Positions 1 through 64,000 of a stretch of 64,000 nt of DNA are shown one piece after another; the stretch's first letter is position 1; each line of letters opens with the position of its first letter. The DNA is taken from positions 768,001-832,000 of the forward strand of contig CBDBCY010000004.1 of the NCBI GenBank assembly GCA_965203555.1. Direction: 5' to 3'. The translations under genes were made by a program, and so were the position numbers. The notes beneath the pieces are model-generated. The model made no database searches. It was not told the origin of the DNA and saw nothing but the letters and a program-made list of their open reading frames with translations. Source of the DNA: Acidimicrobiia bacterium (GTDB lineage Bacteria > Actinomycetota > Acidimicrobiia > Spongiisociales > ZC4RG35).

Positions 1-249
1 TTCGACATGATGGGGCTTGAAAAAGTCGGACCACAGCACCGAGAGATGGTGCTTGACCAGCTCGGCCTGTTGCTCCTTGATGCTTACGCACCGACTCCGG
101 AAAACCGGGTCATCGGAATCGGCATACTTGGTGCAGGCGTTGAGCACCGAGCGAGCCTCGATCATGGCTTGGGCCGGGTCGTAGACTCCGCAAAAGAGAT
201 CGCAATGGGCATGAGCGATGGTTGCCGGCCGGAAAAAGGCCATTGTCAT
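1..249 (-). CDS. sodN: Nickel superoxide dismutase, 5' part (runs off the window start; not in the ORF track)
   Basis: Manual minus-strand translation gives MTMAFFRPATIAHA-HCDLFCGVYDPAQAMIEA...KEQQAELVKHHLSVLWSDFFKP, i.e. a leader peptide plus nickel hook. AGGAG RBS upstream; the start may be the second ATG at 243. Divergent from an S26 peptidase. Confidence 0.95.
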   Translation of the reverse strand, partial: MTMAFFRPATIAHAHCDLFCGVYDPAQAMIEARSVLNACTKYADSDDPVFRSRCVSIKEQQAELVKHHLSVLWSDFFKPHHVE

Positions 250-295
250 CTCCTCTCTGGGAAAACAAATCCTATTCTCGCCAGAATAGCGAAGT

Positions 296-733
296 ATGAG
301 TAGGTTAGGAATCCGATCGTTCAGGGTTTCCGGCTCTTCGATGACCCCCGCTCTTCACGAGGGAGACCGGTTCGTCGGCTGGCGGGCCGGCAGCGGAAAG
401 GCTCCCCGGCGCGGCGCGATCGTTGCCTTTCCCCACCCCTTGCGGTCGGGCTTCTGGCTGGTCAAACGGGTGGTGGGGTTGGGTGGCGAGGCGATTAGCA
501 TCAACGTGGGAGAAGTGTTGATTGACGGGCAGGCCGGGCTTGACCTATGGGGCAGCGGCTGGTCGGCCCCGGACGGAGAATGGACGGTACCTGCAGGTAG
601 GGTTTTCGTGCTCTCCGACCAGAGGCACCTGACCCGGGACGACTCTCGAGGCTTCGGGCCGGTCGGGACCGCCGGCCTTTACCGAATGGTCTTCCCTCCT
701 CGCAGCCGCAAACCCCTCACCCCGGCCACTTGA
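296..733 (+). CDS. sodX: S26-family peptidase, probable Ni-SOD maturation protease
   Basis: VSGSSMTPAL (catalytic Ser), LVKRVVG (catalytic Lys) and DSRGFGPV motifs; adjacent to sodN. Confidence 0.85.
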   Translation: MSRLGIRSFRVSGSSMTPALHEGDRFVGWRAGSGKAPRRGAIVAFPHPLRSGFWLVKRVVGLGGEAISINVGEVLIDGQAGLDLWGSGWSAPDGEWTVPAGRVFVLSDQRHLTRDDSRGFGPVGTAGLYRMVFPPRSRKPLTPAT

Positions 734-754
734 CTGCCCACAGGACCCTTTGAA

Positions 755-1594
755 ATGCGCCCATCGAACCGGCCGACCAACCAAATACAGAAATGGCAGA
801 GAAGAGTGCTGGTTGCTTTGGGCACTGCGGTGGTAGTGACGGCCGCCCTAGCGGTGGGACTGGTAATTCGAAACGCCCTCGGCAGTTCGGGGCTGACCGG
901 CCGGCAGGTTACGTCCGAGACGGTCACCTCCACCGCCCCGGCCACGACCGCCCTCGCAACAACCACTTTTCCCACGACTGCCGACAACCAAACGGCGCCC
1001 ACCGCTTCCACCGCCGAGCCCGGGGCATCCGTCCCCACCCTGCCCCCTCCCCCCGCCACCTTCGTGGAGGAGACCATCTCGGCCTCTGACCTCCGCATCC
1101 AACCCGAGGGTCTGGGACCCCTCCCCTTCGGAACGGACGCTACGAGAAGCGTGAGCATTCTTACCGATGCGCTCGGAGCGCCGGACCTGGACTCAGGATG
1201 GTTGCCGGCCGGGGTCGATCAACTTCAATGCCCGGGCACCAGAGCCAGAAGGGTCATTTGGGGCAGTCTGATCGTGTTTCTCTCAGACGGACCCACCGAC
1301 TGGGGCGCAGACGGATACGAACACTTCTTTTCCTTCGTCTATTCGCTGCCCGAAGGCGCCTCGGAACCGGATGGGCCTTCCCTGAGAACTTCGGAAGGCT
1401 TGCGACTGGGAGCGACTGCGGCGCGGGCGTCTTCCGTCTACGGTGAGTCGTCCATCACTCGCGACCACCCCACCGAGGGGACGTTTTTGGAGGTGGACGT
1501 CCCGGGGCCGGGTTACCTGCGAGGAGTATTCGCCGGACCGGGAGAGGAGGATCTGCTCACGTCCCTTCGCGGTGGCAACGGGTGCCGATCGTGA
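755..1594 (+). CDS. Hypothetical membrane-anchored exported protein
   Basis: N-terminal hydrophobic helix, Thr/Pro-rich linker and a globular C-terminal domain with Cys residues. Confidence 0.7.
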   Translation: MRPSNRPTNQIQKWQRRVLVALGTAVVVTAALAVGLVIRNALGSSGLTGRQVTSETVTSTAPATTALATTTFPTTADNQTAPTASTAEPGASVPTLPPPPATFVEETISASDLRIQPEGLGPLPFGTDATRSVSILTDALGAPDLDSGWLPAGVDQLQCPGTRARRVIWGSLIVFLSDGPTDWGADGYEHFFSFVYSLPEGASEPDGPSLRTSEGLRLGATAARASSVYGESSITRDHPTEGTFLEVDVPGPGYLRGVFAGPGEEDLLTSLRGGNGCRS

Positions 1595-1636
1595 AAGGCC
1601 AGGCCCGAGTCACCTTCAGCCATAACATCTCTATAC

Positions 1637-2875
1637 ATGCGAAAACTTCTGACGCTGGCTGTCTTGATAACGCTGGCGGCCGCCTGCGGTGGAGACTCTT
1701 CGGAGAGTCCTGATCAGCAACCCACTTCCACGGTGGCCCCTGACACCACCCCGTCGTCCACCAGCACCTCAGCCGCTCCTCCCGATACAGTCGAGGCGCC
1801 CGACACCACGGCGGCCAACCCCGAGAACGGCCCCTCCGGCACTATGGCGCCGGACAGCGCCACCACCATCCCCGAGGACAGAGCCACCGGCGCCCCGACT
1901 ACCACCACCGGCGGCACGTCGACCACGACCACCACAACCACGACCACCACAACCACGACTACTCCCGAGCCGTTCCTTCCACCCAGCCCGCTGACCGGTC
2001 TGGGAGTGGAAGACCCCGATTTGCTGAATCGCCGCACCATGGCGGTCAAGGTGGACAATCACTGGGATGCGCGTCCCCAGGCAGGAATAGGAGAGGCGGA
2101 GGCAGTTTTCGAACTCCTGGTCGAATCGGGCATCACTCGCTTCATAGCGTTCTTCCACACGGTGGACTCTGTGGCGGTGGGTCCGGTCCGTTCGGTTCGG
2201 CCCACCGATCCCCATCTGCTCAGGCATTTCAATGCCACCCTGCTCACCAGCGGGGGGCAGGGTTGGATACTCAGATCCTTCCCGCGAAACGGAGTCGGGG
2301 TGATCGGTGAAATCGGCGTGGGAGGATACCGCGACGACTCCCGCCAAGCGCCTCACAACTACTTCGTCAACACCGCGGAACTTCGTCCGGTGGCCGACCA
2401 GAGACTCTACCCCAACACGGCGCCTCCCCCTCTTTTCGAATTCGGGGAGTTGCCATCCGACGCCATTCTGGGGGCCGTAACCCGCGTCGACATGGAATGG
2501 GCACCCACCAACCCGATAAGTTGGCGCTGGAACGGCATGAAATGGGAACGTCACCTGGACGACGGCCCGCACTTCTGGACATCCCCCGAAGGCGTCACTC
2601 AGGTCTTGAACGCCGACACCCTGGTGGTCCTGTTCTCCGGGCTGTTCTATACCCGCCCTCCCGAGGGAGGGGGATATGCCCTGCCCACCATGGAGACCAC
2701 CGGAGAGGGACGGGCGCTGGTCTTCGCCCAGGGCCAGGTAGTGGAAGGCCGGTGGGAGCGGGCCGCTACCACCGAACCGTTCGTTCTGTCCCTGGCGGAC
2801 GGGTCCCCCTTGACGGTTCCTCCCGGACGGCCCTGGATCAGTCTCTTCCCCGAAGGTCGCCCGCTTACCTGGTAG
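1637..2875 (+). CDS. DUF3048-like lipoprotein
   Basis: Lipobox LAAAC, Thr-rich linker, and motifs AVKVDN..ARPQAGI, VESGITRF, GPVRSVR, APHN. Confidence 0.85.
   Translation: MRKLLTLAVLITLAAACGGDSSESPDQQPTSTVAPDTTPSSTSTSAAPPDTVEAPDTTAANPENGPSGTMAPDSATTIPEDRATGAPTTTTGGTSTTTTTTTTTTTTTTPEPFLPPSPLTGLGVEDPDLLNRRTMAVKVDNHWDARPQAGIGEAEAVFELLVESGITRFIAFFHTVDSVAVGPVRSVRPTDPHLLRHFNATLLTSGGQGWILRSFPRNGVGVIGEIGVGGYRDDSRQAPHNYFVNTAELRPVADQRLYPNTAPPPLFEFGELPSDAILGAVTRVDMEWAPTNPISWRWNGMKWERHLDDGPHFWTSPEGVTQVLNADTLVVLFSGLFYTRPPEGGGYALPTMETTGEGRALVFAQGQVVEGRWERAATTEPFVLSLADGSPLTVPPGRPWISLFPEGRPLTW
1898..1963 (+). repeat. Low-complexity ACN-codon repeat encoding a poly-Thr linker
   Basis: The accacgaccaccaca unit repeats in frame inside the lipoprotein gene. 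Confidence 0.8.
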
Positions 2876-2878
2876 AAC

Positions 2879-4303
2879 ATGAGAACCCTTCGGACCGCGG
2901 CAGAGATCGCCAACCAGGTCAGGTGCGGAGAACTCTCCGCCTCAGAGGTCACCCTCAGCGCCCTGGGGGCCTTGGAAGATCGTCAACCCGACCTCAATCT
3001 CACCACCTATATCGACGAGCAGGCCCTGGTGAGGGCGCGGGAGACCGATGCCAGGGTGACGGCGGGAGAAGACCCCGGCCCGCTGTGCGGAGTGCCGATC
3101 GTTCTCAAGGACCTGGTGAACCAGGCCGGTGTGCCCAACACCTGCGGTTCGGCGTTCTATCGGATCGTGCCCCAGAAATCCGCTCCGGTCGTGCAACGTT
3201 TAGAGAATGCCGGCGCCGTGGTGGTGGCCAGGGCGGGGCTTCACGAGTTTGCATTCGGGTTTTCCTCGGAGAACCAGTGGTTCGGACCGGTGCGCAATCC
3301 CCATGACCCCACCACCTCCCCGGGAGGATCCTCCGGCGGTTCGGCCGCGGCGGTGGCGGCTGGGCTGGCGCCGATCTCCATCGGCACCGATACGGGAGGA
3401 TCCATCAGGGTGCCGGCGGCCATGTGCGGTATTTTCGGGCTGAAGGTAACTCACGGGCGGGTTCCCCTCACCGGGGTCTTTCCACTGGGACCCTCCCTCG
3501 ACACCGTGGGACCTTTTGCGACGAACGCCGCAGATCTCGCTCTCGCCTACGCCACCATGGCCGGCTGGCATCCGCAGGACCATTGGTCTTCAACCCGAGC
3601 CGCCCACACCGACCTCCCGACCCCCGTATCTGCGGAGAGCATGAGAGTGGGTCTGCCCAACCAATGGCTGGCGGGGGCGCCCTACCAGGATGGGGTTGAA
3701 GAACGGTTTCATGTCGTTGTGGAACGTCTTGAGGGTCTTGGATTCAGGGTGGAGGAGTTCGATGACCCGGTCATCTCCCCTCCGGGCCGGATAAACGACA
3801 TCTTGTATCCCCAGGTAGCGGCGGTGCACAGGGTTTGGTGGGAAGCCGGGAAGCCGTATGGCGCCGAGGTGGCGGACCGGATCCGCGAATGCCTTGAGAT
3901 CGGGGGCAGGTACCCCGCCGAGTCCCTCCTGGGCGCCCAGGCATGGCAATCCCTCCTCCGTAACCGCCTGGCAGCCGCCTTCCAACAGTTCGACCTGCTT
4001 GCCATCCCCACCTCCGGCGGTTTGCGCAAGGTGATCGGCGAGCAGGAAATGGACACCAATCAGGGAAGGCTTCTGTACCGGCTGGTGCTGTCCTGGTTCA
4101 CCTCTCTGGTCAACACCTCCGGCTGTCCGGCCATCAGCATTCCGGTCCCCGAATCCCACCAGACCACCGGCGTCCCTTTCTCTCTGCAACTGGTTGCCCC
4201 GTGGTGGAGCGAAGACCTGTTGCTCAGGACGGCCGCCACCTTGGAAAGAGAAGGCCTTGCCCGGTCGATCCTGGCTGCCGCCATTCCAAAACCCACACAG
4301 TAA
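2879..4303 (+). CDS. Amidase-signature family enzyme (GatA-like fold)
   Basis: GPLCGVPIVLKD, GGSSGGSAAAVA and GTDTGGSIRVPAA motifs. Confidence 0.92.
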   Translation: MRTLRTAAEIANQVRCGELSASEVTLSALGALEDRQPDLNLTTYIDEQALVRARETDARVTAGEDPGPLCGVPIVLKDLVNQAGVPNTCGSAFYRIVPQKSAPVVQRLENAGAVVVARAGLHEFAFGFSSENQWFGPVRNPHDPTTSPGGSSGGSAAAVAAGLAPISIGTDTGGSIRVPAAMCGIFGLKVTHGRVPLTGVFPLGPSLDTVGPFATNAADLALAYATMAGWHPQDHWSSTRAAHTDLPTPVSAESMRVGLPNQWLAGAPYQDGVEERFHVVVERLEGLGFRVEEFDDPVISPPGRINDILYPQVAAVHRVWWEAGKPYGAEVADRIRECLEIGGRYPAESLLGAQAWQSLLRNRLAAAFQQFDLLAIPTSGGLRKVIGEQEMDTNQGRLLYRLVLSWFTSLVNTSGCPAISIPVPESHQTTGVPFSLQLVAPWWSEDLLLRTAATLEREGLARSILAAAIPKPTQ

Positions 4304-4377
4304 GGGTTTTAACACTTTGAAAAACGCGCGCTTGGGCTATTATTGGTCACCTACCAGATAGCTTTGATTACTCAACT

Positions 4378-6267
4378 GTGACATCTCCGCCCACTCGTAC
4401 CCAAAAGGATGGTGCTGGCGCGTCCCCAAATGGCGACGTCGCCGTTTTACAGCAAGTCACAGTACGCTTCGCTGGTGACTCCGGAGACGGCATGCAACTG
4501 GCCGGAAACCGGTTTGCCGACACCTCCGCTGCATTCGGCAACGACCTGTATACCCTGCCCAGTTTCCCGGCCGAGATACGGGCGCCGGCCGGAACCCTGC
4601 CCGGGGTCTCTTCATACCAGATCCAGATAGCGGACTGGGATATCTCCACGTCCGGCGATCGCCCCGACTGCATGGTGGCCATGAATCCGGCGGCTTTGAA
4701 GTCCAACATCGCTGATCTCCGCCAGGGCGGAACCCTGATAGTGAACAACGAGGCATTCGACGAGCGGGGTCTGGCAAAGGCCGGCTATGACGACAATCCC
4801 CTGATAGACGGCAGCCTCAATCACTACGACATGATCCAGATACCCATGAACACCATCACCAAGGAAGCGGTGGCGGACAAGGTGACCGGACGGTCGGTAC
4901 TACGATCACGCAACTTTGTGGCGCTGGGCTTTCTGGCCTGGCTGTTCCAGCGTCCACTCAAACCCATCGAGAAGTGGACAACCACCAAGTTTGCCCGTAT
5001 CCCCAACGTGGCGGAGGCCAACCTGGCCGCCTTGAAAGCCGGATACAACTTCGGGCTGACTACCGAGGCATCGCGCACCATCTTCATGGTGAAGCCCGCC
5101 GCCCTCCCGGTAGGCACATACACCAATCTCACCGGAAACACTGCCCTGGCCTGGGGGTTGATAGCCGCCTCCTATTGCGCCAAACTGCCTCTCTTCTACG
5201 GTTCCTACCCCATAACTCCCGCCTCCGACATCCTTCACGAACTCTCCCGTCACAAGCGGCTGGGAGTTCGAACCTTTCAGGCCGAGGATGAAATTTCGGC
5301 GGTGGGAGCGGCCATCGGAGCGTCGTTCGGCGGCAGCCTGGCCGTAACGGGATCATCGGGGCCGGGGATCGCATTGAAGAGCGAAGCGATCAGTCTGGCG
5401 CTGACTGCGGAACTGCCGCTGCTGGTGGTCAATGTTCAAAGGGCCGGCCCCTCCACCGGCATGCCCACCAAACCGGAGCAAACCGATTTGCTCTTCTCCC
5501 TGTTCGGTCGCCACGGGGAGTCCCCCATCCCGGTTATCGCCTGTTCCACCCCCTCGGACGTGGTCGAGACCACCATCGAGGCGGCCCGCTTGGCGCTTCG
5601 GTACATGACTCCGGTGATCCTCTTGTCCGACAACCACATCGCCAACGGTTCCGAGCCATGGAGAATCCCCAACGCCGACAGTCTGCCCGACATCAGCGTT
5701 CCCTTCGCCTCGGCGCCCAACGGGGCCAACGGTCAGTTCCTGCCCTACCTACGCGATTTCAACACCTTCTCCCGCCCCTGGGCCATTCCGGGCACCAAGG
5801 GCCTGGAACATCGGATCGGGGGATTGGAGAAGGAGAACATCAGCGGCAACATCTCCTACAACCCTGACAATCACCAGTTGATGACCGATTCCCGGGCGTG
5901 GAAGGTGGCGAACATCGCCAACGACATCCCGGCGGTGGAAGTCCATGGCGAACCGGACGCCGAACTGTTGGTTCTCAGTTGGGGATCCAGCAAGGGCACG
6001 GTTGGCGCCGCCTGTCGCAACCTGAACCGGGAGGGTTACAAGATCGCCTACGTACACCTGCGCTACCTGAATCCTCTCCCCGCCAATCTGGGAGAGGTGA
6101 TTCACTCCTACCCCAAACTCATGATCCCCGAACTCAACACGGGGCAGTTGCGTTACATAATCCGCGCCAACTACCTCAAAGACGCGGTGAGCCTCAACAA
6201 GGTAGCCGGCACTCCCTTCTACATCGGCGAAATCAGAGACAAGATCCTGGAGATATTCGAGTCATGA
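4378..6267 (+). CDS. korA: 2-oxoacid:ferredoxin oxidoreductase alpha subunit
   Basis: RFAGDSGDGMQLAG, YPITPASDILH, QAEDEI and QRAGPSTGMPTK motifs. Confidence 0.93.
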   Translation: MTSPPTRTQKDGAGASPNGDVAVLQQVTVRFAGDSGDGMQLAGNRFADTSAAFGNDLYTLPSFPAEIRAPAGTLPGVSSYQIQIADWDISTSGDRPDCMVAMNPAALKSNIADLRQGGTLIVNNEAFDERGLAKAGYDDNPLIDGSLNHYDMIQIPMNTITKEAVADKVTGRSVLRSRNFVALGFLAWLFQRPLKPIEKWTTTKFARIPNVAEANLAALKAGYNFGLTTEASRTIFMVKPAALPVGTYTNLTGNTALAWGLIAASYCAKLPLFYGSYPITPASDILHELSRHKRLGVRTFQAEDEISAVGAAIGASFGGSLAVTGSSGPGIALKSEAISLALTAELPLLVVNVQRAGPSTGMPTKPEQTDLLFSLFGRHGESPIPVIACSTPSDVVETTIEAARLALRYMTPVILLSDNHIANGSEPWRIPNADSLPDISVPFASAPNGANGQFLPYLRDFNTFSRPWAIPGTKGLEHRIGGLEKENISGNISYNPDNHQLMTDSRAWKVANIANDIPAVEVHGEPDAELLVLSWGSSKGTVGAACRNLNREGYKIAYVHLRYLNPLPANLGEVIHSYPKLMIPELNTGQLRYIIRANYLKDAVSLNKVAGTPFYIGEIRDKILEIFES

Positions 6268-7271
6268 GCAACGTGACCTACAGCCGTACCGACTTTCAAA
6301 GCGACCAGGAGGTCAGGTGGTGCCCCGGATGCGGCGACTACACCATTTTGGCCTCGGTCCAGACTTTCATGGCCCAGATGGGCGTTCCCCGCGAGAACAT
6401 CGTGGTTGTCTCGGGCATCGGCTGCGCCGCCCGCTTCCCCTATTACATGAAGACCTACGGTTTTCACACCATTCACGGACGGGCGCCGGCCATTGCAACC
6501 GGCCTCGCCGCCTCCCGTCCCGATCTGTCCATCTGGGTGGTGACCGGAGACGGCGACGCCCTTTCCATCGGAGGAAACCATCTGATCCATGGCCTCCGCC
6601 GCAACGTCAACATGAAAATTCTCCTCTTCAACAACCAGATCTACGGGCTGACCAAGGGACAGTACTCGCCCACCTCCGAGGTCGGAAAGCGCACCAAGTC
6701 CACCCCTTTCGGATCGATTGACTATCCGTTCAACCCGGTCAGCCTGGCTTTGGGCGCCGAGGCGACGTTCGTGGCCAGGACCATCGACATGGACCGCAAT
6801 CACACCCAGCAAATCCTGGGAGAGGCGGTCAACCACAAAGGATCGGTTTTCATAGAGATCTATCAGAACTGCAATGTCTTCAACGACAAGGCATTCATCC
6901 AGTTGACCGGTAAAACCGAACGGGTTGCCAACCGGATCAATCTCCAGGCCGGCAAGCCCGTTGTGTTCGGCAGGTCGGGAGAAAACTGTGTGGTCATCGA
7001 GGATGGCGAAGCCCGGATAAAGCCAACCGCTTCGGTCCCTCGCGACCAGATCCTGGTGCATGATCCGACCAGGGACAATCCCAGTGTGGCTTTCTCCATC
7101 AGCCGATTGGCCCACGGTCCTTTCGGACCCACCCCCCTGGGGATCTTCCGCCAGGTGAGGCGTCCCACCTACGGGGCGGAGATGCAACTACAGATCGTTG
7201 AGTCCCAGGACCGGGGCCCTGCAGACTTGAACGCGCTGTTCAGTTCCGCCGGCACCTGGAAAGTCAGCTGA
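6264..7271 (+). CDS. korB: 2-oxoacid:ferredoxin oxidoreductase beta subunit
   Basis: WCPGCGD, SGIGC and the TPP motif GDGD...NNQIYGLTKGQ. The ATG at 6264 overlaps the korA stop; the ORF-track start at 5898 is too long. Confidence 0.93.
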   Translation: MSNVTYSRTDFQSDQEVRWCPGCGDYTILASVQTFMAQMGVPRENIVVVSGIGCAARFPYYMKTYGFHTIHGRAPAIATGLAASRPDLSIWVVTGDGDALSIGGNHLIHGLRRNVNMKILLFNNQIYGLTKGQYSPTSEVGKRTKSTPFGSIDYPFNPVSLALGAEATFVARTIDMDRNHTQQILGEAVNHKGSVFIEIYQNCNVFNDKAFIQLTGKTERVANRINLQAGKPVVFGRSGENCVVIEDGEARIKPTASVPRDQILVHDPTRDNPSVAFSISRLAHGPFGPTPLGIFRQVRRPTYGAEMQLQIVESQDRGPADLNALFSSAGTWKVS

Positions 7272-7284
7272 GCAGGAGAGGCAC

Positions 7285-7641
7285 ATGCGGATGAACGTAC
7301 TCGGAGGAGAATTGGAACCTTGTTCCATGCAGCCTCTGACCGGTTACTACCGGACAGGATCATGCGAAACCCGGGGCGACGATGTCGGGGTCCATGCGGT
7401 CTGCGCACAGATGACCGAGGAGTTCCTGGAGTTCAGCAAATCACGGGGAAACGACCTGAGCACCCCCATGCCCCTGTACGGATTCGAAGGGCTGCAACCC
7501 GGGGATTGCTGGTGTCTGTGCGCTTCCCGGTGGCAGGAAGCCCTTGAAGCGGGAATGGCGCCGCAGGTGCGACTTGAAGCCACTTCAGTGGCCGCACTGG
7601 AATGGGTCAATCTGAAGGACCTCCGCAAGTACGCCATCTGA
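7285..7641 (+). CDS. DUF2237 family protein
   Basis: NVLGGELEPCS..PLTGYYRTGSC, GNDLSTP and WCLCASRW motifs. Confidence 0.9.
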   Translation: MRMNVLGGELEPCSMQPLTGYYRTGSCETRGDDVGVHAVCAQMTEEFLEFSKSRGNDLSTPMPLYGFEGLQPGDCWCLCASRWQEALEAGMAPQVRLEATSVAALEWVNLKDLRKYAI

Positions 7642-7716
7642 CCGCGGCCTGCATCTTCCCAGCCTCGCAACAAAAGGGTGGAGCCGGACCGCTGCGCCGC
7701 GGCCCGGCGGCCCTTC

Positions 7717-8469
7717 TCAGCGTTTGGAGGCGGCTACGGCTCGGGCGACCGCTTCTCGGATTATCGGATCGGCGAGTCGGGAAAAGGGCAGGGACTGCAC
7801 CCACACCCGTCCCACTCCGCTGATCGTCGCCAAGAAGATCCCTTCTCCGCCGAAAGCCATGGTCTTCAGGCTCCCTGCCCGCTCGATCGAGTACTCCATG
7901 CCTTCCTCGAAGGCCACCAGACATCCCGTGTCCAGGCGGATGGTCTCGCCTGCCAAACGGCGCTCCACCACCATGCCTCCGGCGTTGACGAAGGCAATCC
8001 CGTCACCCTCCAGCCTTTGCAGGATGAAGCCCTCGCCACCGAAGAGCCCACTCCCGAACCTGCGATTGAAGTGCATCGCAACCCTGGTGCCCAGGGCCGC
8101 GCACAGGAAGGCGTCGCGCTGACAGATCACGGGGCGGCCTATCTCCGCCAGATCCAGAGGGATAATCTTGCCCGGCACCGACGCTCCGAAAGCGACTTTG
8201 GCGCGTCCCCAACCCGAGTTGGTGAAGTGAGTCATGAACAGCGACTCCCCGCTGAGGGCCCTGCCGGCCGCGCTGGCCGCCTTACGAAGGAAACCGCCTT
8301 TCTTCTCCGGTTCGGACCCGTCTCCCAATCTGGCCTCGAAAGTTATGCCTTCATCCATGAAGATCATGGCGCCGGCTTCGGCGATCGCTGACTCCTGGGG
8401 ATCAAGGAACACCTCCACGAACTGCAGATCGTCTCCATTGATCTGGTAGTCAATCTCGTGGCTTCGCAT
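7717..8469 (-). CDS. AIM24/TIGR00266 family protein
   Basis: [24 protein letters not shown] and [11 protein letters not shown] motifs; start trimmed to MRSHEIDY. Confidence 0.9.
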
Positions 8470-8576
8470 GGTTCTCCTAACAGATAGCTTTCCCGGTAAG
8501 TCTGGCGCGTGCGGTCGGTTTTGCGTGGGCAATAGCCGAGAACAAGGCTTCCGGTTCTTGCTAAGGTCATGGCCAA

Positions 8577-9602
8577 GTGAGCAACCTGTTCTTGAAACCC
8601 TTCGACCGCTTGGGCCGCACACTGGCCGATCTGCGAATCTCGGTCACCGACCGCTGCAATTTCCGTTGCACGTATTGCATGCCCAAGGAGATATTCAACC
8701 GCGAATACAAATTCCTGGAGCGAGGCGCACTGCTCAGTTTTGAAGAGATCGCCCGTCTGTCAGGCATATTCACCTCCCTGGGCGCCAGGAAAATCCGTCT
8801 GACCGGAGGGGAGCCCCTTCTGAGAGCCGGCTTGGAGAAGCTGGTGGCCATGCTGTCCAACACATCGGGAGTCTCCGATCTGACCCTCACCACCAATGGC
8901 ATTCTCCTGCCCCGCAAGGCCCAGGCCCTGGCCGAGGCAGGCCTGGACCGGGTGACGGTCAGTCTCGACTCGTTGTCCGACGAGGTGTTCGGCGCCATGA
9001 ACGACGTGGGGGCAAAGGTGGCCGACGTACTGCTCGGGATCGAGGCGGCCGCGGCGGCGGGTCTGCATCCGATCAAGATCAACATGGTGGTGAAAAGGGG
9101 AGTCAACGACCACTCCGTCCTGGAGATGGCCGAGTATTTCCGGGGCACGGGGTACATTCTTCGCTTCATCGAATACATGGATGTGGGCGCCACCAATGGG
9201 TGGCGGCTGGAGGAGGTGACGCCGGCTCACGAGATCGTCAACCGCATCAATCGAGTATTTCCCATCGAGCCGGTCGAGCCCAACTATCGAGGAGAGGTGG
9301 CCCGGCGCTGGCGTTTTGTGGACGGCCAGGGAGAGATCGGGGTGATCGCCTCGGTGACCCAGCCCTTCTGCGGGGACTGCACGCGGGCCCGGATATCGGC
9401 CGACGGTATGCTCTACACCTGTCTGTTCGCAACTTGCGGCACCGACCTGCGGGAAGCAATCAGGTCGGGGGCTTCCGACCGGCGCCTGCGGCGCATGATC
9501 GCGGGAGTGTGGTCGGAGCGGGTCGACCAGTACTCGGAGCTTCGCTCGGGGGAAACCGCTGGAATCGGCCAGAGGGTCGAAATGAGCTACATAGGGGGTT
9601 GA
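8577..9602 (+). CDS. moaA: GTP 3',8-cyclase (molybdopterin biosynthesis)
   Basis: [16 protein letters not shown] radical SAM motif, [11 protein letters not shown]-terminal MSYIGG. Confidence 0.96.
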
Positions 9603-9655
9603 GTGGTGACCGCCAACCGGATACGCATCGCAACCGTAGGACCGACCAGGGAATC

Positions 9656-9955
9656 ATGAGATCCAATAAAGAAGGAACCGGTGAATACAAGGTCTCCAAC
9701 GGGTGGCGGGTGGGACACACGCCCCAAGAGTCCACCACCCGCTCGGGTTTGCTGGTGTCAACGGGCAGCAACGGCCAGAACGACGCTCTTGCACTGATCG
9801 ACGTGGTCACCGGAAGGCACTTCTGGGCAGTCCCGACCGGCGCCTGGCGTTTTCTGTGGCCGCCTACCGGAAAGCCGGTGGTGGCGGTTCGACAGTCGCA
9901 GATAATCGCCGAGGAAGAACCCGACCAACCACTCGACGAGGGCCAGTATCTCTAG
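9656..9955 (+). CDS. Small hypothetical protein
   Basis: 3' part of ORF 9200..9955; fills the gap between moaA and hflX on the same strand. No family recognised. Confidence 0.5.
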   Translation: MRSNKEGTGEYKVSNGWRVGHTPQESTTRSGLLVSTGSNGQNDALALIDVVTGRHFWAVPTGAWRFLWPPTGKPVVAVRQSQIIAEEEPDQPLDEGQYL

Positions 9956-9979
9956 AGCCACGGCCCGCGGGGCGTCAAG

Positions 9980-11323
9980 ATGACCTATCAGCATCTGGGA
10001 CGGGAGCGCCGTCGGCTCACCGCCACCGTGGAGGACCTCGAGGTCTCCCGGCAGAAAGCCTTCCTGGTGGGGATCCAGTTCGGCAGAAACTCCGCCGCGG
10101 AGTTGGAACAGTCCCTGGAAGAACTGGCCCTTCTCACCGACACCGCCGGATCTCTGCCGTCCGACCAAGCTGTGTTTCGCCGGTCCGCACCCGATCCCGG
10201 ACTGTTGATCGGTAAGGGTCAGGCTGCCCACTTGGCGGACCTCACCAAGAGTGAGGACATCGACGTGGTGGTTTTCGACCACTCTCTCACCCCCGCCCAG
10301 CAGCGCAATCTGCAGGCCATGTTCGAATGCGACGTGGTTGATCGGGAGGCGGTAATCCTGGACATATTCGCCCAACACGCCACCTCTCGGGAAGGATCAC
10401 TGCAGGTGGAATTGGCGTTGCTCCGCTATCGGTTGCCACGTCTGCGGGGAAAGGGTGGAGCGCTGTCCCAACAGGCGGGCGGCATCGGAACCCGTGGACC
10501 GGGAGAAACCAGACTGGAAAGTGACCGCCGTCGCATCAGGCGACGCATCTCGGTCCTGGAAAAAGATCTCGCTGCCCTCCGCAAGCACAACCAGACCCGT
10601 CGCCGTGCCCGAATCCGAACCGGGGCTCCTACCGCCGCCCTGGTGGGGTACACCAACGCCGGGAAGAGCACCCTGCTGAACCAACTCACCGGGGCGGGGA
10701 TCCTCACTGAGGACCGATTATTCACCACTTTGGATCCCACCATCCGCCGACTCCGACTTCCAGGGGGGCGAGAGATGCTTCTGGCCGACACGGTGGGATT
10801 CGTGCGGCGGCTGCCCCATCGTCTGGTAGAGGCGTTCAAGTCCACCCTGGAAGAAGTAAAAGACGCCGACCTGATGCTGCATATGGTCAACGCCGCCGAT
10901 CCCGACCCGGAGGGGCAGGTCGAAGCCGTCCGAGAGGTTCTGACCGAAATCGGAGCGGATACGGCTTCGACCATCACTGTGATCAACAAGATCGACGTGG
11001 CGCCAACCGCAGTTGTCAAACGCCTGCTGGGACGCAGCGAAACGGCGGTGGCGGTTTCGGCGTTAACCGGAGAAGGCGCCACCGATCTGATCGAAGCATT
11101 GGTGAAATGGCTGAACTCCCGATCATCCACCATCACCCTCTTGGTCCCCTACTCCCGGGGAGATGTGGTCGCCTCCCTCTACCGGATCGGAGAGGTCCTG
11201 ACCACCGATGCGACCCCGGACGGGATGCGGATCGAAGTCCGGCTTCCCCCCCACCAGGCAGCGCACTTCGCAGCCTTTGCGGAAACGTCAGCCACGGACG
11301 AGGGGCAAATCGGAGGACGGTAA
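9980..11323 (+). CDS. hflX: Ribosome-splitting GTPase HflX
   Basis: GIGTRGPGETRLE, GYTNAGKS, DTVGF and NKID motifs. Confidence 0.96.
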   Translation: MTYQHLGRERRRLTATVEDLEVSRQKAFLVGIQFGRNSAAELEQSLEELALLTDTAGSLPSDQAVFRRSAPDPGLLIGKGQAAHLADLTKSEDIDVVVFDHSLTPAQQRNLQAMFECDVVDREAVILDIFAQHATSREGSLQVELALLRYRLPRLRGKGGALSQQAGGIGTRGPGETRLESDRRRIRRRISVLEKDLAALRKHNQTRRRARIRTGAPTAALVGYTNAGKSTLLNQLTGAGILTEDRLFTTLDPTIRRLRLPGGREMLLADTVGFVRRLPHRLVEAFKSTLEEVKDADLMLHMVNAADPDPEGQVEAVREVLTEIGADTASTITVINKIDVAPTAVVKRLLGRSETAVAVSALTGEGATDLIEALVKWLNSRSSTITLLVPYSRGDVVASLYRIGEVLTTDATPDGMRIEVRLPPHQAAHFAAFAETSATDEGQIGGR

Positions 11324-11498
11324 ACCCGGCCCGTCGTCATTAGAACGCCACCGCCGTGACTGACGAAATGGTCTGCGGCTTCCATCCCGGGTATTGTCTG
11401 TACCGCGGAAGATCGTCGCGGGGTCGGATGCCTCCACCGGTCCGTCCTCCCGTAGGCGAACACAAGGACAAGAACCCAGTTGAAGTCGGGGTCCAAGA

Positions 11499-12356
11499 GT
11501 GAAACATGTCAAACTGTCGAAGATCGGACTGAAAAAGAGGCCTGACCTGAGCGAACGTTGGGTGCAGAAGGTGCTGGAGGACGATCCCTCCCTTCTGGGT
11601 CTCGGCGACCTTGACGTGAGGGACATCGAACGCCGTCAACCCCGCGCCGGCCGATTGGACATGCTGCTCACAGACTCCGACGGTTCCACTCGGTACGAAG
11701 TCGAACTGCAGTTGGGCGCCACGGACGAATCGCACATAATCCGCACCCTGGAATACTGGGACACCGAACGTCGTCGGTACCCCCAGTACGAGCATGTGGC
11801 CGTCATCGTGGCCGAGGAGATCACCAGTCGCTTCTTCAATGTGATAAGCCTGTTCAACGGGTTCATCCCGATCGTTGCCATCCAGATAACCGCCCTTGAC
11901 ATCAAGGACGAGGGCGTGGCCCTCGTCTTCACCAAAGTGATGGACCACTCGATCCTTGGAGAAGACGAGGATGACGTGGGTATCCCAACAGACCGCCACT
12001 ATTGGGAGAAGAGATCGACGCCGGAGATCATGAAGCAGTTGGTGGACCAGATTCACAACGCGATCCGAGAGCAAGATTCCGGAGTGGATCTCAAGTACAA
12101 CAAGCATTACATCGGTCTGGCCAAGAACGGAATAGCGAACAACTATGTGGCAATGAAGCCGCGCAAAGGAAGGGTGGTGGCCGAGTTCCGCATCCAGCGC
12201 TCGGAAGAAGTGACCAACATGATCAACGAGGCCGGCATAGGCACCCTTCCTTACAAATGGGGTTGCTACCGGGTCGCCATCCCCAACACAAGAGCCCTGG
12301 AAGAACACAGCGAGTTGCTGCGGGATCTGATACGGCGCAGCAAGGACGGAAAATGA
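11499..12356 (+). CDS. PD-(D/E)XK nuclease-like (NucS/DUF5655-like) protein
   Basis: E...Q, GRLDML, YEVELQLG, DESHIIRTLEYW and AVIVAE pattern. Confidence 0.65.
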   Translation: MKHVKLSKIGLKKRPDLSERWVQKVLEDDPSLLGLGDLDVRDIERRQPRAGRLDMLLTDSDGSTRYEVELQLGATDESHIIRTLEYWDTERRRYPQYEHVAVIVAEEITSRFFNVISLFNGFIPIVAIQITALDIKDEGVALVFTKVMDHSILGEDEDDVGIPTDRHYWEKRSTPEIMKQLVDQIHNAIREQDSGVDLKYNKHYIGLAKNGIANNYVAMKPRKGRVVAEFRIQRSEEVTNMINEAGIGTLPYKWGCYRVAIPNTRALEEHSELLRDLIRRSKDGK

Positions 12357-12526
12357 GCCGGTGGGTTCGATTCCCGCCGGACATGCCCGTTGCCGGAGGG
12401 GGACATCATGATTCAGACCGGAACGTAGACATCATCCGTAGCCTGGAGAGAATGCGACGCCTCAAAGCATCTTGTATCCCCCACAGACACGGGGGCATTC
12501 GGTGATCGTCAACAGCCGCGGTGGCT

Positions 12527-13315
12527 TTATTCGCCGTGCCGCAGGACTTCACCGCCGATCAGGTCCGGTCTGGCTGCTGCCAAGGCTGCCCCCACAATTC
12601 CCGCGTGGTTACCGAACCGGGCGGGTCTGAGTTCCACGGACACATCAAGATACCGGCTGTACTTGGCCCACTTGTTCACACCCCCGCCTCCGATCACTAT
12701 CAAATCCGGGGCAAACAGGGCCACGACGTGACGTAGATAGCGATTGAGCCGCTTTCCCCACTTCTTCCAACTGAGGTCGCTCTGTTTGTAAACACGGTAA
12801 GCCACGCGATCCTCGATGGGACGGTGACCACCCAACTCCAGCATGCCCAGTTCGAAGTTGGGAATCAGCCGGCCGTCGTACAGCAGGCCGCTGCCGATCC
12901 CAGTTCCCAGAGTGATCATCAAAACCGCTCCGCGGCGACCCCGGGCCGACCCGAACCTCACTTCCGCCAGACCGGCCGCGTCGGCGTCATTGAGAACGGT
13001 GACCGGCGACCCGACGACCCCCGAGAAAGTTGTCACCACATCGGCGCCCAGCCAAACATCGTCCAGGTGGGTGGCGGTGCCGACGATTCCTGTTTTCACA
13101 ACCCCGGGAAATCCGCACCCCACCGCCAGCAACGGATCTTCCCAATCCTTGCGGAAGTGGGCGACGATCTCGGCCAAAACCCCCGCCACCTCGTTGATGG
13201 TGCCGGGACGGGGCGTAGGTATCCGAAGTCGCTTGGACAGGATCTCCCCCGTGGCGGTGTCCACAACGTTTCCCTTCATCCCGGACCCGCCGATGTCGAC
13301 ACCCAGAGCCAACAT
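12527..13315 (-). CDS. ppgK: ROK-family polyphosphate/ATP glucokinase
   Basis: GVDIGGSGMKG, NDADAAGLAE, TLGTGIGSG and NHAGIVGAA motifs. Confidence 0.9.
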   Translation of the reverse strand: MLALGVDIGGSGMKGNVVDTATGEILSKRLRIPTPRPGTINEVAGVLAEIVAHFRKDWEDPLLAVGCGFPGVVKTGIVGTATHLDDVWLGADVVTTFSGVVGSPVTVLNDADAAGLAEVRFGSARGRRGAVLMITLGTGIGSGLLYDGRLIPNFELGMLELGGHRPIEDRVAYRVYKQSDLSWKKWGKRLNRYLRHVVALFAPDLIVIGGGGVNKWAKYSRYLDVSVELRPARFGNHAGIVGAALAAARPDLIGGEVLRHGE

Positions 13316-13317
13316 AC

Positions 13318-14673
13318 CTAATCCTCCTCCCGGCCCACTCTCTTCAATACCCGGTCGATCTCTGCCAATCGCCTTCTGACCTCCGCTTCAAACCCGTTGT
13401 GGCTCGGGAAGAAAAACACTTGAGGACTCACTTCCGGTGGGAAATAGGACTGGCGAACGATGTGACCGGGACGATCGTGTGGGTAAACATAACCTTTCCC
13501 GTGCCCTATCCTATCCGCTCCACGATAGCCGGTGCTGCGCAAGTGGAGGGGCACTGAAGGGCTTGGTCCCTCCCGGACAGCCTCCCTGGCTCGACCAATG
13601 GCCGAAGTGACCGAATTGGATTTGGGGGACGTTGCCAAAAACAAAGTGGCATGGGCCAAGTGGTAGGCAGCCTCGGGCATCCCGACGTAGGAAAGGGCCT
13701 GGGCCGCCGAGGCCGCCACCGCCAGCGCCCAACGGTCCGCCAAACCGATGTCCTCCGAAGCCAGGATCAACAGCCTCCGGGCGATGAACTCGGGATCCTC
13801 TCCGCCTTCCAGCATGAGAAACAACCAGTAGAGCGCCGCGTCCGGATCAGAACCGCGCACACTCTTGATGAAAGCCGAAATCACGTCGTAGTGACGATCT
13901 CCCGCCTTGTCGTATTGCACGATGCGCTGCCCCAGCGCCTCGGAGATGTCGTCGGTCTCAATGCAGACCGATCCCCGTCCCTTGGCGAGATGGGCCGCCA
14001 CTTCCAAGACGTTCAGCAAGCCGCGGGCGTCTCCGCCCGACCTGGCGACGAGAGCTTCCACAGCAGGTTCCGCCATCCGCAGACGATCCCTGCCCAGTCC
14101 CCTCTTTTGGTCCGAGAGCGCCTCTTCCACCAAGGCGGTCAGAGCCTGGCCCGGAATGGGCTGGGTACGGAACAACACCAGCCTGCTCATGAGGGGGGTA
14201 TTGATCTCGAAAAAGGGATTCTCGGTGGTGGCGCCGATCAGGATCAGGGTCCCATTTTCCACGCCCGGTAGGAGAGCATCCTGTTGGTTCTTGGAAAAGC
14301 GGTGAATCTCGTCGAGGAACAGAACGGTGCGGCGCCCATCACTTTCCAGTCGACGCTTGGCGGCCCCCAAGACCTCTCTGACCTGCTTCACGCCGGCGGA
14401 AGTGGCGCTGAGGGTGGCGAACGAACCCGAACAGTAGGAGGCCACCAGCCGCGCCAGGGTTGTCTTGCCGGTCCCCGGCGGACCCCACAACACCATCGAG
14501 ACCGGGTTGCCTGACTCGACCAGGACCCGGAAGGCCGCCCCGGGACGCAGAAGGTGCGGGAGTCCCATCACCTCATCCAGATCGCGAGGCCGCATCCGCT
14601 CTGCCAGGGGGGCCACCTCCGCCAAGACCTCTGAACGCCGGGCGGCAAACAGGTCATCGGCAGGGTATGTCAT
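13318..14673 (-). CDS. rarA: Replication-associated recombination protein A
   Basis: PLAERMRP, GPPGTGKT, DEIHRF, GATTENP and SAFIKSVRGSDPDAA motifs. Confidence 0.95.
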   Translation of the reverse strand: MTYPADDLFAARRSEVLAEVAPLAERMRPRDLDEVMGLPHLLRPGAAFRVLVESGNPVSMVLWGPPGTGKTTLARLVASYCSGSFATLSATSAGVKQVREVLGAAKRRLESDGRRTVLFLDEIHRFSKNQQDALLPGVENGTLILIGATTENPFFEINTPLMSRLVLFRTQPIPGQALTALVEEALSDQKRGLGRDRLRMAEPAVEALVARSGGDARGLLNVLEVAAHLAKGRGSVCIETDDISEALGQRIVQYDKAGDRHYDVISAFIKSVRGSDPDAALYWLFLMLEGGEDPEFIARRLLILASEDIGLADRWALAVAASAAQALSYVGMPEAAYHLAHATLFLATSPKSNSVTSAIGRAREAVREGPSPSVPLHLRSTGYRGADRIGHGKGYVYPHDRPGHIVRQSYFPPEVSPQVFFFPSHNGFEAEVRRRLAEIDRVLKRVGREED

Positions 14674-14679
14674 TTGTTC

Positions 14680-16431
14680 CTACCCCGGAGGCCTGGCTCT
14701 CGCCCTGCGTGGATCGACAACTATTCCCAACTCCGCCAACTGCCGGGGGTCCACCGTCGCCGGGCTGTGGCTGAGCGGCTCAGCCCCGGTCTGGGTCTTG
14801 GGAAAGGGAATTATCTCCCGGATGCTCGGGACTCCGCGAAGCACCGCCACCAGACGGTCAAACCCCACTGCGAAACCCGCATGGGGAGGGGCGCCGTACC
14901 TCAACGCCTTGATGAACCACCCGAACCGCTCCTCTGCCTCCTTCTCCGGAATGCCCATGATCTCAAAGACCCGCCGCTGGGTGTCGGGATCGTGAATCCG
15001 CACACTTCCCGAACCCAGTTCCACGCCGTTCAAGACCAGGTCATAGGACCGCGCCACCGCCTCCAGGGGACGATTCGTCATCTGTTCCACGTCGGTGGGA
15101 GAAGTGAAGGGATGGTGGAGGAAAGTGATCTCTCCATCCTTTTCCTCGAACATGGGAAAGTCCACCACCCACAGAAACTCCAAGGCATCCGGATCGTCCG
15201 GCGCGCCCAGGTCCAACCGGAGACGACCCAGGGTGTCGGCGGTGGTCTTCTCCGTATCGGCCACCAGCAACAGCACGTCGCCGGGCTCGCCCTCCAGATG
15301 GGCCACCACCCCGGTCAATTCAGCGTCCGACAGGAACTTGGCCACCGGGGACCTGGGAGGAGCCTCCGAACGGACCACCATCCAGACCAGGCCTCCCGCT
15401 CCCCATTGCCGGGCCTTGGCGATCATGGCGTCGGCCCGGGCCCGGCTCATCGCCATCTGCCCGGCGTTGATTCCCCGGACCACTCCTCCCGACCCCAGGA
15501 CATTGGAGAACGCCCGGAAGCCGGTGCGGGAAAACACATCCGACAGTTCGACTATCCGCATGCCGAAGCGCAGATCCGGTTTGTCCGTGCCGTAACGGGC
15601 CATGGCTTCGGAGTACGTGAGGCGCGGCAAAGGTGCGGGGACATCCTGGTCCGGCCGCAGCGCCGACGCCACCGCCCTCACCACCTTCTCCACCGTAGCC
15701 AGTACGTCCTCCTGATCCCAGAAGGAGCCCTCCAGATCGATCTGGGTGAACTCCAACTGCCGGTCGGCCCGGAAATCTTCGTCCCGGTAGCAGCGACACA
15801 TCTGGTAGTAGCGGCTCACCCCCGACATCATCAGGAGTTGCTTGTAGATCTGGGGCGATTGGGGCAGGGCGTAGAAGGCGCCGGGATTGTGGCGGCTGGG
15901 CACCAGCAGGTCGCGGGCGCCCTCGGGGGTGGAACGAATCAGGGTGGGGGTTTCCACTTCCCAGAACCCCATGTCCTCCAGCGTTCGCCGCACGGTTCGA
16001 AGCGCCATGGAACGAGCGCGAAGATTGCCGGCCATCCGTGGGCGACGCAGATCCAGGTAGCGGTACTCGAGGCGCAGGAGTTCTTCGGCATCGGTCCGGT
16101 CCTCGATCAGGAAGGGAAGTTCCTCCGAGCGACTCAGGATGGTCAGCTCATGCACGTCCATCTCGACCCTTCCACTGGACATCGCCGGATTCTCCGCTCC
16201 CTCCGGGCGCCGGCGGATCACTCCCTGCGCCTGCACGCAGAACTCCCGGCGCAACAGAACGGATTCCTCTATCCGTTCAGGTTCCATCACCACCTGCACC
16301 ACCCCGGTATGATCGCGCAAGTCCACGAACACCACCCCTCCGTGATGGCGCCTGCGGTCGACCCATCCCGCCAGGGTGACCCTCTCCCCCACTATTTCCA
16401 GGCCCACTTGCGAGGCGGTGTGACTTCTCAC
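14680..16431 (-). CDS. aspS: Aspartyl-tRNA synthetase
   Basis: RLEYRYLDLR, STPEGARD, ALPQSPQ, RDEDFRADRQ and GAPPHAG motifs. Confidence 0.97.
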   Translation of the reverse strand: MRSHTASQVGLEIVGERVTLAGWVDRRRHHGGVVFVDLRDHTGVVQVVMEPERIEESVLLRREFCVQAQGVIRRRPEGAENPAMSSGRVEMDVHELTILSRSEELPFLIEDRTDAEELLRLEYRYLDLRRPRMAGNLRARSMALRTVRRTLEDMGFWEVETPTLIRSTPEGARDLLVPSRHNPGAFYALPQSPQIYKQLLMMSGVSRYYQMCRCYRDEDFRADRQLEFTQIDLEGSFWDQEDVLATVEKVVRAVASALRPDQDVPAPLPRLTYSEAMARYGTDKPDLRFGMRIVELSDVFSRTGFRAFSNVLGSGGVVRGINAGQMAMSRARADAMIAKARQWGAGGLVWMVVRSEAPPRSPVAKFLSDAELTGVVAHLEGEPGDVLLLVADTEKTTADTLGRLRLDLGAPDDPDALEFLWVVDFPMFEEKDGEITFLHHPFTSPTDVEQMTNRPLEAVARSYDLVLNGVELGSGSVRIHDPDTQRRVFEIMGIPEKEAEERFGWFIKALRYGAPPHAGFAVGFDRLVAVLRGVPSIREIIPFPKTQTGAEPLSHSPATVDPRQLAELGIVVDPRRARARPPG

Positions 16432-17654
16432 GACCTTCCCTCCTTGATCGCCGCCTTTCTTGCCCAGTCTCCCACTCCCTCCCTGAACAGAGTCTCCCGA
16501 TCATATCCTTCTCGCATTTCCATTCTTATCCCGCTCACGACCCCCACATACCTCGCCCCTGAACGGGTGGCGGCCCGGAACTGCGCTTTCACGCTGCGGC
16601 TTTCCAAGTCGAACCCCACCCTCAGTCCCTCTTCGCGAAGAGGGGCCGCCCATTCCATCAGATCGGTGGGAGTTACCGGCTTCTCTGCAACCAGGAAGAC
16701 ATCCAGAGCGGTCTCCGGCGCCGGCGAGGCGGCCATCAGGATCCTGTCGATCCCCGCGGCGAACCCCACTCCCGGAGCAGGCCTTCCACCCAATGACTCG
16801 GCCAGTCCGTCATATCGACCGCCCCCCAGCACCGTCGACTGGGTCGTCTCCAAGGTGGTGGAGACGAATTCAAAAGTGGTGCGGGAGTAGTAGTCGAGTC
16901 CCCGCACCAGGCGCGCCGAACGCCGGTACTCGACGCCCAGACGATCCAAGCCCTCCCGGACTCGGCGGAAGTTGTCCCGGCACACCGAACACCAATAGGA
17001 GGCGATATCGGGCAGGACCGCCGCGTCCGGCCTGCATCTCGAGCAATCCAGGATGCGTAACGGGTTCAATTCAACCAACTCGAGATGGTTCACGCAGAGG
17101 TCGTCCCTGTTGCGTCCCAGCACCTCCCTCAGATCCGCCAGGTACACCCCCCGGCACCTGGAATCTCCCAGGCTGTTGATCAGAAGCCGCGTCTGCACTC
17201 CCAATTTGGACAGGAAGGTGTCGGCCAGGGCTATCACCTCGACGTCAGCCGCCTCCGAAGCCGAGCCGATGCACTCCACCCCAACCTGCCAGAACTGGCG
17301 CCTACGGCCCCCCTGAGGCTGTTCGTAGCGGAACATGGGTCCCGAGTAGGCGACCTTCCACAACCCGGTCCCTCCCCTTTGCAGGTACGCCCTCATCACA
17401 CCGGCGGTCCCCTCCGGGCGCAGACTCAACGATCTTCCCCTCCGGTCCAAGAAGGTGTACATCTGTTTGGTCACCATCTCGTTGGTCTCTCCCACCCCCC
17501 GCTCGAACAGCTCGGTGAATTCGAAGATGGGAGTGATCACCAACTCGTATCCGTAGGATGCCGAAAGGTTTTCCCACATGGCCAGCGCCTTCCGCCATCG
17601 GGAGGATTGCGGCGGACCGATCACATCGGTCCCCTTGGGGAGGCGGATGACCAT
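16428..17654 (-). CDS. hisS: Histidyl-tRNA synthetase
   Basis: LRPEGTAG, FRYEQPQ..RRRQF, LVRGLDYY and GGGRYDGL motifs. Confidence 0.97.
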   Translation of the reverse strand: MVIRLPKGTDVIGPPQSSRWRKALAMWENLSASYGYELVITPIFEFTELFERGVGETNEMVTKQMYTFLDRRGRSLSLRPEGTAGVMRAYLQRGGTGLWKVAYSGPMFRYEQPQGGRRRQFWQVGVECIGSASEAADVEVIALADTFLSKLGVQTRLLINSLGDSRCRGVYLADLREVLGRNRDDLCVNHLELVELNPLRILDCSRCRPDAAVLPDIASYWCSVCRDNFRRVREGLDRLGVEYRRSARLVRGLDYYSRTTFEFVSTTLETTQSTVLGGGRYDGLAESLGGRPAPGVGFAAGIDRILMAASPAPETALDVFLVAEKPVTPTDLMEWAAPLREEGLRVGFDLESRSVKAQFRAATRSGARYVGVVSGIRMEMREGYDRETLFREGVGDWARKAAIKEGRS

Positions 17655-17657
17655 CGT

Positions 17658-18305
17658 CTAGATCAAGCTCAGCAAGTAGGGATTGAGGTTGCGTTCCAGC
17701 CCGAGGGTAGTGCTCTCCCCGTGTCCGGGCAGCACGATCGTTTCGAACGGCAGGACAAGGATCTTGCGGCGCATGCTCTCCATCAAAGCGTCATAGTCAC
17801 CCCCCGGCAGATCGGTGCGCCCGATGGAACCGCGGAACAACTGGTCTCCCGAGAACAGAATGCCTTGGTCCCGAAGATGGAAGCAACAATGGCCCGGGGT
17901 GTGTCCGGGTGTGTGCAGAACAGTCATCTCCAGTCCCGCCAGGTTCAGCACCTCCCCGTCCGACAGGTCCCGGCGGACGGCAGGAGGGCGGTAGTCACCC
18001 GCAGGGATGACGCCCATCAGGTTGAGCAGTTGTCGATGGGGGTCCAGCGTCAGAAAGTCATCATCGGGATGGATGTGGGAAACCACGCCCAATCGCTCCT
18101 CGGCGGCCCCGGCGCCTCCCATGTGATCGACGTGACCGTGGGTGAGAAGCAGCGCCACCGGCGCCAGGTCGTACTTGGCGCACAGAGCGGCCACCCCGCC
18201 GGGGTCGGGAGGGGCGTCCACCACTACGCAGGGCCCGCCCGCCTCCGGCGCAACCACATAGCAGTTGGTCTGGGTAAACCAGAGAGAAACACTGTCAACC
18301 AGCAT
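17658..18305 (-). CDS. MBL-fold metallo-hydrolase (glyoxalase II-like)
   Basis: THGHVDH, HTPGHTPG, GSIGRTDL and PGHG motifs. Confidence 0.92.
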   Translation of the reverse strand: MLVDSVSLWFTQTNCYVVAPEAGGPCVVVDAPPDPGGVAALCAKYDLAPVALLLTHGHVDHMGGAGAAEERLGVVSHIHPDDDFLTLDPHRQLLNLMGVIPAGDYRPPAVRRDLSDGEVLNLAGLEMTVLHTPGHTPGHCCFHLRDQGILFSGDQLFRGSIGRTDLPGGDYDALMESMRRKILVLPFETIVLPGHGESTTLGLERNLNPYLLSLI

Positions 18306-18315
18306 CGGGGCCCGA

Positions 18316-20532
18316 TCAGTAAAGAAGGTCCGACGTGATCCTGAAAGCCTTGAACACTCCGTCCACGCCCTTCAGATCCGACAGCATACGCTGCAACTGG
18401 CCGGCGTCGGAGAGCTCAACTTCATACTGGAAGACTGCCACCAGGTCGTCCCCCACCGCCGAGGTGGCCGCAGTGATGTTGCCTCCGATCTCCGAAATCA
18501 CCGCGGTCACATCCCGCAGCAACCGGGTTCGGTCCAGCGCCTCCACCTGCACCCAGACGGTGAAGGCGTTGATCCGATCCAGCGACCACGCCACCTCCAC
18601 CATCCGGTCCATCCCCGGGGAGCGGTCGGTCAGGTTGGTGCACTCCGTCTGGTGCACCGAAACACCCCGACCCATGGTGACGTAGCCGATTATCTCATCC
18701 GAAGGAACAGGAGAGCAGCACCGGGCCAGGTTGACCATGGTGTCGCCCATACCTTCCACCAGGATTCCCGGAGAGTCATCGTCGACTCTGCGGCGGCGCA
18801 GGGGAGAAGATAGCATATCCACCTTGTCCTGGGCTTCGGGAAGCGCAGGTTTCACAGCCCGTTCCAAGCGCAGGATCACGGTGCGGGGGGCAATATCCCC
18901 TTCTCCCAACGCCAGGAAGAGATGGTCCACCTCGCTTCTGCCCAGATCCTCGGCAATGGAAGCCAGTAGCCGATCCCGGGCAGCGGCAGTCAATCCCAGC
19001 CGTGCCTTGCGAAGCTCCGCCCACAGCAATTCCCGTCCTTCCGCCATGGATTGGGCCCGCCTCTCCTTGGAGAACCACTGTTTGATCTTGGTTCGGGCCC
19101 GAGAGGTCTTGACGGTCTTCAACCAGTCCCGGCTGGGCCCCACCCCCTGGGAACGGGAGGTAATGATTTCCACCACGTCACCCGAGGAGAGAGGCGTGGA
19201 GAGTGGCAGCAACCGCCCGTTTACCCTCGCTCCCACGCAGCGGTCCCCCACCTCGGTGTGGATTGAATAGGCAAAGTCCACCGGAGTGGCCCCCGCCGGA
19301 AACTGCTTGACCTCGCCCCGGGGGGTTATCACGAAGACCTCGTCACGGTAGAGATCCAGCTTGAGGTGATCCAGAAACTCTCGAGGATCCTCAAATTCCT
19401 CTCTCAATCCGCCCAGGTCGCCGACCCACTCCAGGTCCACCGCTCCGGGGCCTTCCTTGTAGCGCCAGTGGGCGGCGATGCCCCGCTCCGCCAGTTGGTG
19501 CATCTCTGCGGTACGGATCTGGATTTCTATGGCCTTGCCGTCGATCCCCACCACAGTGGTGTGCAGACTCTGATAGAGATTGGTCTTGGGCATCGCTATG
19601 AAGTCTTTGAACCGACCGCTGAGCGGCGGCCAATGGGAGTGAATGTCCCCCAGGGCGGCATAGCAGTCCCGGATTCGGGGAACCACTACCCTGATGCCGA
19701 TCAGGTCGTAGATTTCTTCGAATTGTTTGCCGGATTCCACCATTTTCCGGTAAATGGAGTAGTGATGCTTGGGTCGTCCGCTCACCTCGGCGGAGATTCC
19801 CGCATCGGCCAGAATCCCCGACACCTCCTCGATCATCTTGTCTATCGCCACTTGCCGTTCGGGCGCCAGCTCCAGCAACTTGTGATCGATCTCGGCGTAG
19901 GGCCCGGGGTACAGGATCGCCAGGCATCGGTCCTCGAGTTCGTGCTTGATCTCCTGTATTCCCAGCCGGTGGGCCAGGGGTGCATACACGTCCAGGGTCT
20001 CGGTGGCCACTGCCCTCTGCTTGACAGGCTGCAGGGCGCTGACTGTTCGCATGTTGTGCAGGCGGTCGCACAGCTTTATGACCAGTACCCGCACATCGCG
20101 GGCCATTGCCACCACCATCTTGCGAATAGTGGCCGCCTGGGCCTCCTCCCGGTTCGGATAGGAGATCCGATCCAGCTTGGTGACCCCATCGATCAAATCT
20201 GCTATCTCAATGCCGAATTGCTTCTTGACGTCCTTGTATGCGAGTTCAGTGTCTTCCAGCGTATCGTGCAGCAACCCGGCGGCCAGGGTGGCCACATCCA
20301 TTCCCAGGTCGGCCAGTATGCGGGTTACGGTGACCGGGTGAACGATGTAAGGGTCCCCTGACTTGCGCAACTGGCCCCGATGAGCCTCCTCCGCCACCGA
20401 ATACGCCCGCCGCAGCAACGCCACGTCTTCCCCCGGGTGATGCTTGAGAAAACGCGATACCACCCTGGCCAACGGGTCGTCCGACCCGGGAGGGTGATAA
20501 GGAGTGGGGCGCCGCGCCGAGGTCTCGGCCAC
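18316..20532 (-). CDS. relA: Bifunctional (p)ppGpp synthetase/hydrolase
   Basis: HD motif LLHDTLED, YAPLAHRLG, YQSLHT, EIQIRT, TGS and ACT domains; start estimated at GTG 20532, just after secF. Confidence 0.95.
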   Translation of the reverse strand: MAETSARRPTPYHPPGSDDPLARVVSRFLKHHPGEDVALLRRAYSVAEEAHRGQLRKSGDPYIVHPVTVTRILADLGMDVATLAAGLLHDTLEDTELAYKDVKKQFGIEIADLIDGVTKLDRISYPNREEAQAATIRKMVVAMARDVRVLVIKLCDRLHNMRTVSALQPVKQRAVATETLDVYAPLAHRLGIQEIKHELEDRCLAILYPGPYAEIDHKLLELAPERQVAIDKMIEEVSGILADAGISAEVSGRPKHHYSIYRKMVESGKQFEEIYDLIGIRVVVPRIRDCYAALGDIHSHWPPLSGRFKDFIAMPKTNLYQSLHTTVVGIDGKAIEIQIRTAEMHQLAERGIAAHWRYKEGPGAVDLEWVGDLGGLREEFEDPREFLDHLKLDLYRDEVFVITPRGEVKQFPAGATPVDFAYSIHTEVGDRCVGARVNGRLLPLSTPLSSGDVVEIITSRSQGVGPSRDWLKTVKTSRARTKIKQWFSKERRAQSMAEGRELLWAELRKARLGLTAAARDRLLASIAEDLGRSEVDHLFLALGEGDIAPRTVILRLERAVKPALPEAQDKVDMLSSPLRRRRVDDDSPGILVEGMGDTMVNLARCCSPVPSDEIIGYVTMGRGVSVHQTECTNLTDRSPGMDRMVEVAWSLDRINAFTVWVQVEALDRTRLLRDVTAVISEIGGNITAATSAVGDDLVAVFQYEVELSDAGQLQRMLSDLKGVDGVFKAFRITSDLLY

Positions 20533-20569
20533 GACCCCAAGTGTAACTGCCCTCCGGTCCGACCGGGCC

Positions 20570-21655
20570 CTATCGGGGTCGGCGGCGACTGCGGCGACGC
20601 TTGGGCGGGCGGGGCGGCGCCGACCCTTCCATGGAGAAGAGTTCGGCGGAGGTGGGGGCCGGTTTGGGGGCCTCTTCGACTTCCGGGACTGCCTCGGGTT
20701 CGGCGCCGCTCCGCTTTCGGGCGACCCTGCGACGCTGGTCCATCCAGGAGTATTCCCGCTCTCTCCAGACCGCCAACAGAGGAGAGGCCACGAAGATGGA
20801 CGAGTAGGTCCCCGCCCCGATGCCCACGAACAATGCCAGCGAGAAGTCACGCAGCGGGGCAGCGCCCAGGATCAGGGATCCCACGAACAGGATGCTTCCC
20901 ACCGGTATCAAGGACGTGAGGGAAGTGTTTATGGACCGGGCCAGCACCATGTTCATGGACCGGTTAACTATCTCCGAGTAGGTCAGGACGTCTCCGTAGT
21001 CACTTTCCAACTCCCTCACCCGGTCGAATACCACCACCGTGTCATAGAGCGAGTAACCCAAAACGGTGAGCGCCGCCACCACCGTGGCCGGGGTTACCTC
21101 GAAACGAGTGATGGCATAGATGCCGATGGTGATCATCAGGTCGTGCAACAGGGCAACGATTCCCGACAGCGCCATTTTCCACTGCAGTCGGATGGAGATG
21201 AAGATCACCACCGCCCCCAGAAACACGCCCAGTGCCCACAGGGCACGACGGGCCACCAACGCGCCAAAGGTCGGACCCACTGCCTGGCGGTTGACATCCT
21301 CGGGCGGAGCGCCGACCAGGGCGGCCACGGTCGCCACCATCTCGTCCTCGATTTCGGAGGGTATCGGTCCGGTTTGAATCCGCAGGCTGCGGCCATCGTC
21401 TATCTCCTGGATGCGGGAATCAACCACCCCCAAATCGGTCAGGGCGGCTTCCAGTTCACCGACGTTCACCCCGCTTCGATTGTCGGACTGCACCTGCACG
21501 CCGCCGGTGAATTCCAAGCCCAGATTCAGGCCGAAGATTCCCGCCGTCAATGCGGAGACAACCAGCAAGGCCGCCGAAACGTAGAACCACCGACGGCGAA
21601 GGCCGACAAAATCGATCTGGGTCTCGCCCCGGGAGATCTTCTGCCAGAGGTTCAT
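20570..21655 (-). CDS. secF: Protein translocase subunit SecF
   Basis: LGLEFTGG, VGPTFG, GYSLYDTVVVFDRVRE and GTYSSIFVASP motifs. Confidence 0.96.
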   Translation of the reverse strand: MNLWQKISRGETQIDFVGLRRRWFYVSAALLVVSALTAGIFGLNLGLEFTGGVQVQSDNRSGVNVGELEAALTDLGVVDSRIQEIDDGRSLRIQTGPIPSEIEDEMVATVAALVGAPPEDVNRQAVGPTFGALVARRALWALGVFLGAVVIFISIRLQWKMALSGIVALLHDLMITIGIYAITRFEVTPATVVAALTVLGYSLYDTVVVFDRVRELESDYGDVLTYSEIVNRSMNMVLARSINTSLTSLIPVGSILFVGSLILGAAPLRDFSLALFVGIGAGTYSSIFVASPLLAVWREREYSWMDQRRRVARKRSGAEPEAVPEVEEAPKPAPTSAELFSMEGSAPPRPPKRRRSRRRPR

Positions 21656-23157
21656 TGACGCTCTCCCGCCGCCGCCGGCAGGGAGAACCAGCCGGAGCGC
21701 CCCATTGGGGTGTGCGCCAGAATCCATGCCGCTCTACGGGTGAAGGATCGGGCTACGAAGATGTCCAGGACAGTGGCGATTCCCAGAGAGAGCGCGAATC
21801 CCTTCACGGCGCCCACCGTCAACATCCACAGCAGAGTCGCCCCCAGTATGGAGACCGTATCGGCGGTGAGGATGGTACGGAAGGCGGTGCGGAAACCTTG
21901 AGTGGCGGCGGAGGGCACGGTTCTTCCCGCCCGTAATTCGTCCTTGATCCGTTCGAAGTAGACGATGTAGGAGTCAGCCGTGATACCAATCGCCACGATT
22001 ATCCCGGTCACCCCCGCCAGGGTGAGGGTCACCCCCTGGAAGTGGCCCAATAGCGCGTAGATTGCAATCAGCAGGGCCCCGAAGACCCCAATTCCCAGTA
22101 CCGCCACCAGACCCAGCGCCCGGTAATAGAAGAGGAGCACCACCGCCACCAGGGCCAATCCCGCGATACCCGACACCAACCCGATCTGAAGGGAGTCCGA
22201 GCCCAGGGTGGCCGAGACCTTCTCCACCTGGCTCCGTTCAAAGGCGACGGGCAGCGAGCCGTAACGAAGGATCACCGCCAGATTCTGAGCCTGCTCCTCG
22301 GCCGTCGGATCGGCGCCCAGGGTTATCACCGCGTCTCCTCCGGTGATACCCACGCCGGCCGCCACATCCTCCGACACTTGCGGCGAGGCGATGATGCGAC
22401 CGTCCAGAACAATGGCAATCTGGCGACGGGGATCACCGACCGCATAGGCGGCCGCCTCCCCGGTGAGCCTGGCAAACAGATCCGACCCATCCGAAGTGAG
22501 GGAAAGATTCACAACCCATTGGGCGGAGGTGTTGTCGAAACCAGGCAACGCCGCAGAGACGTCCGAACCGGTCATCTCTGCCGGACCGAGCGTCAGCACC
22601 TCAGCGCCGAACAGCGTGAAACTGGGCAGGTAGGCGACCTGATCGGGGTCGTCCTCGACGGTGTACCCGGTGACCGGATCCACTCCATCGGGTACATCGG
22701 GCAGGGTGGTGGTAGTGGTGGTGATCACCACCGATTCTTCGGACTCGCCCTCGACTTCTCCCGTTCCGGTTGGAACGGTGGTGGTGACCAGCGGACCCTC
22801 CAGGCCCGGAGTGGAATCCAGCACCGGACGGAACGAAAGCCGCCCGGTCCGGCCGATGGCATCGAGCGCCTGCTGCTCGTTCTGGACGCCCGGTAGTTGG
22901 ACCAGCACCGTCGTCCCTCCCGAAATCGAGATCTCCGGTTCTTGGACTCCGCCCACGTCTTCTATGCGGCGGCGCATGATGTCCACCGCGTACTCCATCA
23001 CATCGGGATCGGTGTCATCGGGCGCAGTAAGTATGACCGAGGTGCCGCCCTGCAGGTCCAGTCCCAGCTTTGGCTCAATGCCCAGCAGGTAGACGGAGAC
23101 CAGACCACCCCAGGCGAACCCGACAACAATCAGCAGGCCGATGACCCGCCGAAGCAC
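21652..23157 (-). CDS. secD: Protein translocase subunit SecD
   Basis: LGLDLQGG, LRYGSLP, ADSYIVYFERIKDE and VKGFA motifs. Confidence 0.96.
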   Translation of the reverse strand: MLRRVIGLLIVVGFAWGGLVSVYLLGIEPKLGLDLQGGTSVILTAPDDTDPDVMEYAVDIMRRRIEDVGGVQEPEISISGGTTVLVQLPGVQNEQQALDAIGRTGRLSFRPVLDSTPGLEGPLVTTTVPTGTGEVEGESEESVVITTTTTTLPDVPDGVDPVTGYTVEDDPDQVAYLPSFTLFGAEVLTLGPAEMTGSDVSAALPGFDNTSAQWVVNLSLTSDGSDLFARLTGEAAAYAVGDPRRQIAIVLDGRIIASPQVSEDVAAGVGITGGDAVITLGADPTAEEQAQNLAVILRYGSLPVAFERSQVEKVSATLGSDSLQIGLVSGIAGLALVAVVLLFYYRALGLVAVLGIGVFGALLIAIYALLGHFQGVTLTLAGVTGIIVAIGITADSYIVYFERIKDELRAGRTVPSAATQGFRTAFRTILTADTVSILGATLLWMLTVGAVKGFALSLGIATVLDIFVARSFTRRAAWILAHTPMGRSGWFSLPAAAGERQ

Positions 23158-23160
23158 AGA

Positions 23161-23448
23161 TCAGCCTTCCGAGACTCGTTTGGATGCAATGGCCTTCTTG
23201 GCGATCCGCAAAGACCCGTATTCAAGTTCTATCACCACCGAATCATCCTCCACGCTGCGAACCGATCCCATGATTCCCCCTATGGTCTGAATCCGGTCTC
23301 CGATCTCCAGATTCGCTACCAGGTGCTGTTGCTGTTTGGCGCGTTTGCGCTGAGGCCTGATGAGCAGAAAGTAAAAGAACAAAAGAAAGCCGCCGAGAAC
23401 CAACCATGTGAAGATCGGGCTCCCTGCCGACTCTTGAGCGAGGATCAT
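23161..23448 (-). CDS. yajC: Preprotein translocase subunit YajC
   Basis: FYFLLIRPQRKR and GDRIQTIGGIMG motifs; upstream of secD. Confidence 0.95.
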   Translation of the reverse strand: MILAQESAGSPIFTWLVLGGFLLFFYFLLIRPQRKRAKQQQHLVANLEIGDRIQTIGGIMGSVRSVEDDSVVIELEYGSLRIAKKAIASKRVSEG

Positions 23449-23485
23449 GAAATGACAACTCCTGTTATTCGGTCCGCTGAAACTA

Positions 23486-24610
23486 TCAGACTAGCGTCTC
23501 GTTCCCTGGTTGAGAAACTCCGCACTGGCGAAAATGGCGGCGGTACCGACCGAACTTCCCCTCCAGGATCGCCTGGCGGGCCCCTGCCATCAACCCCGTG
23601 GCATGCGCCAGGTTGTGAATGGAGAGCAACCGCTGGGAGGTGAGTTCTCCCACTCTGAGGAGATGACGCAGGTAGGACCGGGTATACCGGCGACAGGCCA
23701 AGCACTCGCATCCGGGATCGAGAGGCCGGTCATCTCGTGCATAGGCGCCGGCTCGGAGGTTGTAATCACCGGCCCAGCCGAGAACTTTCCCGTGTCGGGC
23801 GAGTCGGGTGGGCCAAACGCAGTCGAACATGTCCACTCCGCGGGCAATGGCGTCGAGCATGCCCACCGAGTCCCCCACCCCCATCAGGTAGCGAGGCCGG
23901 TGAAAAGGCAGTTCCGGTACGCAGGCCTCCAGGGCCAGGTTGCGCTCGGCGGCCGACTCTCCCACCGACAACCCGCCGATGCCAAAGCCCGCAAACCCCA
24001 GCGCTGCCGTGGCCCTGGCGCTGCGGCGGCGCAATCGGGGATCGACACCACCCTGCACGATCCCGAACAGGGCCTGGTCGCTGCGCCGATGGGCCGCCAA
24101 GGCCCGCTCGGACCAGCGCAAGGTGCGCTCGGCGGCCTCCTCCAACTCCGGCAGAGGCGAAGGAAGGGCCAAGCAGATGTCCAGCACCATGGCGATGTCG
24201 GCCCCAAGGCGCTCCTGGTGACGCACCGCCTCCTCCGGGGTGAGGCTTATATGGGACCCGTCGTATATGGAACGGAACGCCGCACCTTCCTCGGTGATGG
24301 CAGGCTTGAGCGAAAACACCTGGTAACCCCCGGAGTCGGTGAGCACCGGTCGTCGCCAGGACATGAAACCGTGTAGCCCTCCCATACTCTCGATCAACTC
24401 CGATCCCGGCCGCAGCATCAGGTGGTAGGTATTGGCCAGCATGATCGACGCGCCCAACTCTTCCAGATCGGCGGCGTCCAACCCCTTCACAGAGGCGCGG
24501 GTCCCAACCGGCATGAACACCGGAGTGGCAACGTCGCCGTGGGGGGTGTGAAGCGTCCCGGCCCGGGCGGATCCATCCTGTGCCTGCGGGGTCCAGGAAA
24601 CCGGGTTCAC
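23486..24610 (-). CDS. tgt: tRNA-guanine transglycosylase
   Basis: TPVFMPVGT, NTYHL, TDSGGYQ, GIVQGG and zinc site CECLAC; GTG start overlaps the queA stop. Confidence 0.96.
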   Translation of the reverse strand: MNPVSWTPQAQDGSARAGTLHTPHGDVATPVFMPVGTRASVKGLDAADLEELGASIMLANTYHLMLRPGSELIESMGGLHGFMSWRRPVLTDSGGYQVFSLKPAITEEGAAFRSIYDGSHISLTPEEAVRHQERLGADIAMVLDICLALPSPLPELEEAAERTLRWSERALAAHRRSDQALFGIVQGGVDPRLRRRSARATAALGFAGFGIGGLSVGESAAERNLALEACVPELPFHRPRYLMGVGDSVGMLDAIARGVDMFDCVWPTRLARHGKVLGWAGDYNLRAGAYARDDRPLDPGCECLACRRYTRSYLRHLLRVGELTSQRLLSIHNLAHATGLMAGARQAILEGKFGRYRRHFRQCGVSQPGNETLV

Positions 24611-25635
24611 TGTTGCGCCGTCTCGGGGTCTCGTTCGGCCAGCATGGCGTCGCCGAAAGAGAGAAACCGATATCCTCGGGCCAGGGCGGTCCGGTACGCG
24701 TCCCGCCACTTTCGGCCCATGAAGGCCCAGACCAGCGCCACCAGACTGGATCGGGGAGCATGGAAGTTGGTGACCAGCATATCCACCACCCTGAACCGGC
24801 AACCCGGCGTCAGGTAGAGATCCGTCTCACCTTGTTGAGCGGTCACCAGACCGTCGGAAGCGGCTGCGGTCTCCAGGGTCCTCACCACGGTGGTGCCCAC
24901 CGCCACCACCCGCCCTCCCCGCGCCCGGCAGCGCCTCACCTGTTGCTCGACCTCCTTCGAAATCCAGAACCGTTCCACACCCATGGGATGATCCTCCAGT
25001 CGCTCGACGCCGATCGGGCGGAAGGTGGCCCAGCTCACCTCCAGATCGATCTCGGCTCTCATCACGCCGCGGTGACGCAGAGCCTCCAGAATCGTCGGGG
25101 TGAAGTGCAGACCGGCGGTGGGAGCGGCAGCGGATCCCAGCCGGGATGCGAATATTGTCTGGTAGCGCTCGGGGTCGGGCAACGACCGGCGGATGTAGGG
25201 AGGCAACGGCACCTCTCCCATCTCCTCCACCAACTCCTCCACCTCCCCCTTCCCGGTCAATACCAACCGGGCCACTCCGTCAACCGGGTCGGAGACCAAC
25301 TCGCCCCGAAGGGGACCGAACTCCACCACCACCCCGGCGCGGAGCCGTCGGGCGGGACGCACCAGCGCCTCCCAACGATCGGGAGAGAGACGACGGGCCA
25401 GCAAGGCCTCCACCCGTCCACCGGTTCCCGACTTGCGACCCACCAGCCGGGCAGCCCTTACCCTGGTCCGGTTTACCACCAGCAGATCCCCCGGCGCCAG
25501 AAGATGGGGCAGATCCGAAAATCGCCGATCCAAAAGAGTTCGGGTGTCGAGCAACCGGGAAGAGTGCCGTGGTTCGACCGGCGCTTGCGCCACCGATTCC
25601 TGGGGCAGGCAATAATCCAATTCAGCGGTGAGCAT
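24607..25635 (-). CDS. queA: S-adenosylmethionine:tRNA ribosyltransferase-isomerase
   Basis: PLPPYI, YQT, AAPTAGLHF, TNFH and YRFLSFGDAM motifs. Confidence 0.96.
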   Translation of the reverse strand: MLTAELDYCLPQESVAQAPVEPRHSSRLLDTRTLLDRRFSDLPHLLAPGDLLVVNRTRVRAARLVGRKSGTGGRVEALLARRLSPDRWEALVRPARRLRAGVVVEFGPLRGELVSDPVDGVARLVLTGKGEVEELVEEMGEVPLPPYIRRSLPDPERYQTIFASRLGSAAAPTAGLHFTPTILEALRHRGVMRAEIDLEVSWATFRPIGVERLEDHPMGVERFWISKEVEQQVRRCRARGGRVVAVGTTVVRTLETAAASDGLVTAQQGETDLYLTPGCRFRVVDMLVTNFHAPRSSLVALVWAFMGRKWRDAYRTALARGYRFLSFGDAMLAERDPETAQQ

Positions 25636-25647
25636 ACCGATCCGGAA

Positions 25648-26670
25648 TCAGACCAAACGCAGTTGGGGGTCGGCAGGAGGTACCAGCCCCAGGTGCAGGT
25701 AAGTTCCCTCGGTGGCCAGCCGTCCCCGCGGGGTTCTTTGCAGAAGGCCTGCCTGCAGAAGGTAGGGCTCGTACGCCTCTTCCACCGTCTCCGGCTCTTC
25801 GCCGACCGCGATCGCCAGGGTGCTCAGACCCACCGGACCACCCCCGAACTTGTGCACAACCGATTCAAGAATCGCCCGGTCAACCTTGTCCAACCCCAAC
25901 TCATCCACTTCCAACAGGGCAAGGGCCCGGTTGGCCACCCGGGCCGTCACCTGCCCGTCGGCGCGGGCGATGGCGTAGTCGCGAACCCGGGCCAGTAACC
26001 GGTTGGCCACCCGGGCAGTACCGCGGCTACGGGTGGCGATCGTCTCGGCGCCAGCGCCGGTGATTCCCACTCCCAGAATCCCCGCCGACCTGACCACGAT
26101 CTGCCGCAATTCATCGGATGTGTAATGGTCGAACCGCTCGATGATCTGGAAGCGATCCCGCAGGGGAGAAGAGATCATGCCAAGCCGAGTGGTGGCCCCG
26201 ATCAGAGTAAAGGGTTCAAGGTTCAGCCGGTAGGTGGTGGCGCCCACTCCCTTTCCCACCACGATGTCCAGTTCGAAGTCCTCCATCGCCGGATAGAGCA
26301 CCTCTTCCACCATCCGTGAGAGCCGATGCAATTCGTCAACGAAGAAGACCTCACCCTTCTCGAGTCCTGAAAGGATAGAGGCGAGGTCTCCCGGCCGGTC
26401 CAGAGCCGGGCCGGAGGTTCGCCGCATCCGCACTCCCAGTTCGTTGGCTATCACCCCCGCCATGGAGGTTTTTCCCAGCCCCGGAGGACCCGAGAACAGG
26501 ACATGTCCCACGGGTGACCCCATTTTGGCGGCAGCCTCTATGGAGATCGTCAGCCGCTCCTGCAAGAGGGGCTGACCAATGAACTCTCCCAGCAACCGGG
26601 GCCGCAGGGAAGCTTCCAGTTCGGACTCGCCCGTAGCCGGTTCCTGGGCAACGACCCGTTCCTCTCTCAT
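25648..26670 (-). CDS. ruvB: Holliday junction helicase RuvB
   Basis: LRP, GPPGLGKT, LYPAMEDF, PFTLIGATT and RTPRGR motifs. Confidence 0.97.
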   Translation of the reverse strand: MREERVVAQEPATGESELEASLRPRLLGEFIGQPLLQERLTISIEAAAKMGSPVGHVLFSGPPGLGKTSMAGVIANELGVRMRRTSGPALDRPGDLASILSGLEKGEVFFVDELHRLSRMVEEVLYPAMEDFELDIVVGKGVGATTYRLNLEPFTLIGATTRLGMISSPLRDRFQIIERFDHYTSDELRQIVVRSAGILGVGITGAGAETIATRSRGTARVANRLLARVRDYAIARADGQVTARVANRALALLEVDELGLDKVDRAILESVVHKFGGGPVGLSTLAIAVGEEPETVEEAYEPYLLQAGLLQRTPRGRLATEGTYLHLGLVPPADPQLRLV

Positions 26671-27236
26671 TGCGCCAACTCCCGAAGCGCCGCCCGCAAT
26701 TGTTCCTCAAAAGAGGCGCGAGGATCAACCACCGCCGCGGCGCTGCGAATCTCGTGGCTGCGATATCCCAATCCCGCCAATGCTCCCCACAGTTGCGAAG
26801 ACCGGGATGAGCCTTTCAAGACGTTGGCCTCGGACGCTTCCAGCTTTCCTTTCAGATCGAGGATCAGACGCTGGGCGGTCTTCTTTCCGACACCGCTTAC
26901 CCTGGTGAAAGTGGTGACGTCTTCGGAACGCACCGCCTCCCGAACCGCCTCCGACCCCAGGGTGGAGAGAATCGCCAGCCCCACCTTCGGACCCACGCCC
27001 TGGGCGGAGAGGAGCAACCGGAACAGATCCCGCTCGCCGCTGTCCCTGAAACCGTACAGTCGCATCCCTTCGCTCCACACCTGAAGATGGGTGCTGATCA
27101 CTATCTCTCCCCGCTCTGAGGGCAGGCTTTCCACGACCGAGGGTGACATTATCACCTCGTATCCAACTCCCCCCACATCAATGACGACCCCTTCCGGATT
27201 CCTTTCGGTTAGCGCCCCTCTCAATGAGCCTATCAC
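26667..27236 (-). CDS. ruvA: Holliday junction binding protein RuvA
   Basis: IGSLRG, DVGGVGYEV, LYGF and the HhH motifs GVGPK and GVGKK. Confidence 0.95.
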   Translation of the reverse strand: MIGSLRGALTERNPEGVVIDVGGVGYEVIMSPSVVESLPSERGEIVISTHLQVWSEGMRLYGFRDSGERDLFRLLLSAQGVGPKVGLAILSTLGSEAVREAVRSEDVTTFTRVSGVGKKTAQRLILDLKGKLEASEANVLKGSSRSSQLWGALAGLGYRSHEIRSAAAVVDPRASFEEQLRAALRELAQ

Positions 27237-27715
27237 GGCACGAGTTCCAAGTGGAGGTGACGCAGGTGGCAAATTGCCGCCGCAACCGCATCGAAGGCAT
27301 CATGAGGCAAGCCCTCTTCCGAAAGGTTGAGCGTCTTGCGGAGTGTTCGCTGCACGGCGTCCTTGGTGGCGGCCCCGTCGCCGGTCACAATTTTCTTTAC
27401 GGTGCTGGGGCTGTACTCGGTGACCGATATCCCTGCTTCTGCGGCGGTGAGCATCACGACGCCGGTGGCCCTCTCCACCGCCGAGGCCGCCGATCGGTTC
27501 CCCTTGATGTAGACCTTCTCCAGGGACATGGCGACCGGTCCGTACCGCTTGATGACATCGGAGAGGTCGTTGGACAACTCTTGCAGACGTTCCTCGATGG
27601 GCCAACTTACGGGAGTGCTGATCATCCCCATTGCGATCACCCGGTGTGGGTTGCCTCTGCTGACCACCGCATAACCGGTGCGGGCCAATCCAGGATCTAC
27701 TCCCAATACCAACAC
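27233..27715 (-). CDS. ruvC: Holliday junction resolvase RuvC
   Basis: LGVDPG..RTGY, EYSPSTVKK.VTG.G.ATK and DAFDAVA motifs. Confidence 0.95.
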   Translation of the reverse strand: MLVLGVDPGLARTGYAVVSRGNPHRVIAMGMISTPVSWPIEERLQELSNDLSDVIKRYGPVAMSLEKVYIKGNRSAASAVERATGVVMLTAAEAGISVTEYSPSTVKKIVTGDGAATKDAVQRTLRKTLNLSEEGLPHDAFDAVAAAICHLRHLHLELVP

Positions 27716-27785
27716 CTACAGGAAGTGTAAGTAAAGGGAGGGCTCTACACTGGCCTTTTGATCGTCAAGCCCCTCCGGTCGGAAG

Positions 27786-28529
27786 TCACCGGCCGGCCAG
27801 AGCCTCCAATATGTCGTCGCTGATCTCGAAGTTGGAATAGACGCTTTGCACATCATCCAGATCTTCCAAGGCATCCACCAACCGCAACACCCTGGGAGCG
27901 GTGCGACGATCGACCGGCACCTCCGTAATGGGCAGTTGCGTCACCTCCGCCGACTCGACGGCCAAACCCGACTCCTGCAGGGCGTCCCTCACACCCGTCA
28001 TCTCACCCGGTGTGGTGATCACCTCCCAAGAATCGCCCGTCTCCTTGATGTCCTCGGCGCCCGCCTCTAAGGCGGTAAGCAAGACGTCATCTTCTTCCCC
28101 GGCGGCGGCAATGACGCCCTTGGGCTGAAAGAGGTATCCCACCGATCCAGGTTCTCCCAAACTGCCCCCGTTGCGGGTGAAAACCGCCCGCACGTCAGAA
28201 GCTGCCCGCCGCCGGTTGTCAGTGAGCACCTGAACGTACACCGCCACTCCCCCAGGCGCGTATCCCTCATACCAAAGCTCGTCGTAAGCCACCCCCCCTG
28301 TCTCTCCGGTGCCCCGCTTGATGGCTCGGCTGATGTTGTCGTTGGGCATGGATGCCGCTTTGGCCTTGGCCACCGCCGCAGCCAGCGAATAGTTGGCGGC
28401 CGGGTCACCGCCACCCTTGCGCGCTTCCGATTCGATGGCCCTGGCCAATTTGGCAAACAGCTTCCCGCGGGCCGCATCCTGGCGTCCCTTGCGGTGTTTT
28501 ATGTTCGCCCACTTGGAATGTCCCGCCAT
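27786..28529 (-). CDS. yebC: YebC/PmpR family protein
   Basis: MAGHSKWANIKHRK, YEGYAPGG and LEDLDDVQ motifs. Confidence 0.96.
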   Translation of the reverse strand: MAGHSKWANIKHRKGRQDAARGKLFAKLARAIESEARKGGGDPAANYSLAAAVAKAKAASMPNDNISRAIKRGTGETGGVAYDELWYEGYAPGGVAVYVQVLTDNRRRAASDVRAVFTRNGGSLGEPGSVGYLFQPKGVIAAAGEEDDVLLTALEAGAEDIKETGDSWEVITTPGEMTGVRDALQESGLAVESAEVTQLPITEVPVDRRTAPRVLRLVDALEDLDDVQSVYSNFEISDDILEALAGR

Positions 28530-28535
28530 TTCGCC

Positions 28536-29108
28536 CTACTCCTCTCCGCCTTGCAACCACAGTCGGTGAATGCGGGAATCCTGCGTCAATTCCGGGTGAA
28601 ACGAGGTGGCCGTCAAAGTCCTCGACCGCACCATCACGGGATGTTTGCCGACCCGGGCCAGCACCTCCACCTCGCCGCCCACCTTCTCGACCCAGGGCGC
28701 CCTGATGAACACTGCGCGAAAGGGGTCTTCCAATCCTTTCACTTCCAGGTCCATCTCAAAAGACTCGTTCTGTCGCCCGAAGGCGTTGCGCCGCACCACC
28801 ACGTCCAAGACTCCCAGAAGCGGTTGATCTCCTTCTACGATGGAACCGGCCACCAGGATCATGCCCGCGCAGGTGGCCAGGGTGGGCAGACCGTCGAGCA
28901 GGGCGGCGCGCAGCGGCCGCAGCAGCCGGAACCGCTCCGCCAGACGACCGATGGTGGTTGACTCCCCTCCCGGAATCACCAAGCCGTCAATCCCCACCAG
29001 ATCATCGGGGAGGCGCACCAGCCGGGTGGAGACATCCAGACGCTCAAGAGCCCACCGGTGCTCCCTGACATCCCCTTGCAGGGCCAGCACCCCTATGGTG
29101 GGCGGCAT
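28536..29108 (-). CDS. pdxT: PLP synthase glutaminase subunit
   Basis: GVLALQG, PGGESTT, TCAG, FIRAP and FHPE motifs. Confidence 0.96.
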   Translation of the reverse strand: MPPTIGVLALQGDVREHRWALERLDVSTRLVRLPDDLVGIDGLVIPGGESTTIGRLAERFRLLRPLRAALLDGLPTLATCAGMILVAGSIVEGDQPLLGVLDVVVRRNAFGRQNESFEMDLEVKGLEDPFRAVFIRAPWVEKVGGEVEVLARVGKHPVMVRSRTLTATSFHPELTQDSRIHRLWLQGGEE

Positions 29109-29110
29109 TA

Positions 29111-30010
29111 TCACCAACCCCGGGCGGCCAAACGCTCAGCTGGTTCCAGGGTTCCTATCTCGATGCCCGCCATGGGCGCTCCCAGGCCTCGCGAGGCTTC
29201 AGCCACCATCTCCGGCCGATCCCAGAAGGTCGTGGCCTCCACGATGGCGGCGGCATAGGCGGCCGGGTCGGAGCTTTTGAATATCCCGCTGCCCACAAAC
29301 ACCCCGTCGCAACCCAGCGCCATCATCAACGCCGCGTCGGCGGGAGTGGCGAGCCCTCCGGCCGCGAAGTTCACCACCGGTAAACGCCCCAATTCCGCCA
29401 CTTCCCCGACCAGTTCAACGGGAACTCGCATCTGTTGAGCCTGCCGGGCCATCTCCTCGTCGGACAGGTCGGCCAAACCTTCTATCTGGCTGGTAATGGC
29501 CCGCATGTGCCGTACCGCCTCCACCACATTCCCGGTGCCGGCTTCGCCCTTGGTTCGAATCATGGCTGCCCCCTCGGCGAGTCGCCGCAACCCCTCGCCA
29601 AGATCGCGGGCGCCACACACAAAGGGAGTGGTGAAGGGCCACTTGTCGACATGGTGTTCCTCATCGGCGGGAGTGAGTACCTCCGACTCGTCGATATAGT
29701 CCACCCCCAGAGTCTCCAATACCCTGGCTTCCAGGAAATGTCCGATCCGGCACTTCGCCATTACCGGTATGGTCACCGCGCCCATGATCTCGGTGACCTT
29801 GCCGGGATTGGCCATCCGAGCCACTCCCCCATCCTTGCGGATGTCGGAAGGAACCCGCTCCAGGGCCATCACCGCCACCGCACCCGCCTCTTCGGCGATC
29901 CGCGCCTGATCGGCGGTGACCACATCCATGATCACCCCGCCCTTGAGCATGTCGGCCAGTCCCCGCTTCACCAACTCGGTCCCGGTCTTCATACCATTGC
30001 TCTGCTCCAT
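29111..30010 (-). CDS. pdxS: PLP synthase lyase subunit
   Basis: [29 protein letters not shown] and FVGSGIFKS motifs. Start taken at ATG 30010, with TACGCT 7 nt upstream (probably leaderless). Confidence 0.95.
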
Positions 30011-30149
30011 CCGCCATAGCGTACCAACCTCACCGTCGCCCCCGTCCACAATACGTACTCCGACAAACCACGCCCTCTCTCCATTACCCCAGAAACCAAC
30101 TCCGTCGGCCACCGCCAAGTCTCCCGTCAGAACCCACCCATGTTCTGAT

Positions 30150-30500
30150 TCCTGGTCCACCAAATCAAACCGGTTGTTGTACTTCCGAGCCACCTCCGCC
30201 ACATAGAGGAGCGTGTACTGTCGCCGGTAGTGGTAGTGTCAACCTATGAGGCCCGTTCGAGCGGTGACCAGATGGCCCTCGATGGTGTTGGTATGCACCA
30301 TCCCGTCCGGCGCGTTTGTAGGCCTTGCCGGGGCTTCCTGCCGATATACGCCTCGTCCGCCTCCACAATGCCCTGTAGCAGTACCCTGCCTTGGCGGGTG
30401 GCCATCTCAGCCTGTATCCGAGCCTGCAAGTACCATTCCGACTTCTGGTTCATGCCCCATGTCGCCCCCAAGCTGGTTACTCGACAGGCTTTCCTTGATA
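30150..30500 (-). mobile_element. Degraded, internally deleted IS1595-family transposase remnant
   Basis: Fragments in shifting frames: KESLSSNQL / MNQKSEWYLQARIQAEM..LQGIVEADEAYIG / VHTNTIEG / WSPLER / [13 protein letters not shown]. Boundaries are approximate. Confidence 0.82.
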
Positions 30501-30673
30501 GAAACACGCCCCCTCTCCGATCGAGTCCTCCCACCGTGTTCTAGTGGCCACCGGCCCGAATCCTGACTGATTGCCCAAGGGGTGGTCCGGGTACAATGGG
30601 AGGTAGAGGGACAGGTTGGTCAAGTCGAGAAGCTACTTGTCCAAAAGGCGGAGCGCACAGGGGTGCAGATGCG

Positions 30674-31645
30674 ATGGGTGTTGGTGACACAGGTTTTGTT
30701 CCTACTTTGGCGGAGGCGGAACGCGCTGCCAAGGTGGTAGCTGGTGCGGGCGCCGGTCGGGTGTTGTTGTTCGGGTCGGTTGCCCGGGGCGAGGCTCACC
30801 GTCACAGTGACATCGACCTGATGGTGATTTACGACGACCTTGATTACGGCGCTCGGCATCATCTCGCCATCGAACTGAAGCGTATGGCGCGTGCTGAGGT
30901 GGGCTGTTCTGTGGATGTTCATCTCACTGATCGTCCGGAGTGGAAGATGCGCACCGAACAGGTGGTCACATCTTTTGAGAACCGGGTCAAGAGCCAGGCG
31001 CTGTTGCTGGTGGACAAGAAACCTGGAAAGGTCGATTGGGACAAGGAGATGGTCATGCCGACAAGCGATTATGAAGAAGCGGTGGAGCGTCTCCACCAGG
31101 TAAGGAACGCGCTGATGACCATCTCGGCCAGCCTGGACCCGACCTCTTACCAACAACTCCTGGAGGAAACCGGCCAGGAGATAGAGGCATTCGCCGAATA
31201 CGAACAGAGACTCGCCACGGGATGCGCGGCTGGGCACCTCACTGTGGAGACGGCCCTGAAGGCGCTGATCCATCTAACGGGTTCCCCAAAGGCTCAACCG
31301 TGGGGTCATAAGATCGACAAGCTGCTTTGTCAACTCCCCGAACCGCACAGGAACGAGATCGATACGCGTCTAGCCGCTGTTGGAGTCACGGATCTTCAGA
31401 AGTGGCAGCAACAGGCCCGCTACGAACGATTTGTCAAACCCTCGCCCGAGGTGTTCACGGAGATAACCGAAGCGGCCTGCAGGGTGGCTCTATACACCGC
31501 CGACCAGTTCCCGCCGCACCTGGACATCGCCACCAGCTTTTGGAGAAGGGTGTCTTACATAGAACAGGTGATCGCTAGTCGCGACCTCTACACAGGCCGA
31601 GACCGAGACGAGCGGGACGACCCGGGGCTTTCCTTCGATCTGTAG
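30674..31645 (+). CDS. Minimal nucleotidyltransferase (MNT) - HEPN domain fusion protein
   Basis: N-terminal LLFGSVARGEAHRHSDID (GSx10DxD); C-terminal HEPN-like VETALKAL..GHKIDKL..ARY. Start uncertain (30596 or 30674). Confidence 0.8.
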   Translation: MGVGDTGFVPTLAEAERAAKVVAGAGAGRVLLFGSVARGEAHRHSDIDLMVIYDDLDYGARHHLAIELKRMARAEVGCSVDVHLTDRPEWKMRTEQVVTSFENRVKSQALLLVDKKPGKVDWDKEMVMPTSDYEEAVERLHQVRNALMTISASLDPTSYQQLLEETGQEIEAFAEYEQRLATGCAAGHLTVETALKALIHLTGSPKAQPWGHKIDKLLCQLPEPHRNEIDTRLAAVGVTDLQKWQQQARYERFVKPSPEVFTEITEAACRVALYTADQFPPHLDIATSFWRRVSYIEQVIASRDLYTGRDRDERDDPGLSFDL

Positions 31646-31655
31646 TCTGGGAGGG

Positions 31656-32042
31656 ATGGCTGAGAGAAGCGCCGCCGAGAAAGTAATGATCCGCTGGCGA
31701 CGGGCAAACAGTCCCGATACCCCACCGGCGGAGTTGGCAAGGTTGGCAACTGATCCCGACCCGTGGGTGCGGAGGGCTGTCGCGGAGAACCCGTCCACTC
31801 CGCCCGAGGTTCGGCAGCGGTTGAAGGAGGATCCCGACCCGAAAGTGCAGAAGGCAGCCACCATCGCCTGCCAGACCCAGGCGTGGGCTCTGGCCCAACC
31901 CGTAAAGCGGGTCACATTCGGATGGTTAGGACCCTGGTGGACAATCGCCACCGCGGTGGCGGTAGGAATGACCATCGGGGCAACGGTGGTGTGGCTCCTG
32001 CTGGGTGCCCTAATAGCTACGGCCTTAAATGGCATCCTGTAG
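31656..32042 (+). CDS. Small HEAT/LRV-like repeat protein with C-terminal hydrophobic helices
   Basis: Two repeats of about 24 aa (PDTPPAELARLATDPDPWVRRAVA / PSTPPEVRQRLKEDPDPKVQKAA) followed by a long hydrophobic tail. Confidence 0.7.
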   Translation: MAERSAAEKVMIRWRRANSPDTPPAELARLATDPDPWVRRAVAENPSTPPEVRQRLKEDPDPKVQKAATIACQTQAWALAQPVKRVTFGWLGPWWTIATAVAVGMTIGATVVWLLLGALIATALNGIL

Positions 32043-32156
32043 CCGTTCTTAGTCCATATATCTGCTTTCTATACCGGCCTTCTCCGTGCCCGGTTTCCAA
32101 GCGGGGGTGGCGGCGCACGGTTCAAGCTAAACTCGTAGGAGAAGGGGGATTTCGGA

Positions 32157-32935
32157 GTGCAAACGAGGATAAGCCCGACACCGCTGCCGGTCGAGGAGAC
32201 GTTTAGCGAGAAGACCAGGGCGTTCCTCGCTTATGCGCGGAGTCTTCCCCCGATACCGCACGACGACGACCCGAACGGTTGGTTCTCGCAGATAGCCGCT
32301 CACTTGAAACGTTCCCCGAGACAACGACTGCAGCGGTGGGCGGCTTATGCTGATAGGTCGTTGCGGTTCGGTTGTGAACCCCGCGGGGAGGAGCATGTTC
32401 GGTTTGATCCTGTGCGGGTGTTGCGCACCCTTACGGACCGGGGGGTTGATTTCGTGTTCGTGGGGATGGGCGCTGGGTATGTGCGGGGCGCTCCCTACCC
32501 CAGTTACAACACCGATATCACTCCCGGCATGGAGTCGGACAACTTGGCCCGGGTGGAAGAGGTGCTGGAGGTGTTGGAAGCGCGGCCGTTGGAGAGAGAC
32601 GAGTGGGGGCCGGTCGAAGAACACACTCTTCCCGGGTACAGGCGGCTGATGACATCGGCGGGGATGGTAAACGTGGTGGATTCTCTTCCCGGGGTGGGCG
32701 GTTACGGGAGGGTCAAGACCAAAAGCGACATGGTGGAAGTTGCGGATGGGCTGTCGGTGCGGGTAGCAGCGATGGAGGACGTGATCTGCAGCAAGGAGGC
32801 AGTAGGCGAGTTGATCGTCGGGACACCACCCTACGGCCGCATGATGGACGGTGTGGGCTTGTACTGATGTGCAAAGAGACTCTGGCGCTGAAGAACAAGT
32901 ACGGCACAAAGTGGAACCTCTCGCCCGGATCTTAG
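32157..32935 (+). pseudogene. Nucleotidyltransferase-like protein with probable 3' frameshift
   Basis: FDPVRVLRTL..RGVDFVFVGMGAGYVRG..NTDITP and VAAMEDVICSKEA. The frame stops at 32867, but a plausible continuation (VLMCKETLAL...) runs in another frame to 32935. Confidence 0.55.
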
Positions 32936-33180
32936 AAACCTTCGCTGCCCACGGGGCGAACGTGGTAGTGATAGGAAACTACGGTGCTCTAATGCAGGGA
33001 GCGCGGGTGGAGACCGAGGACGCTGACATGGCTTATCAACGCACCGAGGAGAACCACCGGCCCACCTCACTCTCCGATGAACCCGGGGCGGTTCACCCGG
33101 AGTGGGGATTGTTTCCCAACCTTTCCCTCGCTTTCATGCTCTTACACCCCGAGGCGGCCTACGGCAACGACCAGATGTGA
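32911..33180 (+). pseudogene. Truncated second nucleotidyltransferase-like gene
   Basis: ILETFAAHGANVVVIGNYGALMQGA..TEDADM..TEENHR, after which similarity ends abruptly. Confidence 0.55.
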
Positions 33181-33265
33181 TAGATCAAAACCACCGCATC
33201 CACAGGGCATGACGCCCATACCTTCTCCCCCGCTCCTATCGGAGGTGACGCCACTCGGACACGCC

Positions 33266-34306
33266 TCAGCTTCGGCTTATCGCCCGTTCGTAACATTCTC
33301 GATAGGCGGGACCCACCTGATCCCATGAGAACCGCGCGGCCCGCTCCTGCCCTGCCGCTGACAGGCTCTTTGCAAGCGAAGCATCTCCCAGCACGTCGGC
33401 TACCTGATCCACCATTGCCGGAACGCTTCCTGTGGCGAACAACCTGGCCGCCGGGCCCGCCACGTCCCGGAAGGAGGGAAGGTCGGAGGCGACCACGGCA
33501 CAACCGGCGGTCATTGCCTCCACCAGCACGATCCCGAAACTCTCGCCTCCCAGGTTGGGCGCCACGTAAACCTCCGCAGACCTCAGGTTCCGCTCCTTTA
33601 CCTCCTCGCTGACCCTGCCCAGGAAGACGACACCTTCCGGAGGGTCCGGGCGGGCGGCGCCCATCACCACCAATTCGGCGTGGACGTGACGCACCTTTAT
33701 CTGCGGCCAGGCCTCGAGCAACAGGTCCAGGCCCTTGCGAGGCTCATCCCGCCCCAGGAAGACCACCCGCCCCCTCCGCCGCTCCACCGCGTCCACGCCG
33801 AACGAGACATCAACTCCGTTGGGGATGATCCTCTCCGGACCCCATCCGGGTGCCAATGAACCGGCCGCCAGACGGCTCACCGCCGTCACCATGGTGTCCG
33901 GCCTCTGGAACGACCGTACCCACGGACCCAAGCCACGATACAACCTCCTCACCCAAGCGGGGGGGTCGGCATGAAAGGTCACGACCTTGGGGCCGGGGGC
34001 CCGCAAAGCGGCCACCCCCACCCTGGGCATCAGTGGTTCGTGTACGTGAGTCACCTCTCCCCATCTCATCGCCTCCGCCACCCGGCCCGCAACCCCCGTG
34101 GACAGAGAAATCGGCGCCACCGAACGGTTGGCCCGGACCCGGGTCACCCGCCCCACGGCGGCGCCCTGCTCCCCCGGAGGGAGCAACGGGGCGATCAATC
34201 GAACCTCATCCCCTCGGCTGCGCAGCCAGCCCGCCAGGCCCTGTACCTGTGCCTGGACGCCTCCGTCCCGGGTCAGGTCATAGGGCGATACCAGACAGAC
34301 CCGCAT
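33266..34306 (-). CDS. pimA: GT4 glycosyltransferase, PimA-like mannosyltransferase
   Basis: PYD..GGVQ, HVHEP, EPRKG and GGESFGIVLVEAM motifs; follows pgsA and the acyltransferase. Confidence 0.85.
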   Translation of the reverse strand: MRVCLVSPYDLTRDGGVQAQVQGLAGWLRSRGDEVRLIAPLLPPGEQGAAVGRVTRVRANRSVAPISLSTGVAGRVAEAMRWGEVTHVHEPLMPRVGVAALRAPGPKVVTFHADPPAWVRRLYRGLGPWVRSFQRPDTMVTAVSRLAAGSLAPGWGPERIIPNGVDVSFGVDAVERRRGRVVFLGRDEPRKGLDLLLEAWPQIKVRHVHAELVVMGAARPDPPEGVVFLGRVSEEVKERNLRSAEVYVAPNLGGESFGIVLVEAMTAGCAVVASDLPSFRDVAGPAARLFATGSVPAMVDQVADVLGDASLAKSLSAAGQERAARFSWDQVGPAYRECYERAISRS

Positions 34307-34315
34307 GAACCGAGG

Positions 34316-35194
34316 TCAAATCCGGTCGGAGGGCCAGTTGGGCTGGAGGAGATGCCACTGCTCGGGCGCGACCCTGATCAGGTCCTCGAAAGCGTCGGCC
34401 ATCAGTTGCGCGCCTGCGTGAAGCCTCTCCGACAGGGGTCCTTCCCGGGGTATGGCCAGGGGAGGCTTCAGGACTGCCCGGTAGCGACTCTTCTTTTCGC
34501 AATAGACAGCGACCGGGATCACCGGGCGCCCCGAACGGATCCCCAGCACCAGCGGTCCGGCCGGAAGGGTGGTTTCTTCCCCGAAAAACTGCACCGGGAT
34601 GCCCTTGCCGCTCAAGTCCCGGTCCGAAGGTAGGCAAACGGCGGTTCGACCGGCGAGTTTTCCCTGCAACTCGCCGAGAAGCCCCTTGCGAGCGAACACC
34701 ACCTTAATTCCGGTCAAGGCCCTGACACGCGAAAACCAGTCCCTGATGTAGGAGTTGGCCAGATTCTCGGCCACGGCCACCACCTCGATGTTCATGCCCC
34801 ATACCACCACACCGGCCATCTCCCAATTGCCGAGATGCGGAAGCACCACCACCACACCCCTTCCGTCCCTCAAAGCCCTCTCCAGTAACTCGAAACCCTC
34901 CAGGTCGAATCGGTCCGCTACCCGCTTCACATTGCGGGGTCCGGCCCACAGCGACTCACCCCAGTACCGCCCGTAGCTGGCGAACATCTTTCTCACCGCC
35001 TTGGATCGGCTCCCCAGCGCCATATCCAATCCGGTGCGATTGGCATGTCTTCCCGCCATACGCCGGTGACGGGGAAGAAGCATGGCGGCGATCACCCCGG
35101 CGGCGCCGCCGAATCGTTGCACAACCCACAGCGGCCAAACGTGCATGAACCCGGAAGCCGCTCTCACACCCCAGTAGGCGAGGCGTGCCCTCAC
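34316..35194 (-). CDS. Phosphatidylinositol mannoside acyltransferase
   Basis: SYGRYW.E, LPHLGNWE, DRDL, FFGE and PEQWHLLQPNW motifs; GTG overlaps the pgsA stop. Confidence 0.88.
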   Translation of the reverse strand: MRARLAYWGVRAASGFMHVWPLWVVQRFGGAAGVIAAMLLPRHRRMAGRHANRTGLDMALGSRSKAVRKMFASYGRYWGESLWAGPRNVKRVADRFDLEGFELLERALRDGRGVVVVLPHLGNWEMAGVVVWGMNIEVVAVAENLANSYIRDWFSRVRALTGIKVVFARKGLLGELQGKLAGRTAVCLPSDRDLSGKGIPVQFFGEETTLPAGPLVLGIRSGRPVIPVAVYCEKKSRYRAVLKPPLAIPREGPLSERLHAGAQLMADAFEDLIRVAPEQWHLLQPNWPSDRI

Positions 35195-35763
35195 CGCTTC
35201 AGTTCTCTGTACGCAACCGAGAACCGGTGAAGGGCCGACATCCAGCACAGGACGGTCATCGCCCACAACATGGGCTCCACCCACCCGGTGAGCAATCCCA
35301 GCGCGAAAAGGATCACTCTCTCGGCGCGACCTATTAGTCCCCCGGTTCCCTTCAATCCCTCCGCCTCGGCCCGGGCCCGCAGATACGGAATCATCAATGC
35401 GCCGCTCACCGACAGCACCACCAGCATTAGCACCCGTGGTTCGCCGGCCCGGGCAACCGCCAACCCCGAAAAACAAGCCACCTCACCCAGCCGGTCCACC
35501 GAAGCGTCCAGAAACGCTCCCCGTTTTGTAACTTTGTCGGCCGCCCGGGCCAGCGTACCGTCCAGACCGTCGATCGCCGAACCTGCCAAAGCGATCAGCG
35601 ACCCGACCACCAGATACTCAAGTGAAATGATCACCGCTCCCACGATGGTGACCCCCAACCCGAACAGAGTGAGGGCGGCAGGACTGATCCCGCAGCGGTT
35701 CAAGAAGCGGCCGATGGGATCGAGCACCCTTCTCAGGTGAGGGCGTACCCAAATGTCGATCAC
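35191..35763 (-). CDS. pgsA: CDP-alcohol phosphatidyltransferase (phosphatidylinositol phosphate synthase type)
   Basis: DGLDGTLAR...GAFLDASVD motif, YLRARAE and RAER. Confidence 0.9.
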   Translation of the reverse strand: MIDIWVRPHLRRVLDPIGRFLNRCGISPAALTLFGLGVTIVGAVIISLEYLVVGSLIALAGSAIDGLDGTLARAADKVTKRGAFLDASVDRLGEVACFSGLAVARAGEPRVLMLVVLSVSGALMIPYLRARAEAEGLKGTGGLIGRAERVILFALGLLTGWVEPMLWAMTVLCWMSALHRFSVAYRELKR

Positions 35764-36028
35764 GGTTCTATCACGCTAGCAATACCTACCTCTATTGGGG
35801 AATCATCATGCCGAACCGGTCAGCAAATTCCACCCTCTTGAATTTAGGTGGAAGTCTGCGGCAAAGCCGACAACCTGCGGCCTCGCAACACCGACAGCCC
35901 GGCCCCGCCATTGTGGATCACCCGCCTGCGAGGCACAGAGCCGGACCCTGACGGCCTGGGCGGGAGGAAACGGTAGGCGCACGGTTCCGCTATCCTGAAT
36001 TCACCTGTTAAATCTCGGAGGAAAGCGT

Positions 36029-38077
36029 TTGTCACCCGATTCGATTCGCACCATTGCCCTGATCGGCCACGGAGGCAGTGGCAAGACTTCCCTGGCTGAA
36101 GCACTTCTCTACACCGCCGGGGTGACCACCCGACTCGGTTCGGTGGACCAGGGCACCACCATCTTGGACCATGAGCCGGAGGAGGAGGAACGCAGGCAAT
36201 CCTTGAACCTCTCGGTGGCCTCCTTCAAGTGGAACGGATGCAAGATCAACCTGATCGATACTCCCGGATACGCCGACTTCTCAGGCGATGCCCGCTCCGC
36301 CATCCGGGTGGCGGACTTGGCACTCTTCGTGGTTTCGGGGGTCGACGGCGTGGAAGTTCAAACCGAGCTGATGTGGAAGGTGGCCGCCGACGAAGGGACT
36401 CCGCGCGCGGTGTTCGTCACCAAGCTCGACCGGGACCGATCCTCCCTCGACCGCACTCTCGCCGAGTTGCGGGACGCCTTTGGAACCGGAATCGCTCCCC
36501 TGGTGATCAACGTGGGACAAGAAGCGAACCTGAGGGGAGTGGCCCGGGTCAGTTCAGGACAGGCAGCACTCTACGAGGAGGGCAACCCCCGGGGCGTCAT
36601 CGCCGCCGAGGCCCCCGAAGAAGTCGCTTCGGTCCTGGAAGAAGCCCACATGGAACTGGTGGAGTCGGTAGTCGAGACAGACGACGACCTGATGGACGCC
36701 TACTTCGAAGGGGAGGAGCCCAGCCAGGAAGTGATCGTCTCCGTCATCCGGGAAGCCATGTTGACCGGAGAACTCTTCCCGGTGCTGGCCGGTTCGTCCA
36801 GCCGACTGATCGGAATAGATGTCCTGGCCGACTTCCTCAAAGTTTTTGCGCCTACCCCGCTGGAGCGATCCGCCCCGCCGCTCGCGGAGGGCGAAATACA
36901 GATATCGGGAGACGGCGGCGCCACTGCCTACGTATTCAAGACGATCGGCGACCCGTACGTAGGGCGTATCTCCATTCTGAGAGTGTTCAGCGGATCTTTC
37001 AAAGCCGACGACCACCTGGAATTGGCCGGGGGGCCGACGGTCAGAGTGAGCAATCTGTTCTTCCTTCAGGGCCGCAACACCGATCCGGCCGCTGAGGTGT
37101 CCTGTGGAGATGTGGCGGCAGTGGCCAAGGTCGACAGGGCCACTACCGGCGCCACCCTGCGGTCGGTGGGGAAAACCGCGGTGGTGCTCCCCGCGGTCTA
37201 CCCGAAGCCGGTCATGGAATTGGCCATCTTCCCACGGTCCACGCAGGATGAGGAGAAGCTCTCCACCGCCCTGCAGCGGGCTGTCGAGGAAGATCCCACC
37301 CTAGCGGTTGAACGCCGGTCTGAAACCGGTGAAACCATCCTGGCAGGACTGGGCGACGTGCACCTGGACGTCACCTTGGCGCGCATCAAACGCAAGTACG
37401 GCGTGGAAGTGGAAACCGCCCTTCCCAGGATCGCCTATCGGGAAACGGTCAAGGGCCGGGCCGCGGCAGAGGGAAAGCACAAGAAACAGACCGGGGGACG
37501 CGGGCAATTCGGCGTGGCTTTCGTGCGTTTTGCTCCCAAGCCCCAGGGCGAAGGCTACGAGTTCATCGACTCCATCAAGGGAGGCGCCATCCCCCGCCAG
37601 TACATTCCGGCGGTCGACAAGGGGATCAGGGAGGCCTTCGCCCGCGGGATTCTGGCCGGTTTTCCGGTCATCGACGTGTCGGCCGAGGTCTACGACGGCA
37701 AGTATCATTCCGTCGACTCCGATGAGTTGTCTTTCCGCATGGCGGGAATCGCCGCCGTACGTTCTGCCGGGTCGGACCTGCGACCGGTCCTGCTGGAGCC
37801 CATCACCCGTCTATCGGTCAAAGTGCCCGAGGAGTACACCGGAGACGTAATAGGTGACATAAACGCAAAACGGGGCCGGGTGTACGGCATGGAGACGGAT
37901 GGATCGCTTCGGGTTATTTCCGCAGAGGTCCCCATGGCGGAGATCCAACGGTACGCGGTCGACCTTCGCTCGATGACCAGTGGACGCGGTACCTTCGAGG
38001 TGGCCTTCGACCACTATTCGGAGATTCCACATCAGGAAGCCCAGAAAGTGATCAGCGCATCCCGGAAGGAAGACTGA
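36029..38077 (+). CDS. Elongation factor G-like protein (EF-G2)
   Basis: GHGGSGKT, DTPG, TKLD, KQTGGRGQF and HSVDSDE motifs; stands alone, outside the str operon. Confidence 0.92.
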   Translation: MSPDSIRTIALIGHGGSGKTSLAEALLYTAGVTTRLGSVDQGTTILDHEPEEEERRQSLNLSVASFKWNGCKINLIDTPGYADFSGDARSAIRVADLALFVVSGVDGVEVQTELMWKVAADEGTPRAVFVTKLDRDRSSLDRTLAELRDAFGTGIAPLVINVGQEANLRGVARVSSGQAALYEEGNPRGVIAAEAPEEVASVLEEAHMELVESVVETDDDLMDAYFEGEEPSQEVIVSVIREAMLTGELFPVLAGSSSRLIGIDVLADFLKVFAPTPLERSAPPLAEGEIQISGDGGATAYVFKTIGDPYVGRISILRVFSGSFKADDHLELAGGPTVRVSNLFFLQGRNTDPAAEVSCGDVAAVAKVDRATTGATLRSVGKTAVVLPAVYPKPVMELAIFPRSTQDEEKLSTALQRAVEEDPTLAVERRSETGETILAGLGDVHLDVTLARIKRKYGVEVETALPRIAYRETVKGRAAAEGKHKKQTGGRGQFGVAFVRFAPKPQGEGYEFIDSIKGGAIPRQYIPAVDKGIREAFARGILAGFPVIDVSAEVYDGKYHSVDSDELSFRMAGIAAVRSAGSDLRPVLLEPITRLSVKVPEEYTGDVIGDINAKRGRVYGMETDGSLRVISAEVPMAEIQRYAVDLRSMTSGRGTFEVAFDHYSEIPHQEAQKVISASRKED

Positions 38078-39408
38078 TGCCTACCGAGGACGGCGCCCGA
38101 CTACATTACCGAGGGCAGGAATTGGGACTACCCCTGGTGGCGCCGACCGTGGGAGACTGGGGCATTGACATCTCCCGGCTGAGGGCCGACTTGGGACTGA
38201 TCACCGTGGACCGGGGATTCGGCAACACCTCGCAGAACCCCAGTTCGGTCAGCTTCGTCAACGGCGAACAGGGAACCTTGAGCTACCGGGGCTACCCGAT
38301 CGAAGAGTTGGCCGGCCGGGTTGGTTTCTTGGAGGTGGCCTGGCTGCTCCTGTACGAGGACCTTCCCTCTCCCTCCCAACTCGACCGTTTCGAGGAGGAA
38401 ATCCGGGACTTCTCCGACGTGGGCGATTACATGCAGAGCTTCCTGGAGGCCTTCCCGGAAGAGAGCACTCCCATGGCTACCCTGGCCGCCGGGGTGCTCA
38501 GCATGGTAGGCCGCCATCCCGAGGCCTCCCAGACCAGCAAGCCCGAAATGTGGGAGAGAGCCACCCGCATTCTCCTCGCCGAAATGCCGGTGCTGGCCGC
38601 CCTGATAAACCGCCGATGCCTGGGACTGGACCCCATCGAGATAAGAACCGATCTGCCCTACACCGCTCGGTTCTATCACACCGCAGTGGCTGAGTCGGAG
38701 TCATCTCCTGCTCCCGATCCGCAACGCCTTGCCGTGCTGGAGATGCTGGAGCTTCTCCATAGCGACCACGGACAGAACTGCTCGTCCTCGGCGGTGCAGT
38801 TGGTCGGATCGGGCCGGGCCAGCATCTTCGCCTCGATAGCAGCGGGGATAAACGCCCTGTCGGGTCCTCTCCACGGCGGCGCCAACCAGAGGGTCCTGGG
38901 AATGCTGCAGGAGATCCAGATGGAAGGAGGAGACGTGAGAAAGGCCCTGGATCGGGCAAAGGACCGTTCCGACCCGTTCCGACTCATGGGCTTTGGTCAC
39001 CGGGTATACCGAAACTACGACCCGAGAGCAAGAATCATCAAAGACGCGGCCGCCGAGGTGCTGGCCGGTCTGGGCACGGACGATCCCCTCCTGCAGTTGG
39101 CCCAGGAACTGGAGAATGCGGCATTGGCGGACGAGTACTTCGTAAAGCGCAAGCTTTATCCCAACGTCGACTTCTACTCCGGTTTTCTGTATCGGGCGCT
39201 GGGCTTTCCCACCCAAATGTTCACCGTGCTTTTTGCAATAGGCCGGTTGCCGGGTTGGCTTTCCCACTGGCGGGAGATGGCTTCCGACCCCAAGAGCCGC
39301 ATTTTCCGCCCCCGCCAGGTCTATGTGGGCCGAACCGAACGGAAACTGGAGGACCGCGGCGCAACGACCCGATCTCAGACGGCGGGCGCCTCCAGTTCCT
39401 CTATGTAA
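38077..39408 (+). CDS. gltA: Citrate synthase
   Basis: YRGYPIEEL, HSDHGQNCS, GPLHGGAN, LMGFGHRVY and YPNVDFYSG motifs. Confidence 0.95.
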   Translation: MPTEDGARLHYRGQELGLPLVAPTVGDWGIDISRLRADLGLITVDRGFGNTSQNPSSVSFVNGEQGTLSYRGYPIEELAGRVGFLEVAWLLLYEDLPSPSQLDRFEEEIRDFSDVGDYMQSFLEAFPEESTPMATLAAGVLSMVGRHPEASQTSKPEMWERATRILLAEMPVLAALINRRCLGLDPIEIRTDLPYTARFYHTAVAESESSPAPDPQRLAVLEMLELLHSDHGQNCSSSAVQLVGSGRASIFASIAAGINALSGPLHGGANQRVLGMLQEIQMEGGDVRKALDRAKDRSDPFRLMGFGHRVYRNYDPRARIIKDAAAEVLAGLGTDDPLLQLAQELENAALADEYFVKRKLYPNVDFYSGFLYRALGFPTQMFTVLFAIGRLPGWLSHWREMASDPKSRIFRPRQVYVGRTERKLEDRGATTRSQTAGASSSSM

Positions 39409-39866
39409 ACCTCTGAGCACAGTTCACCGTCAGCCCCGTCAATCTCCACCAGGGCACGGCGCAGGGGCGGGCTTTCCGCAGAGTACAGGATCACCTGCCA
39501 GCGGGGCCGAGATCTGATCCCGGTAAAGCTGACCGCCACGGAGGCGTGCCCCACCGCAAACGGCACCTCGCCCGCCGCCACTCTCAAAGCCCCGGCCTGA
39601 TCGAGGGAGAGGGGCCACGACGCCCACCAGTGGTAGGCGGCCATCCCCGTCAACAGGACGACAGAGATCCACAGGCCCGGGGTGGAAAACGCCAATCCTC
39701 CCAAGACGACGGCCGTTCCCAGGTAAACCCACCCGGCCCAACTACGCCGGCGTGGATCCGGAAAGCGGTACGGCCCCACGGCCGCGGCGTCCAAATCGTC
39801 GGGGACCGCCTCGGCCCGGGCCAGGTCGTCCGGGATCACTATCCCGTCTTGTCCCTTGGCGCTCAT
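39375..39866 (-). CDS. Hypothetical membrane protein
   Basis: Two hydrophobic helices; starts 7 nt after the thrS stop on the same strand. Confidence 0.7.
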   Translation of the reverse strand: MSAKGQDGIVIPDDLARAEAVPDDLDAAAVGPYRFPDPRRRSWAGWVYLGTAVVLGGLAFSTPGLWISVVLLTGMAAYHWWASWPLSLDQAGALRVAAGEVPFAVGHASVAVSFTGIRSRPRWQVILYSAESPPLRRALVEIDGADGELCSEVYIEELEAPAV

Positions 39867-39872
39867 CGGAGA

Positions 39873-42764
39873 TCAGTCAAACGATCCGCTGGGAGGAAGA
39901 GCTTCCTCGGCCAGTGTCGCGGCGATCTCGACCAGGGGCACAGCTCTTTTCTCTTGCTTTTCTCCGAAGCGGCGCAGTCCCACGGTGTTGTTACTGACAT
40001 CCTGATCGCCCACCACCATCACAACCGGGTGTTTGGCGGTCATTGCTCTCCGTATCTTCTCCCCCAGACGATCCGACGAAGCATCCACCCTGACCCGCAA
40101 ACCCATTGACTGCAGCTTGTCCGCCACCTGTCGCGCATAGTCGAGGTGACGGTCGGCCACCGGGTTGACCGTGACTTGGATCGGCGCCAGCCACATGGGG
40201 AATGCTCCCGCATAGTGTTCCACCAGCACCCCGAAGAACCTTTCTATCGATCCCGCCTTGGCGCTGTGAATCATCACCGGTCTTCGAAAGACATTGTCGG
40301 CGCCGGCGTATTCGAGACCGAAGTTGTCGGGAAGGGCAAAGTCAACCTGGATGGTGGACATCTGCCAGCGTCTCCCGATGGCGTCCCTGACGTGAACGTC
40401 GATCTTGGGCCCGTAGAACGCTCCCTCGCCCTCTGCCACCCGGTGGGATACTTCTCCCTTCTGCAGAGACTCCAGGAGGGCCTCCTCGGCTACCTCCCAC
40501 AACTGGGGATCTCCCACGAATTTGTCTGGTCGGGTGGAGAGATCCGCCTCGAATTCGGAAAACCCGAAGTCCTGCAACCAGCTGAGAACGAAGAGCAGAT
40601 GCATGTCCAATTCAGCCGGCAACTGTTGACGGGTACAGAAGGTGTGGGAGTCGTCCTGGGTGAAACCTCGGGCACGCAACGCACCGTGAATCACTCCCGA
40701 ACGTTCATAGCGATAAACCCCGCCCAATTCCGACAGACGGATCGGCAGGTCCCGGTAGGAGCGACCCCGGCTGCGGTAGATCAGCACATGAAACGGGCAG
40801 TTCATGGGCTTTACCAGGTATTCATCACCGCCGTCCAGAACCATCGGCGGATACATGTTCTCTGAATAGAAGTCAAGGTGACCTGAGGTTTCCCAAAGTT
40901 GGCTACGAGCCAAGTGGGGAGAGAAAACAAACTCAAACCCGAAGCGTTGATGGAGTTGGCGGCTGTGATCTTCCATCAACTTCCTTACCATCCCCCCCTT
41001 GGAATGCCATACCATTAGTCCCGCCCCCAACTGCGGGGGGAAGGAAAACAAGTCCAATGCGGGTCCCAATCTGCGGTGATCCCGTCGCTCGGCTTCTTCC
41101 AGACGGTGCAGATACTCCTTCAAGGCGCGGGGGGACTCCCAAGCCGTTCCATAGATTCTCTGCAATTGCGGTCTGTTCTCATCGCCCCTCCAATAGGCGC
41201 CGGAAGACCGAAGCAGTTTTACAGCTTTGAGTCTTCCAGTGGAAGGTACATGCGGACCGAGACACAAATCAACGAAACCGTCATTTGAGTAAACAGTTAC
41301 TTCCTCTCCTTCCGCCACTTCAGACGAATCGACCGACTCGATGATCTCCAATTTGAAGGGATGTGACCGGAACACTTCCAACGCCTCGGCCCGGCTCATC
41401 GATCTGCGTATGAAAGGCTGATCAGCAGCAATCAACTGATCCATTCTCTCTTCCAGGCGGGACAGGTCTTCGGGCGAGAAAGGCTGATCGATCCCGAAGT
41501 CGTAATAGAAGCCGTCTTCAATGGGAGGGCCGATCGCAAAGGTGGATCCGGGGAAGAGGTCCAGCACCGCCTGAGCGAGCACATGAGCAGCCGAGTGCCG
41601 CATTACGCGCCGACCTTCTTCGGTCCGGTCAGTGACTATCCGAAGTTTTCCGGACCTTCGAAGAGGTCGACCGAGATCCATCAACTCGCCATCAAGCTCG
41701 ACAGCCACTGCCGCTCTGGCCAGCCCAGGCCCGATCCGGCGGGCCAACTCCTGGCCCGTGATACCAGGTTCGCCCGTCCGGAGACTTCCGTCGGGCAATT
41801 CCCACCGAAGCGTCACGTCTCTTTCCTCAACTCGACGTAAAAGGGTACCCGCTCCCGCCGAACTCGAACGCTCATCCAGAGTCAGCAGATAGGAATGGTC
41901 GCTGTGATGATGCCGAAATCCCATGGACCGATACATATTCAGGGCAGCCACATTCCCAGCGTCCACATAGAGAACGCAAGCTCGGGCGTGATGGTAGGTA
42001 TGCATGTGTCTGATGCCCTCCAACAGCAACGCCTTACCCAGACCCATCCGCTGGTATCCCGGCACCACGCCGATCACATAAATCTCCCCGGCTCGGGGAG
42101 AAGGCACCTTGGTCCAACAGAATCCGGCCAGCACCTCGCCGTCCCAGGCCATTCTCAAACCCTCCGAGGAGAACCAGGGACGCCTCCGGCGGCGGTCCAG
42201 ATCATTCAACCTCCAATTCCCGTTCTCCGGGTGGCCGGAAAAGACCCGGTTGTTCCCCTCCAACCAGGCCTCCTCGTCAATCCCTTCCCGAAAACCCCTC
42301 ACCTCTATACCAGGAGGAAACCGCGGTAATGCGACCAGGGGAAGGGGGGCACGCATGTGATGCAACTCGCGTTCCAGGCCAAAGCCTGCCCGCTCAGCGG
42401 CGTCTGCCACCTGTGGAATATAAGCCCACAGGCGGATCCCCGACCCACCTCGGATCTTCACTTCGCGTCGCACGTTCTCCAAGAGTTCGTTAAGGACCGA
42501 CTCCATCCGGTAGTCGGGATGCACCGCCGCTTCCACAGTCCACAATCCCTGGTCTTCCTCAATGAAAGCCAGATACGACACAATTCCGCCGTCACCCTCC
42601 GCCACCAGCCCTGCAGTCTCGGCGCCCATGTCGACCGGAGGCTCCACCAGATAGAAGTGCTTTCGCTCTCCCAAAGCCGGGTGGAGATCGTGTTCCTCAA
42701 TGTCGGCAATCAACTGGCGCAGAGCATCAAGATCGGTCTGCAGATCTACGCTACGCAGGTTCAA
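39873..42764 (-). CDS. thrS: Threonyl-tRNA synthetase (39873..41816) fused in frame to an N-terminal MshD-like tandem GNAT domain (about 41880..42764)
   Basis: ThrRS motifs: RHSAAHVLAQA, DLCLGPH, RIYGTAW, KPMNCPFH, FTQDDSH, AFYGPKID. MshD-like motifs: HPENGNW, GFCWTKV, GEIYVIGV, GLGKAL, LYVDAGN. Confidence 0.93.
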   Translation of the reverse strand: MNLRSVDLQTDLDALRQLIADIEEHDLHPALGERKHFYLVEPPVDMGAETAGLVAEGDGGIVSYLAFIEEDQGLWTVEAAVHPDYRMESVLNELLENVRREVKIRGGSGIRLWAYIPQVADAAERAGFGLERELHHMRAPLPLVALPRFPPGIEVRGFREGIDEEAWLEGNNRVFSGHPENGNWRLNDLDRRRRRPWFSSEGLRMAWDGEVLAGFCWTKVPSPRAGEIYVIGVVPGYQRMGLGKALLLEGIRHMHTYHHARACVLYVDAGNVAALNMYRSMGFRHHHSDHSYLLTLDERSSSAGAGTLLRRVEERDVTLRWELPDGSLRTGEPGITGQELARRIGPGLARAAVAVELDGELMDLGRPLRRSGKLRIVTDRTEEGRRVMRHSAAHVLAQAVLDLFPGSTFAIGPPIEDGFYYDFGIDQPFSPEDLSRLEERMDQLIAADQPFIRRSMSRAEALEVFRSHPFKLEIIESVDSSEVAEGEEVTVYSNDGFVDLCLGPHVPSTGRLKAVKLLRSSGAYWRGDENRPQLQRIYGTAWESPRALKEYLHRLEEAERRDHRRLGPALDLFSFPPQLGAGLMVWHSKGGMVRKLMEDHSRQLHQRFGFEFVFSPHLARSQLWETSGHLDFYSENMYPPMVLDGGDEYLVKPMNCPFHVLIYRSRGRSYRDLPIRLSELGGVYRYERSGVIHGALRARGFTQDDSHTFCTRQQLPAELDMHLLFVLSWLQDFGFSEFEADLSTRPDKFVGDPQLWEVAEEALLESLQKGEVSHRVAEGEGAFYGPKIDVHVRDAIGRRWQMSTIQVDFALPDNFGLEYAGADNVFRRPVMIHSAKAGSIERFFGVLVEHYAGAFPMWLAPIQVTVNPVADRHLDYARQVADKLQSMGLRVRVDASSDRLGEKIRRAMTAKHPVVMVVGDQDVSNNTVGLRRFGEKQEKRAVPLVEIAATLAEEALPPSGSFD

Positions 42765-42866
42765 GAGTCATGACCTCCTTTGAATGGACCAATTGAATGG
42801 ACCGAGCGCGGATTGAGCAGACCCTCCAATGGCAAACCCTGAACCATTCCGATCAGCAGGAAAAAG

Positions 42867-42938
42867 TGGGCGCTACTGGGATCGAACCAGTGACCTCTGC
42901 CGTGTGAAGGCAGCGCTCTCCCGCTGAGCTAAGCGCCC
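42867..42938 (-). tRNA. tRNA-Val (CAC)
   Basis: GGGCGCTTAGCTCAGCGGGAGAGCG-CTGCC TTCACAC GGCAG-...GGTTCGATCCCAGTAGCGCCCA; CCA not encoded. Confidence 0.96.
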
Positions 42939-42973
42939 GCTTAAACAGAGAATGGTACCTTGATTACATTCCC

Positions 42974-43369
42974 TCAGGAACGGGTTCGGGCGATACCACT
43001 CTTGCTGAGCACGGCAGCAGCCACACCCATCTCCCGCCATGCCTTATAGGAAATACCCTTACGAGTGGAGTAAGACTTGGCCGCATTGACAAACTCTGCC
43101 TCCAGCGCATTGATATCACCCGGATCTTCCGCGCGACGTTTCTCAGCGTCGATCCGTTGTTGGATCAAGGCAAGTCTCTGTAACTGATCCGACTCGTTCT
43201 CAAGTTTCTCTTGCACTTCTTCCAGTTCCTTTTGAGGCGACTTCCGACGTCCTCGACGCCCTGCCGAGGAGTGCAGGGCCTCCAAATATGCACGCACAGC
43301 CTTCGTCTGGGCTCGGGCTGCGGCTCTCGCTGCCCGCACCTCTGGAGAAAGATTTCTCCGTTTATCCAT
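42974..43369 (-). CDS. Basic, helical/coiled-coil hypothetical protein
   Basis: Arg/Lys-rich with a central heptad-like region; GGAGAG upstream of the ATG at 43369. Confidence 0.75.
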   Translation of the reverse strand: MDKRRNLSPEVRAARAAARAQTKAVRAYLEALHSSAGRRGRRKSPQKELEEVQEKLENESDQLQRLALIQQRIDAEKRRAEDPGDINALEAEFVNAAKSYSTRKGISYKAWREMGVAAAVLSKSGIARTRS

Positions 43370-43722
43370 CCACTCTCCCCTTTCGTTGCGAAATTGAGAA
43401 ACAATAGTAGGTGCCTTGACAATCTGCTGCAAACCGTTGGATATTGTTTTACAAGAGCAAGTAATAACCTGTGATCCACTATCTAGAGAATCTCGGCGGA
43501 GTTCTTCTTCCTTTTATGGATAAGTTTCAGAAACCATCTAAGGTTTCCCAACCCTCGCCTTCGGAAAGCGGCAACCAAGTAACTTAGTGCGACACCAATA
43601 CTCCAGTCGACACAAAGGCTGGTCCCAAGAATGCGGTGGTGCCGAGCGATGCCCGCTAGGACTTGACCTAACGAGGCCGGCGCGTCACCCGGTTCGTGGC
43701 ATTACCGGGCGACAAGAAAGAG

Positions 43723-43794
43723 TGGGCCCTAGTGGAATTGAACCACTGACCTCTTCCGTGTCAAGGAAGCGCTCTTCCTCTGAGCTAAGGGCCC
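43723..43794 (-). tRNA. tRNA-Val (GAC)
   Basis: GGGCCCTTAGCTCAG...CTTCC TTGACAC GGAAG...GGTTCAATTCCACTAGGGCCCA. Confidence 0.96.
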
Positions 43795-43815
43795 CATCGA
43801 AAACACCCTTTGCGG

Positions 43816-43887
43816 AGGCGACGTCCGGAATCGAACCGGAGTAACGGGTTTTGCAGACCCGTGCCTAATCCACTCGGCCACGTCGCC
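43816..43887 (-). tRNA. tRNA-Cys (GCA)
   Basis: GGCGACGTGGCCGAGTGG...ACGGGT CTGCAAA ACCCGT...GGTTCGATTCCGGACGTCGCCT. Confidence 0.96.
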
Positions 43888-43920
43888 GCGCTCTTCCACA
43901 TCAGCGGAAAAACCTGGAAG

Positions 43921-43993
43921 AGCGGAAGACGGGGCTTGAACCCGCGACCTCAACCTTGGCAAGGTTGCGCTCTACCAGCTGAGCTACTTCCGC
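43921..43993 (-). tRNA. tRNA-Gly (GCC)
   Basis: GCGGAAGTAGCTCAGCTGGTAGAGCG-CAACC TTGCCAA GGTTG-...GGTTCAAGCCCCGTCTTCCGCT. Confidence 0.96.
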
Positions 43994-44018
43994 GGCTTGC
44001 GACCATTATAACTCGCTT

Positions 44019-44456
44019 TTACCATCCGGTGGACCCGAATCCAGCTTCGCCGCGTTCGGATTCGCTCAAGCGGTCGACAGCAACCAGGCGGATCGCCGGC
44101 ACAGCCACCACCATTAACTGGGCGATACGGTCGCCTCGGGCAAACCTCACGGTCTCCTGCGACAGATTGACCAGAATCACGGACACTTCCCCCCGGTATC
44201 CAGAATCTATCAATCCCGGACTGTTCACAACCCCGATACCAAGCCGGTCAGCCAAACCGCTGCGAGGCAGCACCAATCCCGCATATCCGTCGGGAATGGC
44301 CAGGGCCAAACCAGTCGGCAGCTTTTTGCGTTGCCCGGGCGCCAATTCCACGTCAACAGCGGTGGGAAGATCAAAAGCTGCATCACCCTTATAGGCAATG
44401 GTGGGCAAAAAGGCTTCACCTTCTATTTTTAGGACGCTAATATTGAGGTTCTGCAT
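44019..44456 (-). CDS. dut: dUTP diphosphatase
   Basis: DAAFDL, PRSGLA, PGLIDSGYRGE, RIAQL and RGEAGFGSTG motifs. Confidence 0.96.
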   Translation of the reverse strand: MQNLNISVLKIEGEAFLPTIAYKGDAAFDLPTAVDVELAPGQRKKLPTGLALAIPDGYAGLVLPRSGLADRLGIGVVNSPGLIDSGYRGEVSVILVNLSQETVRFARGDRIAQLMVVAVPAIRLVAVDRLSESERGEAGFGSTGW

Positions 44457-44548
44457 AGTGGATGTCGGGCGGACACCACCCAAAGTAGGTGCTGTTGCCC
44501 AACCTTGATTTTAGAGTCCAGCGGAGCAAGCCGCGGGGCAAGCATCTC

Positions 44549-45727
44549 ATGCCCAGCAAGCAGCGACGGCCCCTCCCCCGCGTTCGGGAGCACAGCCGCA
44601 AGGCGAGTCACGGCCGTCACGCCACCCTTCTGAGTCCCGACCGCTCAGGACACACCGACCGTCAATCCGTCGATGACACACCCGACCCTAACCGTCTCAC
44701 CGTCAATGACGTCACCACCCCCGTGGGTCCCAAGGCGCCTCGTTCCTCCGGAGTAAACGGGAATGACACCTCCGCCAACGGAACGGCCGGCCATCCTCTC
44801 ACTGCCGCCCCTGACGTGGTTGTTCCCACCGCCAACGGCAGATACAAGGCAACCGAAGAAACCATCCATCACATGTGGCAGATATCGGAGTCCGCCTCCC
44901 CTCACCCCCGTCTACAGCCAAGCCCATTTCATTCGCTACGGCAGATAACCGCCCACCGGACACGTTCCGGCTTGTGGGCCACCCTGGGGTTGGTGGCTCT
45001 GGCGGCGGCAATCACCGTCGCTCTTGTGATGTCTGTAGGAGGTCCGGGACAGGACAACCCCGACGTACGCGCTGCGGTTGGGGACGCCGCCGCCGTAGCC
45101 GCCGGATCCGTGGAAGATAGCCTTGCAACTCTCGAATCCCTTCGAGCCGGAGATTCATTCACGCCAGATCTGGTTTCCTCCATCTCCGCCCTGGGAGATG
45201 CTTCCCGCAATCTGGTGGAGTCGGCTGCGGCCCTCCCCACCGATGATTCCTCTTTGGCCGAGACTCGCATGTTGGCCACCGCCCTTGCCGGTCGCGCCTC
45301 ACGTCTGGGTGAAACCTTTGGAGCGGCTTTCTCGTATCGAGGGCAATTGGGACCGAATCTGACTTTCCCCGATTTGAACGCTCCACTGGAGATCTCCAAC
45401 CTCTCCGAGAACACCACGCTCTTGACAGACTGGCAATTCCGCCTTGAACAGGCGGCCTCCTCTCAGCCCGGCCAACCGCGGCTCTTACAAAACCAGCAGG
45501 CCCTCGAAGCAACATTGCCATACATAGCGGTGCATCGCCAGGCCTACTCCGACGCGGTGGGCAACGGTCAGTTGGAACAGGCCCAAGCAGCCCTGTTACA
45601 AATAGCCTCCCTGGTGTCGGCCATCGAACAGGACTTCGACCGGGCTTACCTTGAGATCGCCGAGATCGCCGAAGCAGAAATAGCCTCCTTGACCGCCGAC
45701 CTTCAGAATCTGATGACAGGGATGTGA
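44549..45727 (+). CDS. Hypothetical single-pass membrane protein
   Basis: Low-complexity N-terminus, one TM helix (LWATLGLVALAAAITVALV) and a long Ala/Leu-rich helical C-terminus; start uncertain. Confidence 0.7.
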   Translation: MPSKQRRPLPRVREHSRKASHGRHATLLSPDRSGHTDRQSVDDTPDPNRLTVNDVTTPVGPKAPRSSGVNGNDTSANGTAGHPLTAAPDVVVPTANGRYKATEETIHHMWQISESASPHPRLQPSPFHSLRQITAHRTRSGLWATLGLVALAAAITVALVMSVGGPGQDNPDVRAAVGDAAAVAAGSVEDSLATLESLRAGDSFTPDLVSSISALGDASRNLVESAAALPTDDSSLAETRMLATALAGRASRLGETFGAAFSYRGQLGPNLTFPDLNAPLEISNLSENTTLLTDWQFRLEQAASSQPGQPRLLQNQQALEATLPYIAVHRQAYSDAVGNGQLEQAQAALLQIASLVSAIEQDFDRAYLEIAEIAEAEIASLTADLQNLMTGM

Positions 45728-46008
45728 AGTACCTGACCGGGTTTCAGGACCTTTGATTGCAACCCGTTCAGCTTTACAAATTCCCTGACCACGACCCGAA
45801 GGTCAGCGCTCTCGGGCGCAAACCGGTCAGCGATTTCCCACAGTGTTTCACCGGGTTGAACCACCACCGATTGTATGTCACGCCTCCCCGGCGCGCTCAC
45901 CGCCTCCTCCTGGAACAGAAGAAGGACTGCGCCGACGACCAACACCAAAAGGAACCCCAAAAGGAGGGCTCTTAGACCTCTCCGAGAATCTGAGTGAATC
46001 GAACGCAT
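45703..46008 (-). CDS. TM + LysM protein, YneA/ChiZ-like SOS cell-division inhibitor
   Basis: TM helix followed by VVQPGETLWEIA...LNGL...LKPGQVLHIP; divergent from lexA across SOS boxes. Confidence 0.85.
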   Translation of the reverse strand: MRSIHSDSRRGLRALLLGFLLVLVVGAVLLLFQEEAVSAPGRRDIQSVVVQPGETLWEIADRFAPESADLRVVVREFVKLNGLQSKVLKPGQVLHIPVIRF

Positions 46009-46060
46009 GTTCGTTATGGTACAGAACATTTGTTCGATTACCAAATCGAACAAATGTTTG
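46000..46060. promoter_or_regulatory. Three Gram-positive-type LexA (SOS) boxes
   Basis: CGAAC-GCAT-GTTCG (46000-46013), AGAAC-ATTT-GTTCG (46023-46036) and CGAAC-AAAT-GTTTG (46047-46060). Confidence 0.92.
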
Positions 46061-46095
46061 GATTACCGATCGGTTGAGAGTAGGGTGGTCCAATC

Positions 46096-46731
46096 ATGAA
46101 CCGCCTAACTTCCCGACAGCGTCAAATACTGGATCTCATCAAAGAACGGATTGCCGCCCGCGGTTATCCACCCACTGTGCGAGAGATCGGAGAGGCGGTG
46201 GGTCTGGCCTCGCCCTCCTCCGTTCACGCCCAGATTTCAGCGCTGGTTAAGGCCGGCAGACTTCGTCGGGACCCCTCCAAACCGCGCGCCCTGGTTGTGG
46301 TCGAAAAAAGCCCTGCACCCTCTGCCCCGCTGTCTCCCGACCCCAAGGTCGGTCGATGGATACCCCTGCTGGGGACCATCGCCGCCGGGGACCCCACACT
46401 GGCCGAGGAAAACATCGAAGAGACCATGCATCTACCTGCCCGGCTGGTGGGCAGCGGTGATCTGTTCATGCTGGAAGTGGAGGGAGAATCCATGACCGGC
46501 GCCGGAATACTCCCCGGCGATCTGGTGGTGGTGAGAAAGCAACCTTCCGTGGAGAACGGAGAGATAGCCGCGGTCTTGGTGGACGAGGCCGAAGCAACCG
46601 TCAAAAGGGTGCGTTACCGGTCGGACGGAGGAATTGAACTGTGTTCCGAGAACCCCGACTTTCCGCCCTTCATTCCCGAGCATCCCCGGATTCTGGGCAG
46701 GGTGGTCACGGTGGTTCGCTCTCTCAGGTGA
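46096..46731 (+). CDS. lexA: SOS repressor LexA
   Basis: GYPPTVREIG, Ala-Gly cleavage site IAAG, GESM (Ser) and ATVKR (Lys). Confidence 0.97.
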   Translation: MNRLTSRQRQILDLIKERIAARGYPPTVREIGEAVGLASPSSVHAQISALVKAGRLRRDPSKPRALVVVEKSPAPSAPLSPDPKVGRWIPLLGTIAAGDPTLAEENIEETMHLPARLVGSGDLFMLEVEGESMTGAGILPGDLVVVRKQPSVENGEIAAVLVDEAEATVKRVRYRSDGGIELCSENPDFPPFIPEHPRILGRVVTVVRSLR

Positions 46732-46852
46732 CCCGGCGCCTGCACCGATCGCACTCAACCGGTAACTCTTCCAACTCCGGCAGAACCTTCCTCATCTTTG
46801 AGCGCCCTCGCTCACCGCTGCCGCGTAGCCGGGAATACCTGTCCCAGGGAGA

Positions 46853-47599
46853 TCAACCCATCCACTCCCCGCGATACACCAACCGGGCAGGTCCGGTGAT
46901 CCAAGACGTGCCATCCTCCAACTTCACCTGGGCCAGGCCACCCGCCAAACTGACCTCTACTTCGTCACGGGTGAGACCCTGGGCCAGACCCGCCGAGGCG
47001 GTGGCCACCGCACCGGTCCCGCATGCCGCGGTCTCTCCCACGCCCCTCTCCCACACCCGCATTGATATCCGGAGGGGAGAGTCCACCACTGCCATTTCTA
47101 CATTGACGCCGGCTTCGAACTCCTCTTGCATCGCCTCGGCGGTATTCGCCAAAGCAATCCCATCCAGTGCGTCCACCCAGGTGACCGCATGGGGATTCCC
47201 CACCGACACCAGTTGATATGCCCGATCACCGATCCAGCGTTGCTCCCCTACTTTCACCGGACCCAATTCAGCGGTCACATCGGCCCCTGATACCCGAACC
47301 CTGCGGGGACCCACCGGCGTATCCACTACGAACTCCCGGCTGGTCACCATTCCAAGATCAGTGGCAAGCCGGGCGACACACCGCAAACCGTTACCGCACA
47401 TCTCAGCCGCCGATCCGTCCGCGTTGAAATAGGTCATCTTGACCCGGTCGCCGGTCTTGGAAACCACCAGCACGCCGTCGGCGCCCACCCCTCTGCGCCG
47501 ATCGCAAAGGGCCGCAATCCGGGGAGTGGAAAGCGAGCATGGTCCGGTAACCACCACAAAGTCGTTGCCCAATCCTTCCATTTTCCAGAATCTCATCAC
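46853..47599 (-). CDS. dapF: Diaminopimelate epimerase
   Basis: GLGNDF, EMCGNGLRC, GNPH and ERGVGETAACGTG motifs. Confidence 0.96.
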   Translation of the reverse strand: MMRFWKMEGLGNDFVVVTGPCSLSTPRIAALCDRRRGVGADGVLVVSKTGDRVKMTYFNADGSAAEMCGNGLRCVARLATDLGMVTSREFVVDTPVGPRRVRVSGADVTAELGPVKVGEQRWIGDRAYQLVSVGNPHAVTWVDALDGIALANTAEAMQEEFEAGVNVEMAVVDSPLRISMRVWERGVGETAACGTGAVATASAGLAQGLTRDEVEVSLAGGLAQVKLEDGTSWITGPARLVYRGEWMG

Positions 47600-47611
47600 T
47601 TAACTCCCTCT

Positions 47612-48499
47612 TCAAACTCCCGAAAACACACTCCAGGCTCTGGCTACCAGTTCATTGGGATCGGAGGACCAAGGCAGCCATTGAATGCGGGGATCGCGAC
47701 GAAAGAAGGTCCGCTGTCTTTTGACCAAAGCCCTGGTGGCCCGTTCCACTTGATGAAAACCTTCCTCCTCGCCCATCTCACCCCTTACCACCGCCAGCAA
47801 CTGACGATAGCCGACTGCCTGCGAGGCCGTGGGACCCATTCGGTCGGCCAGGCCGGCTACCTCATCCAAGAATCCCTGCTGTCGCATCACTTCCAACCGG
47901 ACCGAAATCCGGTCTCCGATCTCGTCTCCGGGATCGAGTCCCACAGCCCGGAAGGGGATCATCGGACGGTAGTTCCGAACGTCGCCTCGGTCAGGTTCCG
48001 CAGCGCGTCGGGAAGGAGTCGCGCCAGTCAGGGCCAGCACTTCAAGGGCGCGGGCCACTCTCCGGGGATTAGCCAGATCCAGATGTCGCCCGGCCTGCCG
48101 ATCGGCGCACAGGAGCCGGTGGCGGGCAACTTCGGGAGTCAGTTGATCCATCTCAGCGCGTATCGCCGGATCGTGGGGAGCAAATATGAGGGGATCTACC
48201 ACTGACCGGAAGTGAAGGCCGGAACCGCCGCACAGAATGAGAGGGACCGTGGAAGCGGCGATAATATTTCTTGCTCTTCTCTGGCACTGCGCCGCGGTAA
48301 AGATCCCTTCGGGATCCACCACGTCGATCAGGTGGTGGGGGACCCGAGCCAGCATTTCGGGCGACGGCTTGGCGGATCCGATGTCCATTTCCCGGTAGAC
48401 CTGCACGGAGTCGACCGAGATGATCTCAGCCCCCAATCTCTCGGCCAACCCCATCGCTACATCGCTCTTGGCAGATGCGGTGGGGCCCACCACCGCCAT
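47612..48499 (-). CDS. miaA: tRNA dimethylallyltransferase
   Basis: GPTASAKS, DSVQVYREMDIGSAKP and KRQRTFFR motifs. Confidence 0.95.
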   Translation of the reverse strand: MAVVGPTASAKSDVAMGLAERLGAEIISVDSVQVYREMDIGSAKPSPEMLARVPHHLIDVVDPEGIFTAAQCQRRARNIIAASTVPLILCGGSGLHFRSVVDPLIFAPHDPAIRAEMDQLTPEVARHRLLCADRQAGRHLDLANPRRVARALEVLALTGATPSRRAAEPDRGDVRNYRPMIPFRAVGLDPGDEIGDRISVRLEVMRQQGFLDEVAGLADRMGPTASQAVGYRQLLAVVRGEMGEEEGFHQVERATRALVKRQRTFFRRDPRIQWLPWSSDPNELVARAWSVFSGV

Positions 48500-48507
48500 C
48501 AGCAGGC

Positions 48508-49896
48508 TCAGTACAGCCTCCCCATCAAGTGGTGTCTTCTGGCTATGGTGACCTCCGCCTCCAGAAATGTGCCCGGAGGGAATTCGCCCTTCACATGCAC
48601 GATCTTTCCTCCCCGCGTTCGCGACTTCACCACTTTGGGGTCCTTGCGGGAAGGTCCTTCCACCAGTACTTCCAGCCGCTTTCCCACCATCTCGGCATTC
48701 TTCTCCTCGGAAATCCGGTTTTGAAGTTCCACCAATCTGCGGAAGCGCTGCTTGACGATGCCAGGCTCTATGAACAATTCCGTCATCCCGGCGGCGGCAG
48801 TTCCCGGACGGGGGGAGAAGATGAACATGAAGGCTTGGTCGAAACGAGCCTCAGCAACAACCTCGAGAGTCCTTTCGAAATCGGCTTCCGTCTCTCCGGG
48901 AAACCCCACGATGATGTCGGTCGACACGGTGAGGTCCGCGATGATGCGGCGCGCCATGGCCAGCCGGTCCAGAAAGCGCCTTGCGTTATAGCCTCTATGC
49001 ATCCTGGCCAGAATCCGGTCGCTGCCGCTCTGCAGTGGAAGGTGCAACTGCTCGCACACCGCCTCGGTCTCCGCCATCGCCATCGCCACGTTCTCACGAA
49101 AATCGGCCGGATGGGGGCTGGTGAACCGGATACGGCGGATGCCGTCCACCTCTCCGACACGTCTCAGCAACTCGGCGAAAATGGGGCGACGTCGTCCTCC
49201 CAAAGCCAGATCGCGCCCGTAGGTGTCGATGTTCTGACCCAGCAGGGTCACTTCCAGCACTCCCTCCGAAACCAGTTGTTCCACCTCTCTCACGATCTCT
49301 CCGGGCCTTCGACTCACCTCCGGACCCCGCACTGTGGGAACAATGCAAAAGGTGCAGGTGTTGTTGCATCCAAGCTGTACCGTCACCCAGGCCGAGTGCT
49401 CCACCTCCCGCCGGGTGGGTAGTTGAGAGGGCATGTCATGCAGTGACTCGTAGATCTCCGTAACTCCGCCCCATTCCTGGGCATGATCCAGCAGGTCCAG
49501 TACCCGTCCCAGATTGTGGGTCCCCATCACCACATCCACCCACGGCGCTCTCTCACGGACAATCTGGCGGTCTTTCTGCGCGGCGCAACCTCCCACCACC
49601 AGCATCATGTCAGGCCGTCGGGCCTTGAGCGCCTTCAACTGTCCCAAGTTCCCGTACAGGCGGTTGTCGGCGTTCTCCCTAATGGTGCAGGTGTTTATGA
49701 AGATCACGTCAGCCTGGTCGAGTGAGGAGGCAGGGGCCATGCCATCAGATTCCAACAAGCCGGCGATACGTTCGGAATCATGCTCATTCATCTGGCACCC
49801 GAAAGTGCGGATGAAATAGACCTGCCCCTCTCTTTTGGGCATTCGGTCAGGCTGGTCAACCTTGCGGACCGGCCGGGAAAGCAAGACGGTGCTCAT
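48508..49896 (-). CDS. miaB: tRNA-i6A37 methylthiotransferase
   Basis: TFGCQMNEHDS, NTCTIRENA, CNNTCTFC and a C-terminal TRAM domain. Confidence 0.96.
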   Translation of the reverse strand: MSTVLLSRPVRKVDQPDRMPKREGQVYFIRTFGCQMNEHDSERIAGLLESDGMAPASSLDQADVIFINTCTIRENADNRLYGNLGQLKALKARRPDMMLVVGGCAAQKDRQIVRERAPWVDVVMGTHNLGRVLDLLDHAQEWGGVTEIYESLHDMPSQLPTRREVEHSAWVTVQLGCNNTCTFCIVPTVRGPEVSRRPGEIVREVEQLVSEGVLEVTLLGQNIDTYGRDLALGGRRRPIFAELLRRVGEVDGIRRIRFTSPHPADFRENVAMAMAETEAVCEQLHLPLQSGSDRILARMHRGYNARRFLDRLAMARRIIADLTVSTDIIVGFPGETEADFERTLEVVAEARFDQAFMFIFSPRPGTAAAGMTELFIEPGIVKQRFRRLVELQNRISEEKNAEMVGKRLEVLVEGPSRKDPKVVKSRTRGGKIVHVKGEFPPGTFLEAEVTIARRHHLMGRLY

Positions 49897-51431
49897 CGGG
49901 CGTAGTCGGTGTAGCGACTCTCCCTGATGACGGTCACCTCGATTTTGCCCGGATATTGCATCTCCTTTTCGACCCTCCGGGCAATCTGTCGAGCCAGAGC
50001 GCCGGCAGTCAGATCGTCCACCCGCCGCGGGTTGACCAGGACCCTCACCTCCCTGCCCGCCTGGAAGGCATAGGCCTTTGCGACACCATCGTAGGAGGCC
50101 GCAATTCTCTCCAGGTTCTCCAGCTTCTGGGTGTATTGCTCGAACGATTCACGCCGCGCCCCGGGCCGAGCGGCCGACAAGGCATCGGCGGCTTGCACCA
50201 ACACCGCCAAAACAGTGCGCGGGGCCACCTCATTGTGGTGAGCCTCTATCCCGTGCACCACCTCGGGATCCTCTCCCAGCCGCCGGGCTATCTCGGCGCC
50301 GACATGGGCATGGGACCCCTCCAACTTGTGGCTGACCGCCTTGCCGATGTCATGCAGGAGAGCGGCCCGCTTGATCGGAACCGGGTCAACTCCCAGTTCG
50401 CTGGCCAGGAGACCGGCGGCGTGGGCGGACTCTATCAAGTGGTCGAGGACATTCTGACCGTAGGAAGTCCGGTAGCGAAGCTGCCCCAGCAGTTCGATCA
50501 GTTCCGGACGCATCTTGCTCAGGTTGACTTCCAGAAGGGCCGCCTCCCCCGCATCCCGGATGGAGTGGGAGACCTCGGATTCGGCTTTTGCCACCGCCTC
50601 CTCTATGGCGGTCGGGTTGAGACGACCGTCGACTATCAACTTCTCCAAAGCCAACCGGGCCACCTCCCGGCGTATCGGATCGTAGCTATTGAGCATCACC
50701 GCTTCGGGAAGCTTGTCGTCGATGATCAAGCTGACTCCGGTAACGGCCTCGAAGGCACGGATATTGCGGCCCTCCCGGCCGATTATCCGGCCCTTCATAT
50801 GCTCGCTCGGCAGATTGATCACCGTGGAGGTGGCATCCTTCACCACTTGGTGAGACAGGCGCTGCACCACTCCCGCCAGTATTCTCCGTGACCGCCACTC
50901 TGCCTCCTCCCGAGATCTTATCTCGATGTCCCGGATCAACATCATCGCATCGCGCCGCGCTTCATGTTCGACTTTTTCCATGATCTGCTTCCGGGCTTCC
51001 GCCCGATCGAGCCCGGCCAGACGAGTCAGATCACTCCAAGCCTGATCCTCCACTTCCTGGGCTTCGACTCTCAGCCTCTTGGCTTCGACCTCTCTCTCTA
51101 TGAGGAGACGTTCCCGCTCCTCCAGGTTGGCCGACTGCTGATCGAGTCTTTCCTCCCGTTGCATGACTCGCCTCGTGCGAGCTTCTATCGACTCCCTCTG
51201 CCGGGACATCGCCTCTTCTTCGACGGCCCTCCTTTCCTCGGAGCGAACCCGGGACTCCTCTTCGGCCCTGGCCAGGATTCGCTGCGCTTCCAAACGAGCT
51301 TCGGCAACCTTGTCCTCCACGTTGGCGGCGCCGCCCACCCGCACCCTGATCAGGGCAATTATCAACCCGACAATCACCACCACCACTGTGACCGCCAAGG
51401 CCACGATCAGAGCAACTTGACTTACAGGCAT
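49893..51431 (-). CDS. rny: Ribonuclease Y
   Basis: N-terminal TM, coiled coil, KH motif KGRIIGREGRNIR, HD motif LLHDIGK and SAARPGAR. Confidence 0.96.
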   Translation of the reverse strand: MPVSQVALIVALAVTVVVVIVGLIIALIRVRVGGAANVEDKVAEARLEAQRILARAEEESRVRSEERRAVEEEAMSRQRESIEARTRRVMQREERLDQQSANLEERERLLIEREVEAKRLRVEAQEVEDQAWSDLTRLAGLDRAEARKQIMEKVEHEARRDAMMLIRDIEIRSREEAEWRSRRILAGVVQRLSHQVVKDATSTVINLPSEHMKGRIIGREGRNIRAFEAVTGVSLIIDDKLPEAVMLNSYDPIRREVARLALEKLIVDGRLNPTAIEEAVAKAESEVSHSIRDAGEAALLEVNLSKMRPELIELLGQLRYRTSYGQNVLDHLIESAHAAGLLASELGVDPVPIKRAALLHDIGKAVSHKLEGSHAHVGAEIARRLGEDPEVVHGIEAHHNEVAPRTVLAVLVQAADALSAARPGARRESFEQYTQKLENLERIAASYDGVAKAYAFQAGREVRVLVNPRRVDDLTAGALARQIARRVEKEMQYPGKIEVTVIRESRYTDYAR

Positions 51432-51586
51432 TTATCAGACGAGTTTTCAGAGCCCGAGTTATTGGACAGAGAGCCCCCGAAGGGCAACCCCCCGTATCTC
51501 GGCATGCATTGCGAATAGATCTGCCTCCCATTGTAGAGGGCCGTTCCGCCTGCACAGACCAATTAGCGGTGCATGTCGTAATCGGA

Positions 51587-52639
51587 TCAGGAGGCTGCCG
51601 GACTCCCCATCGCATCCAACACGGCCCGGACCTCGCGATCCGACTCCAGGCCCGGGAGAGTGAACCCGACCTTTTCGTAGACCTTGGCCTGCAACTGCAT
51701 GGCGATCTCGGGGTTTTCGCAAAGGAACTGTTTGACGTTTTCCCTGCCCTGTCCAAGCTGGTCATCGCCCAATGAGAACCACGAACCACTCTTTCGCACC
51801 AACCCCATATCCAAGGCGACATCCAAAAGGCTTCCTTCCCGGGAAATGCCCTTTCCGAACATGATGTCGAACTCGGCCTTGCGGAAGGGGGGCGCCATCT
51901 TGTTCTTGACCACCTTCGCTCTGATCCGGTTACCCACTTCCTGGCCACGGTGCTTGATCGAACCGATACGACGGACATCAACCCGCACCGAGGCGAAGAA
52001 CTTGAGCGCTCGACCCCCGGGCGTGGTCTCCGGCGAACCGAACATGACGCCGATTTTCTCTCGTAATTGATTGATAAAGATGGCGGTGGTCCGGGAACGA
52101 TTCAACGTTCCGGCCAGCTTTCGCAGCGCCTGTGACATCAGGCGAGCCTGAAGACCGACATGCTTGTCCCCCATTTCACCCTCGATCTCCGCCCTGGGAA
52201 CCAGCGCCGCCACCGAGTCGATCACCAGCACATCCAAGGCGCCGGATCGGATCAGCATGTCGGCGATCTCCAGAGCCTGCTCCCCGGTGTCGGGCTGTGA
52301 AATCAGCAACTCGTCCACATCCACTCCCAGGACACCGGCATAGGAGGGATCCAGGCAATGTTCGGCGTCGATGAAAGCCGCTATTCCCCCGTTTCGCTGC
52401 GCCTCGGCTACCACATGTAGGGCCAGAGTCGTCTTACCCGAACTTTCGGGGCCGTATATTTCGACCACCCTTCCCCTGGGCATGCCGCCTATCCCCAGTG
52501 CGACGTCCAAGGACAAGGCGCCGGTGGAGATCACCTCAGGCCTTTGCTGGGCCGACTCCCCCATACGCATCACCGCCCCTTTCCCGTACTGTTTGGTGAT
52601 CTGGCCTACCGCCATCTCCAAAGCTTTTTCCCTGTCCAT
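51587..52639 (-). CDS. recA: Recombinase RecA
   Basis: [28 protein letters not shown] and KVVKNK motifs. Confidence 0.98.
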
Positions 52640-52673
52640 AGGTTGTTCCTTTCTAGTGAACGGCTATAGAACA

Positions 52674-52696
52674 AAGCTATAGAACCGCTGTGACAA
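52674..52696 (-). promoter_or_regulatory. RecA-NDp / PafBC-type DNA-damage promoter motif upstream of recA
   Basis: Minus strand TTGTCACAG-N8-TAGCTT, compared with the known actinobacterial consensus tTGTCRgtg-N8-TAnnnT. Confidence 0.7.
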
Positions 52697-52771
52697 AACT
52701 ATATAAACGTGCTTCGAATGCGAGAGCTTTTCAAATGGTTCGGACCTGATATTTTCCCAAACAATGATAAA

Positions 52772-52785
52772 CGAACATGTGTTCG
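52772..52785. promoter_or_regulatory. LexA (SOS) box upstream of recA
   Basis: CGAAC-ATGT-GTTCG, a perfect match to the consensus. Confidence 0.92.
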
Positions 52786-52838
52786 ATATCCAAGTATTAT
52801 GCGCAAACGGTCTGCCGCTTCCCTCAATCGCCCGCTCC

Positions 52839-53399
52839 TCAACCCAGAAAAACCCGCTCCATCACCTCATAGCGAGGAGGTCCTCCGCCCAAATGACTCC
52901 GAAACACCGTCACCTCGCTGACCGTCATCTCCACCTCCGCCGACGGCGCCGAGGCCACCATGGCTCGCAAATCCTGCGGAGGACGGAGCCGGGAGAGGGT
53001 CAGGTGCGCCGAGAAAGGACGCTCCGGCAATCGCAATCCGGCGCCTTTCACCGCTTCTGCCACCCCGGCGGCCAAGGCCGAAAGCGATTCGGCGCCCCTT
53101 GACACCCCCACCCATAACACTGACGCCCTACTGGCGCGTGGGAAGGTTCCCAGCCTTCCGAACCGGCAACGGAAGGCATCTCCCAGCGGCGCCTCGGTGA
53201 GACGGTGCAACATCACTTCAAACCTGTCTGTGGGGGTATCCCCCAGAAACCACAGGGTCATGTGCCAATTCCGGGGAGGTGTGATGCGACCCGGCAGTTT
53301 GGCGCCGCCCGCCATTCTCATCACCCGGCGGCTCAGAATCTGCCGAGCCTCGGACGTGAGATCCACCGCCAGGAAGATCCGGCCTACCGATTCCACCAT
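52839..53399 (-). CDS. thpR: RNA 2',3'-cyclic phosphodiesterase (2H family)
   Basis: RIFLAV and two HxT motifs (WHMTL, AHLTL). Confidence 0.93.
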   Translation of the reverse strand: MVESVGRIFLAVDLTSEARQILSRRVMRMAGGAKLPGRITPPRNWHMTLWFLGDTPTDRFEVMLHRLTEAPLGDAFRCRFGRLGTFPRASRASVLWVGVSRGAESLSALAAGVAEAVKGAGLRLPERPFSAHLTLSRLRPPQDLRAMVASAPSAEVEMTVSEVTVFRSHLGGGPPRYEVMERVFLG

Positions 53400-54628
53400 T
53401 TCCCACTTATGCCGAGGCGCGCCAGATGGAGGGCGGCGGTGGTGGCGTAAGTGCGCACCCTTTCCCGGTCGCCAGGCATCCGGAGTCTGCGGGTGGCCGC
53501 TGCATCGGGGGTGGCCACTCCCACATAAACCACTCCCACCGGTTCTTCGGTCGGCGCCGGTCCGGCGGATCCGGTTATTCCCACTCCCACATCCACCCCC
53601 AAGGCGCGGCAGGCGCCCTCCGCCATCTCCCGGGCCGTGGAGGCGGACACCACCCCGTCGGCCAGCACATCGGCGCCCACCCCCAGCAGTTCTTTCTTGA
53701 GATCGGTTGCGTAACTCACCACCGACCCTCGGAACACCCGAGAGGCGCCCGGGGTGGAGGTGATCCGGGCGGCCACCATACCGGCGGTCATGGACTCGGC
53801 GGTTCCGATAGTCCAGTTCCGCTCTTCCAGCATCTCAAGCAAACGGCGCTCTATGGTCTGATCATCGAAACCGAACACCGCCCACCCCAAGCGCCGGCAA
53901 ACCTCCTGGCTGACAGGTGCGATCATCCTCTCCGCGGTCGCTTCGTCGGCCGCCTTGGCGGTGATTCGGACCTTGATCTCCCCCGAGGAGGCAAGATAGG
54001 CCAGACTGGGATTCTCCGAGCCATGGTACAGGTCCTCCAACAATTCGGCGGTTCGCGACTCCGACCTTCCCCAGGTCCTGACCACCCTGCTGACCAGCGT
54101 CTCCGAGACTCCCGATGCTTGTCTGAGCCGGGGAATCACCTCACCGGTGACCAGTCCCACCATCTCCATGGGCACCCCGGGCACAGCAAAAATCCACTTG
54201 CCGTGGTGAGAGAGAGCCAGACCGGGAGCGGTTCCCTTCGGGTTGTGGATCAGTTCCGCGCCCTGCGGATACTCTGCCTGACGCAGGTTGCTGACCGGCA
54301 TCTCCCACCCCCTTTCTGCGAACCGTGCCCTCAGGATCTCCGCCCACTCATCGCTGTACCGCATGGGTCGCCCCGTCACTGCGCAAATCGCCTCCCGGGT
54401 GATATCATCAGGAGTCGGCCCGATTCCCCCCGTGATGATCACCGCATCGGCCCTTGTCAACGCCGCGGCGATCGCCGCCTCCATTCTCTGCGGATTGTCA
54501 CCCACGGTCACCTGGTAATGGGCGTCGTGTCCCTCCGCGGCCAGGATCTCTCCGATGGTGGCCGCGTTGCCATTGACGATCTGTCCCAAAAGCAATTCGG
54601 TTCCCACCGTTATCACTTCCACGATCAT
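53384..54628 (-). CDS. cinA: CinA / nicotinamide mononucleotide deamidase (MCF + PncC domains)
   Basis: VGTELLLGQIVN, TGGIGPTPDDIT, AESMTAG and ITGSAGP motifs. Confidence 0.94.
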   Translation of the reverse strand: MIVEVITVGTELLLGQIVNGNAATIGEILAAEGHDAHYQVTVGDNPQRMEAAIAAALTRADAVIITGGIGPTPDDITREAICAVTGRPMRYSDEWAEILRARFAERGWEMPVSNLRQAEYPQGAELIHNPKGTAPGLALSHHGKWIFAVPGVPMEMVGLVTGEVIPRLRQASGVSETLVSRVVRTWGRSESRTAELLEDLYHGSENPSLAYLASSGEIKVRITAKAADEATAERMIAPVSQEVCRRLGWAVFGFDDQTIERRLLEMLEERNWTIGTAESMTAGMVAARITSTPGASRVFRGSVVSYATDLKKELLGVGADVLADGVVSASTAREMAEGACRALGVDVGVGITGSAGPAPTEEPVGVVYVGVATPDAAATRRLRMPGDRERVRTYATTAALHLARLGISGKWWNR

Positions 54629-55539
54629 CGGCGGCACCCCTCCCGGACGGCGCCGGGAAGCGGGACTGGGTGAGGATTGCCCCGAAGGCCCAAGTGTGTC
54701 CGGTATCCGGCCGCCCGGGCGGCGTCCACCACTTCAGCTCTTCCCCAGGCCACCTCACCGACTCGGTGACCGTCACTGGCCAGGGTGACCGGTATTCCCG
54801 CCTGTCGGAACATCTGCAGGAAAGCGGGAGACGGATAGACCTCTCGGGCCGGGTTGCGCAAGCCCTGGCTGGAAATCTCCACCGCCCAGCCTCGGGCGGC
54901 AGCCGCCTCCACCACCTTCCGATAGAGGTGGAGAGGCTCTCGGGCAGGCCGGTACCCGTATTTCTTGCACAGATCGACATGGGCCACCACATCGGCAATC
55001 CCCGATCCGATCATCTCGACCACCAACTCCAAATACTGTTCCCAGGACTCCTCAACCCCTCTTCGCTCGAACTCCCCGGCGCATTCGGAAGTGTCGATCG
55101 CCCAACTGCCCACCCAGTGGACCGCTCCGAGAAGAAAGTCCCAGGGATAGGGCGACAGCAACTCGGCGACGGCTTCCTCGGTCCCCGGTATGAAATCCAC
55201 CTCCAGCCCCAGCAGCACCGGCATCCCCTGCTCCTTGGCGGCCAGTACGGCCTCCACATATTGCTCGATCCGAAAGACCCGGTCAAGTTCCACCATCCGG
55301 GCTGTAAAGTCGGCAAGCCCGGCGGGGGCTGCGGCGGTCGGGTCGGATTCCCAGAACCGGCCCAGGACCGGTTCGGACTCCTTGAATCGATAAAGATGCT
55401 CGGTGAATCCCAACTCCGACACACCCCGAGCCGCTCCCGCCTCGCAGTACCGGTCTATCCGCTGCAGAGGAAAACCATCGGGAATCGGATCCGAGGCATT
55501 TTGACGATGGGGATAGAGGTGCAAGTGATAATCAGACAT
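54625..55539 (-). CDS. PHP-family phosphatase (HisJ-type histidinol-phosphatase-like)
   Basis: DYHLH, FTEH, GLEVD, GAVH, AHVD and ASDGH motifs. Confidence 0.85.
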   Translation of the reverse strand: MSDYHLHLYPHRQNASDPIPDGFPLQRIDRYCEAGAARGVSELGFTEHLYRFKESEPVLGRFWESDPTAAAPAGLADFTARMVELDRVFRIEQYVEAVLAAKEQGMPVLLGLEVDFIPGTEEAVAELLSPYPWDFLLGAVHWVGSWAIDTSECAGEFERRGVEESWEQYLELVVEMIGSGIADVVAHVDLCKKYGYRPAREPLHLYRKVVEAAAARGWAVEISSQGLRNPAREVYPSPAFLQMFRQAGIPVTLASDGHRVGEVAWGRAEVVDAARAAGYRTHLGLRGNPHPVPLPGAVREGCRR

Positions 55540-55565
55540 GAGCGACCACCCGCGGAGCAAGCGCC

Positions 55566-55847
55566 CTAATGTCGGACTGCCTCCACCAATGCCTGTAGCG
55601 GACCGGGTCCCACCGCATCAGCCAGATGGCTCCACACCCCGTCGGGGATCGGCTCATCCCGCTCCAACATTCCGGCGGCCAGGTCCACCGCATCGGCCAA
55701 ACCAACATAGATCCCGGTCTGATCCCTGTCCAAAGCGGTGGAAACCGCCATTCGGGCAGAGACGGGATCGCCCCTTCCCAGCGCTTCGATAGCCCGCTCC
55801 GCAGCAGTCAGCGCCTGGCGCTGCAGCCGTCCGGGGTTTCGCATCAC
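55566..55847 (-). CDS. Small helical hypothetical protein
   Basis: Start overlaps the stop of the upstream gene; Ala/Leu-rich helices. Confidence 0.65.
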   Translation of the reverse strand: MMRNPGRLQRQALTAAERAIEALGRGDPVSARMAVSTALDRDQTGIYVGLADAVDLAAGMLERDEPIPDGVWSHLADAVGPGPLQALVEAVRH

Positions 55848-56908
55848 ACTTCCCGGAACAGGTACGGTCGCAACACGTCCATGCGCCGCTCGATCTCGTC
55901 GGGATACAGATACCAGAGCATGGCGGCCACGGTGGACAGCAGGGGGTTGCCGTCCTGGGGAGTGAATGCAAAGCCCACTACCTGCACCCCGTCCCGGACG
56001 GTCAAGGTCGGCGCCGCCACCACCGCGTGAGAAAGAATCCTGCCATAGTATCCGTGGTCCCTGCCGAAAGAGAACACCTGGTTCGCCGAACTGCGGTAGG
56101 TCACCGCCACCCGGGAGTTGGCGTGGAAGCGATCCATTACTTCTTCCCTGGTGATCTCCCTGTCCAAAGTGATGGAGAAATGCAGGGTGTGCATGTATTG
56201 CGTGTTGAGTTTTATCGCCGATGAATGCAGGCGCAGATCATGTCCGAGGGTGGAGAACAGCTTGTGCGCGTCACGGGCGTGGTGAGTGCCGAACCTGCCA
56301 TCCCTGTGGGCGTCCACGGTGGGACTGGCCACGAATCTGCGATCCTGGCTGATGTCGTTGGCCCTGCGGATGCACAGGAACTCGCCGTTGTCGAGGTGGG
56401 AACGGCCATCGGGGTCCATGGCCAGACTTTGGATCATGGCCGAGATGTTGTGGGTGTTGCAGGAGACGATGTGGAGGTACCGGTCCCGTTCGGGGTTCAA
56501 GACGGCGTCGTTGATCCCCCGGGCATACATCTTTCCAAACCCGAATTCCGACCCTTGTGCCAGAAACCCGCGGGGGCCTGACAGGGACTCGTAGAACTCG
56601 GTTTTGTTCTGGTTGCCGGCCGGGGTGCAGTCGATCACCACCGAAGCCCGTTCCAAGGCTTCCAGCTTCTCATATTTGGGACTGTGACCCAGAGCCTGGA
56701 ACTCGAGGCGACGGTCTTCATCCACGGCCAGCATGGCGCCTCTGCGGACCAGATCATCAACCTTGCCGCGTTCGGCCAGCATGGGGGTCCGCTTGTGGAA
56801 GGTCACTTCATCCAGACCAAAAGCTTCCCGATTGTCCGCCAACAAACCGATCAGGGGCTCGCCGATCGTGCCGGTGCCCACTACATGGGCGATCATGCTC
56901 TCTGCCAA
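55844..56908 (-). CDS. Archaeal-type (class II) glyceraldehyde-3-phosphate dehydrogenase-like protein
   Basis: GTGTIG Rossmann loop, VIDCTP, AQG, IVSCNT catalytic Cys, IRRAND, THHARD and QYMH; AGGAG RBS before the TTG. Confidence 0.75.
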
Positions 56909-57047
56909 GAATCTCTCCTCGAAGCGCCGTCATGTCAAGGGTAACCCGTCAGTTCTGCTTTCCCCGGAGGAAAACCTCGACCCGCCGGTTCACGTCCGAA
57001 GTCGACCGTTCCACTATCCTTCGGTATCGCCTCACCCACCGGAGTAC

Positions 57048-58463
57048 ATGACCGCCCCCCAGACCCTTTTCGAAAAAGTGTGGAACCGCCATTTGGTGAG
57101 GGAGACCGAAGGCGAGCCGGCCCTGCTTTACATCGACCTGCACCTGGTGCATGAGGTCACCTCTCCACAGGCTTTCGACGGTCTCCGCTTGGCCGGTCGG
57201 TCGGTGAGAAGGCCGGATTTGACACTGGCCACCATCGATCACGGGGTGCCCACCACCGGTCGCGCTCTGGGAATCCGAGACCCTCTCTCAAAAAAGCAGA
57301 TCGACGCCCTGGTCGCCAATTGCGCCGAATTCGGTATCACGCTGTATGGATTGGAGGATCCCCGCCAGGGCATAGTGCACGTGATCGGTCCCGAACAGGG
57401 CGTAACCCAGCCGGGAATGACCATCGTATGTGGAGACTCCCATACGTCCACCCATGGCGCCTTCGGAGCGCTGGCTTTCGGGATCGGGACTTCCGAAGTG
57501 GAACATGTCCTCGCCACCCAGAGTCTCCCCCAGCCCCGACCGCGTTCGATGGCCATCACCATCGAGGGAGACCTTCCGGTCGGCGTGACCGCCAAGGACA
57601 TAATCCTGGGGATCATCGCCAGGATCGGAACGGCAGGCGGCCAGGGTCATGTCGTCGAGTACCGGGGATCGGCCATAGAGGGACTCTCCATGGAGGGACG
57701 GATGACCGTGTGCAACATGTCCATCGAGGCCGGCGCCCGGGCCGGGATGATCGCCCCCGACGACGTCACCTTCTCCTACCTGCAGGGGCGTCCCCACGCC
57801 CCTCGCGGAGCACTCTGGGAGAGGGCACTGGAGGAGTGGAGATCGCTGCCGACCGATCCGGGCGCGGAGTTCGACACCGAGGTGAGGATCGAGGCGGCGG
57901 ACCTGCGACCTTATGTCTCCTGGGGCACCAACCCCGGACAGACCTCGGCGGTCACCGATCAAATCCCCTCTCCCGACGACTTTGAAGACCCGCTGGAACG
58001 GGACTCCACTATGAGGGCCCTTGCCTACATGGACCTGCAACCCGGCACCCCCATTACCGAGATCACCATCGACCGGGTCTTTTTGGGATCCTGCACGAAC
58101 GCCCGCATCGAGGATCTCCGCACCGCCGCCGCCATTGTCTCCGGCAACAGGGTTCATCCCAATGTCTCCGCCATGGTCGTTCCGGGGTCAGGACTGGTCA
58201 AGCAACAAGCCGAGACCGAGGGTCTGGACCTCATCTTCAGGGACGCCGGATTCGAGTGGCGCGACGCCGGGTGCTCAATGTGCCTGGGTATGAATCCCGA
58301 TATCCTGATGCCGGGCGAACGCTGCGCCTCGACCTCCAATCGCAATTTCGAAGGCCGCCAGGGACAGGGTGGGCGGACCCACCTGGTCTCTCCGGCTATG
58401 GCCGCGGCGGCAGCGGTGTCGGGCAGGTTCGTCGACATCCGGGAGTGGGAGACCGGCGGATGA
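57048..58463 (+). CDS. leuC: 3-isopropylmalate dehydratase large subunit
   Basis: [32 protein letters not shown] and [12 protein letters not shown] motifs. Confidence 0.97.
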
Positions 58464-59065
58464 AATCTGTTTCCGTAATAACCGGCGCCATGCTTCCCCT
58501 GCCACGCGCCAACGTGGACACCGATCAAATCATGCCCAAGCAATTCCTCAAGCGGGTGGAACGGACCGGATACGGACAGTACCTGTTCTGGGACTGGAAG
58601 CGGACTCCCGGTGGGGATCCGGATCCGCAGTTTCCCCTCAATCAGCCCCAGTACGCCAAAGCGAAAGTCCTGGTGGCCGGACCCAACTTCGGCTGCGGAT
58701 CCTCGCGGGAACACGCTCCCTGGGGATTGCAGGACTGGGGCTTCGAGGCAGTGATCGCTCCGTCCCTGGCCGACATTTTCCGCACCAATTGCACCAAGAT
58801 CGGACTGTTGCCCATTCAGCTACCGTCCCCGGAGATTGAGACTTTGACTACCCTCGCCCAACGCCACCCCGACAGCCTGGTCACCATCGACCTGGAGGAT
58901 CAGACAGTCGAGGCGCCCGGCGTCTCCGCCCACTTCGACATGGATCCCTTTACCAAGTGGCGAATGCTCAACGGCTATGACGACATCGGACTCACTCTCC
59001 GCCACACCGCCGACATTGACGCATTCGAGCGCAGCCGGCCCTCCCACCTGCCCTCACTCCGGTAA
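58460..59065 (+). CDS. leuD: 3-isopropylmalate dehydratase small subunit
   Basis: [14 protein letters not shown] and [11 protein letters not shown] motifs. Confidence 0.97.
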
Positions 59066-59069
59066 GGCC

Positions 59070-59630
59070 GTGGAAGAGCTGCGCAAGAGAATCCTGGAGG
59101 CCGGGAGGGTCGAGTCCCAGTTGGTGATCGTGGACAGTTTCCTCAATCACCGCACCGACCCCGAGCTGATGACCAAGGTGGGGTATTGGTTGGCTGAACG
59201 ACTGGGAGACTTCGATGTGGCGGTCACCGCCGAAGCATCCGGGATTCCGGCGGCTTTTGCCACCGCCCGGGCGGCGGGAAAGCATTTCATCTATGCCAAG
59301 AAACAAAACCGTCGGCTCGATCCGCAATTGCACCTGATCCGGCAGATCAGTTCCCCCACCAAGGGTGGTACGACCTGGATCACCATTCGCAAGGAACTGC
59401 TGGGACAGGGAAAGAACGTGGTGATTGTGGACGATTTTCTTTCCCGGGGACGTACCGCCGAGGCTCTCGGTTCCATGATCGAAGAGTCCGGAAACCGGTT
59501 GAAGGGGTTCGGCTTCGTAATAGAGAAGACCTTCACCGGCGGGCGGTCCCTGCTTGAAGAGAATGGATGGAAGGTCGAGTCGGCCGCCATCATCGATTCG
59601 ATCGAGGACAACCGGATCATCGTTCGGTGA
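59070..59630 (+). CDS. xpt: Xanthine phosphoribosyltransferase
   Basis: VDSFLNH..DP, TAEASGI, PRPP motif VIVDDFLSRG and IEKTF. Confidence 0.88.
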   Translation: MEELRKRILEAGRVESQLVIVDSFLNHRTDPELMTKVGYWLAERLGDFDVAVTAEASGIPAAFATARAAGKHFIYAKKQNRRLDPQLHLIRQISSPTKGGTTWITIRKELLGQGKNVVIVDDFLSRGRTAEALGSMIEESGNRLKGFGFVIEKTFTGGRSLLEENGWKVESAAIIDSIEDNRIIVR

Positions 59631-59693
59631 TTGCCGATAGAAACTGAAAAGCACTAGCCTCAACTTCACGTACTCATTGCAAGGGAGCCCTCA

Positions 59694-60080
59694 ATGGCAG
59701 TGAAATTCCTAAGCCCTGAATGGCTGGCAGAAGTAACCACCGCCCTGGAAAACCACCAAGGTTTCCAAGACGCGGCCCGAGGCATAGAAATGGGTATCCA
59801 GTTCAATGTGCTGGACGCACCCTTCGGTGACACCGGTTATCACCTGGTGATCACCCCGCAGGCTGTCACCATCGCCCTCGGCCTCCGTGAAGATCTCGAT
59901 ATCACCATCAACCAGAACTACGAGACCGCCACGGCCATCATGAGGGGAGACCTCAATGTTCAGGCGGCGTTTATCACCGGCAAGATCAAGGTGTCGGGCA
60001 ATCTGGCCAAACTCATGGTCCATCGGGCCGGAGTGGAGCAGTGGCTGGAGGCAGTGAGCCATATAGAGGTCGACTACTAG
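59694..60080 (+). CDS. SCP2 sterol-binding domain protein
   Basis: FLSPEW and AFITGKIKVSGNLAKLM motifs. Confidence 0.88.
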   Translation: MAVKFLSPEWLAEVTTALENHQGFQDAARGIEMGIQFNVLDAPFGDTGYHLVITPQAVTIALGLREDLDITINQNYETATAIMRGDLNVQAAFITGKIKVSGNLAKLMVHRAGVEQWLEAVSHIEVDY

Positions 60081-60131
60081 AGGACTCCGACCCTGTCCTG
60101 CTGATCTTTCTCCCGGCTATCACCGGGTTGC

Positions 60132-61118
60132 TCAGACCATCCCCATTTCGACGACGGTGTCACGCTCTTTCACCAGTTCCGCGATCGACCGGTCGATCCT
60201 CTCCCGCGAAAAGTCGCCGTGCTCCAGTCCTTGCACGATCTCCCACTTTCCGTCCCGGGTCCGGCAGGGAAAGGAAGCGCACAATCCCTCGGGTACCCCG
60301 TAGGACCCGTCGGAGATCACCGCCATGCTCACCCAGTCATCGGCCGCAGTCCCCAACACCCAGTCGTGGATGTGGCCGACCGCCGCGTTGGCGGCCGAGG
60401 CAGCCGATGACTTGCCCCGGGCCTTGATGATGGCAGTGCCCCGTCCGGCCACCGTTGGGATAAAATTGTTCTCCACCCAGTCGTGATTTCCCACTACCTC
60501 GTAGGCGTTGCGGCCGCCTATTTCGGCGTGAAAGAGATCGGGATACTGCGTGGCGGAGTGATTCCCCCACACACTCATTTTCTTCACCATGCTGAAAGGT
60601 TGGCCTACCCGGTTGGCCACTTTGGCGATCGCCCGGTTGTGGTCGAGGCGAGTCATAGCGGTGATCTGGGCAGGGTCGATGTTCTTGGCGTTGGCGGCAG
60701 TGATGAAAGCGTTGGTGTTGGCCGGGTTACCGACCACCAGCACCTTCACATCGGGATCGGCGGCTTCCGATATCGCACGCCCCTGCTGAGAGAAGATCCG
60801 GCCGTTGGCCTCCAACAGATCGGCCCTTTGCATGTGCGCCATTCGCGGCATGGCGCCCACCAGCAACGCCACATCGGTGTCTGCGAAAGCCTGCTCTACG
60901 TCGGTGGTCAGCACCATGCCCTTCAGCAGGGGAAAAGCGCAGTCCTCCAACTCCATCGCCACGCCCTCCAAGGCCGGAAATCCGGGCACGATCTCCAGAA
61001 GCTGCAAGATCACCGGCTGGTCCGGTCCCAGCATCTCGCCGGCGGCTATCCGGAACAACAAGCTGTACCCGATCTGGCCGGCGGCGCCCGTTACGGTTAC
61101 CCGTTGCGGTCGACTCAT
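60132..61118 (-). CDS. mdh: Malate dehydrogenase
   Basis: [29 protein letters not shown] and WGNHS motifs. Confidence 0.97.
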
Positions 61119-61276
61119 GAATCAATTCCCTTCTCGATAACCGGCTGACTGCCAGCACCAATGCTAAATGAAATCCGGCCGGGTAATCAATCCGCGGTGG
61201 GTTTTGATAGGCGAGGTCAAGTGGCCGGTTTCAATGGTGTGCTGTCTCTATCCTCGTCATTTCCGCGAGCGCGCTT

Positions 61277-62734
61277 TCAGGTGGAAAGCCTGGACAGGGC
61301 GTCCCTCAACCTTTCCAATGTCCTGTCTTTTCCCAAAGCAGCCAGTGACTCGAAGAGAGGAGGGCTGATAGAGGATCCGGTGACCGCCACCCGGACCGGT
61401 TGGAACCCTTTCCCGGCGCTGATCCCCATCTCGCTGATCAGATTACGCAGAGTCTGCTCCACGGTTTCGGTCCGCCAATCACCCAACGTCGCCAATGCGC
61501 CGATCGCCCCGGCAAGCACGTCACCTACCCCCTGCTTTCTCATTACCCTGCGCCACGACCGCGGGTGGTATTCGATCTGGTCCGACAACAGAAAACCAAG
61601 TTGGGGACCCACCTCCGACAGCAGTTTCACCCTCTCCTGGACGAGCGGGAGCACCGGACCGGTCTTCTCCCAGACCGCATCCGGAAGCGGGGCTCTCACG
61701 AATTCCTCGGCATAGGGCCGGGCGCGTGCTGAGAACTCGGATGTGGTGATACGGTTCCGTATGTACTCGCCGTTCATCCATTCCAGCTTCACCGGATCGA
61801 ACACGGCAGGACTGGAAGAAACATCCGCCAGGTCGAATGCTTCCACTGCCTCCCGGGGACTGAAGATGGTGACCTCCGGACCGATCGACCATCCCAGCAG
61901 CGACAGATAGTTGAACAGGGCCTCGGGCAGGAATCCCTTGCGCCGGTATTCACCCACATCGGTGGCGCCGTGACGCTTGGAGAGCTTGCGGCCATCCTGG
62001 CCGTGGAGGAGCGGAAGGTGGGCGTAGACCGGCTCGGGCGCCGACATCGCCCTGGTCAGCTGGATGTGGCGGGGCGTGGAGGGAAGGATGTCCTCCCCAC
62101 GCGCCACGTGGGTTATCTCATAGTCCACGTCGTCCACGGTGGACGCCAGGTGGTAGGTGGGAGATCCGTCGCTTCGTAGAATGATAAAGTCGTCGATCAC
62201 CCGGTGGTCGAAGCGAACCTCCCCTCTCACCATATCGGTGAAGACCGTCACCCCCGGGCGCGGCATACGGAATCTGATTACATGCCGTTCCCCCCTTGCA
62301 AGACGTTGCTCGACCTCCCCGGCTTCCAAAGACCTGCACCGTCCGTCGTATCCTGGCGGACGTCCCGCCCTCTGAGCCTCTTTTCGGCGCTCCGCCAGTT
62401 CTTCGGGGCTGCAAAAGCACCGGTAGGCGGTTCCATCTTCCACCAGTCGAGCCGCCACTTCCCGGTAGCGACCGAAGCGTCCGCTCTGCCGATACCGGCC
62501 GTGCGCACCGCCCACTTCCACTCCCTCATCCCAGTCGAGCCCCAGCCATCGAAGACCCTCCAGGATCTTTGCTTCGAATTCGGAAGTGGAACGTCGCCGG
62601 TCGGTGTCATCCACCCGTACGATGAAAACACCCTCGTGGCGGCGGGCATAGAGCCAGTTGAACAGGGCGGCGCGGGCGGTGCCGACATGCAGCAGTCCGG
62701 TCGGAGAGGGCGCCACCCGCAGACGGGGAGTCAT
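61277..62734 (-). CDS. gltX: Glutamyl-tRNA synthetase
   Basis: APSPTGLLHVG, ITHVARGED, KLSKR and an anticodon-binding domain. Confidence 0.96.
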   Translation of the reverse strand: MTPRLRVAPSPTGLLHVGTARAALFNWLYARRHEGVFIVRVDDTDRRRSTSEFEAKILEGLRWLGLDWDEGVEVGGAHGRYRQSGRFGRYREVAARLVEDGTAYRCFCSPEELAERRKEAQRAGRPPGYDGRCRSLEAGEVEQRLARGERHVIRFRMPRPGVTVFTDMVRGEVRFDHRVIDDFIILRSDGSPTYHLASTVDDVDYEITHVARGEDILPSTPRHIQLTRAMSAPEPVYAHLPLLHGQDGRKLSKRHGATDVGEYRRKGFLPEALFNYLSLLGWSIGPEVTIFSPREAVEAFDLADVSSSPAVFDPVKLEWMNGEYIRNRITTSEFSARARPYAEEFVRAPLPDAVWEKTGPVLPLVQERVKLLSEVGPQLGFLLSDQIEYHPRSWRRVMRKQGVGDVLAGAIGALATLGDWRTETVEQTLRNLISEMGISAGKGFQPVRVAVTGSSISPPLFESLAALGKDRTLERLRDALSRLST

Positions 62735-63483
62735 TCTCTCACCACCGGATTCACCAGCGCCCCGATCCCCTCGATCCGCACCTCCATGATCTCCCCCGGG
62801 TATGCAGGTCCTCCACCGTTGGTGGTGCCCGTCAGGATCACATCCCCGGGAAGGAGAGTCATCACGGAAGAGACGTAGGAGACGAGTTCACCCGGACCGT
62901 AAACCATCTCGGAAGAAAATGCCGACTGTCGCAGGTCATCATCGATCAGGCACTCCACCGGATGCTGCTCCAGCGGATCGAATTCGGTCTCGATCATCGG
63001 TCCCAGCGGGCAAAAGGTGTCGAATCCCTTGGCGCGCGTCAAGTGCTCGGGTCCGCCCATCAGATCAGGCAACCCAACATCGTTGGCGGCCGTGTAACCC
63101 AGAATGTAGGCGCCGGCATCCTCCACCCTGACGTGACGGGCGATCCGGCCGATAATCACCGCCAACTCGGCTTCATAGCTCACCGCCGAGGTCATCGCAG
63201 GCACAACTACCCCGGCGCCGGGACCCACCAGGGAAGTAGTGGGCTTCAAGAACAGATAGGGCTCGACAGGCTGATAGTCGTCCGGGTCGGCGTGGTTGCC
63301 GCCCACCCCGATCACCTTGGTGGGCAGCACCGGCGACAACACCCTTATCTCATCCCAGCCCAGCATCACTTCGGTGGGCTCCCAGACCACAAACGGAGAA
63401 CCTTCGTACAGGGTGACTCCTTCGATCTCGGCCACACCGTAGGCGATGTCGTCTCCGTAGCGAAACCGGACGATCTTTACCAA
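62731..63483 (-). CDS. Fumarylacetoacetate hydrolase family protein
   Basis: FLKP, YEAEL, ANDV, AKGFDTFCPLGP and PGDVILTGT motifs. Confidence 0.93.
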   Translation of the reverse strand: MVKIVRFRYGDDIAYGVAEIEGVTLYEGSPFVVWEPTEVMLGWDEIRVLSPVLPTKVIGVGGNHADPDDYQPVEPYLFLKPTTSLVGPGAGVVVPAMTSAVSYEAELAVIIGRIARHVRVEDAGAYILGYTAANDVGLPDLMGGPEHLTRAKGFDTFCPLGPMIETEFDPLEQHPVECLIDDDLRQSAFSSEMVYGPGELVSYVSSVMTLLPGDVILTGTTNGGGPAYPGEIMEVRIEGIGALVNPVVRE

Positions 63484-63489
63484 GGAGAT

Positions 63490-63969
63490 TCAGTCCAGGT
63501 CGGCAATCGCAGACCGCGCAGCACCCGGTGACAGGCCGAGAAGTTCGTCGCCGATCTCCTCCGCCGCGGCGGCCCCGGGCACCGGCTCATGTCGTGACTT
63601 CTTGAGCCAGCGACGACGGCGCTGGCTCGCGGGACCTGAGGCTGCGTCCTCGAACCCCAACAGGATCCGCGCCACCTCCAAGTCCTCCGGAACCGGCGCC
63701 CGTCCGAACAGGGAAGCCCGGGCAGACATCAGGGTCACCAACACCGGTTCGGCCTGACTCTCCTCTTCAGAAAGGCCGACCTGCCGGACAATCCGGTACG
63801 CCCAACCGGTGTCCGGCCCCGGGCGCCCGAACAGACCCCCGGGGGATACCTGATGGGGAGCGGTGATCATTCCCGGCCGGTCGGGACGCCATCGAGCCGG
63901 CGCCGCCGGGGTCAGAACCGCGCGTGGAAGGTCCTGGTCAGGTGGATCTATGTTGGGCTGGCGAGTCAT
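63490..63969 (-). CDS. Hypothetical protein
   Basis: Clean ORF on the same strand, ending 6 nt before the FAH gene; no family recognised. Confidence 0.7.
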   Translation of the reverse strand: MTRQPNIDPPDQDLPRAVLTPAAPARWRPDRPGMITAPHQVSPGGLFGRPGPDTGWAYRIVRQVGLSEEESQAEPVLVTLMSARASLFGRAPVPEDLEVARILLGFEDAASGPASQRRRRWLKKSRHEPVPGAAAAEEIGDELLGLSPGAARSAIADLD

Positions 63970-64000
63970 CTACGCAGAAGCAGCCGTCGGCCACTTACAC

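Follow-up and report, generated by a model that had tools for sequence, protein, structure and literature searches.

One open reading frame in the 64,000-nucleotide window that we analyzed joins an MshD-family tandem-GNAT gene to thrS, and we interpret it, with a probability of about 75%, as a recently formed read-through fusion of two neighboring genes that is confined to one species. The GNAT and ThrRS modules would most likely act independently of each other, as beads on a string, and the fusion would probably be neutral or nearly so rather than a new enzyme.

Results

Organization of the fused frame

The list of open reading frames and its translation showed, as the initial annotation had claimed, a single uninterrupted frame of 963 aa; it lies on the minus strand (Table 1). 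The N terminus of the fused protein aligned from residue 1–2 with the mshD-like genes of the congeners. The NCBIfam model TIGR03448 (mycothiol_MshD) matched residues 11–292 over profile positions 10–294 of 294 with 198.4 bits, and a second scoring of the fused protein gave 202.1 bits, both against a cut-off of 163.1; TIGR00418 (thrS) matched residues 389–953 with 647.4 bits (cut-off 383.65). Pfam placed Acetyltransf_1 at residues 189–283, TGS at 323–378, tRNA_SAD at 489–538, tRNA-synt_2b at 645–851, and HGTP_anticodon at 863–953. The modules described initially were thus all found: a two-GNAT part of about 295 aa whose MshD-like motifs GHPENGNW, GFCWTKV, GEIYVIGV, and LYVDAGN are all in the translation, a linker that had been put at about 20 aa and measured 21 aa, and a complete ThrRS with TGS, editing, catalytic, and anticodon domains all matched within 647 aa.

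Table 1. Positions of the fused frame, its parts, and its neighbors in the window
Feature	Position	Strand	Basis or remark
Whole fused ORF	39873..42764	minus	963 codons plus stop; TTG start at 42764-42762; exact protein in public collections
AGGAGG ribosome-binding site	42774..42779	minus	9 nt 5' of the TTG that starts the GNAT module
MshD-family tandem-GNAT module, residues 1-295	41880..42764	minus	TIGR03448 match
Linker, residues 296-316, 21 aa, LDERSSSAGAGTLLRRVEERD	41817..41879	minus	Junction DNA; alignment with 11 congeners
TACCCT hexamer, candidate thrS -10 element	41842..41847	minus	Column conservation
GAGGAAAG, internal Shine-Dalgarno-like site	41821..41828	minus	Junction DNA
In-frame GTG (V317)	41814..41816	minus	In all congeners the homologous codon starts thrS
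Complete ThrRS module, 647 aa	39876..41816	minus	TIGR00418, Pfam, and 1nyq/1qf6 alignments
TGS domain	41631-41798	minus	Pfam
tRNA_SAD (editing region)	41151-41300	minus	Pfam
Class II core	40212-40832	minus	Pfam
Anticodon-binding domain	39906-40178	minus	Pfam
tRNA-Val(CAC)	42866..42938	minus	Immediately upstream, same strand
163-aa ORF	39375..39866	minus	6 nt downstream of the thrS stop

The ThrRS module aligned nearly end to end with the synthetases of Staphylococcus aureus (1nyq, E 1.2e-173) and Escherichia coli (1qf6, E 9.8e-161). Residues H74, H78, D183, C185, C340, H391, and H517 (647-aa numbering) were invariant in 40 ThrRS sequences; we take these positions to be those of the E. coli editing residues H73, H77, D180, and C182 and of the zinc ligands C334, H385, and H511. 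The genome (3.42 Mb, 4 contigs, 95% complete) gave no other thrS match, and the module is the housekeeping copy. Since the fusion contains the only ThrRS of the cell, the organism in nature tolerates 316 extra residues at the N terminus of an essential synthetase. The 163-aa ORF downstream, which is probably in the same operon as thrS, had a weak MauE-like match below the cut-off, and at locus L022 thrS is likewise directly followed by a 163-aa ORF.

The junction in independent assemblies

Logan contigs from metagenome runs were aligned over the ORF, and the runs that bridged the junction, X3, X4, and X6, belong to three separate studies. The junction was crossed with 0 gaps by X3 record 9 (10.5 kb), X4 record 15 (2.7 kb), and X6 record 19 (830 nt), and the bridging contigs carried 12 distinct variant sites, 9 of them synonymous and none creating a stop. 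Two further 963-aa copies of the protein (P0018 and P0020) are encoded on contigs of their own, one of 71.6 kb and one of 20.8 kb. The coral metatranscriptome run X8 contained 0.07 of the sampled words.

These results indicate that the junction is truly open and not a product of misassembly. Indel errors are possible in long-read assemblies, the genome is a 4-contig assembly, and the contigs of run X2, which belongs to the same study as the probable source, break within the junction, ending at 41795 and resuming at 41832 across the internal start signals; a sequencing or assembly artefact in an organism that has two genes is nevertheless highly improbable in the face of the gap-free, stop-free contigs from the three other studies and of the two additional 963-aa proteins. 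The junction also differs from that of the sister species by several substitutions and a net 1-nt change in length, not by one homopolymer slip. The hole in X2 is no evidence on whether all strains carry the open junction. An indel or a stop in the linker was named in the initial annotation as speaking against the proposal, and the independent contigs show neither.

Because the ORF is real in nature, initiation at the GNAT start should always give a 963-aa polypeptide. Samples of three different studies contain the fused form; this recurrence shows that the fusion is at least tolerated, and it could mean that it is favored.

Start signals of thrS within the linker

Measured from the thrS start, the mshD stop of 11 congeners falls between -50 and +8 nt; this genome has none. 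Aligned with these relatives, the linker is, on sequence grounds, the former mshD tail plus the intergenic spacer, read through. The hexamer TACCCT was invariant in all 12 genomes of the genus within a spacer that is variable around it. The actinobacterial -10 box has the consensus TANNNT, and we regard the hexamer as a candidate -10 element of a thrS promoter; its invariance suggests a separate thrS transcript.

The GAGG core of the Shine-Dalgarno-like site ends 8 nt before the in-frame GTG, and GAGGA(G/A) occupies the same position in 12 of 12 genus genomes; run X4 carries the variant GAGGAGAG at this site, which is synonymous in the fused frame. The ThrRS of the sister species is annotated as 647 aa, starting at the GTG homologous to V317, and residue 6 after V317 aligned with residue 7 of the S. 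aureus enzyme 1nyq. Over positions 39700–43100, a scan with the sigma-70 consensus gave 0 promoter-like sites, and 3 terminator-like sites were observed against 3.4 expected by chance. An Rfam scan of 39500–44200 (E <= 1) returned only four tRNAs and one chance match; none of the known leaders or riboswitches was matched at the junction. Because TACCCT, the GAGGA site, and the GTG are all retained in the linker, the 647-aa ThrRS is probably also made alone.

Distribution of the fusion among relatives

An mshD-like match stood directly upstream of thrS in 15 of the 16 congeners, the sixteenth (G011) being too fragmented to judge, and in several of them the mshD stop overlaps the thrS start. The mshD frame ended in a stop in all 19 other genomes that have both genes on one locus, at -23 to -1281 nt from the thrS start outside the genus as against -50 to +8 nt within it. 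This genome and the sister species G008, which has the stop, grouped together in both gene trees (support 98/97 and 99/96), and the fused state maps to the terminal branch leading to this genome. Of the 17 species of the genus that were covered, one carries the fusion. Among the matches listed for 201 genomes of the order, a stop-free joined GNAT-thrS match occurred in this genome only.

Two further sets of candidates were examined. G030 looked like a possible second fusion because both of its matches showed an open frame of 1136 aa; it is not one, as its GNAT frame ends in a stop 438 nt upstream of thrS. Seven genomes of family f10 gave in-frame joined matches with 1–3 TGA codons and were considered for recoding or fusion; the 5 of these 7 that were checked had an ordinary two-gene layout, in which the TGA codons were the stop of the GNAT gene plus, in 2 of the 5, one further stop in the spacer.

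Two protein searches, both of cluster representatives only, returned no fused form, the first among 6 long GNAT-containing proteins and the second among the best 150 of 3671 matches. Known fused proteins cluster under an unfused representative, so other fusions may be hidden in both searches.

The GNAT-thrS neighborhood was kept across the order. In the majority of the order's other families, the GNAT gene and thrS are separated by an APH-family gene on the opposite strand, so that the two are not one operon there.

The initial annotation had left two alternatives. Recent stop-codon loss is borne out by the relatives, including the sister species, which retain the stop, and by the position of the fusion on a terminal branch; a bifunctional protein linking thiol/acetyl-CoA metabolism to translation gained no supporting evidence. 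In related Acidimicrobiia, where either arrangement had been anticipated, adjacent mshD-thrS genes were found and, in the genomes and matches covered, the same fused architecture was not. Separate genes in all relatives, an outcome named beforehand as speaking against the proposal, argue against a bifunctional enzyme that is conserved and under selection.

The GNAT module and mycothiol synthesis

The best solved relative of the GNAT module was MshD of Mycobacterium tuberculosis (2c27 and 1ozp, E 2.3e-28). Residues E227, Y278, and G243 were invariant in 50 GNAT sequences; the catalytic Glu and Tyr of the M. tuberculosis enzyme are presumably E234 and Y294. The C-terminal GNAT keeps the GLG of QRMGLGKA, which we take to be the acetyl-CoA-binding motif; G243 is invariant there, and G241 and L242 are almost invariant. 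The Pfam matches of the N-terminal part were Acetyltransf_1, 7, 10, and 9 and FR47 only. The module appears, from these features, to be of the acetyl-CoA MshD type with its catalytic residues kept.

MshC is the Cys:GlcN-Ins ligase and the maker of the MshD substrate. It was not found in this genome or in 15 congeners, each of which has a single CysRS/MshC-family gene; the one in this genome is cysS (TIGR00435, 468.5 bits; MshC model, 283 bits against a cut-off of 485.1). In the class sample, an MshC-like gene was present in 42 of 101 genomes at 401–446 bits (MshC cut-off 485.1), and in 0 of the 12 genomes of this family and 0 of the 11 other genomes of the order. One genome of the order, G027, has a possible divergent MshC. 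A search for BshC found none. Near full-length MshA-like and MshB-like genes scored 423.4 bits (cut-off 462.5) and 206.8 bits (cut-off 224.35), respectively.

Because MshC was not found in the sampled genus and order, the label “mycothiol synthase” is doubtful. The reading of this half as a functioning mycothiol synthase accordingly loses weight: the MshD model and motifs were matched, and the pathway partner MshC was not found. The excerpts consulted from the literature on mycothiol in Acidimicrobiia held nothing on MshC or MshD in the class.

The order is one of marine-invertebrate-associated Acidimicrobiia, and the species studied here is sponge-/coral-associated and uncultured. Nearly all genomes of the order that were examined keep an MshD-family enzyme without a recognizable MshC.

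Discussion

We propose that the ancestral state was an MshD-family tandem-GNAT gene directly upstream of the only thrS in a sponge-/coral-associated genus of Acidimicrobiia. The two genes would have been tightly coupled before they fused, either with a spacer of 0–50 nt or with an mshD stop overlapping the thrS start, and substitutions and small indels in this fast-changing spacer would have removed every in-frame stop. A ribosome starting at the TTG at 42764 would then run through 21 spacer-encoded residues into ThrRS, and the product would be a 963-aa polypeptide of ∼106 kDa (an estimate at 110 Da per residue). Because the GNAT frame has no stop of its own, all GNAT protein would be tethered to ThrRS, and long and short ThrRS chains would coexist in the cell. 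The conserved GNAT-thrS neighborhood may leave room for a functional link. A complex prediction for the GNAT module and ThrRS gave 0.00 in both runs (mark 0.32), a value that counts neither for nor against binding.

Other readings of the same frame differ in what they make of the short ThrRS and of the tether. It is unlikely that all ThrRS is of the 963-aa form and that the internal start goes unused. Ribosomes that arrive from the GNAT start could cover the internal site, and eukaryotes tolerate ThrRS with an N-terminal extension; however, the Shine-Dalgarno-like site and GTG are intact and of the same kind as in the sister species, whose thrS has no other start, and the invariant TACCCT upstream would point to a thrS transcript of its own. 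An integrated bifunctional enzyme, selected as a fusion, in which the GNAT acts on ThrRS, Thr-tRNA(Thr), or mischarged Ser-tRNA(Thr) or protects the oxidation-sensitive editing cysteine, is quite improbable. Such an enzyme is difficult to reconcile with a single fused species among 17 and an unfused sister, with the opposite-strand APH-family gene that parts the pair in most other families of the order, and with the internal thrS start signals that have been kept, although the order-wide neighborhood, the tight stop/start coupling in the genus, and the finding of the fused form in three studies with mostly synonymous variation are what it would lead one to expect. It also draws on the lineage being without MshC, so that the GNAT substrate may differ from Cys-GlcN-Ins; yet the GNAT is closest to the acetyl-CoA-dependent MshD and not to the known aminoacyl-tRNA-acetylating toxins, which are single-domain GNATs. 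The order retains MshA- and MshB-like genes beside the MshD-family GNAT, with no MshC in nearly all genomes examined, but we consider it very doubtful that the GNAT has been re-purposed to partner ThrRS, acetylating the synthetase or (mis)charged tRNA(Thr) or finishing a threonine-containing GlcN-inositol conjugate, with the neighborhood and the fusion both reflecting that link.

A mode of action like that of LysX or ErdS, with ThrRS charging tRNA(Thr) and the tandem GNAT passing the threonine to a small-molecule or lipid acceptor, is extremely unlikely. Its appeal is that fusions of an aminoacyl-tRNA synthetase with a GNAT-fold aminoacyl-tRNA transferase exist, according to the excerpts of two papers (PMC2922099, PMC13219428), that a tandem GNAT forms the N-terminal module of this protein, and that MshC is missing. 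The Pfam matches, however, are to families of the acetyl-CoA type with none of the MprF/Fem type, and the GLG of QRMGLGKA is retained in the C-terminal GNAT. The synthetase, moreover, is the only, housekeeping ThrRS with no dedicated paralogue, and the fusion is limited to one species.

A read-through fusion of the kind we favor would offer a natural snapshot of the birth of a multidomain protein, in which coupled neighbors merged as the short spacer between them drifted. The linker made from that spacer still contains the former promoter-like element, ribosome-binding site, and start codon. The fusion also carries a warning for annotation, as its product is not to be taken for a designed “bifunctional mycothiol synthase/ThrRS.” The MshD-family enzyme without MshC is possibly more useful than the fusion itself, for it raises the questions of which low-molecular-weight thiol, if any, is produced in these bacteria and what the GNAT acetylates.

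The nearest counterpart of the fused frame is the coupled mshD-like/thrS pair of the congeners (the sister species G008 and G004, G012, G002, and G005), which has the same gene order and strand and shares the thrS ribosome-binding site, the start position, and the TACCCT of the spacer. The proteins of G008 are 92% identical in ThrRS and 78% identical in the GNAT; the relatives' GNAT gene has a stop, whereas here there is none and the two form one ORF. With M. tuberculosis MshD (2c27, 1ozp, and 1p0h) the module shares the tandem GNAT, aligning over residues 59–295 at the E value of 2.3e-28 given above, with GEIYVIGV opposite GEVYVLGV and MYRSMGF opposite TYQSLGF. In the N-terminal GNAT, the RRRGIG of the M. 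tuberculosis enzyme is replaced by RMESVL; the TIGR03448 score is modestly above the cut-off, and the protein is tethered to ThrRS without a stop of its own.

The full architecture of TGS, editing, class II core, and anticodon-binding domains is shared with the S. aureus (1nyq) and E. coli (1qf6) synthetases, and the difference from bacterial ThrRS is the 316-residue N-terminal extension that results when translation begins at the upstream start. Among the papers listed by a search on mycothiol synthase, fusion proteins, and tRNA ligases, nothing relevant to an MshD-ThrRS fusion was found. An aminoacyl-tRNA synthetase and a GNAT-fold module do occur in one polypeptide in LysRS-MprF (LysX; PMC2922099) and in the fungal AspRS-MprF-like ErdS (ergosteryl-aspartate synthase; PMC13219428). 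Both have an MprF/Fem-type module that receives aminoacyl-tRNA from a dedicated synthetase paralogue, and both persist as conserved fusions within their lineages; the protein described here, in contrast, joins an acetyl-CoA MshD-type GNAT to the only housekeeping ThrRS, in one species.

Domain Structure of the Fused Reading Frame

The fused ORF lies in a genome of 3.42 Mb in 4 contigs (G000), whose contig C4 holds the window at 768001–832000. As shown in the table, the single 963-aa reading frame described in the initial annotation was borne out, and all of the MshD-like motifs quoted there are present in its translation. Residues 11–292 matched TIGR03448, the equivalog model for mycothiol synthase, end to end (profile 10–294 of 294; 198.4 bits, cut-off 163.1), and residues 389–953 matched thrS TIGR00418 (647.4 bits, cut-off 383.65; both NCBIfam); together with the Pfam domains, these matches agree with the proposed make-up of two GNAT domains and a complete ThrRS, and the linker, estimated earlier at about 20 aa, measures 21 aa. 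The best solved relative of the first 300 residues was M. tuberculosis MshD (E 2.3e-28), and those of the remainder were the ThrRSs of S. aureus (E 1.2e-173) and E. coli (E 9.8e-161). For either half, the fused ORF was the sole match within G000; a second GNAT matched the MshD model weakly (35.7 bits).

Features of the fused locus and of related loci
Feature	Position	Strand	Remark
Citrate synthase gene	38077–39408	plus	
163-aa ORF	39375–39866	minus	begins 6 nt past thrS stop
Fused ORF	39873..42764	minus	963 codons, TTG start
AGGAGG	9 nt upstream of fused-ORF TTG start	minus	
TGS domain	residues 323–378		Pfam
tRNA_SAD	residues 489–538		Pfam
Class II core	residues 645–851		Pfam
Anticodon-binding domain	residues 863–953		Pfam
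Linker	41817–41879	minus	residues 296–316; spacer or variable GNAT tail in relatives
TACCCT	41847–41842	minus	~25 nt upstream of thrS start
GAGGAAAG	41828–41821	minus	GAGGA(G/A) at same place in 12/12 genus genomes
In-frame GTG (V317)	41816–41814	minus	aligns with thrS start of relatives
tRNA-Val(CAC)	42866–42938	minus	directly upstream of fused ORF
152-aa ORF	42974–43432	minus	no Pfam match at E <= 0.001
tRNA-Val(GAC), tRNA-Cys(GCA), tRNA-Gly(GCC)	43722–43993	minus	next beyond tRNA-Val(CAC)
dUTPase gene	44019–44483		after tRNA cluster
412-aa ORF	44489–45727	plus	no Pfam match at E <= 0.001
mshD stop, G008	-50 nt from thrS start		
mshD stop, G001 and G014	-34 nt		
mshD stop, G007	-18 nt		in frame, TGA
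mshD stop, G016	-13 nt		
mshD stop, G006	-6 nt		in frame, TAG immediately 5' of ATG
mshD stop, G004, G012, G002, G005	+1 nt		overlaps thrS start codon
mshD stop, G009	+8 nt		
APH-family phosphotransferase gene (PF01636)	L022 3665–4630	minus	
APH-family phosphotransferase gene (PF01636)	L030 4151–5179	minus	

The catalytic residues of both modules are intact. H74, H78, D183, C185, C340, H391, and H517 of the ThrRS module (647-aa numbering) were invariant in 40 ThrRS sequences; from the E. coli numbering, we take these to be the editing-site residues and zinc ligands. The initial annotation pointed to the oxidation sensitivity of the ThrRS editing cysteine, a putative link in this protein. GNAT residues E227, Y278, and G243, which align with catalytic motifs of M. 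tuberculosis MshD, were invariant in 50 relatives, and population variants were mostly synonymous in both halves alike. Because of this invariance and the mostly synonymous variation, both modules look functional. Separately, the alignment of residues 82–99 in the N-terminal GNAT (about 42500–42520) reads RMESVL in place of RRRGIG of M. tuberculosis MshD, a stretch that is presumably the acetyl-CoA-binding loop, so the first repeat may no longer bind acetyl-CoA.

The 163-aa ORF downstream has a weak MauE-like match below cut-off; at its 3' end it overlaps by 34 nt the end of the citrate synthase gene, which is convergent with it. At the relative's locus L022, thrS is likewise followed at once by a 163-aa ORF.

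The Junction Is Open in Independent Samples

A search of sequencing runs found near-identical DNA in 4 studies, and we compared the junction with contigs of four runs other than the best match (X2, X3, X4, and X6). It was spanned with 0 gaps by one contig each from a coral (X3, 10.5 kb), a sponge (X4, 2.7 kb), and a marine metagenome (X6, 830 nt). Each carried 6–8 substitutions; none introduced a stop, and no indel was seen across the junction, where the initial annotation had called for a check. The 12 distinct variant sites comprised 9 synonymous and 3 residue-changing ones (R224L, T256N, and T330M). The exact 963-aa protein is present in public protein records, and two more 963-aa versions (P0018 and P0020), from other contigs of 71.6 and 20.8 kb, carry the variants T330M and R224L. 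The open junction is not an assembly artefact. For X2, a run of the study from which the source sample probably came, contigs end at 41795 and restart at 41832 and leave the junction unbridged; the missing 41796–41831 coincides exactly with the GTG and ribosome-binding site of the internal start, and this gap could reflect low depth or strain variation.

A Conserved Gene Pair Has Lost Its Stop in One Species

Of the 16 other species in the genus, 15 show thrS immediately preceded by an mshD-like match on the same strand; for the sixteenth, the fragmented genome G011, a thrS fragment alone was seen. The junction sequence was compared for 11 congeners (see the table). With 8 genomes of other families, including the unpublished G027, this gave 19 other genomes carrying both genes on one locus, and all 19 have a stop between the genes; G000 alone has none. 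Thus, of the two arrangements sought in relatives, adjacent genes were found and the fused architecture was not (0/19 loci). Gene trees placed G000 and its sister species G008 together (support 98/97 for ThrRS and 99/96 for GNAT), nested among stop-keeping species, which places the origin of the fused state on the terminal branch leading to G000. Several substitutions and a net length difference of 1 nt set the junctions of the two sisters apart; the GATG-to-GGTACC stretch is 23 nt in G000 and 22 nt in G008, its exact alignment being ambiguous. In the same trees, the MshD-like protein evolves ~2 to 4 times faster than ThrRS within the genus (terminal branches of 0.08–0.45 versus 0.04–0.10 changes per site).

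Inside the fused ORF, thrS probably retains a translation start, and perhaps a promoter, of its own. Every relative has ATG, GTG, or TTG at the V317-equivalent position, the homologous GTG is the annotated start of the 647-aa ThrRS in the sister species, and the N terminus from V317 fits solved ThrRS to within one residue. By column conservation, TACCCT is invariant in 12/12 genus genomes within a variable spacer. Actinobacterial -10 boxes have the form TANNNT, which TACCCT matches, and the hexamer is a candidate -10 box for a thrS promoter that would lie inside the fused ORF; a sigma-70 scan found no promoter at the junction, and no Rfam family was found there. The spacer of f10, another family of the order, has a comparable TACGAT at a similar place.

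Rarity of the Architecture

A word index of 5.8 billion proteins yielded 6 GNAT-containing proteins of 529–1686 aa, none with an aaRS domain. An exhaustive HMMER scan of the GNAT half against 1.84 billion representatives gave 3671 matches, the longest among the best 150 being 650, 490, and 489 aa. Both searches cover cluster representatives only, and the known fused proteins are clustered under an unfused 663-aa ThrRS representative; fusions may therefore be hidden from both, and so we screened genomes directly. Across 201 genomes of the order, a stop-free joined match occurred in G000 only, among the matches listed (168 lower-ranked rows fall outside these). The fusion is thus confined to one species in this screen. 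No paper describing an MshD-ThrRS fusion was found in the literature searched, in keeping with the initial annotation, to which none was known. Other long proteins join an MshD-like GNAT to unrelated modules: P0003 (919 aa) has a peptidase M3 domain (PF01432), P0004 (1603 aa) a radical-SAM domain (PF04055), and P0063 (650 aa) carries the GNAT at its C terminus.

In f10, 7 of 29 genomes screened gave in-frame joined matches with 1–3 TGA codons, and five were inspected (L102–L106, from G263, G178, G203, G258, and G151). There, thrS is the direct neighbor of the GNAT gene and shares its frame, with a 63–90-nt spacer holding one or two TGA between them. A fusion was rejected because the TGA is the GNAT gene's own stop, with a further spacer stop in 2 of the 5; at these loci the two genes are simply separate neighbors, as is ordinary. 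Most other families have an APH-family phosphotransferase gene, on the opposite strand, situated between the GNAT gene and thrS. It is not at this position in the genus of G000, where coupling is tight; close adjacency was also seen in f10, at the relative's locus L038, and in G027.

Mycothiol Synthase Identity

The identification of the N-terminal half as mycothiol synthase stood as far as the TIGR03448 model, which it passed, and not in its pathway context, in which no MshC was found. The only CysRS/MshC-family gene of G000 is cysS (contig C4, 372921–374054), which scored 468.5 bits to TIGR00435 and 283 bits to the MshC model (cut-off 485.1). G000 and 15 congeners, several with single-contig genomes, have one such gene each, and no MshC-like paralogue was found in them. 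A class-wide sample of 101 genomes included 42 with a distinct MshC-like gene (401–446 bits), 3 of which also list a lower-scoring CysRS; within that sample, the gene was found in none of 12 genomes of the window's family and none of 11 others of the order. G027 has a 372-bit MshC-like paralogue. No BshC was found. The MshD-family gene exceeds its curated cut-off in G000 and the 15 congeners, and MshA- and MshB-like genes fall just below theirs (in G000, 423 bits against 462.5 and 207 bits against 224). Judged by these matches, the N-terminal half is most aptly named a tandem GNAT of the MshD family with an uncertain substrate.

Discussion

All of these observations are most simply explained by a recent stop-loss fusion of two coupled neighbor genes. 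The initial annotation had offered a bifunctional protein or a recent stop loss. Stop loss agrees with the stop kept in the sister G008; a conserved joint function is disfavored by the separate genes of all relatives compared, and the GNAT and ThrRS modules probably act independently. Initiation at the upstream start would give the 963-aa fusion and initiation at V317 the 647-aa ThrRS. With no stop to end the GNAT frame, each GNAT chain that this species makes would be tethered to ThrRS, and the fusion is probably near-neutral. The gene fusion is real and derived, and is specific to one species; an ordinary mechanism has produced a new combination of domains, in itself of modest interest. The lack of a recognizable MshC in a lineage with a conserved MshD-family gene adjacent to thrS raises the more open question of which thiol, if any, is made there, or what the GNAT acts on.

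An aaRS is already known to be joined to a GNAT fold in LysRS-MprF (PMC2922099) and in a fungal AspRS-MprF-like enzyme (PMC13219428). In these, the MprF/Fem-type transferase uses aminoacyl-tRNA from a dedicated aaRS paralogue. In contrast, the GNAT of G000 is of the acetyl-CoA MshD type rather than MprF/Fem, and its partner is the sole housekeeping ThrRS rather than a dedicated paralogue.
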